From Octopus vulgaris (lineage: Eukaryota): a stretch of 64,000 bases of DNA. A program made the translations under genes and the position numbers. The stretch spans positions 17,174,001-17,238,000 of the forward strand of contig OX597814.1 of NCBI GenBank assembly GCA_951406725.2, given 5' to 3'. The notes beneath the pieces are model-generated. The model did not search any database. It saw only the letters and a list, made by a program, of their open reading frames with translations, and was not told the origin of the DNA. Position 1 is the first letter of the stretch, and the number at the start of each line of letters is the position of its first letter. Below, one piece after another: positions 1-64,000 of this stretch.

Positions 1-292
1 ATTTAGTTTTAGGTCATCCATATATAAAAGGTGGCTGATCGTTTTGCCGTAACATTTATATCCGCATCCAGTTCTATTTAGCATATCAGATAGAGGTGAC
101 AGTACCAAGCAGAAAAGGAGTGGAGAGAGCGTGTCTCCCTGGAATATTCCTCTTGTAATGGGGATGTCTTTGGTTTTCATGAGTCCCTCTTTTGTTTGGA
201 GGTGTAGGACTGTTTGCCATTTATTCATAGAGTGCTCTATGAATTTTATGATTGTTGGTGCTACTTTGTTAATGGCTAGTGTTTCGAGGATC

Positions 293-294
<2 letters not shown>
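1..294 (-). mobile_element. R4/Dong-like non-LTR retrotransposon RT fragment (5'-truncated, runs off the window)
   Basis: Manual minus-strand translation is open: WILETLAINKV...PITRGIFQGDTLSPLLFCLVLSPLS...ISHLLYMDDLKL, containing the RT motifs QGD-LSP and YMDD. It starts directly at a (TAA)n tract. Confidence 0.9.

Positions 295-365
<71 letters not shown>
295..365. repeat. (TTA)n microsatellite
   Basis: Perfect trinucleotide run. Confidence 0.98.
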
Positions 366-1695
366 GCCGCCTCCAGCCTTTTCTTTTGTAATTTCAAATC
401 ACTCTATTTCATAGCAGCAACTAGCAGCAGTAAATCCCAACTTATTAGAAATATATCCATGTTATCTTTTTTTGTTTTGTCTTCATAACTTCCTATCTTT
501 CAAAATGGATAAATTTGCGAAAGGCCTCGGCAGAATCATCTTTAACTAAAGCGAGTTTCTTCCTAATGACAACATAGTTGGGTATTACAGTCTGAAGTGT
601 GAAAATTGATGTCATCTGTAATTTCAAGAAGTTAACATCCAATAGAGACGTATTTCACACTTCACATTTCGACTGTTGATTCGGTTTTTCACATGTTCAG
701 GTGTCTACTACTTACCAAATCGATGCACGAAGCAACCGTAATCTTACATTATTATTCTATTAAATAATTAACTTAACATAGTGTGTTACAGGAAAATTAC
801 TACTGGTAGAGACGACCTGTGAAGTAAAATTGGACAGCAAAACCGTGACTTGCACACATATTCTAAACACCCTTGCTCAACACAAGATCACTTAAATTTA
901 GAAGCACAGACGACATAGTCAAGTATGTATGTATGTATGTATGTATGTACGTACGTACGTATATACACACTGTAGTATCAGCAGCAGCAGTAGTAGTAGC
1001 AGCAGCAGCAAAAGTTGTGGTTTAGAAGTAGTATATTAATTTTACAGTAATGAACATCGTAATTGATATATGCTAATGTACATATCAAATATTAACAACC
1101 AGCTAAATTAATCTAGAAACAATTTTGCTTCTTTTAGTTTGTGTGCGTAAAATTTACCAAAGATCTAAGAAGAATTTAAAATAGCTTTAAATAGCTGAAG
1201 GCGTACAGTCTATAATTTGGTTTTTAATAGCTATGTCTCCAATTAAACACGAGAGTAATTACTTCGCATAATTAGGATCTCTTATTGCTGTCATTTATAT
1301 CTCATTTGACTATAAATCAGTTGGAGAGAATGAGCGTTCATTTATCTCTGATATTGAGAATGTAAAAAATAGCGTTTATACCACTAAAAAACATGCAGTA
1401 CAAGACATAGAGAAGATATTGAATGTAAGAAGGTTCTTTGGAAGATTGAATAAAATGAATAAAAGAATAGATATAGAATGGACAAATTATAAAATATATC
1501 AATAAATGTATCGGCAAAACAACGAATCCGTTTGAATTGGCTTTTAAATTTAGAGACAAATTGTAAAATCTAGATATGAAAGGTCTATTTGAAATCTAAA
1601 GTTAAAATGCATACAAAAGATGGGAACTATTTGAGAACCCCAGTGCATAGTTCATCGATTCTGAATTGAAAGGCAAAATCGACTTCGATGGAATA

Positions 1696-1855
<160 letters not shown>

Positions 1856-2243
1856 TGCCCTGATGCAATACCAGATACTGGCTCTCATGGTTCCTTATCT
1901 TAACCGTAAGAGATGGGCTACAACAAATATTCTGCTCAATATCACAGATTTGCTTGTCAGTTGTTTGTCCATAACCAGCTGAGCATGTCCATTGGGGGCT
2001 GACAATATGTGCATCACTGATCACAAGAAGAAGTAGTGGGGAAGCATCATAGCCATGTGTTGAAATGAATTATTTGGAGCTAAAATAATTCACCTGAAGA
2101 AACATTGGTATTTCGTTCGATATCCTTAAAAAATTCTTACCCAGGGGCCTTTTGAGCAGGATGGGCTACTCGACAAGAAGAAAATTCTAACTGGGTCCCA
2201 CCTGCAAGGTCATTCGCTATTTATCTTGATATGAAATTACCAT
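1856..2243. mobile_element. unclassified interspersed repeat fragment abutting (AAT)n
   Basis: Complex non-coding sequence starting right at the AAT tract. It resembles an octopus repeat I recall; not verified. Confidence 0.4.
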
Positions 2244-2290
2244 AAATTATTTACATTTGACGGATAATTGCCCTCATCTTGTTTGTTGTT

Positions 2291-2336
2291 AACACAACGT
2301 TTCAGCTGATATACCCTCCAGCCTTCATCAGGTGTT
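2291..2336 (-). ncRNA. minimal type I hammerhead ribozyme motif in a Penelope-type terminal repeat (repeat about 2245-2385)
   Basis: Minus strand: AACAC-CTGATGA-a-GGCTG-gagggtatat-CAGCT-GAAA-CGTT-GTGTT. Stem I is AACAC/GTGTT, stem II GGCTG/CAGCT, and stem III is the palindrome AACGTT. Confidence 0.7.
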
Positions 2337-2415
2337 TTGGGGAAATTTCGAACCTAGGTTCTCATTCCTAAGGTATTTTTCGATGTTATTATCATCATCA
2401 TCATCATCATCATCG

Positions 2416-2485
<70 letters not shown>

Positions 2486-2487
<2 letters not shown>

Positions 2488-3172
2488 TCTCATCAGGCAT
2501 GATAAAGCAGGACAATATATTCGCTGGGTACTTAGCAAAAATCTGGACTTGCCGCATGATAAAAACTGGTGGGAACACAAACCACCCCCAGTGTTTGAAA
2601 ATGATCACATCTCACTCCTATGGAAGTTTACCATTCAAACCGACAGGAAGATAGATGCAAACAGGCCATATTGAAACACTACAGGCAAAAATCATGCCTC
2701 CTCATTGATATGACTGTCCCAATCGATATAAACGCATCTGTCAAGACCTACAAAAAACTGAGCAATTATAAAGATCTGAGCAAGTATTTCAAGATCTTGA
2801 AATAGAAATTAGCAAAATGTGGAACCTGAAGACTAAAACAATAACTGTTGTCATAGGTGCCCCGGGAATGATAACAAAAGTGTCCGATTGCTACCTAGCT
2901 CAGATACCAGGAAATACCAAAATGGCAGAAATTCAATAGATAGTGCTCATGGGAACTGCCTATATCCTACCCAAAATACTGTCTATATAATCTAAAATTT
3001 TAAAACAAATTTCTTATGGTTTCTTAAACATTCTCTAGAACAACACTATGTACAAAACCAAATATATGGCATCCTAGGCATAACACCAACATGAACTTCT
3101 AACTAGTTGTCTCTTGCGGTCTCTGGGTGAGACTTGGAGCCAACTTTTACAAATGTAAGGCAAAAGTCACAC

Positions 3173-3175
<3 letters not shown>
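2486..3175 (+). mobile_element. R4/Dong-like non-LTR 3' fragment (RLE endonuclease plus 3' UTR), degraded
   Basis: Translates across frameshifts as RHDKAGQYIRW...WWEHKPPPVFEN...TDRKIDANRP...LLIDMTVP...KMWNLKTKTITVVIGAPG. It ends in (AAT)n and is preceded by (ATC)n(GTA)n. Confidence 0.88.
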
Positions 3176-3237
<62 letters not shown>

Positions 3238-3249
3238 TAATAATAATAA

Positions 3250-3655
3250 TATCTCGGCGAAAGAGTTTGACAAGCTCAGAAAATATAAAGGCCTGCTCAT
3301 TGAAATTGAGAAAATGTGGCATCTCAAGGCGGTTACAATACCAGTGATCGTAGGAGCACTAGGAATGATCAAGAAGGGAACCGAAAATTATATGAGAATG
3401 ATCCCTGGCTTACCATCCCTGCAAGAAGTGCAAAAGATTGTCTTAACTGGTACATCACACGTATTGAGAAGAGCATTGTCGCTGTGAGAACTATTACTAC
3501 CCATGTATTTTAATTTAACTTAAAGAAAAAAAAATGAACGAACTATTGAATTTAGTTTAATGGCCTACCAATGTATACTATGAGTTTCTTTGCCCTAGGA
3601 GTCGGGAAGACACTCGGCAAGAAATGGAAGCAAATTTGAAAGAAGAAAAAAAAGT
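3250..3655 (+). mobile_element. R4/Dong-like non-LTR 3' fragment, different subfamily
   Basis: NISAKEFDKLRKYKGLLIEIEKMWHLKAVTIPVIVGALGMIKKG...LQEVQKIVLTGTSHVLRRALSL*, with (AAT)n on both sides. Confidence 0.88.
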
Positions 3656-3680
3656 AATAATAATAATAATGATGATAATG

Positions 3681-3721
<41 letters not shown>

Positions 3722-3722
3722 C

Positions 3723-3780
<58 letters not shown>

Positions 3781-5205
3781 AAGCTGGTTTGAAAGGTAAA
3801 GAGAAATGAAGTTGAATAAACTAAAAGTAAAGCGTCATATCAAAAAGGCCTTACATACATTCATACACACGCACACATACACACACACCATGCATACACA
3901 AAAATACATGTGTTTGCATGTATTAATGAATGAATGAATAAACGTATATATGTATGTAAATATATATATGTTAAGCAGATGGTAAAAAATGTGAAAAGAA
4001 GGAAATTCTTGTCGCGTCCAAAAGCTTACAAAAAGCATCACGAAAATTCCCTGTATAGACACCGCAAATGGCGGAAACAAGTTGACATATTAAAATGTTG
4101 GTTATAAAAAGGGAGAGGAAGACTTCTCACCTCGTAACAATAAAGGGAAATTTAAATAAAATAAAGAGAATAATAAAGGAAAAGTGTTTATGAGAAAACA
4201 AATGTTGCTTCCAAACAAAATGGCGCCGACGGCAATTTTAAAAGGAAGTTAATTGAAAACAATAAAACGAAAATAGATTGATTGTTAAAAACAATGCATT
4301 AAATAAATATTGACATTCTTTAAATAATGAATGGGCTAAATTCAATGTAGTGTGTTTTGAGGAATGAATGAATAAATGAATAACTGAACAGATGAATGAA
4401 CCGCTAGAAGAATGAAGAAAAGAAATAGGAAAAGAAGAAAGTATTATCGAGAAAAATGACAAGAAAATCTAGTAAGAAAAGAATTGATGACTTACATTTT
4501 GAGCACTAAGCCTGTTAACTGTAGACGGCAGCACCAACAGTCTCCAGTCAAAACAAATTTTGATAATTACTGTTTAAGGAATAGTGTATTTATTTTTATT
4601 TTTACTGGTTTCTCACCGTACAGTAGCCATGCTTGGGCACCGCATTGAGAGATTCAGTTAAAGAAATCAACTCCAGTGTTTATGTTTTCTTGAAGTATGA
4701 TACGTAAAAACATTAACAGCGGTTATCATGCAATGTGTAGGGGACCAACACAAACACAAACGCACGCATGCGTATTTGCAAATATGAACACATACTCACA
4801 CAGACAGACAGACAGACACACACACACAGAGACACAGACACATATATATATAAACACTCAATGATACACTCAAGAGATTCCCAAGAATTCATTAAAAAAA
4901 CAGTCCCAATCAATGCTATAATCCATAACGAGTCAATTTTAGGTCACTTGACCATTTAACACACTACTATCATACAACCTACATTCCTTCTTATTCTCCC
5001 TCCTCTTTCTTCTTCTTCTTTGTTTTCTTCCTCTCTGCCACCTCCTTCCTAACGTTACCACTATTGATGTTTAAAATAACACCTACGCAAATTTTATAAA
5101 CAAAACATTCAAAAGACACGTTCCAGGAATTCAATGCTACGATCCACAGCGGGTCATTTTCAGGACAGTTGAAATTCAACATATACTGTCATGTCACTCC
5201 TGCAT

Positions 5206-5366
5206 TCTTCTTCTTCTTCTTCTTCTTCTTCTTCTTCTTCTTCTTCTTCTTCTTCTTCTTCTTCTTCTTCTTCTTCTTCTTCTTCTTCTTCTTCTTCTTC
5301 TTCTTCTTCTTCTACCTCTTCTTCTTCTTCTTCTACCTCTTCTTCTTCCTCTTCTTCTTCTTCTTC
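5206..5366. repeat. (TTC)n microsatellite
   Basis: Direct inspection. Confidence 0.97.
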
Positions 5367-5599
5367 ACTACCGAGAATTCACAACGACCTCGAACCCACA
5401 AGAGTAAACAAGAGAGAGCGAAACAGGCAGAAACAAGGAAAATGCCACTTGTATTTGAACACTGTGCAAATATTCTTTTAAAAAACTTTAATTTTAATTT
5501 CCATACTTACAGTTGAAAAACTCTCAATGACTGAAACCGGTACTGAAATGTTTTTTTTATAAAATTATTTTAGCATATTTTATCTTATATGAATTAGTT

Positions 5600-5685
5600 T
5601 ACATTTAGACACAACGAGGCAAGCCTTTAACAGGTTGCCTAATATACTAGAAAGAACAGTCAGAGAGTCCAAACCACAGCCTCTT
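5600..5685 (-). repeat. fragment of the same repeat family as the 10.7-11.26 kb hammerhead elements
   Basis: ctttaacaggttgcctaatatactagaaagaacagtcagagagtccaaaccacag aligns by eye with the reverse complement of 11170-11225. Confidence 0.55.
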
Positions 5686-5934
5686 TGTGTATAACTGTAC
5701 ATTAATTGTTATATGAAAACTATGTCTGTTGTCTTTGCATACATACTAGGCCACATGTAGAAAAAATTGCTAAAAGGAGTGTATGAACCTATTTGGTATT
5801 GCATCAAATGTTGAGCGATTGCTTGGAAAAAGTATGGCGAATTGGAGGACGGACCTGACAGCATACGGCAGAAGCTTAGGGACAGTAGAGATTGGGAGCC
5901 AGTCCCCATTCATCTTTGCATTGTGCTTGATCAG

Positions 5935-7463
5935 TACAATCATTTGTTATTCATAGATGACCTCAAACTTTATGGTAAAAATGAAGCCCAAGTCAGTTCC
6001 GTCGTTGATACGGTGTATACCTTCAGTGCGGATATCAGGAAGTAGTTCGGACTGAGAAAGTGTGGTGTGTTAGTCTCGAAGAGGGGCAAAATCAAATGCA
6101 TGGATGGACTAACGATACCGTCGGGGGAGGTTATGAAGCAGATAGAAGAGACGGGCTGTAAATACTTGGGGATTCTGGAAATGGATAAATAGATGGAGAA
6201 ATAAGTGACAGAAAAATTTAAGGTGGAGTACTTGCGCAGATTGGGACTGATTCTAAAGCCGAAATTGAACGGACGGAATAAGATTGAAGCTATCAACAGC
6301 TCGGCCTTTTTCTCTTTTTAGATATGGAGCAGTGGTAATTGCATGGAAAGTAGACGAACAAAAGAGCTTAGACAGAAAGACAAAGAAGTTGCAAACTAGA
6401 TATGGGTCACTCCACCACAAAAGTGACTCAGACAGACTGTATGTACCAAGAAAAAGAGGGATACGAGGACTTACTGGATGCGAATACAGCATTAGAGCAG
6501 AAGAAAACAACATAGCATGGCATGTAAAAAAATTCCATAGAACCGCTATTATTAGAGGTAAGAAGGTCAGTCTTGTGTAGGATGAAAGATTGCAAAGATA
6601 AAGCATTATACAAGAAATTGAAAACGAATGAAACTGAAAATATATGGGTAAAGAAAAGAATACTTGGTCAATTCCACAGGGATGTTGAAGATGAGACAGA
6701 CAAAGAAAAAATGTGATTTAAAACCGGAAACGGTGGCTCTAATCTGTGCTGCCCAAGAGCAAGCACTTAGAACAAATTACATAAAATACAGATTAGACAA
6801 CACAGAAGAAAGTGATAAGTACAAAATCTCCGGACAAAACGGTGAAACTGTATGGCATATTACCATCCGATATACGCCACGAGCCCAGAAGGAATATAAG
6901 AGACGCCACGACAATATAACCAGGCTGGTCCATTGGACACTTTGCAACAAGTATGAACTTGACAGAGAAAAAAATTTCTACGACCACAAATCTGAAGGCA
7001 TCGTTGAAGATGGAAATGCAAAGATCCTATGGTATTTCATCATTCAGTGCGACCATGAGATAGAGAATAGGAAGCCGGACATAGTCTTAATTGAGGAAGA
7101 AAACAAACTATGCTGGATCATAGACATAGCGTCCCCAGCTGACAAGGTATGCGATAAAGAAGAAAGAAAAATCGAGAGATATAACATGTTAGTTTTGGAA
7201 GTTAAGCAGTTGTGGTCGATGAAAAAGTTAGCTGAAGTACCAATAATTGTCGGGGCCCTGGGAATAATAGTGAGCAAAATCTCGAGAAATACGTGGAAGA
7301 AATAGGGGCTGCAATAAGTGTGGAGCACTTGCAGAAAACAGCACTGCTTGGAACGGTTGAAACGTTCCGGAAGGTGCTCGAAAAATAAGAGGTGTTACCT
7401 TAGTTCACTGGCAGTGGAACAGCTGACAATTTAATACGTATCCAACGTTAGAAGCTGTGCGAA

Positions 7464-7464
<1 letters not shown>
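5935..7464 (+). mobile_element. R4/Dong-like non-LTR retrotransposon, 5'-truncated, degraded RT to RLE endonuclease
   Basis: NHLLFIDDLKLYGKN, RLYVPRKRGIRGL, ICAAQEQALRTN, RRHDNI, KPDIVLI...IIDIASP and PIIVGALG (ORFs 5842, 6284, 6664), with stops and frameshifts. The 3' end runs into (TAA)n. Confidence 0.93.
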
Positions 7465-7534
<70 letters not shown>

Positions 7535-7567
7535 GTGATGATGATAATAATAATAATAATAATAATG

Positions 7568-7598
<31 letters not shown>

Positions 7599-7618
7599 TG
7601 ATGATGATAATAATAATA

Positions 7619-7662
<44 letters not shown>

Positions 7663-7687
7663 AATAATATTAACAATAATAATAATA

Positions 7688-7718
<31 letters not shown>

Positions 7719-7729
7719 TAATGATGATG

Positions 7730-7807
<78 letters not shown>

Positions 7808-7852
7808 TTGATGATGATGATAATAATAATAATACTAACAATAATATTAATA

Positions 7853-7911
<59 letters not shown>

Positions 7912-7924
7912 AATAATAATGATG

Positions 7925-7956
<32 letters not shown>

Positions 7957-7990
7957 AATAATAATGATAATAATAATAATAATAATAATG

Positions 7991-8073
<83 letters not shown>

Positions 8074-8127
8074 AAGAAGAAGAAGAAGAAGAAGAAGAAG
8101 AAGAAGAAGAAGAAGAAGAAGAAGAAA
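7465..8127. repeat. about 660-bp compound (AAT/GAT)n(AAG)n microsatellite
   Basis: Direct inspection. Confidence 0.97.
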
Positions 8128-8340
8128 ATACAACAAAAGCTATAAAGCAAATGAAATCGAAACTAAAACTAGAACAGCAACGAACCATGATAAAACGATG
8201 GCAAGAAAGGCCCTTCATGGCAAGTACTGGACTAAATTAAATGCAACAGAAATAGACAGAGAAAAATCCCAGCAATGGCTGAGAAGCTCAGGACTCAAAG
8301 CAGAGACAGAGGGATTTTTAATTGCAGCACAAGACCAAGA
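8128..8340 (+). mobile_element. R4/Dong-like internal fragment (post-RT region)
   Basis: KALHGKYWTKLNATEIDREKSQQWLRSSGLKAETEGFLIAAQDQ, homologous to LKPETVALICAAQEQ of the 5935-7464 element. Confidence 0.8.
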
Positions 8341-8349
8341 AGAAGATTG

Positions 8350-8407
8350 AAAATTACCTTAGGAATGAGAACCCAGGTTCGAAATTTCCCCAAAACCCCT
8401 GATGAAA
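8350..8407 (+). repeat. truncated copy of the 2245-2385 Penelope-type terminal repeat
   Basis: accttaggaatgagaacccaggttcgaaatttccccaaaacccctgatgaa is the reverse complement of about 2324-2375; it breaks just after CTGATGA. Confidence 0.85.
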
Positions 8408-8421
8408 AAAGTCGATGGCCC

Positions 8422-8482
8422 GATAACTGAAGAGATGCTGGCGTGGGTTTCCGTCCTGGCATCCGAAATTCGGAGTTTTATC
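8422..8482 (+). ncRNA. hammerhead ribozyme-like motif (second family)
   Basis: GATAA-CTGAAGA-GATGCTGG...CTGGCATC-c-GAAA-TTCGGAGTT-TTATC. Stem I is GATAA/TTATC and stem II has 8 bp including wobbles. Confidence 0.6.
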
Positions 8483-8719
8483 ATGGTTACCGAATAATTA
8501 TTATATATTATATTTACAGATAAATTCCTCTACTTACATAATATCGAAGTCTCTCATACTTTTGTTATCTTTCCATTTCTATCAATATATATATATACAC
8601 ATACATATATATATATTTTTTTCTTTTATTTATGTATATATCATATATGTATATATATATAATATACATGCATATATACATACGTATATGTACATACATA
8701 TATTCGTATATGCATCTGC

Positions 8720-9030
8720 ATATGTAGGCACAGAACGTCACAGAACGTAAACAATAAAAGATACGAAAATATGGAATACGAAATAGGAATACATGGAATA
8801 TGAACTTTTTTGCGAACAACGAAGGAAACAAATGGGAAACAAACATGCAACATAAAGAACGACCCTTCATCAGTTGTCGGCTGCTTTTCCAATCCGTATT
8901 TCGAACATTTCACGACAAGATACGACTTCGATAAAACAGTTGCTCCCGCAAAGCAAATTTAATAAAATTTAGGGTTTTGAAGAGGGTCAAAATGGGTAAC
9001 AAAAACAGGACAGTGAAAACAAACAGGAAG
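8720..9030 (-). repeat. interspersed repeat shared with 37095-37392 (Penelope terminus-like)
   Basis: Both copies share cccttc(a/t)tcagt...tttcgaa...cttcgataa...aagcaaat...aaaattt...agaggg(t/g)...aaaatgg(g)taacaaaaaca(g/c)gacagt. Confidence 0.65.
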
Positions 9031-9069
9031 GGCTGCTGAGCTTAAACGAAATGCAGTAGCGAACGCGAA

Positions 9070-9345
9070 GAAGCAAGCTTGGACAGGCAAGGTTGTTTGT
9101 GGAAGACAGCAGTCGCACATGCTTACCTGTCCTCCCTCCACGTCACTGATGCTATCCAAGGGAAAGGCAAAGTCCGATACAGCCTGGAACCAGTGACATC
9201 GCAACGCATTTCTACAGCTGAGTGAACCACAGCAATGTGGAATAAAGTGTCTTGCTCAATAACACAATACACAGCCAGGTCTGCAAATCGAACTCACAAC
9301 CTTACGATTGTAAAACCGACGCTCTGACCACTGGGGCGTGAGCCG
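9070..9345 (-). mobile_element. degenerate tRNA-derived SINE (head B-like, tail 4)
   Basis: Minus strand has box B GTTCGATTTG and ttgagcaagacactttattccac; the tail matches 40260-40385. Confidence 0.75.
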
Positions 9346-9414
9346 TACACTGAAGGTGGGAGTTGTGTTGGTGACTACAGTGACAGCAGTTTACTCATCT
9401 TTTATATGCTATCT

Positions 9415-9745
9415 TTCATCTTTTACTTCTTTCAGTCATATTGGTGAGGCCATACTGGAGCACGGCCTTGAAGGGTTTTAGTAGAAGAAATAAACATCAC
9501 GACTTATTTTTTAAGCCTAGAACTTATTCCATTGAACACTTTTGCCGAACTGCTAAGTTACAGGAATGTAAACACACCTACATCAGTTGCAAAGTGGTAG
9601 TGGGGGACAAACAGATACAAATACATGAAGATAGATATATACAACCATACATACATACATACATACATACATACATACATACATACATACATCTTTTTTT
9701 ATTTTATCTAGTTTCAGCTCACGAGCTGTGGCCATGCTGGGGCAC

Positions 9746-9792
<47 letters not shown>

Positions 9793-9950
9793 TCGATGGG
9801 TTTCCTTCCCTTTCCGCCTAACAAAGCCACCTCACAAGGCTTTAGTCGGCCAGAAGCTATAGTAGAAAACACTTGCCCAAAGTACCACGCAGCAAGAGTG
9901 AACACAGGATCACGTGGTTGGGAAGCAAACTTCTTAGTACACAGCTATAC
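9415..9950 (-). mobile_element. degenerate SINE family C, interrupted by microsatellites
   Basis: Similar to 47695-48102 (ttttactt..tttcagtcat; gctatagtagaa.acacttgccca). Confidence 0.75.
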
Positions 9951-9972
9951 CTATCTGTCTTGTACAACCCGC

Positions 9973-10029
<57 letters not shown>

Positions 10030-10162
10030 CCTCTCCCACTCTATTTCTCTTTGAACAACAACAACGATAACGTCATTATAGTGAAAGTGTTTTTTTCGAA
10101 GCACATGTTGCACTGTATCTATGTTGAAAGACATAGAGAAACACTCACACACACACACACAC

Positions 10163-10209
<47 letters not shown>

Positions 10210-10356
10210 GCATGCACGCACGCACGCACAGAAATGCACAAAAATAAACAATCAATACTGTTACATAGTGACAGTCTTCCTTTAAGCTGTGTCGCGTTGC
10301 ATAGTGTCTAAGTTGAAAGACATACAGAAACACACAACCACACTCAGACACACACA

Positions 10357-10412
<56 letters not shown>

Positions 10413-10561
10413 AACAAACAACCATTAAAAAATGTATATTTCATGATGAGTCCTTTCTTTGAAACTGCTTTGTTGTGTTGAAACTTGCACTTAAAATTCT
10501 TACGTTTTTAATCAATATTTGTTAGTCACTACGGTGACAACATTGCCTGTCTGTCAGTCTG

Positions 10562-10633
<72 letters not shown>

Positions 10634-10857
10634 CCTATCTATCTATCTACCTAATTCTTAAAATAATATAGGTAGCAAAACTTTAGAAATTTTTCTACTA
10701 GTGGCCTAGCATGTATAAAAATCAATAGACAACATATTTCCCATATAAAATTTGTGTACATTTAAACACAAAAAGAGGTGACTCTTAACAGGCCATCTTA
10801 CATGCTAGAAGAGCAATTTCGAAGGGAATGAAAAATAAAAACACTTACCATTTTTTA

Positions 10858-10930
10858 CAGCCAGACCTAGGTTTTGAACTTTAATTAGCAAATAAAATAA
10901 TTTGCAAGGCATAGTTCTCATCAGTGGGCA
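10858..10930 (-). ncRNA. hammerhead ribozyme copy with G12-to-A core mutation (probably inactive)
   Basis: Minus strand: gccca-CTGATGA-GAAC...GTTC-AAAA-CCTAGGTC-tggctg. Confidence 0.75.
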
Positions 10931-11045
10931 CGCCAAACATTGAATATATAATTTAGAGACAGAATAACACGTGAATTTGAAAAATTATAATATATAATGA
11001 TGAGATACTTTTTATTCAGTCTCTAAATTATGTTAACGTTTGGCG

Positions 11046-11118
11046 TAGCCACTGATGAGAACTTCGCCTCGCAAATTATTTTATTTGCTAATTAACGTTC
11101 GAAACCTAGGTCTGGTTG
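11046..11118 (+). ncRNA. canonical type I hammerhead ribozyme, predicted cleavage after GUC at 11112
   Basis: TAGCCA-CTGATGA-GAAC-(loop with GCAAAT/ATTTGC hairpin)-GTTC-GAAA-CCTAGG-TC^TGGTTG. All core nucleotides are intact and stem III is the palindrome ACCTAGGT. Confidence 0.85.
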
Positions 11119-12331
11119 TAAAACATGGTAAATGTTTTTATTTTTCATTCCCTTCGAAATTGCTCTTAACTGTGGTTTTGGACTTTTGACTGTTCCTTCT
11201 AGCATGTAAGGCGGCTTGTTAAGGGTCACCACGTTTCGCGTTTGTACACTAATTTTATATTTATCTATCTCTGTCACACACACACACTCACTCATTTTTT
11301 CTCTCTTTCATTTTCTCCCCCTTTCTCTCTTTCTCTCACTCTCTCTTTCTCTTTCTCACTTTTACGCTGTATTTCTCTCTCAGCAACAACTACTCTCCTC
11401 CACTTCATCTAAAGAATGAAAGGAGATCTGACATTATTGGGAATTATAGGCTCTCACTTCTTCCCAAAGCAAACTTCTACAGCATGACTTATCTTCACTG
11501 CTCTATAGACTCCAAAGAAGACAAAACAAGCGGTAAATTTTGAGAGTTACATCAGCCCGTGTTTCACTAAGAACAAAAATAACTCAACTCGAATTTTTTG
11601 CGTGGAATCAAATGCCCTGACATTGTAATTTGCTGCAAACCCCTTATTTTTGTTCAGACAAAAAGGGGTGGGTGGGAAACCGGTCACCCCTCCACCATCC
11701 CGGAATCAAATATAAAAGAAGCCGTAGAAAGGAAAGTTCTGTGATTACATTTTACAATATGCAGCACGAAGTTTTGTCAGTGAACAGGTTGCGGTCTCAA
11801 ACCGACGAAAATATTTTGACAAATTGAATTTAAATGTTGAAGTGAATCTAACAGTTTTTGTGTGTTTCTTAAAGGGCTTATAAACACCTTCCACGCTGCA
11901 ATTATTTTACAATAGCACTTTTAGTAAATCGAAACATTAGATTCTAAATAAGAGAGAATTAGCTACGATATGTCAAGAGTGTTATAAAGTTATTACAGAA
12001 GGGCTTCCTTGTACGAGTTGCCCTCAACAAAACTAGATCATACATTTCGTATGAGAGGCCTCTTCCTTCAAAGATGGGACATGTGATAAGGTCAGAGTAG
12101 GTTCATCCCAAGAAAAAGCAAACTTAAAATATATAACAAATATCGTAGACTATTTCAGAAAAAAATATAAAAATACATATGTAATTACAGTGATAGGCGA
12201 AGAGGAAAAATGATAGAAGATATGATATAGGAAAAATTGTGAGAGAGCACAAAATATAAGTATAAAGAATATTTATAAATGTAAATGAATACCAAAGGGT
12301 ATGTGTGTGTGTATATACACATACATACTGG

Positions 12332-12365
<34 letters not shown>

Positions 12366-12400
12366 CATACTGGTATATATATATATAGAATATATATTGA

Positions 12401-12444
<44 letters not shown>

Positions 12445-12514
12445 ATCAATATCAGGGTAGCAAAAAATTCAAGAGAAATTCTTTCGCCACCAGCGGTCTA
12501 GTGAGAAAGAAAAA

Positions 12515-12720
12515 ATAGTCAACAGACTATATATAATATACATTCAGCAATATTAAGGAATGGCCTATCAAGGCCATTCCTTAATATTGTTATATATATA
12601 TATATATATGTATACATATAGTCAACAGACTATATATAATATACATTCAGCAATATTAAGGAATGGCCTAAAAAGGCCATTCCTTAATATTGTTATATAT
12701 ATAATATATATGTATACATA
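12515..12720. repeat. tandem duplication of a 103-bp unit, each with a perfect 19-bp-stem hairpin
   Basis: caatattaaggaatggcct-(atca or aaaa)-aggccattccttaatattg at 12548-12589 and 12651-12692. Confidence 0.95.
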
Positions 12721-12724
12721 AATG

Positions 12725-12786
<62 letters not shown>

Positions 12787-12788
<2 letters not shown>

Positions 12789-12985
12789 CGCAGGAGTGGC
12801 TGTGTGGTAAGTAGCTTACTTACCAACCACATGATTCCGGGTTCAGTTACACTGCATGCCATCTTAAACAAGTGTTCCTACTATAACCTCGGCCGACAAA
12901 AGCCTTGTGAGTGGATTTGTTAGACGGAAACTGAAAGAAGCCCGTCGTATATATATTTGTATCTGTGTGTGTGTATTTGTTTGAA
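12787..12985 (+). mobile_element. SINE family C, 5' half
   Basis: Head ggcgcaggagtggctgtgtggtaag...ccgggttcagt followed by the shared body; flanked by (TA)n. Confidence 0.9.
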
Positions 12986-13145
12986 TGTATACGTGTATAT
13001 ATATATAGCTATACAACAGTAATATACATGTAGTCATATATAGACAGAAACAGAGACAACGAAGGGATAGGGAGAAAGATTTCGTGGAGAGATATTACCT
13101 GTATTACAAGTGCATATTCTCATACACTTGTATGCACTTATGTAC

Positions 13146-13221
<76 letters not shown>

Positions 13222-13226
13222 GTATG

Positions 13227-13273
<47 letters not shown>

Positions 13274-13480
13274 ATACGCATATACATGTATGTATATACG
13301 CATGCAGGCATGCATATAAACTCATACTAATGAATACATAGATAAACGAAAACAAATTGTAATCATTGCAGGGGAATTTTCTGTAGAGTGCTAGTGACTT
13401 CGGCAAATAAAAGGAAGTAGGACGTCTGTAGTTTTACACACATGCATGTGTGTATGTGTGTGAGAGAGTGTCTGTGTGTA

Positions 13481-13599
<119 letters not shown>

Positions 13600-13643
13600 A
13601 AATACATCTACATATATGTATATATATATATATCTTTAAATAT

Positions 13644-13686
<43 letters not shown>

Positions 13687-13733
13687 CATATTTATATATA
13701 TGCACCCACGCTCGCACACTCATATGCATATAA

Positions 13734-13773
<40 letters not shown>

Positions 13774-14309
13774 CTGTCTGTGTCTGTGTCTGTGTATATA
13801 TGTATATGTATGTAAAAATGTGTATATGTATATATTTCCGTGTATGTGCGCGCTCACACACATACGCAGCACACTCAAACGCACATAAACATACATTAGC
13901 TTCTTTTTTTCTCTTTTTTTGCTTCTACCGCCAATGTTGGCATAATATAATCCTTTTAATGAACTATCATTAATAACTTCCAACTGCGCCAGCTTTTAAA
14001 CGGAAATGGTTGTAAATTCCCTGAATCCCCAAATGCTCCGATTTTTGCCTATACAACCATCCAAACACATTAACACTAAGGATTATATGCTACTTTTATT
14101 TCAGCATTTACTCACCAGGTGTCTCTTGACTTTTCCGGTTCTTAACACGGAATGAATCTCTGAGTTGTTCTAAGAAAATGTGGAAAAAATACGGGTGAGA
14201 GAAAGAAAAAATGAAAATAAAAATATATATATATATAAAATATGATAAAAATGTATTTAAAACAGAGGATTCGGAAATATCGAAGTAGAATAATAGAAAA
14301 AATTATGAA

Positions 14310-14440
14310 TTTAAAAGTATTGGAGATAAAATTATAACTAGTAAAAATTTATGTAAAATATGTATAATATGCATTTAAAAGTATTGGAGATAAAATTATA
14401 ACTAGTAAAAATTTATGTAAAATATGTATAATATGCATTT
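14310..14440. repeat. tandem duplication of about 64 bp
   Basis: tttaaaagtattggagataaaattataactagtaaaaatttatgtaaaatatgtataatatgca occurs twice. Confidence 0.9.
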
Positions 14441-15265
14441 AAAACAGAAGAGTAAGAAATATACTTTGAGAATATTGTAAAAAAAAATATAGGTAAAATA
14501 TACCTAAATATAATCCAAAAATATATTTCCGAAAAAATGGAGAGGAAGAGAAACAGAGATGAGAAGAAAGATGGAAAGGCAGAAAATGGGTGAGAAAATG
14601 GAGAAAGAAGGAAATGAAAAGGAGAGAGAGTGTAGTTATACAGGAAAAACAAACTGAATGTCTAGCGTGCCATGTGAGAAATATTGTATAGAAAGCTGCG
14701 AGTGTTGAGAAAAATGCTTAAGAGAATAAAGCAGCACTTGAACATATCACCAACAGCATAAACAACTACAACCAACAATATTTTAACCCAAATAAAAGAA
14801 AAATGGTGAAAAAGAACAAGCAGAAAATTCAACGACAACACGAGCAATAATACGAAGAATGGTGAAAATCAAATTTGAAATAGACGAGTTAACACTAACG
14901 AGCGTTGGAAAGTATGTCGAAACATAAAATGGATGCAAACAAACACACATACACACACATAAATACATGCATACGTACACTCATGCACACATATTAAATA
15001 TTTTACTATAATACTAGCATAGTACCCGACAAACATGATGTGGTTTAGTTTTACATGCTTTCAATATTTCTTAATGCTTTTGTTTGAAATCGTGATGCAT
15101 TTCCTATGCGTATTTCATTTATCCTTATTCTACGCATATCTACTCGCACTATCATTATTTCTCCGACTAATAGTATATTTGTTTCTGTTTTTTCTTCATC
15201 GATATATATATATGTGTGTGTTTGTGTATATATATATATATATATATGTATATATTGTGTGTGTG

Positions 15266-15330
<65 letters not shown>

Positions 15331-15367
15331 TTGTGTGTGTATGTATATATATATGTATGTATGTATG

Positions 15368-15426
<59 letters not shown>

Positions 15427-15453
15427 ATATATGTGTGTGTGTATATATATATA

Positions 15454-15829
15454 GGCACAGGAGTGGCTTTGTGGTAAGTAGCTTGCTTACCAGCCACATG
15501 GTTCCGGGTTCAGTCCCACTGCGTGGCACCTTGGGCAAGTGTCTTCTACTATAGCCTCGGGCCGACCAAAGCCTTGTGCGTCGATTTGGTAGACGGAAAC
15601 TGAAAAGAAGCCCGTCGTATTTATGTATATATATATGTGTGTGCGTGTGTTTGTGTGTCTGTGTTTTTGTCCCCCTAGCATTGCTTGACAACCAATGCTG
15701 GTGTGTTTACGTCCCCGTAACTTATCTGTTCGGCAAAAGAGACCGATAGAATAAGTACTAGTATTACAAAGAATGTCCTGGGGTCGATTTGCTCGACTAA
15801 AGGCGGTGCTCCAGCATGGCTGCAGTCAA
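15454..15829 (+). mobile_element. SINE family C, near full length
   Basis: tRNA-like head, ccttgggcaagtgtctt core, internal (TG)n, and tail ggcggtgctccagcatggctgcagtc. Confidence 0.92.
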
Positions 15830-15867
15830 TCTAAACACCAGCAAAATTTGTTGGTGCATAGATGTAT

Positions 15868-16104
15868 ATTTTTTTTATTGCCCACAGGGGGCTAAACACA
15901 GAGGGAGGGGGACAAACAAGGACAGTCAAAGGGATTAAGTCGATTACATCGACTCCGTGCGTAACCGGTACTTATTTAATCGACCCCGAAAGGATAAAAG
16001 ACTAAGTCAACCTCGTCGAAAATTGAACTCACAACGTAAAGATAGACGAAATATTGCTGAGAATTTCGCCCGGTGTGCTAACGTTTCTGCCAACTTGCCG
16101 CCTT
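15868..16104 (-). mobile_element. SINE family D (Nin/Deu-like central domain)
   Basis: Reverse complement of ggcggcaagttggcagaaacgttagc...gaggttgacttagtcttttatcctttcggggtcgattaaataagtacc. Confidence 0.88.
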
Positions 16105-16122
16105 ATCTCCTATAAGTATTAT

Positions 16123-16509
16123 GGAGGCGGAATGGCCCAGTGGTTAGGGCAGCGGACTCGCGGTTGTAGGATCGCGGTTTCGATTCCCAGACCGGGCGTT
16201 GTAAGTGTTTATTGAGCGAAAACACCTAAAGCTCCACGAGGCTCCGGCAGGGGATGGTGGTGATCCCTGCTGTACTCTTTCACCACAACTTTCTCTCACT
16301 CTTACTTCCTGTTTCTGTTGTACCTGTATTTCAAAGGGCCGGCCTTGTCACTCTTTGTGTCACGCTGAATATCCCCGAGAACTACGTTAAGGGTACACGT
16401 GTCTGTGGAGTGCTCAGCCACTTACACGTTAATTTCACGAGCAGGCTGTTCCGTTGATGATTCGGATCAACCGGAACCCTCGTCGTCGTAACCGACGGAG
16501 TGCTTCCCC
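16123..16509 (+). mobile_element. tRNA-derived SINE (head A, tail 1) with 11-bp TSD
   Basis: Box A TGGCCCAGTGG and box B GTTTCGATTCC; TSD ataagtattat at 16112-16122 and 16510-16520. Confidence 0.95.
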
Positions 16510-17235
16510 ATAAGTATTATATTGCTGTTATTGGTTTTTCGTTTTTGTTTTTAATGTCCTACTTGTTATTTAAACCACGTTCTAAAGTCTTTGGTTAACT
16601 TGACCTGGGTTTAACTAAATCTATGATACACCTTTCATTGATTACAAATTTATCGTTAGGGGTGGCTAGGATAATATTAGCCAATGTTTCATTTTATAGT
16701 TAAGATGTAGTCTTTTGTCGTTCCTGATGTTGTTACTGCCGTATTCTTTTTGTTATTTTTTGCCATTCATCAGCTTCGGAGAGCAACTAAAACCATTGCA
16801 TTTGTGATCATTCTCTTTTTTTTTTTTTTGAATTGACAGGTTATCTAAAAATGTATTATCCAATGTAATAGTACTGTTTAGTTTATAAAATGTGGCTGCT
16901 ACTTCTAGTAGCAAAATTAACCACACAGGTAATTATCACGGTGGCTTATGCTTCGTCAATTTTTTTTAAATAGGTATTTGGTTATACTAAAATACAAAGT
17001 AATATGTTAAAATGTTGAACAGCCGGTAACTAGATATTTTTGCCTGTGTTTTATAATAAACATAGTATTTAACTTTTCTATTAAGTAGGTATAATGTCTC
17101 CCTCCGGAATATTACTTATCAGTGTACAAGTATATGTATATTACTTATAGATATATCACGTGTTTTGAGTAGTATAAATCCATTGTAAGATTTTCGTATA
17201 ATGTATTTGTGATTATTTAGATCAGTGCTTGCGAT

Positions 17236-17420
17236 TTTACTTGTTTCAGTCATTTGACTGTGGCCATGCTGCAGCACCGCCTTTTTAGTCGAGCACATCG
17301 GCCCCAGGACGTATTCTTTGTAAGCCTAGTACTTATTCTATCAGTCTCTTTTGCCAAACCACTAAGTTACGGGGACATAAACACAACAGCATCGGTTGTC
17401 AAGCGATGCTGGTGGGGGGG
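17236..17420 (-). mobile_element. SINE family C, 3' half
   Basis: ttttacttgtttcagtcatttgactgtggccatgctg... matches the other copies. Confidence 0.88.
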
Positions 17421-17915
17421 GGGACAAATTGTGGTACAACGTATTGAATAGACTACATCTCAGAACATTTCATGGCAGAGGTTAAAACACCAGTCTGTAC
17501 TATAAATGGCAAATATTTTTATTATATAATCACAGACAAGAAAGGCATTCGGCAAATTTCACTCTTTACAAGATTCTCCTCGAATCTTTTTTCTGCACAT
17601 AAGGAACACAGACGGAAAGACTTCACATTTTTATAAATTCTTTTCACAGCTAAGGCATTCCAAAATATAAATAAATTTCATCCACTATTGTATAGTTATT
17701 TACTGCTTGTCACATAACAGCTGAATATTCTTTGCCATCGATTTAGGAAGGAAATTGCATACATGTACACTGTTAAGTGAAGGTAAACAAATTGTGAAAC
17801 TTTCCTATGTGAAGTTGGTCTTCTTTATGCACGTGAAACAGAAAGAATATGGAAAACAGAAAGTGTGTTTACATTCGTGCATTTCTTACAGCCTAGGATT
17901 TCTCATATTCAAATA

Positions 17916-18299
17916 GGAGGCGCAATGGCACAGTGGTTAGGGCAGCGGACTCGCAGTCGTAGGATCGCGGTTTCGATTCCCAGACCGGGCGTTGTGAGTG
18001 TTTATTGAGCGAAAACACCTAAAAAGCTCCACGAGGCTCCGGCAGGGATGGTGGTGATCCCTGCTGTACTCTTTCACCACAACTTTCTCTCACTCTTACT
18101 TCCTGTTTCTGTTGTACCTGTATTTCAAAGGGCCGGCCTTGTCACTCTCTGTGTCACGCTGAATATCCCCGAGAACTACGTTAAGGGTACACGTGTCTGT
18201 GGAGTGGTCAGCCACTTACACGTTAATTTCACGAGCAGGCTGTTCCGTTGATCGGATCAACCGGAACCCTCATCGTCGTAACCGACGGAGTGCATCCAC
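17916..18299 (+). mobile_element. tRNA-derived SINE (head A, tail 1) with 12-bp TSD
   Basis: Near-identical to 16123-16509; TSD catattcaaata. Confidence 0.95.
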
Positions 18300-18689
18300 C
18301 ATATTCAAATATATTTTAGTCCTTCCATTTTATACTACTTAGTGATTTATATAAATGTGTGTGTTAGTACGAGTGTATGCATAAGATTGACCATGTACGA
18401 ATGCCTGCGCATTTGTGTGTTTGTTTTTATAAGTATTAAAGGAAGAACATATAGAATCAAATATATTTCATGTATTGAGAAGATGCATTACACCATTTAG
18501 TATTAAGTTGTCATTATTTTTTTAGAAGAAGAAGCTAAGGGTATAAGTAATTAATATACGATTGTATTCAAAGCAGAGCTTAAGACCTGGAAAATTGAAC
18601 GATTAACTAATCTTATATACTTTCTTTTGGAAAGACGAATAGTTCTCAGAATATGATTAATATATATATATGTCTGTGTGTGTGTGTGT

Positions 18690-18813
<124 letters not shown>

Positions 18814-18897
18814 ATGTATATGTATATATATATGCACACGCACACATATTATATATATATATATATACATATATATATGTATGTATGTATTTATGTA

Positions 18898-18948
<51 letters not shown>

Positions 18949-19672
18949 CGTGTATATTCATATGTACATGTGCGTGTGTCTGTACATTCGCTTACAAAAT
19001 ACATATATATATAATACATGCATACATAAACACGTATTGGTATACATGAATATAAATTATCTCCTAATAAATAATATGATGAATTTATACATCTTTCATA
19101 TAAATGACACAGTTTCAATAATGAAATTACGGAAAAAAAAAAAGAAACACAGAAAATCATTTAATCATAGATATTACATACTTATCACGTAATATATTTC
19201 GTGTATAAATCTAATTTTATAACTTTGTATAGATTTTTAATGAGTATATGTTTTTATGAATTATGTGTATATGCATTAACCGTGCTTAAGCGAGCGTTTT
19301 TGCTTCTGTATATGCGTTTGTATACAGTGAAAATTACTTTGCTATTATCCTTTAGATATTTTCCCCCCAGAAAATAATTATTCTCATTGGATGTTCAGCA
19401 TGGTGTTTGGGATTCCTCTCTCCTTAACTTGACGAAATTCTTTCGCGCTTTCAATGCTTAGCGTAACCACCTAATTGATGTCTCAAAGTGGTAACACAAA
19501 ATTTATATATAATTTTGCATATAACTATGTTTATGCGTGTGTCGTGAGTGAGATTATATATATATATATATACATACACACACACACATATATATATATA
19601 TTTACGTATGTAAGCATATGTATATATGAATAATCATATATATATATATATATATATATATAATCTGTGGAT

Positions 19673-19718
<46 letters not shown>

Positions 19719-19883
19719 TATTCATATATACATATTCTTACATACGTAAATATATATATATGTGTGTGCTTGTGTGTGTGTGTATGTATATACATATATA
19801 TATATGTATATACATACATATATATGACTGTAGCTGTCCTTGCGTCATGTATGCATGTGTGTGTATATATGTATGTGTGCATG

Positions 19884-19917
<34 letters not shown>

Positions 19918-20473
19918 TATATGTATGTATACATGTATGTATCTATGTATGTATGTGTGAATGCGGTTTCGTTCATGGGAAAGTAAGTATATGATTTCTA
20001 CAACTACACGCATTCAATTTCCTTTTCAGCCTACTTCAATCTGAATCAGTTTTCCAAAAACGTATTAAAATGCATGTTAAATTAATAATGAAATCGCCAA
20101 TTTTATATTGAAATATCATACGTATTTAATAACTCATAATTATTAAGTAATACCATACATTATAATAAAAGTGAATGCAACATAAAAAATAATCTGCGCA
20201 AATTACATTAACACTCATGTTTAGAAAAATATCTTAATTTAAACAGTTGAAAAGCAGCTATTAGATCTAAATTTGCTGATTAATTCGTAAAGCTTGACCA
20301 GCGCTGTGAATCAGTTATGTATTTAGAAAAAAAATGTTGCCCCACCAAATACATACATGGGCACACATAGATTGCAAGCGTGTGTGGATGTGTGTTTGTT
20401 TATAGGTGTGTGTGCGTGCTAGTGAGTATAATATAACTTTCTAACTTTCTCAATACTTTGTCATCTTATACGT

Positions 20474-20569
<96 letters not shown>

Positions 20570-20572
20570 AAA

Positions 20573-20875
<303 letters not shown>

Positions 20876-21391
20876 ATATATATAGAGAGAGAGAAAGAAA
20901 GAGAGTAAGTAAGAGAGAGACAGCGGGGAGAGACAGAAGCCGACAGGCAGACAAACAGGCAAAGTGACCGAGAGAGATAGACAGCCAGACGAACAGATAA
21001 AAACCCGTTAAGTACTTGAGACAGGTAACACGTCTCACTTACAATCTTTTATTACTTTAATACTACATCACCATTTTTCTTTAACTGCACATAGCGTACG
21101 TAAATTTGAATGGAGTCTTTGAAAGAGTGTAATGAGTAGTAATGAGCATTATTGCCTAGAATGTTGCAAAAATGAATTGAAAGAACCAGTGATAGATATT
21201 ATAGAGACTTATGAAATAAATTGCTATACAGATCGGCTGATATATGTTTTTGAATGTCTAATATGTGTTTCCTATGGTGTAATTATTTTACATTCAACAC
21301 AGTATCTCAGAGCAAATCACTTCTCAGGCAAGAACTTCTCTGATATAGAATAAAATATAGTAAGCATATCTCTTTCTCTTTTGCACTTTTC

Positions 21392-21898
21392 AAGCCTAAC
21401 CAGGCTCATGGGCCCGGTTTCTCGGTTTCTGTGGCGTATGTGTTTCCCCCAGCTGGACGGGACACCAGTCCATTGCAGCGTTACTCAAGAAACAGGAAGA
21501 AAGTGAAAGTTGGGGCGAAAGAGTACAACAGGGGTCGCCAACACCCCCAGCTGGAGCCTCGTGGAGCTTTAGGTGTTTTCGCTCAATAAACACTTACAAC
21601 GCCCGGTCTGGGAATCGAAACCATGATCCTCCACACTGGGCCATTGCACCTCCACAAATAAATGCGCTCTTTTAAAGCCTAGCCAGGCTCATGGGCCCGG
21701 TTTCCTGGTTTCAATGGCGTGTGTGTTCCACAGCTGGACGGGACGCCAGTCCATCGCAGCGTTACTCATTTTTGCTAGCTGAGTGGACTCGAGCAACGTG
21801 AAATGAAGTGTTTTGCTCAAGAACACAACATGTCGCTCGGTCCAGGAATCTTACGATCATGATGCTGACAACCTAACCACTAAGCCACGCGCCTCCAC
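21392..21898 (-). mobile_element. tandem SINE pair: head B/tail 2 (21656-21898) then head A/tail 2 (21392-21655)
   Basis: Two copies of tail 2 (ccaggctcatgggcccggttt), each joined to a different tRNA-like head. Confidence 0.88.
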
Positions 21899-22304
21899 AT
21901 AGCATATAGCAAAATAAAATTGTTGTTGCATGTTTAAAACTCTCTACCTTCGTCTGTTGGCTACATTGATTATTGAAGCACAAGATCAGCAGATTTAACC
22001 GTTCGTGCTTAGTGATTTACTTCGACGCAAGTGCTTGATTGATACCATATTTTATCGTTCCATGAGAAATTAAAATGTTGACCAGAACAGGAACGAGAAA
22101 ACTGATCGTAAAACACCAGGGGAAAAACAGTGAGGCATAGTCCTAACGAATCTACCTGTTCGGTACTTTCAAATAAGAATTCATATATATATTGTTTTAT
22201 GATGAAGGCCAAAAGAACCAAAATCCTTTGGTACTTTCAAAGCTACTTGTAACGTGTTGAGATTCGTCAATTTCCAGTTTGACGATTCTAATGTACAACT
22301 ATTC

Positions 22305-22671
22305 TTTTATTCTTTTACTTGTTTCAGTCATTTGACTGCGGCCATGCTGGAGTACCGCCTTTTTAGTCGAACAAATCAACCCCAGGACTTATTCTTTGTA
22401 AGCTTAGTACTTATTCTATCGGTCTATTTTGCTGAACCGCTAAGTTACGGGAACGTAAACACAGCAGCATCGGTTGTCGAGCGATGTTGGGGGGACAAAC
22501 ACAGACACACAAACATATACACACACATATATATGTACGACGGGCTTCTTTCAGTTTCCATCTACCAAATCCACTCACCAAGCTTTGGTCGGCCCGGGGC
22601 TATAGTAGAAGACACTTGCCCAAGGTACCACGCAGTGGGACTGAACCTGGAACCATGTAGTTGGTAAGCAA
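22305..22671 (-). mobile_element. SINE family C
   Basis: Colinear with 15454-15829. Confidence 0.92.
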
Positions 22672-23164
22672 AAACATGAATGCACGTATGAGTGCTTGTG
22701 CATGTGTGTATATTTGCTTTAGGTATACATGTCTGTGTTTCTTTGTGTGCAGTTTCAGTATTGTTAAATGATTAAAAAGTTCATCTCACAAATACGAGAT
22801 GCCAGATTAGAGCTAACTCCATGCCATTTTAGATAGGTGTTATTTTCTACTAATTCGGAGCCTCTAATCCAATACACTTATAATCCAAAAGGTTTATCTT
22901 TGTTCCACACAAAGAGCGTGACACAGTGTGTTACGCTCTGTCTGTCTGCTACATATCTCTATCGAATATCTCGTTAGTTACTTGATAATTAAGAAGGGGT
23001 CATTCATTTCCCCAAACAACAGATTCTGTATCATAAACGACGAAGAACCACAATCCCCACCAACACCGTCATCACCACCAAACATGTAAACACACACACA
23101 CACAAAAACACGCACAGAGAAAAACACACACACACATTGTGATATATATATATATATATATATA

Positions 23165-23724
23165 TCACCGTGACCGACCAGGCGATCAGATGTTACACAT
23201 CGCTGGTCACAATGCGCTTCGCATTGTTTTAGCCTTCAAATGACGCCACCCCACTGGCTAAGAGAGCAGGCCAACAGAAGAAAGAGGGAGAGAAAGTTGT
23301 GGCAAGAGAGTACAGCAGGGATCACCAACACCCCCTGCCGGAGCCTAGTAGAGCTTTAGGTGTTTTCGCTCAATACACACTCACAACGCCCGGTCTGGGA
23401 ATTGAAACCGCGATCCTACAACCGCGAGTCCACTGCCCTAACCACTGGGCCATTGCGCCTCCACATATATATAAATGCGCCCTTTTAAAGCCAAGCCAGC
23501 CAGGCTCATGGGCTCGGTTTCCCGGTTTCTATGGCGTATGTGTTCCCTAGCAAGACGGGACGCCAGTCCATCGCAGCGTTATTGAATTTTTGGCAGCTGA
23601 GTGGACTAGAGCAACGTGAAATGAAGTATTTTGCTCAAGAACACAACGCGTCGCCCGGTCCAGGAATCGAAACCACAATCTTACGATCGTGATGCTGACA
23701 CCTTAATCACTAAGCCACTCGCCA

Positions 23725-23727
<3 letters not shown>
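23165..23727 (-). mobile_element. tandem SINE pair: head B/tail 2 (23470-23727) then head A/tail 3 (23165-23464)
   Basis: Same B-then-A order as 21392-21898, but the A monomer has a different 3' tail. Confidence 0.88.
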
Positions 23728-23775
<48 letters not shown>

Positions 23776-23784
23776 CTCTTTTTA

Positions 23785-24299
<515 letters not shown>

Positions 24300-24319
24300 T
24301 ATATGACGAGTGTTCCTAT

Positions 24320-24580
24320 TGATTCGATCAGCGAAACAGTTTGCATGTGAAATTAACGCGCAAGTGTATCCTTATCGTGGTTCTCAAGGAGATTCAATAT
24401 GACAGAGGATGTGACAAAGCTGTCTCTTTGAAATATAGGTGCGACTGATATATACCAGCTCAGTAAATTACAGCAACGAGAAATATAGCGTCCTGGTCAA
24501 GAGCACGACGTGCCACTGGGAATTGGAGTCACGACCGTAATATCGTGAGACGCCGAATACCCAAATCACTGAGCTAAGCT
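24320..24580 (-). mobile_element. old degenerate SINE (head B-like, tail 1)
   Basis: gtgaaattaacgcgcaagtg, gtgacaaagctgtctctttgaaata and caagagcacgacg resemble 39117-39436 reversed. Confidence 0.65.
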
Positions 24581-24849
24581 CATATGTATATATTATACAT
24601 CTATAAATGTGATACACACACAAAGATAGATAGATGGATAGGTATGTAAATATATACAACAGTATGTATGTATGCATGTATGTATGCATGTATGTATGTA
24701 TGTATGATTATATATATAAACACGCAAGCGCTCACACAGTCATATATATGTGTGTGTGTGTGTGTGTATGACTGTATGTATATGTATATATGACTATATA
24801 TATGTGTGTGTATATATATATATATTTGACTATATATATATGTATCTAT

Positions 24850-24900
<51 letters not shown>

Positions 24901-24982
24901 TATGTGTGTGTGTATGTGTGCGTGTATATGTATATAAATTAGAAAAAAATATATATATATATATATATATATATGTGTTTAT

Positions 24983-25040
<58 letters not shown>

Positions 25041-26152
25041 ATATATATATATGTGTGTGTTTGTGTTTATGACTATATATATATATATATGTGTGTATGT
25101 ATGTGTGTGTGCGCATTTACATATATACACACGTGCACACATACAGAAATGCAGACATGTAGCCAAGCAGATGTTACTTTGTTGATTTACATCAACATTC
25201 CTTTTGTGACGAGTTCCTCTGCTGAGTGCAGAACATATATGCTGACGTCGGACGTTAGCGCATAAGGTGAGTTAAGACAAACAATCGACGCTTTTAATAG
25301 ACATGTCTCTTGTCTTGTTTGGCGCTTTTATAACATGTTGTATTTGATGAGAAGCTATATCTTGTATTAAAGGCTGAAACAACGCGATACCTTCTTTCTA
25401 GTTAATAAGAATGACATACTGCGGATGAAAGAAAAAGGGTGTGAGAAACAGTGAGCAAGAGAGAGAAACATAGAGACGGAGCCAGACGAGAGAAGGGAGT
25501 GAGAGATTGTGTTGTATCTGAGATCTTTTAATGAAACCACAAACAAAGGATTGTTTCTACAATATCTTATGAGAAAATAACGTTTGCTAGATAATCTGCA
25601 ATAAATGAATAATATGATGTTGGGATAAAATCAATTTTTTTTTAATTGTATTGTTTTCTTTTTCCTAGTTTGTTGTTTTAGTTTTATTGTTCGTTTTGTA
25701 AATATTAGCTTTCAAAGCCATCTACGGCAACGACCATATTCTATGTAACTACTTATATTGGCAAACATATCTTTATATACATACATACACACATGCTTGC
25801 AAGCATGCATACATACATACATAACTACATACATACATACATACATACATACATACATACATACACACATACATACATACATACATGCGTACATACATAC
25901 ATATGTGTAAATAGATATGTGTATATACGGTCAGTAAACATTGGTACTGACAAACTCCCATACGCTGAAACATGATCGCACATACAAATGCGCTGACGAA
26001 CACGTGTGGACATACATACACACGCATATCCACATATATACAGATATATGCACATATAGAAACATATATAAATGCATATATCTGCTTCCATATGTGTCCG
26101 CATGCGTGTATATATATATATATATATATATATAAATATATATGTATATATG

Positions 26153-26290
<138 letters not shown>

Positions 26291-26348
26291 CGTATATATA
26301 TGTAGGTATTTATATGATAGTAGCATAGATATATATATATATATATAT

Positions 26349-26381
<33 letters not shown>

Positions 26382-27035
26382 GAGGTAGACAGTCAGGCAG
26401 ACATGCAGATTGACACATAGATAGATTGATAGATATATGAACATATTTATGCGTATACACATTCGAACATAGTTGAATGCATATATACAACGCGTGGGTT
26501 TGCATACATGCATACATACATACATACATACATACATACATACATACATACATACATACATACATACATACATACATACATACATACATACATACATACA
26601 TGAGTCAAAGTTATATATATATGTAACTCAAAATAAGAAGTCTTTATAGTGTAGCTATTCGTAACTTTGGATACAGACAACTGAAGAATTCACAAGCAGA
26701 AAATTCGAAAGAACATCTGCTAACGTCATTTATTTGAATCTATATATATTCATTGGCGCAATGTGCTTTTGCGTAAGTGGGTATTGTGGAAGCATAAATA
26801 TTTTGTTCTTTTCCCCGCAATTCTTGGTATTCTTGTTTCCTTTGATAACATCAGTACATTATCGAATTTATTCTCGTATGTTATACAGGATATACGCATA
26901 CATATATCCATGTATGTGCATATGTGTATTGACAGATGGTTCAAGTACAATTCCGTGGTGGTGGTGGTAAGAAAACGCCACAAATATTCTTAGTTTTTTC
27001 AGGCTAAAAAGTTGGCAAATAGCTATTTGCCACTT

Positions 27036-27185
27036 ATTCGTCCTGATGAAAGGAAGCAGCCTTATAGTATTGTCTCTGTGTCCATGTACCGGTTGCTTAT
27101 CCAATAATTTTTTCAAATTCCATCTACTAGTTATGAACATTACGACTGTTACGTAATTCCGAATACCTTGAAACAGCTGTCGAGT
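27036..27185 (+). ncRNA. hammerhead-like motif with about 110-nt insertion in stem II and damaged stem I
   Basis: attcgtc-CTGATGA-AAGG...CCTT-GAAA-CAGCTGTC^gagt, with palindromic stem III ACAGCTGT and a GUC site. Confidence 0.55.
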
Positions 27186-28199
27186 TAAAAATAACTATGC
27201 ATTCTCCTCTTAGTTTTCTGGGGGGAGGGGGTTTGTTTTCCATGTAAAACAAATTTATTTGTCAACATACATAAATATTCAAATGCTTCTCCAGGAGTGT
27301 TTATCCGAATATATTTACTTTTGGTATCTATACACCCCTACACATAACTACATGTGTATGTGTGTGTGTGTGTATCCACCTAACCGTATTTATCGGCATC
27401 ACTATCTGCACATGCACACACACACACGTACCTATATATATATATATACAAACATATTTTTACATGCAAACTTCTATACATACATACACATACACATACA
27501 CATGCCTATATATACAACGCTTTATCGCTCTTTTTCCGCGTATTAATTGCAATAACAAGCCATTGGTCGGTCTGATGTTAATGCAGAAGGCATTTGCTCA
27601 GCTTGCCACCCAGTGTGTGTAGGCCAGAAACACGTGTTTACGATGTGAAAGTTTTAAACATGCGCTCATATATCTGTGTATAAGTGTGTACGTGTATGTA
27701 TATGTTTGTGCGTGTTTATGCGTTTGTGTTTGTGTATGTGTGAGTGTATACACACCCGCTCAGATTAAGCCCTCTGTTCGCGTGTTAGGCTTGTTCCTAT
27801 AAATGCACTGGTCTGCAGGGTCATTACAACACACCGTAAATAAAGATACAATCTTGAAAAAACTAGTTTTAGCAAGGATACGAACTCAAATTACGTTGAT
27901 AAAAGTTGGCAGCTGACGGAAAACTCAGAGACTTGCTATTGCACATTTGAAGCACTGAATAACATCGGAAAACCTGACACAATGTAATGTTACAAATTGT
28001 GATTTCATGATATGATGAAATTTTTAAAAAAAAGTTTAATTTTGATTTATATAATTTTCATTAAAATAAATCAATTTAATCAACATTAATTAACTTTAAA
28101 TTATTCAGTTCTAAATACAATCTAATCACTAATACACAGCCCTACAGAATTCTGAGTTGAAATGTAGTGAAATGGGACAGGTTTTATATATCTGGGATG

Positions 28200-28780
28200 T
28201 ACGTGCAGGCTGTGTCTTTTCTTCTCTGATTGGTAGTTTCGGAATAACGTCGTTTTAATAGCTTTTCAAGGAATTTATCTATTTTTCTCCATAATTATTT
28301 TTATTCTTCTTCACCATGTCAATTCTCTAGAGAGAAAACTTGTACAGCACAAGCCATTGGGTGGAAATCTGTATTGACCACCGCAACAAGCTTTCTTCTA
28401 TTTCTTAACCAAAATCGTATGTATTTCAAATATCCTTTTTGTTATTTTTCTATGTGATAAAAGCATACAGGCTGCAGCCTCAAATTTCCTGGGACTTTAA
28501 TGCCAACTAGTAGTGTTCAGACCAGGCACCCAGAAGTGTTTCTTTTCTTTCTGAGAAATAACAGTACGGTATACAATTCTTTTCTGAAAAGATGCGTTTC
28601 ATCTAAGTTAGGAAAGATTATTGGATATTTTCATTCAAACTCGTTGATATTCTTAAGTACCTGGAGAAATAACTTTTCCACCGAGACGAATGTGTTTGCA
28701 ATTTCATCAAATTTACGGATGTCAGCGGTGAACGCTTTTGAATTACCACGTGATGTCTGACGATGCTATTCTCTTTTCTT
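28200..28780 (-). pseudogene. pogo/Tigger-like (DDE_1) transposase relic
   Basis: Minus-strand pieces NLDETHLFRK (compare the NxDETGLFWK first-D motif) and PGNLRLQP (compare GxxKLKP); many stops. Confidence 0.5.
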
Positions 28781-30400
28781 TTACCTTTTCTTTCTTTTCT
28801 TTTGCATTTGGTGTTTCTTAGAGTCGGGGTGCGTTACATTTTCTGTTCCATCCATATAACAAACATATTTCCGTTTTTTTTTGCTAATTATTTATGTAGT
28901 TTTTGAATGAGGTATTTTCTTTGCTGAAATGAGGTGTCATGGGATATTTTATTTCATAGGTGTGGACAAACTGGAGAAATGTACTCAAATAAGACTAACA
29001 TTTGCCGCCTCAAAACTTCTAATTTCACATCCAGTTTAATGCCCTTTACATGAACATTTAGGATTTGGAGTTGCAGGCTATTTTCTACTAATGGACAGTA
29101 AAAGAAACTGAGAACGATTTCGATGTAGTGAGACTATGCACGAATCTGAATCATAGTCTTACATGTTTCTTCGGTATTATAGGACTGGGGGAATGTAGGA
29201 AAGAAGAAATAGCGCGTCTGATAACAATGAATGAATGTTTACGAAAGCAGCGAATAGTCTTTCGTTTGTAAGCTACCTGGTAAGTGTTTCAGCATTATCA
29301 TCCTACGTCCCATACATATAAGCATAATAGCAATAAGAGTTTCCTCACACTTTTGGAGAAGCGACAAAGGAATACTTGAACAATTCATGAAGCTTGGGCA
29401 GTATTGTTGCTATTGTTATTTAAACTCAGGTCAACGCTTGGGGAAAATCTGTTAGTAAAAGCATTCCATTTGTAGTTGTATTAATGACTAAATTTCCTCG
29501 TGTGCATTTTATAATTTTGCATGTATGTGATTTATGGGAAATTTAACTGCTATTTCTAGTACATCGATATCAAAAGCTCATGTGACATTGATTCACTTTC
29601 ACACATTTGCTATGTATGTGAGTGGCAAGGATATTGTCTGAAACTGCGAAACAATGTTTTCAGTTATTTTTCATTTATTTTTAGAGAGAGATAGAGTGAA
29701 TGATGTGTACAGAAAGATGCCATTGGTCACCGTACTAGATGTCTCACAATGGTTAAAACGCATTTGTTGCCAAAGTTAATCAATATAAAACAGATATTAC
29801 TAGTTACTTCCCTTTTAATTATATTATGTTCGACTTCAAAATTATCGGCGTGCACTTGAAATTGAATTTACTGCACAGAATGAGAAATACTGGGAATTAA
29901 ATTTTATACATTTTAACCAAAGAAGTGCAATTTTCACTAATATGAGATTCACTACGGTTATGATTGCGATACTTCGTTTCATATATAGATTCATTTTTGT
30001 TATATTTAGTTATACATTTATCTGAACTTGTTTTATGTTTCTCTTTTAGTTCCTACATTTTGGGATTTCATCCACAAAATTACTTTGATTACGAAGGCAA
30101 TTTAGAATACAAAACCTTCTTCTTTAAGTTGTAACTTTGTAATTATTGAGCTGACAATACATTTTTCGTTCGTTGATTATATTGCTAGTTGCCTTATGTA
30201 GAATGTCAGCTTCGGGAAATAAAATAACTTTAGATTTCAGTTTTATTCTATTTAATTTTGTTTTCATTTGTGTAATTTAAAAAAAAGACACGACGATAAT
30301 GATGATAGCGGCAAACAGTTGCATTTCTGCGAAAAATATAATTTAATAAGGTTTTATTATCAACATTCATACAACACTGTAGATTATAAGTAGCGACATG

Positions 30401-30455
<55 letters not shown>

Positions 30456-30460
<5 letters not shown>

Positions 30461-30770
30461 TTGCGGCCAAAATGTTCAGAACGGCATTGTTTTCGTCAGA
30501 AAAGTAGATATAAGTTTTTATCAAAGTAGTTTTATATTCTATAATTTTCACAAACAATAAATACGATATTATTTGTTATTGTCTGAGATTTTGGTGTAAT
30601 TTCAGGGGATAATAAAAAAGTTATGGGTGATTTAGTGATTTACTGTAAAAACATTGTCCATACATGCGAAAATCATCCGGAAATAGCCAGATTGGCTCTC
30701 TAATGGGCCAAAATGCATCAAGCATCAATGATTCATTATAAATATGCACATTCTTGAGTCAACAATATGA
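30456..30770. mobile_element. Tc1/mariner-like terminal fragment
   Basis: TA|CAGTTGCGGCCAAAA terminus in a (TA)n tract; no partner TIR found. Confidence 0.45.
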
Positions 30771-30775
30771 CTGCA

Positions 30776-30980
30776 GGGCGGCAAGCTGGCAGAATCGTTA
30801 GCACGCCGGGCGAAATGCTTAGCGGTATTTCGTCTGCCTTTCCGTTCAGAGTTCAAATTCCGCTTTTCATCCTTTCGGGGTCGATTAAATAAGTACCAGT
30901 TACGCACTGGGTTCGATGTAATCGACTTAATCCCTTGTTCGTCTCCTCTAGGTTTAGCCCTGTGCAGGCAATAAAGAAAT
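30776..30980 (+). mobile_element. SINE family D
   Basis: ggcggcaagctggcagaatcgttagcacgccggg...ttcatcctttcggggtcgattaaataagtacc. Confidence 0.9.
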
Positions 30981-31099
30981 AAATATACTTGCATTTTCCC
31001 AAAGCATAACCAATAAAATAGTACATAACACATGCGAATTCTTTGATCCTAAAATTCAACTGCAGAGATACTTCTAGAATACATGATATGACAGCAAAT

Positions 31100-32200
31100 T
31101 ATATATTTGCAGCTATTAACCACCTAGATTCAAACTCAGTATCTGGGCCAGTTAGTTTCCTAGCCATATTGTAAAAAAACGTGCAAAATATGCCTCGCCA
31201 AATATTTAAAGATGCTATTTCAAATGTCGTTATATACAGGTATATTCGCAGAACTATTTAAAAACGCATTAGTAGCACCAATAGATAATAGAGTTAGCAG
31301 GGCTGAAGCTAAAATCACATACCTGTTTCTCTCGTATCTCACCCATCTAAAATTGTTGGACGCAAAAAGAATAAGTTCGTACTTTGAGGAAAACAACATC
31401 TTAGACAACACACATGGTTTTCGGACTAGACGAAGTTGCCTGTCACTATTATTACAGCACCTTATCACTATCCTCCCTAATGTCTTGAAAGGAATGAATA
31501 CTGATTGTATATACTTTGATTTTGCAACAGCATTTGACAAAATTGATCATGGCATCATTTGTCATAGGTTAAGGGAATTTGGTACCACAGGAAAACTCTG
31601 TGAATGATATTTTGATTTCTTATAGGGTAGGAATCAATCTGTTGCTGCAAACGGTTTTCTCTCTACAAAAGTCACCAGTAACACGTGGTATCCCTCAGAG
31701 TATGGTTCTAAGACCATTATTATTTATCATCACCCCATCAGCTATAATCTCATAAGAGCTCTCGAACAACCTGACAAGCTATGCTGAATACACAAAAGTC
31801 TCGATAGCTTTCCAAACTCCAAATGATCTCGTCATACTCCAAAACGAGCTAAACGTCAGTTATCAATGAGCAGATTAAAACCATATGAAACTAAATGCAT
31901 CAAAATTTCAGGTTCTGCATTACAGAGTGAATACACACAAATCACATTATTTGGCAGATGACAATTATTCAGGTCGCTAATGACAGACGGTACTTGGGGA
32001 GTAATCGTGTCAAATGATGCATCTTTCATCAGCCCATCGCGAAACTGACATCCAAATACAGACATCTCATAGGATGGAGCCCACGAACCTTCGTGACATG
32101 AGAGCCGATAGTCATGCTGATTCTATGGAAAACCTCAGTTTTGAGCAGATTCCCTTTTTTTATCACAGCATACGCAAAAGCCCATCGGCAGATGAGATCC
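31100..32200 (+). mobile_element. CR1/L2/Jockey-group LINE RT relic
   Basis: ORF 31212 HGFRTRRSCLS...IYFDFATAFDKIDHG, then GRNQSV and GIPQSMVLRPLLF (compare GVPQGSVLGPLLF); stops and frameshifts. Confidence 0.85.
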
Positions 32201-32329
32201 TTATGCAGACTACTCCTGATTAGAGCCTCAATTTTCATTAAGGCATGAGTGCTTTTCAAAATGAGCACACATCGCCTTCCATTGTGCAGAGGAATCAATC
32301 AATATCGCAGTGAAACATACAGTAACGTA

Positions 32330-32810
32330 TTTGGTGTGTGTTTATGATAGGAATGTTATTTTAGTATAGATTTGGTCTGAAGGAGATTAACTAACTGTAT
32401 CCGATATCCCACTGAGGTTGGTAAGACAGGTGCTATTAATGCGCTTTATGAAAATTTACAAGTCAACGTCTTGAATCGAAGGATGTACATAACAGAAATT
32501 TTAATGGACAGATACAAAACTAGATTGATGCAATTTGTATGATTAGAGAAGGAGAGACAAACGGTTAGGGTAACTGAGTAGAGGCAAAAAATTGAATGAG
32601 GGAGTTCTGAAGAACATTCATTGTTTAAATGGCAGGAGAAAATGCAGAGAAGACTGCATAAATGTGAACCAGATATTGGTGTATGGTTTGTGAGAAACTT
32701 ATTGCCAATCAGTTGAGTGGTTTTTAGGGAATATGATTTGCATTACCGTTTCTGTAGTGGCAGCATCATCCTAGATTTGTGGCCAGTACACCATTATGAG
32801 CTTCGCTGGA
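32330..32810 (-). mobile_element. possible highly degraded LINE 3' fragment
   Basis: Weak resemblance to the post-RT C-terminus of L2/Crack-like LINEs (QLIG, NNECSSEL). Confidence 0.25.
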
Positions 32811-35353
32811 GCTTTATAAAAGTCTGCAGGTGTAGTCTACTGAAGTATTTTCTGGTTCTGATGGAAGTTATATTGTCCGCTTAATACAATTAACTTGCGA
32901 TTTGGATTATCGGAAAATTTTCAGTTAGCATTTTAAATTAAGAAGTATCTTGTACATGTTTGTTCAATTTTGTAGCCAAGTGAGATTAGATTAGCGCGGT
33001 AAAAGTATTTGCCACTATATTATATTGTTAATGATAAGAAGTGATCTAAAATCCTTTTGACTGGACAAGTTCTAATAGACTTCGTAAATACTCGTCCAGC
33101 TGTAATTCCCTACGAAAATACTTGAAATATGTCTTTCAAAACACTTACATTAACATAAATATAAAACCTCAAAATCAAGACAAAAAAATACAACTTCTGT
33201 TTTAATGCAATTTTCCCGCTATTGCTTTTCACCATGCACACATTGTATCTTTTCAAGAAGACAAGTAGAGAATAGAAATGTCTTCACTTTAACTAGTTTA
33301 TTAGTAGCTGAAGTGAAAAAGACAAGGAGTTTGTGTCATTATGCTTTTAACAGGGAAGAGAGTTTGTGGTTTTCTGAAGAGCAAATAGCATTGATTGCTA
33401 TTACTGACTTGTGCTTATTCAATGGACTATGTATGCATATACTACCTCTCACGTTAAAGAATATATCTTGACAATAAAGGATGATGTGTATAATACACAC
33501 ACACACACTTACACACATATCGTTGTTGTTATGTTAAACTGTCGCATGTCCAAAGTTAGCCAAATGAGTTCTTTTCAATATTTAATTTTGCTTGCAGTAG
33601 CCGGTTCTTTAGGCGTCGTATTTCCAGCTACTTCAGATGTCAAGATATGAAAATTGTCAAAATATAGTACAACGGTTTAGCGTTTTTCAAAAGTGTAGTA
33701 AGTCTCACATACGACAGTTTTGCAAAAATATTTCTTACTGAAATAATCATACATGCATATAGAGTTACGATTTTATATGGACAGCTAAGTGTATTAGAAA
33801 GGAGACTGGTGATATTGAGACAGGGATTAGTGAGAGGAGAAAAGATAGTTCAAGGAGAGTGCAGAGATAATAATGAGGCAAATAAGGCAATCGTACCAAA
33901 GGCAAGGAGTGGGAAAATGGATAAGGGAGAATTGAGTTTGTTAAAGTTTAGGAATGACAGCTATAAGATTATTGGTTGAGATAGTAAGCAAATTGCACAT
34001 ATTTGAGGAAAGTTAGGTTTCTCTTTCAGTGGCAGAGGGGGATTACTAAGGTATGTAGAAAGGTATGAGAGAGATAGAGGGGTAAACAGAGTGTGGGGTG
34101 CTGGTCAAGGTACCAGCATTGGATCTTGAGCCTACAGTGGATTGTGGACTGCATGCCAAATTATGACTTTACGCATACATTGTGCATTTGGTCTACATTT
34201 GTAAATGTATGTGCAATAACTGGAAGGACAAATCCACATTAGCAAGTACGGGAGTGTCCATACACAGTGTTAATGCACAGGCATACTATCACCGACTGTA
34301 TGTTGGTGATTTTGTTATTAAAATATCTTAATTCTACTGGATCCCGAAAGTTTTTATTTTACACACACACGCGTGCGCGCACATATATGCATACGTAGAT
34401 ACATATCTACATGCAGACATATACACTTACAAATATGTATATGTGTGTTTTTATAGAATGTGACAGACTACTCCGACTTCTGCTCTGGGCTTTGCACTTC
34501 ACGAGATGGAAAATAGAAAGTCGGTTCATAAATTATTTAATTACATTATACTACACATGTTTCAGTGAAGAAAACGCCGCTTTATGTAATTCGAGCACCA
34601 GCTACGTTTTCTAGATCTTCACTTCACGACAGACTCGTAGCAAATATAGATCCGTGTATAAATATGTGAGAGCGTGTGTATACGAATGTATATGTGGAGT
34701 GGGGCGTGTGCGTCGGTGCTTGTATACGTATATTGCTTCGATATGTTTTCGTATTTCTGGTAGACTGGAAATATTGGTTTTCACTATATTTACTTTATTT
34801 ATTTTCCCTTCAATTCACATCACAAGCAAGATACAATAGATTCTAAGGCATCGGCAACTTCGCTTCACGAGAATGTCATATTCTTTGGTGTTTGAATTGT
34901 ATTGCTTGTCTTGTTACCAAAAACCTTTCGTGAGGAGAGAGAAGAACAATCAAAGAGTTTCAGAAATGTACCTTCTACTAATTCAAGTTGCTAAACGATA
35001 TTTCACTTCATATAGGCAAGAACATATTGAAATTACTGTCCTCATGAGGAAATCGAAATATCTTTTATTCTTTAAGGTAGAATATATTAACATTGGTAGC
35101 ACAGAGAGAGCAATGTAAAATATTTTCATATTGTATACAGATGAATTACTCCTAAGGTAATATAATCTGGCTTGAGTTGTGTCGGCATTTGAAAGTATGT
35201 ATTTTTAAGTCTAATACTGAAGACGTTGATTTTAACACGGACGATCCTTAAAATTCTCCTTACCAGTTTTTAACATTAAGAAGATATGTATATATATATA
35301 TATACATATATATATATGTATGTATGTATATATACATATATATATATAGAAGA

Positions 35354-35509
35354 TATCGGCATTGCTGAAATAAATAGTCTCAAAATTTAATACCATATCA
35401 ATCCGACTATACTGCCGATCTTCAGGTCTGGATTATATAAAGCTATCTTACTATTTACATCGGACTGATAAGGTATTGAATTTCGAGACCTATTTCAGCA
35501 ATACCGATA
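35354..35509. repeat. inverted repeat of about 50 bp with 53-bp spacer
   Basis: tatcggcattgctgaaata...taccatatcaatccga (35354-35406) versus tcggactgataaggtattg...tatttcagcaataccgata (35460-35509). Confidence 0.88.
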
Positions 35510-35736
35510 GATATTGTCATGAAACTCACGTAGTCTCTATAATTTAATATATGATTCAGAATAAGAATTGTAGATATTAATTTGCTAAAATTTAATCTTA
35601 TATATATCATAGATAATGTCGTTCAATGTTGATTGAGTTGCTTAAACATATATATATAATTAGTGGTAAAATTGTTAATTAATTGATTAATTGATTAATT
35701 AATTTGATTAATAAATTTTACCCTTCTGTTATTAAT

Positions 35737-35777
<41 letters not shown>

Positions 35778-35949
35778 TATATTTATATATACACGTATAA
35801 CACAAGTAAATAGACACGCTTATACTCGTTAAATCTGAAATTATATATTCAAATTATTTATTAATTATTATAATTTAAATATCTAATATTTAGTAGACAT
35901 GCCCTTTACATTTTTCAATGCAAGGTTCCTTATTAAGGATGCTACTGAT

Positions 35950-36850
35950 CAGATGACAAATATTCTCTTTCAGCATGATTTGTTGATCTTTTTATGTAGT
36001 ATTCTGTTAATTATGACCCAGAGGTGTCCAAAAAGGTTCATATCTGATAACTGGCTTGGCCACAGAAGCTTTTTATTGCCATTCTCTTCCAACTAATCTT
36101 GGTTCTTTCTAGCCGTGTGACAAGGAGCCCCATCTTTCATAAATAAAGAATCTTCTTTAATCATTTCACCACTGGAGAAGATTGGAAAGAGTCTTTTCTA
36201 CACTATGGACGCATATTTAGCTAAGTTTATGTTTCAATTACACTTCACCAGCTCTGATCGACCATTGCTGCAAATTGTTCCCCAGACCATCACAGAATAG
36301 CCACTGAGTTTCATTGTTGGCTGTACTTCAGGTCAAATTTTTGATCAGTCTCCAGACCCACACTCGTCCACTGTCAGAAAATACAGCAAATTTGGACTCA
36401 TCAGAGAATATGACAGAGTCGCATTGGTATTGGCTTCTCCACCGTCTCACTAGCCAAATCTTTTCTCCGACTGTTATTGGCTGGTCGAAGAAGTGGCTTC
36501 CTTCTTGCTGCTCTGCTATAGTAGCCACGTTTTAGGAGATACCTGATAGCTGTTCTAAGATTGATATCAACTTATTCTGCCCGGCCAGAAGACTTGCAAC
36601 GAGTATTATCCTCCACACTTCACTTAACAAAGCGAAGGGTTCTGTCAGAGGGCTCTGGTCGACCTGGGCGAGGTAATGTGGACTCCTTTCCCTCCCTTGT
36701 GAATTGCACAATCATTCTATTAACTGTAGAAAGCGGGATACCAAGTCTTTCTGCCATTTTACTCTGACTAGGTCCATCTTCAGACTGACTAACAATAGGA
36801 CTCTTTGAAATTCGGACAGTTCTAAACCTTCTTTTGTAAGTGGCATAATT
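35950..36850 (-). pseudogene. Tc1-family transposase pseudogene
   Basis: [54 protein letters not shown] and WPSQLSDMNLFGHLW (third catalytic residue E appears as G); frameshifts. Confidence 0.9.
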
Positions 36851-36978
36851 AAACAGTCACACATAGAACCTGAAATACAAATAGGTCAATAAAAAATATA
36901 AATTGTTTCAAGTTAAAATAAGCATAAAACGATGATTTATTGGCTGTCTATTTACTTCTGTCACGTCTGTGAATGTAT

Positions 36979-37018
<40 letters not shown>

Positions 37019-37094
37019 TAAATAAAACATAGGCATATATATATATACATATATGTACGTACCAACCTCTACATGTATATATACACGCATATAT

Positions 37095-37392
37095 GAGTAC
37101 AGGACACCAAAAAAACGTCGAACACAATGAGAAACGAAAACATAGACACAAACCCAGGGAACTGGACATTTTTTTAACAACAAAAAAATATAGAGTACAG
37201 GACAATTAACACAAAGAAAAAAAACCCTTCTTCAGTCGCCATGGTTTCATCTACTCTACGTTTCGAAGGTGAAGACGAGACGTATCTTCGATAAGAAACT
37301 TTCCTTCCTGCGAAAAGCAAATCAATTAAAATTTGAGATCTTTTCGCAGAGGGGTAAAAATGGTAACAAAAACACGACAGTAACGACAGTAC
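37095..37392 (-). repeat. interspersed repeat shared with 8720-9030
   Basis: Colinear similarity to the 8720-9030 copy. Confidence 0.65.
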
Positions 37393-37428
37393 AAATATAC
37401 GTGTGTTATGTATGTATGTATGTGTCTG

Positions 37429-37517
<89 letters not shown>

Positions 37518-38330
37518 AATTCATACACAATGTTCCCAAGTGATCAAAAGGGTCGTTTCTCAAACAATTCACATCCATTTCGCTGCAGTAATTCCTCATT
37601 ATCTATCACACTCATTAACTCATATGTAATCACTGTATAACTAATCATTGTCGCATTAGATTTCTGGTTTCAACTGGAGATTTGCGCTGATACTAGGTTT
37701 GCATAGCTATTCCAACAATCCTGGATTTCAATTTTTTTTTTCTTTTTATGCATGTTATTATCCTTCCATGAACATCCTCAATTTTCTTTCTATAACTATT
37801 GGCTTAATATTTTTGTCCTATAACCAAAGAATCTTTCTAAGGAAATATGAAAAAAAAAAGTATAAGAGAAAAGAGAAATCGGGTGGAGATATGATTCAGA
37901 AATAAAGGAAAAATAATATTGTCTTTTCTTCCGTTGACAAAACTTCTGCTTCCGTGACAGAAGCTTATTTTGTTTCAAACAATGATCATGCTGTCTTACA
38001 AATCTAAGATAGGAAATACCAATTCCAGCTGATAAATATAAAAAGTAAGCAAAGTGAGAGAGAGAGAGAGGCGGAGAGAAAGAGCGTGAGACAGAGAGAG
38101 TGAGAGAGAGAAACAGAGAGAGAGGACAGAGAGAAAGAGGAAGAGAGGAAAACAAAAACAGAGGGGTAGAGAGAGAGAGACGTTGATTCTATATTTTGAA
38201 GCCATAGGCATTTGGAAATTGCATTGTTCGACAGCGAAATAAAGGATTTAAGAATGTGAAAGAAAATGTGATAAGCATGCACTGAGCGTATATATATTTA
38301 TATATACGCATGTGTATGCCTATGTGTATG

Positions 38331-38368
<38 letters not shown>

Positions 38369-38447
38369 TAATCATACATACACACACACACACACATATA
38401 TATATATATGAATAAGCTTATATACATATATATATATATGAATAAGC

Positions 38448-38534
<87 letters not shown>

Positions 38535-38567
38535 TAAGCTTATATACATATATATATATATATATAT

Positions 38568-38685
38568 GAAGAGCTCCGCTCGAAACGTCATACCTCCCTG
38601 CTTCCATTTCCTGAGCGCCTATTAATAATAATACTGTAATTGTTCCCTTGTTGTTGTTTTTTTGTTTCCCGTTTGGATTAAAAAT
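38568..38685 (+). repeat. 5'-truncated copy of the 61.6-kb Penelope-type terminus, cut inside the hammerhead core
   Basis: gaagagctccgctcgaaacgtcatacctccctgcttccatttcctgagcgcc...cccgtttggattaaaa, near-identical to 61640-61756; embedded in (TA)n. Confidence 0.9.
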
Positions 38686-38711
38686 ATATATATATATATA
38701 TATATGAATAA

Positions 38712-38791
<80 letters not shown>

Positions 38792-39116
38792 ATATATGCA
38801 TGTATAAGCACACATACATATATTAGTGATAGGACTAAATATTTCCCTGAACAAACGGATATATTTCTTCTTGTAAGAAATATCACAGTGAGTTCATATA
38901 TAAATGCATCGAAACAGTTTAAACGTATTGATTAGCAAGTGGATAATAAGCAAGGTGCAAACTTTAAAATAAAACTTTTATTCCATATGTACTCTACTTG
39001 GATATGTTTCGATATTTCTGGCGAAGATATTTATTTTCAATTTATAACACTTTGTCTCTTTTAGGAGGAAGCGGAGTGACAACTTTGAGGATTCAAGTCA
39101 GTTTTTATGTCGACAG

Positions 39117-39436
39117 TGAGGGCGCGTGGCTTAGTGGTTAGGGCATTCGGCTCATGATCGTAAGGTTGTGAGTTCGATTCCCGGCGACGCGTTGTGTCCT
39201 TGAGCAAGACACTTTATTTCACGTTGCTCCAGTCCACTCAGCTGGCAAAAATGAGTTGTACTTGTATTTCAAAGGGTCAGCCTTGTCACTCTCTGTGTCA
39301 CGCTGATTATCCCCGAGAACTACGTTAAGGGTACACGTGTCTGTGGAATGCTCAGCCATTTGCACGTTAATTTCACGAGCAAGCTGTTCCGTTGATCGTA
39401 TCAGCTGGGACCCTCGTCGTCGTAACCGGCGGAGTC
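39117..39436 (+). mobile_element. tRNA-derived SINE (head B, tail 1) with 13-bp TSD
   Basis: Box A TGGCTTAGTGG and box B GTTCGATTCC; TSD tttatgtcgacag at 39104-39116 and 39437-39449. Confidence 0.95.
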
Positions 39437-39559
39437 TTTATGTCGACAGGTGTTACCGTAATTTTCTAATATTCTGGAGCCTATGGAGATGAGACAAAAA
39501 CTAAAGAAATTCGAATGCCATACTTCTAAGTATAAGTAATGCAATATTTTTAACGGCGA

Positions 39560-39966
39560 GAGGCGGCGAGCTGGCAGAAACGTTAGGACGCCGGGCAAAA
39601 TGCGTAGGTAGCCGTATTTCGTCTGCCGTTACATTCTGAGTTCAAATTGCGCCGAGGTTGACTTTGCCTTTCATCCTTTCGGTGTCGATAAATTAAGTAC
39701 CAGTTACGCACTGAGATCGATATAATTGACTTAATCCGTTTGTCTGTCCTTGTTTGTCCTCTCTGTGTTTAGCTCCTTGTGGGTAGTAAAGAAATAAGTA
39801 TTTCGTCCGTCTTTACGTTCTGAGTTCATATTCCGCCGAGGTCGACTTTGCCTTTCATTCTTTCGAGGTCGATAAATTAAGTACCAGTTGTGTGCTGAGA
39901 TCGATCTAATCAACTGTCGCCCCCCCATCCCTAAAAATTTCGGGCCTTGTGCCTAGAGTAGAAAAG
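39560..39966 (+). mobile_element. SINE family D tandem dimer
   Basis: Two successive central domains (39655 and 39838). Confidence 0.9.
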
Positions 39967-40114
39967 AGTATTTTTAACGGCGTTGAATTTCAGGATTAGT
40001 CGTTCATAATTATACTCATAATAAAATTTTCGATAGTAATAATGATACTAATAATACCGTTAATTATTTCAGAGATAAAATAGGGATATACTTTGCCCTT
40101 TAAAACTTTGGTTG

Positions 40115-40460
40115 TGAAGGCGCATAGCTCAATGTTTAGAGCGTCTGGCTCAAACTCATGAGGTAGTGAGTACGATTCCCGGACCGGGTTATGTTATGTT
40201 CTTAAGTACAACACTTTAATTCATGTTGTTCCAGTTCACTCAGCGGTAAAAATGAGTTGCGATGTCACACTGGTGCCAAGCTGTATCGGCCTTCGCCTTT
40301 CTTTTGAATAACATCGGTGGCGTGGAGAGGGAAGGATTGCATGCATGGATGTTTGTCAGTCTTCCATAATGAGCCTTGCTTGGACTTGGACCTCGGAGGA
40401 GAACTTTCTAGGTTCAATCCCATGGTCATTCATGACTGAAGAGTGTCTTTACCTTTACCT
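40115..40460 (+). mobile_element. degenerate SINE (head B-like, tail 4 ending tctttacctttacc)
   Basis: ggcgcatagctcaatgtttag, gtacgattcccgg and ccagttcactcagc; tail shared with 9070-9345. Confidence 0.8.
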
Positions 40461-40603
40461 CACTGCAACTAAGTATCGGCCAAGACAAACTAAATGACTA
40501 ACGTGTATATATATTTGTGTATGTTGTTTGCATGTGTGTGTGCTTGCACATTGTGTACGTACGTGCGTGCGTGCATATATATGGCATTACATTTATTTCC
40601 ACA

Positions 40604-41045
40604 CTAGCAGCATAGCCCGGCTTTGCCCGGGTATGTAAGAGCCCCTAGTAGGCAACGACTAATCCCAATCTAGTCCTTTCCCTCTAGGGAACGAAGGTGC
40701 ATGTGTAGGTTGCAATGTCTTCTCTTCACTCGAATACTTCTGTGTATATGATGTTCCTAGCTGTCCCTTTGGGCGATAAAAAGGTCGAGTTGTGTCCCCT
40801 AGGCAGAAAATGTGTTGCATATAAAAAGCTTAGATTCTCGACCCCATGTCGAATTCATCGATTTTTTTCAGAACTGGGGGAACTTTTCAAAATTTTCGCT
40901 GCGTTAGTTTTGAATTATGACATTGGGCTATGTGTGTGTCAAGTTTCATCAGAATCGGTTGAAAGCTGTGGCCAGGGTGAGGGTACAACCTGACAGGCAC
41001 ACAGACACACAGACAGACAAACTGCCGTTTATATATAGAGAGAGA
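40604..41045 (-). mobile_element. non-autonomous Helitron
   Basis: Minus strand begins A|TC and ends CTAG|T (AT target, no TSD). The subterminal hairpin CCCGGGCAAAGCCGGG lies about 12 nt from the end, and a (TGTC)n tract lies near the 5' end. Confidence 0.85.
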
Positions 41046-41356
41046 TTAGATTTATTTAACAATATGTACCTGTATGCGGGAAGACGGCTACTTTTGAATC
41101 CATTTTCGGTTCTCAAGATTATATTATAACTCTCTTAAATTCCATACAAGCCAACTCATGAAATTGCATTACTGTTGAAGCAATGTTCCGTACAGTACTT
41201 TAAAGTAATTTTTTAATCAATGTTTCGAAAAACAATATGTATGTGGGTGTACGTTTTGTGCGCGCCTATACAGACGCATATATATAAGCATAAGCACACT
41301 CACATACATGTATTTATACACAGAATTATATGTTCATGTATACACATATCTATATC

Positions 41357-41419
<63 letters not shown>

Positions 41420-41552
41420 ATATATATATATATATACATACATACGCATACATAGATAAAGACCCACGCATATTAAAACATATAACAATAAAATCTATTA
41501 ATTGAATATTTTGAATCCGTTTATTTTTACTTTGTGAATACGAACGAAATTT

Positions 41553-42330
41553 AAGGGGGCTTGTATTTGCATAAAAGATACTTAGTCGCGTGCATACAAG
41601 GCGTTAACATTTCAGTTCTTTAGTTCAATCTATTATTGCATTAAGGCAAAATTCTTAATTTTTCGGTCTAACAAATATAACACAGTATCATTGATTTGAA
41701 GTTCCCTTTCCCGTATGGTTACGTACTATCTACAGAAACGAGGTTATTTTGAAGTCATGAGGACAAGTCTCATTCAAGAATTTCGATAAAGCCGCAAGAC
41801 ATTTTCTATTGAAGCAGATGGTTCTTGAATGTAAGTTCTATTACCTCAATGTATATTTTAAGTTCATCATTTTTATTTGATTGAAACTTGGCACTGTAAA
41901 CAATCGAATTTGCTGGGCAGTTACCATCTGGTGGAGAATTCTCACGAATTCTACAGCTGCAAGATCTTTGTTGGTTACTTATTTTCATTTTTGCAGCATT
42001 ATAACCTCTTATATAACACTGGAATTCTTGCAAGCTAAATAACTAACCTTAACCGAGTTCCTATTCAATATTTATTTTATACTTATGTATAAGTATAATA
42101 GAAATTGTGATCTATTAAATGAAGGAATTTTATGGCTATATTAGTTTTTACTGCTGAGTTAAATACTAGGTTGTACCATAAATTGTTCCTTTTTCCAATT
42201 CCTATTCTTACGCAATGCATTACCAGTGTGTTTTTTTTTTACAGATCTAATCTTATCGGGGAAACCGCTATTTTATTAGCGACTCATTCTAATGTCAATC
42301 GTACCCCTAAAAACATCTTCATTAGAAGAT
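41553..42330 (-). pseudogene. Penelope-like element relic (post-RT region, Cys linker, GIY-YIG), Naiad-type
   Basis: KRNNLWYNLVFNSAVKTNIAIKFLHLIDHNF, LNRNSVKVSY, CSCRIRENSPPDGNC, IVYSA...KIYIE (GIY-YIG-like) and C-terminal CMHATKYLL. Confidence 0.8.
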
Positions 42331-42523
42331 AACAAGGACACTCATTTATTAATAATGTTAACCAAGTTCCTCAATACACCAGCTGGTGATTGGAAGCCAA
42401 TAACTGAGGTCTGGAAATTGGAGCCTTTCAGTTATTTTGTATTTAAAAATACTCGATATTTGTATTGAGTCTTGTAATTTATCGCTTTTGGTGAACCAAC
42501 AATATGCAGACAGACAGACAGAC

Positions 42524-42574
<51 letters not shown>

Positions 42575-42603
42575 AAGAATTATATTAAAAGTTGAGTCTA
42601 CTC

Positions 42604-42880
42604 TGTGGGATGACGTCAGCAGCTGGGTGCGCTGACCGGAAGTTGGGGCAACCGGAAGGGGCTGCCGTGAGGCGCGCGTAGAGAGCGGCGATTTCGGCTT
42701 TTTCGAACCGGGGTCGTCGACGTGTCGAGACGGGGGAAGACGTTGCTAAGGTTGGGTGAAGCAGCTGCTATCTTTAGCGTTCGGGTCGGGGCTGTGTCGA
42801 AGGATCCGTTACCACTGACGGGCTGCCTCGGAGCGAAGAGAAGGTAGGTGCCTTTATATTCGAATCGCGCTCACACTACA
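42604..42880. mobile_element. solo LTR (277 bp, GC/CpG-rich)
   Basis: TGT...ACA termini (TGTGG and CTACA) with an exact 5-bp TSD TACTC at 42599-42603 and 42881-42885. Confidence 0.85.
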
Positions 42881-43816
42881 TACTCTAAGTTCCGACCACA
42901 GCTAAGCTGATCAAGAAAACTTTGTATACGGACTAAAATAGCGTTCTATTTTGACCGTTACAGGCCAAAGTTGAAGAATTTCTGCAAAAGAAAACAGTAC
43001 GCAATCTTAGTAAAACGTGTTTAAAGCCAAGTCATTCGGGCGAAAGTGGAATGATAAACAATAGGATCTACAACAAGCTTCATTTGCCATGTGAAGTTAA
43101 GCAATTAACAACTTTATTAAGTGTACCCAGTACAATAGCAAATATAAACACACACATATACATATTCAGAAACAAAAACACTCAAGATAAATGCAAAGCA
43201 TTCAATTACGCAAACATAAAGATTTTCTCTTAAATAGTTTCTTATCCCAGAATACAGAAACACAAAAATAAAATGGGATTTTTTTCGCAGGATGAGATTC
43301 AATTAAATACAATGTAAGGCTTTTACGTCCACCATGTGTTGGTTTAGGTCATGGTCAAGACTAAATATGCAAGTTTGTTTCTCTCGCCCCCGTGCGTATC
43401 TCATGGGACAAAACGTTTCATTTAGTAAATGGAGCAGGGAGTGAGAAAGTTTATAAATTTGATTCTGTCGTTCAGTAACACAGTTAACTGCCATTAATCA
43501 GGAAATATTCATGAAATGTGCCAGAGAATAAACCAAGAGAAGAATTGACTTTTATTACTTTGTTTAATTTGGAATGTTTTTCTTTGTTATTATCTTCATT
43601 CTCTCTCTTTCTCTCTCCCTCTCTCTCGCCTTATTATTTTTAATGAACGGTCTTCCCCGTTTCCTTCGGTGGAAACACTAACCTAACTTATTTTTTTAAA
43701 ATATATCTTGTAATTCATTGTTGTTAGCGAACGATGACTGGCAAAGGATAGAAGACATGAATAGAACAAGCAAATAAATGTTCGATGTGAATTGATTAAT
43801 ACATAGATAGATCGAT

Positions 43817-43865
<49 letters not shown>

Positions 43866-43950
43866 CACACATGCATACACACGCACTCACACACACATGT
43901 AATCAATCGGTAAATACATACATGCACGATCACAAAAACAAACACATGCA

Positions 43951-43990
<40 letters not shown>

Positions 43991-44328
43991 AGAGAGAGAG
44001 AGAGAGAGAAAGAGACAGAAAAAGACAGACAGACAGACAGAGATTGTTATAGTCATATTAATAACCCGATACATAATGTAGTGAACAAAAGACTGAGATC
44101 GAAGGAAAAAAACTGAAGGAATATTTCTAAGCATAACAAAAAGAGACAAGCATGTTTTCTCATGGGATAATTATATAAGCAAACTTTATAAACTAGTGGG
44201 GAAGAAAAACATGCCATCTCCCTAGTTTAATACAACACAGGCTAGAGTTCAAATTCCGATTTTGAAGCGACTTTAACTTTCATTTCTTCAGACTTAATGA
44301 TATACGTAGCAGTAATATTCAGTCTTTG

Positions 44329-44704
44329 AAGGCGGCGAGCTGGCAGAAACGTTAGCACGCTGGGCGAAATGCTTAGCGGTATTTCGTCTGCCGCTACGTT
44401 CTGAGTTCAAATTCCGCCGAGGTCGACTTTGCCTTTCATCCTTTCGGGGTCGATTAAATAAGTACCAGTTACGCACTGGGGTCGATATAATTGACTTAAT
44501 CCGTTTGTCTGTCCTTGTTTGTCCTCTCTGTGTTTAGCCCCTTGTGGGTAGTAAAAAAAAAAAAGGTATTTCATTTGTCTTTACGTTCTGAGTTCAAATT
44601 TGCCTTTCATCCTTTCGAGATCGATAAATTCAGTACCAGTTGCGTACAGGGGTCGATCTAATCGACTGGCCCCCTCCACAAAAATTTTGGGCCGTGTGCC
44701 TAGA
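44329..44704 (+). mobile_element. SINE family D tandem dimer
   Basis: Full head followed by a second partial unit. Confidence 0.92.
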
Positions 44705-44964
44705 AAGTATATTCAATCTTTGAACATTCTTTGGTTTAAACGAGAGTGGCTTTCTCTTAGATTTTTTTCACAATGTAGAATCTAAGAAAAGAAGCTGTCG
44801 AACTTTTTAATTCATCTATTAAAAACGGAACAAATCCATATAATTATATTCAGAGAAGTAGTAGAATCACGATTTCATTGTTGTTACAGTTTTCAAGGAC
44901 AATACCTGGTGTTTAACAAAAATAATTCCCAAGGTATATTCACCTGAATAAACATTAAGTTTCA

Positions 44965-45553
44965 AATTTTGGCACCAGGCCATCAGTTTTGGGATTGTGG
45001 TTAAGTCCATTATATTGACCTCCAACGCTTAACTGACACTTATTTCATCGACCGCCAAAAGGATGAAAGTCAAGTCGACCTCACATAGTAAGGACGGACT
45101 AAATGCTACTGAGCATTTTGCCCGGCGTGCTAACGATTCTTTTCTACTCTAAGCACAGGGCCCGAAATTTTTTCGGCAGGGTGGGGTGTGCAGTTGATTA
45201 AATCGATACCAGTACGCAACTGGTACTTAATTTATCGATCTCAAAAGGATGAAAGGCAAAGTAGACCTCGGCAGAATTTCAACTCAGAATCTAAAGACAC
45301 AAAGACAGACGAAATACCTATTTCTTTACTACCCACAAGGGGCTAAGCACAGAGAGGTCAAACAAGGACACAGACAAACGGATTAAGTCGATTATATCGA
45401 CCCCAGTGCGTAATTGGTACTTATTTAATCGGCCCCGAAAGGATGAAAGGCAAAGTCGGCCTCGGCGGAATTTGAACTCAGAACGTAACGGCAGACGAAA
45501 TACCACTAAGCATTTCGCCCGACGTGCTAACGATTCTGCCAGCCCGCCGCCTT
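44965..45553 (-). mobile_element. SINE family D, three units on the minus strand
   Basis: aaaggatgaaag..aagt.gacctc repeated at about 45060, 45245 and 45440. Confidence 0.9.
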
Positions 45554-45584
45554 AAAAAATATTCTAATATTCAAATAACGAAAG

Positions 45585-46030
45585 ACGGCAAGCTGGCAGA
45601 ACCGTTGGCATGCCGGGCAAAATGCTTAGCGGCATTCCGTCTGTCCCAACGTTTTAGTTTCAAAATCCACCAGGGTCGACTTTGCCATTCCTCCTTTCGG
45701 GAGGCATAAAATAAGTATCAGTTGAGTGCTGAAGTCGATGTAATTGACTTAACCTCTCCCCCAACATTACTGGCCTGGTTTCAAAGTTCGAAACCATTAT
45801 TAAGCGGATGGAAAGTGGAAATAATAAATAAGAAACGTTAGCACGGGAGATAAAATGCTTAGCAGCATTTCATACGACACCTCATGTTCTTGTCAAAACT
45901 CTCACCGAGTTCGAGTTTGCCTTTCGTCAATTCGGAGTCGATAAAATAAGTAGCAGATGAATACTAGGGTCAATATATTTGACAAAGAAATTAACCTTCC
46001 CACCAAAATGTCTGGCATTGTGCCTATAGA
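45585..46030 (+). mobile_element. two older SINE family D copies
   Basis: ggcaagctggcagaaccgttggc...gtcgactttgcc and aaacgttagcacggg...tttgcctttcgtcaattcggagtcgataaaataagta. Confidence 0.75.
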
Positions 46031-47124
46031 GGAAATTAAGAAACCGAAGGGTTACTCAATGCTTTTTAATAGAATAAATGCATATTTATTTTTTAAGGAA
46101 AAATATGATATACATACGCTTGTTTAGTAACAATTTGTACGTTCGAAAAAGTTTAGCTTTGAGGAAGCTATTCTAGCTTTAATATGAAAGAAATATTTTC
46201 CGTTTTATATTGAATCATGTACTGCTCCATGTTATCAGCTTGATGCAGTCTTATCTCTCGTTTTATGGCATTCGCTAATATTCCTGTATAATATTCGTTT
46301 ATTTAAATAAGAAGAATTAGCAGAAATAATAGAAGACTTTGAATGAATGCCTAGCAGTTTTAAATCACATCTCTACTCGTCTTGATTTCAAGGTTGATAA
46401 AATAAATGCTTTTAATATACTGTGGTAGTTTGAATTACCAACATTGGCTTATATTATAATACTTTCGTGCAAAGACATGAATAATTAGATCGAGTTAATA
46501 AGCAACTTGTTGACTACACAGTTCATACCCTGCCACAGTAGTTTTTGTCGTATTTTCATTATTATTGTTGTTTTAATGAGCATTACACCGATGTTGATAA
46601 ATGTGATAACCGTGAAAAAGAAAAGAAATCGTTTTTCTGAGAGCGGAAATACGTACCAAAGACAATTCTTTGCATTCACAAAATTCCACATGCTGATTGA
46701 AAGGAGACTGATAAACTGTTGAAAACTCACTGTATTTATTATCTAAACCTAGGTCGATTTTATTCCATTAAAATATCGTCGTTCAAATTCCCCCAAGAGT
46801 ACCCGATTCCCTCATATCGTCTTAGCCTCAATAATGAATTACTAGGACCCGTGGAGCACGAACTATTTAACCTTCGCTTGCCGAAAGAACATGTTACTGA
46901 TAACAGGATAGAACACCTATTGTTCTTTCTTCTAAAACAAGGCATTTAAAAAATTTCTTCTCCAATGTTTTCTCCATAAAATCTTACCTGCACAAAATAC
47001 TTGACGATTTATGTAATTAGGATAAGAAGAATCTAGGTACTTATTCAGAAATACTTAGTTTTTATTGGAAAAATTAACGCAGCAGGGCCTATCAACGTAT
47101 TAGTTTTAAATGTTCCGTAACGCT

Positions 47125-47562
47125 ACGAGCTGGCAGGATCATTGAAATGCTTAGCGGTATTTCGTCTGCCACTACGTTCTGAGTTCAAATTCCACCGAGG
47201 TCGACTTTGCCTTTTATCCTTTCGGTGTCGATAAATTAAGTACCAGTTACGCACTGGGGTCGATGTAATCGACTTAATACCTATGTCTGTCCTTGTTTGT
47301 CTCCTCTGTGTTTAGCCCCTTGTGGGTAGTAAAGAAATAGGTATTTCGTCTGCCACTTCGTTCTGAGTTCAAATTCCGCCGAGGTCGACTTAGCCTTTTA
47401 TCCTTTCGGGGTTGATAAATTAAGCACCAGTTATGCACTGGGGTCGATATAATCGACTTAATACCTATGTCTGTCCTTGTTTATCCCCTCTATGTTTAGC
47501 CCTTGGTGGGTAATAAAGAAATAGGTATTTCGTCTGCCGCTACGTTCTGAGTTCAAATTCCG
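47125..47562 (+). mobile_element. SINE family D tandem array (about 184-bp period)
   Basis: ggtatttcgtctgcc...gttctgagttcaaattcc recurs at about 47156, 47340 and 47524. Confidence 0.92.
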
Positions 47563-47654
47563 TGTTTGTCTGACAAAGAAAAAGTTAGTCTTTGATAACA
47601 AGTAAAACGAAACATTAAAATTGTAAAAAACAGAGTGAACACACACACACGCAT

Positions 47655-47689
<35 letters not shown>

Positions 47690-47694
47690 TTTTA

Positions 47695-48098
47695 CTTTTT
47701 TACTCTCTTACTTGTTTCAGTCATTTGACTGTGGCCATGCTGGAGTACCGTCTTTAGTCGAGCAAATCCACCCCAGGACTTATTCTTTGTATGCCTCGTA
47801 CTTATTCTATCGGTCTATTTTGCCGAACCGCTAAGTTACGGCGACGTAAACACACCACCATCGGTTGTCAAGCAATGTTGGAGGGACAAACACAGACACA
47901 CAAACGCACACGCACACACATATATATATATATATATACATATATACGACGGGCTTCTTTCAGTTTCCGCCTATCAAATCCACTCACAAGGCTTTGGTCG
48001 ACACGAGGCTATAGTAGAAGGCACTTGCCCAAGGTGCCACGCAGTGGGACTGAGCCCGGAACCATGTGGTTGGTAAACAAGCTACTTACCCACTCCTA

Positions 48099-48102
<4 letters not shown>
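47695..48102 (-). mobile_element. SINE family C
   Basis: Colinear with the other copies. Confidence 0.92.
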
Positions 48103-48161
<59 letters not shown>

Positions 48162-49003
48162 TATAATATTTATACCTGAAGTGGTGTAAACATTGTACAT
48201 AATATGTTTAAGATATATCAGATACATTATTGCAATATGTACAGAATGCAGTTGAAGAATATACACTACATGAAATATACTCAATTAGGTCACACCGTTA
48301 GCTATAAAGACTAGAAAATGTAAACAAGGTTCCGTGGTTAAATCGGTAAACTGGAAATACAAGCGAGTTAATAATCGATTGGAAAAGTAAACTCTGACCC
48401 TTGTTCATCCCATGTGTGTTCAAACCCCACCATTTCAACACTAATAGAATTATCAACGAATAGCCGATAAATAAGTTAATTATAAGAATGAACTTCGATA
48501 AAATGCTATTAACCTTATTATACATTTAATTAAAATAGCTTTGAAATAAAGTTTGTAATGGTAAAGGAGCGGTACCTTTGTGTTCGATCATGGGGTTTGT
48601 GGCCTCTTAACTGTATGCCATACCTTTGGCCGCAGTTAAGCTTCTTTCTTTTTTTCCTAACATGACTATGTATTGTTCTCAGTTTTTCGTTCACTCGCAG
48701 TCAGAATGTAACATCACAAGGGAAATGACAAATGGACAACGTAGCGACTGGATTATACATATATACACACATACACATACATACATATGTGTGTGATGTA
48801 TTTCTCTGTGTGTGGCTGTATGTATGTGTGTGTGTGTTTGTGTGTCCTTTCTAGTTAAAGCATTCGTTCGTACGTAATGAAGTTTTCCTGGAAAATTTGA
48901 TAGCTGGTATATCAACTGACAGGGAAATGTGAACATTACAAAAATATACCAAATAAAAATACAAATCGAAGGGAAAAAGCAAATTGATTTAATAAAGGAA
49001 AAA

Positions 49004-50189
49004 TAGAAGGTTGAGTAAAAAGTATGCAACGTTTTGAACCATGGAGTATTTGTAACAGATTTTTGCAGAGTTTTATGAAATTGTCTGCTAACACGGGCAT
49101 GCACTTTCCCAAATGCATCAATAAATTAACATTGATATTTTTTTCAATGTTGTTACAGTTATCTGAAATGTAACTGTCAAAGCGCGATATTCGAGCAATT
49201 TTGCTATTCTGCTTGAAAAAGGACGTGAAACTGCTGAAACTGCTCACGATATCAACGAAACGTTTGGTGAGGAAATGACCAGTGAGTGGTTAGCTCGAAA
49301 ATCATTTAAACGGTTTCGCAGTGGAAACTTGAGACTTGAAGAAAGTGAGCGTAGTGGACGCCCATCTGTCATCGATGACAGACAATTGAAGAGCGTTATT
49401 GAGAAAGATCCACGTAAAACCACTCGAAAACTGGCGAAAAACTTCAAGTTAGCCAGAAAAGGTCTGCAATCATTTGCATGCGATCAGAAAATCAAAAGCG
49501 CTCGACAAATGGGTACCACACGATTTGAAAGAAAATCAGAAAATGTGCAGATAAGAAATTTGCTAGTCGCTTCTTCTCGACCGTATAATAGCTTGCGATG
49601 AAAAGTGAATTTTGTACAATAGTAAAAAACGTGCTTCGCACTGTTTGGACCAGAATGAAGGACCGAAAACCTTACTTAAACCTGAGCTCTTCAAAGAAAA
49701 GGTAATGGTGACTTTTTGGTGGTGTACTGCTGGACTCATCCACTATAACTTCTTAAACGAGGAAAAACCTGCAGAAACATATTGTCATGAAGAGAAGAGG
49801 TTCAATCATTCTTCGTGACAATGCTCGACCACACGTTTAACTAATAACGCTCCAGAAGTTGAAGGAACTTGGCTACGAAGTTCTTCCCCACCCAGCTTAT
49901 TCCCCAGACCTTTCTCCTACCGACTACCACATTTTCAAGAACCTTGATGGTTTTCTGCGAGAGAAGGAGTTAAAAAATCAAACTGATGCTGAAAGTGCGT
50001 TCAAAGAGTTCACCAGGCCCAGAACTCCAGCTTTTTATGTTACCGGAGTAAGTAAGCTTGTAACTCATTGGCAAAATTGTGTTAATTGTAATGGCCCTTA
50101 CTTTGATGCATAAAATTTCTGCATTGTTGAAATATATTGTAATGAATTTCATGTTTCAAAATGTTGCTTACTTTTTACTCAGCCCGATA
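49004..50189 (+). mobile_element. mariner transposon, near full length, degraded transposase
   Basis: TIRs ggttgagtaaaaagtatgcaacgttttgaa and ttcaaaatgttgcttactttttactcagcccga|ta. Motifs RFRSGN, RSGRP, WVPHDL, KVMVTFWW, DNARPH and YSPDLSPTDY. Confidence 0.95.
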
Positions 50190-50479
50190 CATATATATAA
50201 AAATATACCTATATATAAAAATAAATATTTGTTAAAAACACTAAAGGCATATTTTCGTATTTGGAAAAGCTTGCTTTTTGTCCATGTTGTATTCAACGTT
50301 CCGGAAAAAAATGGGCTAATTATTCAAAAAGAAAAATAGTAAAACGATTAGACAGAGCGAAAAAGGGACTTTAAAATGATATATAAAGTCAAAATAATTT
50401 AACGAAAATTAATTTGAAAATACGTCATTTAAAACCAAAATTACAAATTCTGCAAGAACTTTCTTGACAGCCTAATAGT

Positions 50480-50800
50480 TTCAGCTTGAGAGCTGTGGAC
50501 TTGCAGGTGCACCGCCGTTAGATTTCTTTCACCTTCACTGTTTGAAAACTCCTCTGATATGTTGCATTTGGCGAATGGGAGAGTTTTAAGCTGCTTCCCA
50601 CATCTGCGTTTCCTACCACGATGTAGTTTTCTCCTCTTGACGGGAGGTGATCCAGTTTTGTTTTGAAGACACCTACATCCACCCCGTGCAGGCCTCAAGC
50701 TTTTCACAATATTTTTCTTATATAGGGAAGAAAGGTTTTGTGCATGATCTTTACAGGCCCTCCGAGACTAGCGAGGTAGACAAATTCCTCTTAAATAGTT
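50480..50800 (-). pseudogene. possible Tigger/CENP-B HTH relic
   Basis: KLEACTGWM resembles the FxASxGW motif; otherwise weak. Confidence 0.25.
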
Positions 50801-51899
50801 TCAAGTTAACGACTAAGAGGTAACTACAAGCATAGAGGAAATTACTAGAAGACTGACATTTTGAGAAGGAAAGGCAACGGAAAGTGGTTAGCGAGGGTGT
50901 AATATGGATGAGGAAAGAATAGCTACAAATAAACCGGAAGTGACTAAATAAGTTAGTCCATGACGAACAGAGATTATTATGATATGGGCAAAATAATAAA
51001 GGAGAAGTGACAGCGCTCCAGCTGGTCTGTCAAATTGCCAGCTAGCGGAGCGGTTTTTGTTAAATGCCGACTAGCATATGTGGTAGATCCTTCCGACATG
51101 CGGAATCAATCTATCATGGACCTCGTCTGAAATTGTTAGGGTGCTTGCATTTACTGAGAGTTCAATTATTTTCAGGAACAGAAGAGAAATGTGGTCTATC
51201 ATGCTTTTATATATTGCAGCAGTGCTATTCAAAATACCAGAATTGTGTTTTCATTTCGGTCAAGGGTAATAGGGAACGTGAATGAAAGATCAGGACCGAA
51301 ATGTTTTTGGATAGCATAGAGAAAATCTACATTTTAGTTCCGAAAATTGCACAATGCAAATTTTGCAGTTAGTTGTCATGCTAGGGTGTGGAATATAACT
51401 TTGCTTTGATGACTTCGATGCGTTCGGTATTGCGAACAGCAACGTTTAAAAGTAAATAGACCTTATCTGAAATCAATTTAATCAATAAAGGTAATTGAAT
51501 ATAAATAGTCTTCGAGACATTTATGTCTCTGAGGCGATTCAATTTTAATTATATGAATGTATTTTCATGAATTTCTGCCCATGCATACACCTAAATACAG
51601 AAGCTGAGCATTATAAACTTGGACGCATGCACATACACTCACATACACATACAATATCCAAAAACACACATAAACACACACACATACATACACACATCTG
51701 TATATATATATATATATATATGTATATACGTTTAAATAGATGGAAAGATACAGAGATTCAGATGGGGCATATATATATATGATTAGTATGGATATATCTA
51801 TAAATATGCATATGCATGTACATATGTGCCTGTAGATATATCTTTATATATGTATACATAAGTCCATACAAACATATCTATCTATCAAACTATCTATCA

Positions 51900-51968
<69 letters not shown>

Positions 51969-51969
51969 C

Positions 51970-52010
<41 letters not shown>

Positions 52011-52013
<3 letters not shown>

Positions 52014-52587
52014 TGGGTTGGCATCTAAGTTCCTGCAGTTTGTTTAAAATTTTGGAATTTATTTGGTTTTTAAATTTTGGAATCTATTTATTTCGAGAAT
52101 TCTATTCTTGAATCATTTTGGAATCTTTTTTTTTCCTTTATAGTTAATTTGCGGCCTTAGAACGACTCAACACGGCTATTCAAGACAAAAGACCTAATCG
52201 CCAGCATGGAGTTCTGCTGCACGACAACGCCCGCCCTCATATCGCCAATATGACCAAGGAAGCCATTTAAACGCACGGATGGGAAGTGCTGCCACACCCG
52301 TAGTACTCTCCTGATTTGGCACCAAAGGATTTCCAACTATTTCAATCTCTATCAAATGCTCTGCACGGAGTTTCGTTCAATACTGATGCAGAATTGAGAG
52401 GTTGGTTAGATCAATTTTTCGAGTTGAAATCAGGTGAGTTCTACCAACGTGGTATTGAAAATCTTGTTGAACTTTGGAAAGAAGTTGTAAACAACAGGGG
52501 TGAATACATTATTGATTAATTAGTTGGTATTTTTATTAAACCTTTTAAAAAATTTTAATTTAAAAAAAACGACGAGAACTTGCCAGC

Positions 52588-52593
<6 letters not shown>
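52011..52593 (+). mobile_element. internally deleted mariner in (TA)n
   Basis: Ends ta|ttgggttggca and tgccagcccaa|ta. Retains HDNARPH, WEVLPHP*YSPDLAPKDF and FYQRGIENLVELWKEVVNNRGEYIID*. Confidence 0.93.
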
Positions 52594-52670
<77 letters not shown>

Positions 52671-52689
52671 AATATATATATATTCTCTT

Positions 52690-52903
52690 TTACTCTTTTA
52701 CTTGTTTCAGTCATTTGACTGCAGCCATGCTGGAGCACCGCCTTTAGTCGAGCAAATCGACCCCGGGACTTATTCTTTGTAAGCCCAGTACTTATTATAT
52801 CGGTCTCTTTTGCCGAACCGCTAAGTGACGGACACGTAAACACACCAGCATCTGTTGTCAAGCAATGCTAGGGGGACAAACACAGAAGCACAAACACACA
52901 CAA

Positions 52904-52970
<67 letters not shown>

Positions 52971-53136
52971 TACGACAGGCTTCTTTCAGTTTCCGTCTAC
53001 CAAATCTACTCACAAGGCATTGGTCGGCCCGGGGCTATAGCAGAAGACACTTGCCCAAGATGCCACGCAGTGGGACTGAACCCGGAACCATGTGGTTGGT
53101 TAGCAAGCTACTTACCACACAGCCACTCCTGCGCCT
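52690..53136 (-). mobile_element. SINE family C, full length
   Basis: Near-identical to 23785-24197. Confidence 0.93.
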
Positions 53137-54150
53137 ATTATATATATATATATATATACTTTCAATAATAATAAAGGGTAAAATTAATTAATTAATTAAT
53201 TAATTAATTAATTAATAATTGATAATTTTACCAAGTAGTTCGGTATGTTAAAATAACCTTTATCGGCAACCTTATTCAAAATTTCTATAATTATAACCAT
53301 AATAATAATTTAAATATATATAAGTATTGGATTTTCTTGGTTTGCTGCACCAAAACGTAGTCAGTATCTTAATTTTTTCACATGCTGCAACAACCCCGGC
53401 TCCGTTTTACATCGCTTCTCCGTATTGTTCTGCAGTTTCTTTTCTCGCCGAGAGCAAATACTAATACATATCTGTTAGTGTTTCAGATCAGCAATCTCGC
53501 AGTGCAGAAAGGCATTTTTTTTTTATATATTGTAGCAGTGCATATTTCCTGTAGATCCATGTCATGCTTCAAAATTTTCCTACCATGTATCGGCTTTCTC
53601 TTTGGAATTGCACTAGATTCATGCAGTTAAAACTCTGTATTCTGAGCATGTATGCCCACTGGGAATGAGGGATCTCTGGTATTTGTCGGAACATCTCTGT
53701 AGGAGAAGGCTAACTCGTATATAAAACTCGCAATCTACTGAGCCGGATATCTTGCACTTAGCTTTTTTCCTGGGTTTCTTGTTATTGCTAGAGAGAGCCG
53801 TTGTGGTGTTGTACTAGCCGCACTCAATTTTAAACCCTTGCACGGTCATTGCTGACACTCTATGATGATAAGCTTTTTTTTTTGCAAAACTATTATAGGT
53901 TTCAACATTTCGAATGTATTTGTTGTCTATTGTCCTGGATGATGTAATACGTCAAGCAACGAGCAACAAACCAGAAAGCTTGGGATCGACAGATCATCGT
54001 GTATACCATTTATCATCATTACCGACTTTCACTTCGTTGATGATATAGAACTTATTTTCATTGAAAGAGAACAAGCGCAAGAGCTGCTCAATGGTGTAGA
54101 GACCAGAGCAAGTAATATAAGTCTCCACTCACATGCGGAGATAACTTTAT

Positions 54151-54543
54151 GGATGGATGGAAGCACTCCGTCGGTTACGACGATGAGGGTTCCGGTTGAT
54201 CCGAATCAACGGAACAGCCTGCTCGTGAAATTAACGTGTAAGTGGCTGAGCACTCCACAGACACGTGCACCCTTAACGTAGTTCTCGGGGATATTCAGCG
54301 TGACACAGAGAGTGACAAGGCCGGCCCTTTGAAATACAGGTACAACAGAAACAGGAAGTAAGAGTGAGAGAAAGTTGTGGTGAAAGAGTACAGCAGGGAT
54401 CACCGCCATCCCCTGCCGGAGCCTCGTGAAGGTTTTAGGTGTTTTCGCTCAATAAACACTCACAACGCCGGTCTGGGAATCGAAACCGCGATCCTATGAC
54501 CGTGAGTCCGCTGCCCTAACCACTGGGCCATTGCGCCTCCACT
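54151..54543 (-). mobile_element. SINE (head A, tail 1) with 11-bp TSD
   Basis: TSD gataactttat at 54140-54150 and 54544-54554. Confidence 0.95.
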
Positions 54544-54639
54544 GATAACTTTATACATGTTCTTCAATCAAAGCAACGACGTAGATCTATAAGCACTAGA
54601 CGAATCAAACATGAATTCAGTTGAATATTTCAGATATCC

Positions 54640-54897
54640 GTGGAGGCGCGTGGTTTAGTGGTTAGGGTGTCAGCATCATGATCGTAACATTGTGGTTTCG
54701 ATTCCTAGACCGGGCGACGCGTTGTGTTCTTGAGCAAAACACTTCATTTCACGTTGCTCCAGTCCACTCAGCTGGCAAAAATGAGTAACGCTGCGATGGA
54801 CTGGCATCCCGTCCAGCTAGGGAACTCATACACCATAGAATCCGGGAAACCGGGCCCATGAGCCTAGCTAGGCTTTAAAAGGGCGCATTTATTATTT
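54640..54897 (+). mobile_element. SINE (head B, tail 2) with 14-bp TSD
   Basis: TSD tatttcag(a/t)tatcc at 54626-54639 and 54898-54911. Confidence 0.95.
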
Positions 54898-56049
54898 TAT
54901 TTCAGTTATCCTGGCAGTTGGAAAAACAGCTCCGATACTGATATCAAAGTAAAAAGAACAAGCTTGTGCAGCGTGTCCCTAGAAAACATGGAAGTCAAGA
55001 TTGTCAAGGAGAATAAAAATCAGACTGGTCCTTGTATGGGACCCACAGCATGGTAAATGCATGCATGGAGACGTCGTTTGACATTTATTAATAACTTGAA
55101 CGAGAAAACAGGATTGGATTCTATCCATGAACTGAGGGTGGCAATGTTGGCTCGAAATGTTTGACAAAATGGCTTCGTTTCCGAGGACCAGGTGGTATCC
55201 CGGTCAAAGTGAAAGCGAAATAAATTATTTCCATGTAATATTTACAACATAGTTTAGTGCTAGTATTAAGAACACTGCAATCAACATACTTCTGCATATC
55301 AAGTCACTTGTGAGATAATCGTTACTGTGAGATATTGCGTGTGTATGTATCTTTACCTATATATGTGTGTTTGTATGTGTGTGTCCGTGTATGTGTGTGT
55401 GTGTGTGTGTATGTGACAATTTATAAATACACATCTACATATACAAGCATAAATGTACATATGTACATATAGATATATAGGTTTAAGAATGTAAGCATAT
55501 ATGTATATCGTCTGTGTTCATGTGTATGTGTATGTAAAAGTATTTATATGCTTATATTTAGATATCTTTTATCTGTTTATATGTGCGAGTGAATGTGTGG
55601 GGTGTGGTGTGGTGTCTAGAGTAATTTCGTTTGCTATGAAATTGGAGCGATATCGGTAAAGCAACTTTTTCCCATATATAACTACATTTACTTAATATAT
55701 TCCCATCTTACTTTAAATAATTGGTTAATGATTATTGATAATGAAGACATTGCTGAATTATGATCATATCGATGCTATCGTTTGCGTTCAGTTATCACAC
55801 TGTGGGTTGTGAACAAGATATTGAAATATAACCAGAAAAATTGATTTAAATAGCGTAAGCGATAATTATTCTAGTTAACAATGCAATTTTAATAAGGATT
55901 AGATATATTCTAACATAGCTGATCTTAAACGTAATGTTTGCAATATCATCATTTCAATATCCTTTCCGAAATCTGTAATCAATGGTCAAATGTATATACA
56001 CCGTTTATAACCGTTGTATTTTATCGATCATTATTTTTGAAACGTGTTA

Positions 56050-56760
56050 GGCGGTGAACTAGCAGAATCGTTGGTACGTTGGGCAAAATGCTTAGCAGCA
56101 TTTCGTTTGTCTTTACAGTCTGAGTTCAAATTCCGTCGAGGTCGACTTTGCCATTTATCCCTTCTTTGTCAATAAAATAAGTACCAGCTGAACACTGGGG
56201 CCGAGCTAATCGACTTACTCCTCCCCTTAAGTTGCTGGTTTTGTGCCAAAATCTGAAATCATTAATTTGAAACGTGTAATATTACATCGAAATTCAAGCC
56301 GGTGATCCAGCAGTATCGTTAGTAAACCAAGCAAAACGCCGCTACGTTATAAACACAAAAGCCTCCTGGGTCGACTTCGCCTTTCGTCCTTTCGAGGTCG
56401 ATAAAATCAGTCGATAAAGTACCAGTTGAACACTGAGGTCGATGTAATCGACTTAACCCCCTCCCCAAGTTGCTGACCTCGTGCCAAAATTGAAACCAGT
56501 GTTAAATAGTATTTTAGAAATACAAAGGCGGCAAGTTGGCAGAAACGTTAGCACGCCGGACGAAATACATATAGGTATTTCGTCTGCCGCTACGTTCTGA
56601 GTTCAAATTCCGCCGAGGTCGACTTTGCCTTTCGTCCTTTCGGGGTCGATTAAATAAGTACCAGTTACGCACTGGAGTCGATATAATCGACTTAATCCGT
56701 TTGTCTGTCCTTGTTTGTCCCCTTTGTGTGTAGCCCCTTGTGGGTAGTAAAGAAATAAGC
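56050..56760 (+). mobile_element. three consecutive SINE family D copies of different ages
   Basis: Central domain at about 56140, 56370 and 56615. Confidence 0.88.
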
Positions 56761-56987
56761 ATTTTAGAAATATTGATTTCTAATATTTGCGCATTGTCTC
56801 ATATTTGGAAAGAAGGTATACGCGATTAAATTTATTCTGATAATTTAACGGTACCTTATTTTATCGAAAGCAGTACCACATAATGCATATTTTACTTCGA
56901 TTAGTTTTGTAAAGGATTATAATCAAATGCAGTAAGGTACTTTGTTCGGTGCTCTAACGTTCCTGTTTATACAGATCCTTTTGTACT

Positions 56988-57362
56988 GTGGAAGCACTCC
57001 GTCGGTTACGACGATGAGGGTTCCGGTTGATCCGAATCAACGGAACAGCCTCGCTCGTGAAATTAACGTGTAAGTGGCTGAGCACTCCACAGACACGTGT
57101 ACCCTTAACGTAGTTCTCGGGGATATTCAGCGTGACACAGAGAGTGACAAGGCCGGCCCTTTGAAATACAGGTACAACAGAAACAGGAAGTAAGAGTGAG
57201 AGAAAGTTGTGGTGAAAGAGTACAGCAGGGATCACCACTATCCCCTGCCGGAGCCTCGTGGAGCTTTTTAGGTGTTTTCGCTCAATAAACACTCACAACG
57301 CCCGGTCTGGGAATCGAAACCGCGAGTCCGCTGCCCTAACCAGTGGGCCATTGCGCCTCCAC
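56988..57362 (-). mobile_element. SINE (head A, tail 1) with 11-bp TSD
   Basis: TSD ccttttgtact at 56977-56987 and 57363-57373. Confidence 0.95.
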
Positions 57363-58119
57363 CCTTTTGTACTAAGAAAATATTGGACAATATATCAACT
57401 GGTATGTGAACAGCAAGGAATATATTCTTTTTCATATGCCTCTCAATTGTTCTCGGGATTGATAACCGTAACCTACTTTAGCGAAGTTAAGAAGTGAGTT
57501 CTTAAACTTCCGCTATATCTACAAATAGTAGTCAAACTTCGCTGAAAACGCCTTAAAATTTTAAATAATTAAAATTCCATCGATACACATTTTAGTCGTT
57601 GATAATCTAGCCTTGATCATGCTGAAGCGCTTATGGTCATATGTTTAATCAATCATCACTGACCTGGAGCTCAACAACATCAACAATGAATGGACTAAAG
57701 CCACTGTAAATTCTTGCGACTAAAACCTCTTCGATAGATGCATTTTCTACTTCGCAGTTAAAGAGTGGGAATTTTGTACGAAAAATGGCATCTTGTTCGA
57801 TCAATATATTGTAGTAAATGTAATTCGATCAATATACTGAAGTAAATGTAATTCGTAGCAAAAATTGCAGTTGTGAAACTATTGAGAATAATTTTTTAAA
57901 GATAAACTCAGATTTGCAAATTTTTAGCAGTTTGTATATGGTGCGCCAGCATGGCCGCGGCCTTCGGGCTAAAACATTTTTAAGGATTTAAGGAATGAAA
58001 TTTATCACAGCTCACAACGCTGCTTATATTTATAACTATCTGTAAATATAATAATCCCTCATTCAGGACTCGATGGGATTTCAACACAAATCATAAAGAG
58101 ATATTACGAAATTTCGGTT

Positions 58120-58326
58120 TTAAATTTTTTCACAAGGCCAACAATTTCGAGAAAGAAAGTTTAGTCAATTACATCAACCCCAGTCCTCAACTGGTTCTTA
58201 TGTTAACGATCCCGAAAGGATGAAAGGCAAAATCGACCTCGGCGGAATTTCAACTCAGAACGTAAAAATGGATGAAATACTGTTATGAAGTTTTCTCAGT
58301 GTGGTAACGATTCTGCCAGCTCGCCA
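58120..58326 (-). mobile_element. SINE family D
   Basis: cccgaaaggatgaaaggcaaaatcgacctcggcggaattt...ctgccagctcgcc. Confidence 0.85.
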
Positions 58327-58519
58327 GTTTTGGATAATACGAACTTTTGAAAAACTTCTTACAAAAGTCTTTTAATATTATGGTAATTCATAAATAACAG
58401 CAATTAAGCGTGGGAAATGCTGTTCAGATAGATGGAAATGTATCACGTATGGTGTAAGTTTGTGAAGGATTATTTAGAAATAACTGAAGAGACGTTGCGT
58501 TCGTAGTAATCTTGAGGTT

Positions 58520-58705
58520 ACTCTTTTACTCTTTTACTTGTTTCAGTCATTTGACTGCGGCCATGCTGGAACACTACCTTTAGTCGAGCAAATTGACCCC
58601 AGGACTTATTCGTTGTAAGCCTAGTACTTATTCTATACGTCTCTTTCGCCGAACCGCTAAGTTACGGGGACGTAAACACCGGCATCGGTTGTCAAAACAC
58701 ACAAA
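58520..58705 (-). mobile_element. SINE family C, 3' half
   Basis: Tail matches the other copies. Confidence 0.88.
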
Positions 58706-58716
58706 CATATGCACAC

Positions 58717-58777
<61 letters not shown>

Positions 58778-58794
58778 CATATATATATATATAC

Positions 58795-58859
<65 letters not shown>

Positions 58860-58861
<2 letters not shown>

Positions 58862-61460
58862 ATCACACACACTTACAGACACACATGCACACACTAACAT
58901 ACAAACCAACATGCACATACACACACACATACATACATACACACACGCATACATACTTACACACACACACACACACACAGACATACATACACACATACAC
59001 ACACACATACATACGCACATACATACACACACACTCACACACACACACCGCACGTACATACTTCACACACACACACATGCACACATACATGTAGGCACAT
59101 ACATACATACATACCCACACATGCACACCCGTACACTGAATGCACACACACATACACCTTTTTGCATCCAGGCAGCCCCCCCTCTTTTCTGCTTTCCGGT
59201 TTTGGCTGATGGATCCTCGGTTCCCGCGTAGCGTGGCGTTCGAGGGCCTTTGCGCTCGCGCGCCTTGGCGCGCGCTGGGGGCTCGGTCGGCCCCTTTGGG
59301 CTTGCGTTGTACTGCTTGTGCGTGGTGTGCGTGAGCGCGCTTCGTGTGTGTGGGCTTGCTTCGGATGTGCGCATGCGTATGTATGCATACATACCCACAC
59401 ACTCGCATGCATCCCTACCCACATACATACACGCACACCTACTCACACACACACATACACACACACACACACATACCCGCACACACACACACACATACAT
59501 ACATACACACACATACCCACTTCAGACATACACACACACAGACATACACCCATACACTCACACTCACACGCATACACACACACACATACACACGCACACG
59601 TACACATACACACACACACACCTACCTACATACATCACACTTGTATACACACACACTTACATTCATACACACACACACCTACACAGCCATACCCTCACTC
59701 AGACACACACATCTACCTACACACACACACAAACACACACTGACACACACCCATACATACATACATCTACACACTCACGCCTACACACATACATACACAC
59801 ATACATAAACACACACACATACACATACACACACATACGCACACACGCATATACTTATACACATGCACACACACACACACATACATACATACACCAATAT
59901 ACATACACACACACATACCTACATACTCCTATACGCACATACATACACACATACACACTCACACAAACATACACACACACATACTTACACACACACTCAC
60001 CTGCACGCGCACACACATGCATGACAAACACCCATACACTCACACTCACATACGCACACACCAACATAAACACGCACACGCACACACACACCTACACTCC
60101 CACATACATACACACGCACCTACATACACACACGCACGCATACACACGCATACACACATACATTACACACGTACACACACACCTACATACACATGCATAC
60201 ACACACACACACAAACATGCACGGACACACCCAGACATACATACATACACCTATATACACACGCCCACATACCTACATACACACACATATACACACGCCC
60301 ACACAGCTACATACACACACATACATACACACACATACACGGACACACCCATACATACTTACATACATACACCTATACACACACGCCTACACACCTACAC
60401 ACACACATGCATACACACACACACATGTACGCACATACACACACATATACGCACATACATATATACCCACACACATGCACACACACATACGCACATGCAT
60501 GCATGCATGCACACGCGCACACCTACACGCATACACACACACACACGCACGTACACATACATACATACACACACGCATACATACACCCATACACATACAT
60601 GCATCCTACACACACATACATACACACTCACACATACATACACACACACACACTCACTCACACACCTGTATGTTCGCGCACACACATGCACATACACACA
60701 CTTCCCCACACCCACACGTACATACATACACACTCATACACATACACACACACACACACACACAGACATACATCTATGCACACACATATATACACACATA
60801 CTCACATACATTCATCGGACACACTGCCACCCAGACATACACACAGACACACTCACACATCCACACACACACATACTTACGCGCACACTCGCAGGCGCGC
60901 GCACACACGTGCTTGCGCAGGTTCGCGCACGCATACGCGCCGCATGCACCTCGCCCTTGGACCCGACGAGACCTCCTGCCCGTTCCTGGGATCGTCGCTT
61001 GTCGTTGGGTTTTCCCACGCCCGTCTCCGCGGGACCACTCTTCCATCTTCCCCTCAGCTGGAGTCCTTTTCCTTAACCCCACCCTTTTTCGTTACACACA
61101 CGCGCACACATATACACACATTGCTTAAATATATACATTACTCTTACACACATTCAATCTACTCGCCATTAATACTACCACGACACTGGACACACACACA
61201 CACTACTACTCAACACACGCTGGCACGCTACATACGCCCCCACCCCTTCCCCTCCCTCCCTTCCTCCTTCCTTCCTTTTCTTACTACTGACCTTTGTCTG
61301 CTATGCTGCTGCTATGCTGACCACCGTCTCGCCCTACCTCACACGCCTACACACAGACGCACACACTAACACATACATATATTTTTTGTTTTTTTTATCT
61401 CGCCTCACACACACACATACACACACGCACACGCACACACTCACACATACACACACATCT
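58860..61460. repeat. about 2.6-kb degenerate (CA/CATA)-rich simple-sequence region with GC-rich islets
   Basis: Aperiodic CA/TA/CG mosaic; source of the spurious 608-aa and 450-aa His/Thr ORFs. Confidence 0.9.
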
Positions 61461-61630
61461 GTTGCGTTACCAACCTTGTCTCCACTCTTTTGCCTTTAAA
61501 AACCCACTTTGCTCTTGTTATCGTAAACATCCGCCTTTCACCATGTGTAACTCCTAAACACCAGTCGTTTTTTTTTCTCTATCCCCGTGCCCGCTCTGGG
61601 ATCTTTCTTTCCTCTCTCTTCCTTCTTTAT

Positions 61631-61665
61631 GTTTCCGACGAAGAGCTCCGCTCGAAACGTCATAC
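61631..61665 (+). ncRNA. minimal Penelope-type hammerhead variant within a terminal repeat (about 61460-61756)
   Basis: GTTT-CCGACGA-a-GAGC-tcc-GCTC-GAAA-CGTC^ATAC. U4 is C and stem I has one mismatch. Confidence 0.55.
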
Positions 61666-61752
61666 CTCCCTGCTTCCATTTCCTGAGCGCCTATTAATAA
61701 TAATACTGTAATTGTTCCATTGTTGTTGTTTTTTTGTTTCCCGTTTGGATTA

Positions 61753-61784
<32 letters not shown>

Positions 61785-61949
61785 CGACGAGCTTCTTTCA
61801 TTTTCCGTCCACAAAATCCACTCACAAGGCTTTGGTCGCCCCGAGGCTATGGTAGAAGACACTTGCCCAAGGTGCCACGCAATGGGAATGAATCCGGAAC
61901 CATGTAGTTTGAAAGCATGCTACTTACCACACAGCCACTCCTACGCCTA
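61785..61949 (-). mobile_element. SINE family C, 5' half
   Basis: acttaccacacagccactcctacgcc head on the minus strand. Confidence 0.88.
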
Positions 61950-62499
61950 TAAAAATACTGGTAAAAATAGTAATAATCTTTATCAGTATTGCATTTTATT
62001 TCCTTTTCAGATCTTGCCATGAAATAGTTTTGAATAACGTTTATCAAGAATTAAATAAATGAATAAATAAACTTTTTAACTGGAAAAACTGAAGGTTTTA
62101 AAGGAAGCTTATATGTTGGCAAGTAGTCGAAAGATTAAAGTTGCATCTTGGGGAGGAAGCTGAACGATGAAGTGAAGCTCAGACATTTGACAACTTTATG
62201 ATTAAATCCATTGTTATATTTAGATCTAATAAATTAAGTATTCTTTCTAACCCTAACCAATTCTTGGCCGTTCACATTCCTAGAAATATGCTGTTATCCG
62301 ATATATGACACTGTATAGAAATAAATCTTGGTTATGCAAATATCAAGAATGCAAATATAGAAATCAATAATTTCACAAATATCAGTGACATCATAATTAT
62401 ACAAAGAAATACCAAACTATTCCTCCAATAACTAGATTCAAAAAGAGTTCTTCTTGCATGACTGTTAGTTTTACTATTACATTTACTGACAAATGGCTG

Positions 62500-62710
62500 T
62501 CATTTGGCAGAATTGTTAACATGCCAAGCAAAAAAAAAAAAAATCTTAGCGACATTTCGTCCGTCTTCAAGTTTTGAGTTCAAATTCCACAGAGGTCGAC
62601 TTCACATTTCATCCTTTCGTTGTCGAGAAAATAGGGGTCATTTGAGCACTGAGGCCTATGTAATTGACTTAGACTCTTTCCTGAACTTGCTGGGTTTGTT
62701 CCAGAATTTG
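62500..62710 (+). mobile_element. degenerate SINE family D
   Basis: tgagttcaaattccacagaggtcgacttcacatttcatcctttcg. Confidence 0.75.
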
Positions 62711-63369
62711 ATTACAGTAACATTTTTACGAAAAACTATACTTGTCTAAGTACAACGGATTTCATTATGGTGAGATAGAACTCAACTATGTCAAATTGTG
62801 TAAACATGCAATGACGACTATTATTCATACAATTAAACTAATTTATCATAGATGTTCTCTCATTCTATAAATCTTGCTTGATTTTATGGATAATTAAATC
62901 TAAAAAATGTTTTTTTATTAGTTGTGCTCAACTTTTTCTGATTCAGTTTTATCAAAAATTATCTTTCTGATCTTCACTTGTGATATAAGGTGTTTGCAAA
63001 ACGAAATAATCTTTTATATGTTTCATTCTATTTTCATAAAAATAGCTATTTATTTATCTTTATTATTACTTGGATATTGTTTTGCATTATATTTTACATA
63101 TTATTTTAGATTTTTACTCTTAGATTCAGAAACACAGTAAAAATAACAATAAGTTACCATCCATTTCGTGTCAGTATTTGTATGTATTTTTTTACATTAT
63201 TTTATCTGATGAAAAATGAATGTCCATATTTAATGTCATGTGTGAGTGAATGTTTGTTCCAGATTGCATTCGCACAAAAGCGATTTTTACTTTCTTGCAA
63301 CAATAAAAGTGCTTGGGTGTCTGCCTGCAATGGATGTGTAGGATGTCTGTTTCTTACTCTCTCTCTTTC

Positions 63370-63401
<32 letters not shown>

Positions 63402-63503
63402 CCTCTCTCTCTCTCCCTTACACTCTCACTTTCATTTTTCCACTTTATATACAGATGCACACAAAGACCCCACACACGCATATACATACATACATACATA
63501 CAT

Positions 63504-63589
<86 letters not shown>

Positions 63590-63890
63590 TAGATAGTACC
63601 AGTTTCGTTAGAAAGAGGAGGCAAAAGCGACTCAAATAGCCTCAAGCACTGAAAGTTAACAAGCTGACAAAATCAGGGGAGTGAGAGAAAATAGCCAACA
63701 TACCAAAGCGAATGACAATCGCAGATGAAATTGAAGATATTATGGTGGCTAATTGAGTCGATTTTGACTCCTATTTCTAGCGAAACTGGTGCTATCTACT
63801 ACCACTGTTTATATATTTGCTTTTTATATTTTGTGTTTTGCTAACTAGCCACTTTTATTATTATTATTATTATTAAAATTATTATTGTTA

Positions 63891-64000
63891 TTGAGTGAGA
63901 GAGAGCAGTGAATGCCATCAAAGTGACACTGGGGTAAAATATACGAAGCCCAGTATACCCATCATGACTACCCGCCTGATAAGGGTACACTAGGCACATG
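63891..64000. mobile_element. start of an interspersed repeat abutting (TTA)n, runs off the window
   Basis: Complex sequence starting right after a TTA tract; resembles an octopus repeat I recall, not verified. Confidence 0.35.

Follow-up and report, generated by a model that had tools for sequence, protein, structure and literature searches.

Probable insertion of a protein-free hammerhead retrozyme as two truncated, head-to-head arms in the Octopus vulgaris genome

The stretch of Octopus vulgaris DNA analysed here (64,000 nucleotides of contig OX597814.1, hereafter the window) carries two inverted arms, one with an intact and one with a mutated hammerhead ribozyme motif. The locus is very probably an old, decayed insertion of a ~450-nt protein-free hammerhead retrozyme, in which two truncated arms lie head to head, likely made by the enzyme of a Penelope-like element (PLE) and likely functionless. 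Insertion and age, rather than regulation, likely account for both the inverted layout and the broken ribozyme, because the pair geometry is usual in the family and the decay is recurrent. The family is apparently an undescribed family of non-LTR retrozymes. The features of the locus are listed in Table 1.

Table 1. Features of the head-to-head locus and of a related insertion (window coordinates; a dot indicates no strand)
Feature	Position	Strand	Basis or detail
Right arm, 5'-truncated piece of probable retrozyme monomer	10971..11260	+	Profile match 10971-11260, 285 bits
Left arm, 5'-truncated piece of the same monomer as right arm	10654..10973	-	Profile matches 10973-10744 and 10742-10654
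Head-to-head junction, GTG common to both arms, spacer 0	10971..10973	.	Sequence against family alignment
Tail segment, ~88 nt, part of monomer, on left arm only	10654..10742	-	Profile match
(TATC)n microsatellite, likely target site	10560..10653	.	Sequence
Short microsatellite remnant 3' of right arm	11261-11272	.	Sequence
Putative type I hammerhead motif, intact core, predicted cut after C11112	11045..11119	+	Descriptor scan, family covariation
Right-arm stem I, GUAGCCA/UGGUUGU	11045-51/11113-19	+	
Right-arm CUGAUGA	11052-11058	+	
Right-arm stem II, GAAC/GUUC	11059-62/11097-100	+	Inner hairpin 11071-76/11083-88
Right-arm GAAA	11101-11104	+	
Right-arm palindromic stem III, ACCUAGGU	11104-11111	+	C17 at 11112
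Left-arm hammerhead motif with G12A (position 10875, CpG transition)	10857..10931	-	Same change in 13 genomic copies
Left-arm CUGAUGA	10924-10918	-	C17 at 10864
Second, shorter head-to-head insertion of same family, without hammerhead	5588..5773	.	Profile matches 5679-5588 (minus), 5716-5773 (plus)

The two arms point outward and are reverse complements of each other, as the first-pass annotation had claimed. They are identical in 214 of 246 aligned columns (87-89% identity; 89% over the 159-nt core) and have 220 nt of one monomer region in common. The left arm has a 31-nt deletion relative to the right arm in the alignment. A spacer of ~45 bp had been proposed, but there is an overlap of 3 nt between the arms; what looked like a gap is additional 5' sequence of the right arm, absent from the left arm. 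The left arm itself is real, but its end had been placed too early; it continues for ~90 bp through a tail conserved in the family. The right arm stops at the proximal of the two 3' end sites of the family, without the tail, and the left arm stops at the distal site, with the tail. No duplication was found in the flanking DNA around the pair.

The second insertion in Table 1 lies ~5 kb from the hammerhead pair. Remnants of LINE-type reverse transcriptase (RT) and mariner-type transposase are present at positions 1-294, 6652-7305, 31164-31607, 36623-36856, and 49167-49815. At 12515-12703, an 86-nt sequence occurs twice in direct orientation, the copies being 103 nt apart, and both copies have a perfect inverted repeat inside.

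The right-arm motif is the sole complete hammerhead detected by descriptor scan in the 64 kb. Its CUGAUGA, stem II, GAAA, and C17 confirm the earlier identification of a complete type I hammerhead, and the AAAA reported instead of GAAA in the left arm is present at 10875-10872. CUGANGA, GAAA, UH, and stems I-III are all found in the right arm, and the left arm departs from this set at G12. The position numbers (C11.1, G12, C17) follow the usual hammerhead convention. Stem I of the left arm also contains a C-C mismatch. The left arm had been suggested as a natural negative control; G12 is indeed mutated, but the control is imperfect, as other positions differ too. In a dimer, an intact partner could also cut the GUC site of the left arm in trans. 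In the right arm, pairs of the family's extended stem II are lost. Its lowest-energy fold is not the hammerhead, which costs ~5.7 kcal/mol, and in two other copies (L022 and L058) stems I and II fold unaided. In positions 9500-12500, Rfam returned only microsatellite-driven miRNA hits and no hammerhead at E up to 5; the missing hammerhead match is likely due to the long stem II insert.

The source genome (2.8 Gb) contains 2238 candidate copies. Forty were scored, and the top copies are 82-91% identical, which is also the range between the right arm and the 39 other top copies. A 20-mer from the tail has 391 exact genome matches. The monomer is 444-462 nt in all 13 aligned copies and 415-508 nt in 11 more, has no ORF, has a GC content of 31-33%, and matches none of three PLE proteins. 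Upstream of the arm, mapped copies have the monomer's own tail and 72 nt that are missing at the window locus. The unit is therefore a circularly permuted monomer. In every long copy mapped, the sequence upstream of the hammerhead rejoins the tail at a fixed junction. Hammerhead pairs on the same strand, 447-461 nt apart, were observed at five loci (L037, L048, L056, L059, and L138). These are head-to-tail dimers, unlike the truncated inverted pair in the window. No long tandem arrays of the monomer were seen, only dimers. An ORF-less permuted monomer with head-to-tail dimers corresponds to the genomic definition of a non-LTR retrozyme, as given in PMC7229834 and bioRxiv 10.64898/2026.07.22.740005. 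Descriptions of such cephalopod families were not found in the literature searched, which mostly excluded subscription papers and did not extend to repeat databases.

The most similar of 64 tail-anchored copies are 96.8% identical, and the median pairwise identity is 92.5%; young copies are absent from this sample. Judged from these identities, the family appears old and is probably silent. The tree of 32 copies is star-like, with a median end-branch length of 0.053. The two arms of the window locus are not sisters in it, although the tree is weakly resolved (1 of 29 inner branches well supported). Circular folding of three monomers gave inconsistent z scores of -3.4, -2.1, and -0.6 against 15 crude shuffles.

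In the alignment of the family, stems I and II covary across subfamilies, so the ribozyme was selected in the source elements. The alignment included 101 distinct copies of 103; two copies with deletions across stem III were left out. There are 138 cells with two-sided changes, compared with 48 in shuffles and 21-56 in slid controls. Since the changes are shared by descent, they represent a handful of events, not 138. Two-sided changes are seen in 6 of 7 stem I pairs and in 4 of 6 stem II pairs. Stem I is GUAGCCA/UGGCUGU, GCGGUUA/UAACCGU, or GUAUCCG/CGGCUGU depending on the subfamily. In 49 of the 101 copies, the two bases at pair 4 of stem I do not pair, so some subfamilies carry a mismatch there. 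The core columns are 96% conserved; the stem I columns are only 72% conserved, yet they covary, so the proposed comparison of core and stems with the flanks came out, at family level, in favour of the ribozyme.

Decay of the ribozyme is frequent. The core is intact in 62 of 103 copies, and both core and stems in 36. CpG is prone to transition by deamination, and the C11.1-G12 dinucleotide is CG in 58, TG in 34, and CA in 5 of the 103 copies. Strict patterns in the genome matched 91 intact and 13 G12A copies, across subfamilies. The G12A of the left arm thus reads as ordinary CpG decay, because G12 sits in a CpG and the same change recurs.

The back-to-back arrangement is the commonest form in the family. 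The form of insertion was determined for 90 of the 391 tail-anchored copies (the first listed, on contigs C1-C4, with one near-duplicate skipped). An inverted family arm adjoins the 5' end in 51 copies, and inverted sequence is found downstream in one. This count of copies and orientations, which the first-pass annotation had proposed, does not support the view that the pair of intact and mutant ribozymes is special or functional. The 3' ends fall within one 20-column bin in 60 of the 90 copies. (TA)4 is present at the 3' end in 59 of the 90, against 41 of 540 background windows. The partner arm lacks the tail and stops at the proximal site in 30 of the 51 pairs. The arms overlap at the junction by 1-15 nt in 28 pairs, and the overlap is zero or negative in 18. 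Only three pairs, including the window locus, have a hammerhead on both arms.

The family therefore shows the marks of Penelope insertion: the inverted partner (51/90), the one-sided tail (30/51), and the microsatellite target (59/90). An inverted 5'-truncated copy, a one-sided tail, and a microsatellite bias are described as features of PLE insertions in PMC8557442. The earlier assignment of the locus to a Penelope-related type I hammerhead element that is non-coding and whose palindromic stem III is short is supported. Opposite-strand hammerheads separated by 100-700 bp were noted as early as 2014 (PMC4209133). According to PMC11167929, purified PLE protein can cut AT-rich DNA on both strands and extend both, and it initiates at two internal sites of the RNA. 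These two activities provide a possible mechanism for head-to-head pairs.

The insertion may have proceeded as follows. Multimeric RNA from a source locus would be cut by its own hammerhead, which probably dimerises via the ACCUAGGU palindrome. An RT/GIY-YIG protein of Penelope-like type, supplied in trans, would nick both strands of an AT-rich microsatellite. Reverse transcription would be primed twice, once per internal start site, on two templates or two monomers. Both cDNAs would stop early and be joined by microhomology, and the inserted copy would then decay neutrally, by ~5% per arm.

L1 twin-priming involves two priming events and a head-to-head junction with microhomology, and its two parts copy different stretches of one RNA. 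The pairs of the window family are similar to it in the two priming events and the junction with microhomology. Unlike L1 twin-priming, both arms in the window copy the same stretch, so two templates or a multimer are needed.

Like the metazoan non-LTR retrozymes (Cervera and de la Pena 2020, PMC7229834; Li et al. 2026, bioRxiv 10.64898/2026.07.22.740005), the family is built of ORF-less units that are a few hundred nt long, low in GC, and carry a type I hammerhead. The units occur as monomers and as head-to-tail dimers and are dispersed in thousands of copies, and the same genome has autonomous PLEs. It differs in several respects. The unit of 444-462 nt is at the upper end of the 150-450 bp quoted for these retrozymes. 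Stem II is extended by a 34-nt insert with an inner hairpin. Neither long arrays nor abundant circular RNA, known from characterised retrozymes, were seen. The copies are mostly truncated head-to-head pairs in microsatellites, and no young copies were sampled.

With insertions of endonuclease-positive PLEs (Neptune, Penelope/Poseidon), as described in PMC8557442, PMC11167929, and PMC4209133, the family shares the inverted 5'-truncated partner and partial tandems, the two 3' end sites, only one side having a tail, and the bias to (TA)n targets. It also shares the hammerhead with a palindromic stem III and the hammerhead pairs on opposite strands a few hundred bp apart. Unlike those insertions, the family has no RT or GIY-YIG frame, and upstream of it lies the unit's own tail. 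The tail is ~88 nt, against the published 30-40 bp, and no homologous autonomous element was found.

If read-through transcription occurs, the pair is predicted to fold into a hairpin of -296 kcal/mol (z -37 against 20 shuffles) with 203 cross-arm pairs, in which all bases of the ribozyme core are paired. Thus, the folding model agrees with the earlier proposal of a read-through hairpin that sequesters the ribozyme. Most copies of the family would form such a long hairpin, according to the same kind of prediction. A search of sequencing runs listed no RNA run with the locus sequence. Expression was examined in three raw RNA runs, of which ~6% each was covered (12 million records). The evidence is weak, since a different individual or species may be the source of the runs and poly(A) selection is possible, the selection method not being recorded. 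At 85% likeness, 94-125 reads per run fall on the window locus, on both strands, and 82-88% of them continue into unlike sequence, mostly other copies. Reads at least 99% identical to the locus number 0, 1, and 6. The natural dimer at L059 has 80-107 reads without a peak at the cut sites. Of the signs proposed for RNA-seq, namely 5' ends at 11113, circular junctions, and A-to-G clusters, none appeared in these runs: read starts show no peak at 11113, and circular or abundant family RNA was not seen. The runs gave no evidence that the locus is transcribed. The T>C and A>G differences in the reads stem from paralogous copies. A contig run of unrecorded type gave a similar spectrum on L059, and such differences are thus uninformative on editing.

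The inverted layout could also have come about later, if a single inserted copy folded back or underwent inverted duplication at the DNA level. The 220 nt common to both arms would fit this origin, and a near-perfect inverted duplication of a whole element does exist at L292. Such an origin is largely refuted. Each arm ends at one of two fixed 3' sites, the right arm has extra 5' sequence, the polarity in the family is 51 to 1, and the flanking DNA is not duplicated. The identity between the arms (89.2%) does not exceed that to other copies (up to 93%). It has also been proposed that the host uses the pair as a switch, whose read-through hairpin silences the ribozyme and feeds ADAR or Dicer. 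The predicted hairpin with its fully paired core and the intact core of the right arm are what a switch would need. However, the same geometry is seen in 51 of 90 copies, intact cores are frequent (62/103) among decayed copies, near-identical reads are at most six per run without a start peak at 11113, and the Pfam domains in the 126 window frames scanned are only RT and transposase remnants. Host-gene Pfam domains were absent from these frames; a frame scan would miss short exons, and the locus may thus lie within an intron. A host-used switch is very improbable.

The arms may instead be the pLTR of an autonomous PLE, truncated before the ORF, with no separate retrozyme. All the insertion signatures are Penelope-like, retrozymes are reported to derive from pLTRs (bioRxiv 10.64898/2026.07.22.740005), and the ACAUAUGU family in the same genome runs upstream into an open frame. 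Only 150 of 6136 GIY-YIG candidates in the genome were scored, which leaves room for a parent. Against this origin, the upstream sequence of every long mapped copy returns into its own tail at the fixed junction. Three PLE proteins have no match in the window and match only 7 of 231 family loci, where, judged from coordinates, the matches do not adjoin the unit; the unit thus lacks the RT plus GIY-YIG frame of an autonomous PLE. Scanning the 3' regions of 44 GIY-YIG loci (24 + 20) with the monomer profile revealed no homologous terminal repeat of an autonomous element, and 20 loci from divergent subfamilies and another 20 from the young hammerhead family likewise contained no parent element. 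It is thus improbable that the arms are a pLTR. For the preferred reading, a retrozyme inserted by a PLE enzyme, the genome contains intact-looking RT+GIY-YIG frames of 781 aa, which could act in trans. Weighing against it are the failure to find a parent element in the loci scanned, the absence of long arrays and of circular or abundant RNA, the length of the tail, the Rfam result, and the separation of the arms in the weakly resolved tree.

Other hammerhead repeats and PLEs were observed in the genome. The sole hit of the monomer profile near a GIY-YIG fragment (L094/L173) was considered as a parent link and rejected, because a microsatellite and another repeat separate the unit from the frame; it is a distant, unlinked retrozyme family of the same build. 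This relative (L173:2772-3365, L256-L275) has a ~447-nt period, its own hammerhead, and the palindrome ACUCGAGU. It has 357 candidates, shows inverted partners too, and repeats the covariation pattern. The young hammerhead family of L296-L315 has 2562 candidates, 94-98% identical, with a long stem II and the palindrome ACAUAUGU; two intact copies lie back to back in the L252:890-1135 region. In L313 and relatives, its upstream sequence leads, over ~550 nt, into an open frame that they have in common and in which a GIY-YIG-like motif was recognised by eye, so this family is likely the end of an active PLE. The L313-type frame has no Pfam hit, and the L313 frame does not match the 781-aa PLE protein significantly. 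That protein is encoded in many copies of a young Neptune-like element (L172:906-4587), after a separate 359-aa frame; the 3' region of the element has repeated TGACGTC motifs and no hammerhead by descriptor. Another family has two intact hammerheads back to back with stem III ACGAUCGU (L099:208-455). A further old hammerhead repeat (L276-L281) has GAAACCUAGGU and different stems (GUGAAUCUAG/CUAGAUUAUC), with no profile match to the monomer of the window family. A ~290-nt tandem repeat at L249:2600-2900 has a compact canonical type I hammerhead and is a classical retrozyme candidate. The inverted duplication at L292:1721-3134 covers a whole retrozyme insertion with two intact hammerheads.

The 5' ends of the family copies pile up at the predicted cut site. 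Ends were measured from the predicted cut in a window of -3 to +11, whose width was picked after the data were seen. In the tail-anchored set, 8 of 31 copies at risk end there (2.5 expected, p 0.003). Among long copies, for which 24 of 27 arms have a usable anchor, the number is 7 of 11 (0.8 expected, p 4e-6), and in the set anchored just downstream it is 14 of 59 (6.9 expected, p 0.007). The sets overlap in a few loci, and end mapping is uncertain by several bases. With the tail-anchored and long sets pooled, 15 of 42 copies end there against 3.4 expected, the strongest signal among the 310 windows that were scanned. Second among independent peaks is one at a T-rich tract, with 12 of 56 (4.7 expected). 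By eye, ~7 loci start at the cut itself, and three long copies run past one cut site and stop near the next. Most 5' ends are 4-11 nt downstream of the cut and coincide with an A-run at the foot of stem I; such a peak could also result from RT stalling or microhomology.

The pile-up suggests that cleaved linear RNAs served as templates. The family copies may accordingly be a fossil record of germ-line hammerhead cleavage, in which RT ran off the ends of self-cleaved linear RNA; we advance this tentatively, as nearly as likely to be true as not. In the one in vitro study, cleavage was dispensable and RNA ends at the site were not seen (PMC11167929). Nothing on truncation at the cut site was found in the literature searched, mostly without subscription papers.

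The window locus itself is minor, being one decayed copy among thousands. A non-coding retrozyme with the full scars of Penelope-type insertion supports the mobilisation of retrozymes by PLEs, which has been proposed and is unproven. If the reading of the 5' ends is true, animal retrozymes would be inserted at least partly from linear, partly cleaved multimers, not only from closed circles. Alternatively, RT would jump between cleaved monomers as templates. In either case, a two-site Penelope enzyme would write the two arms at once. The excess at the cut site, if genome-wide, would be rare evidence for in vivo ribozyme cutting and for a linear RNA template.
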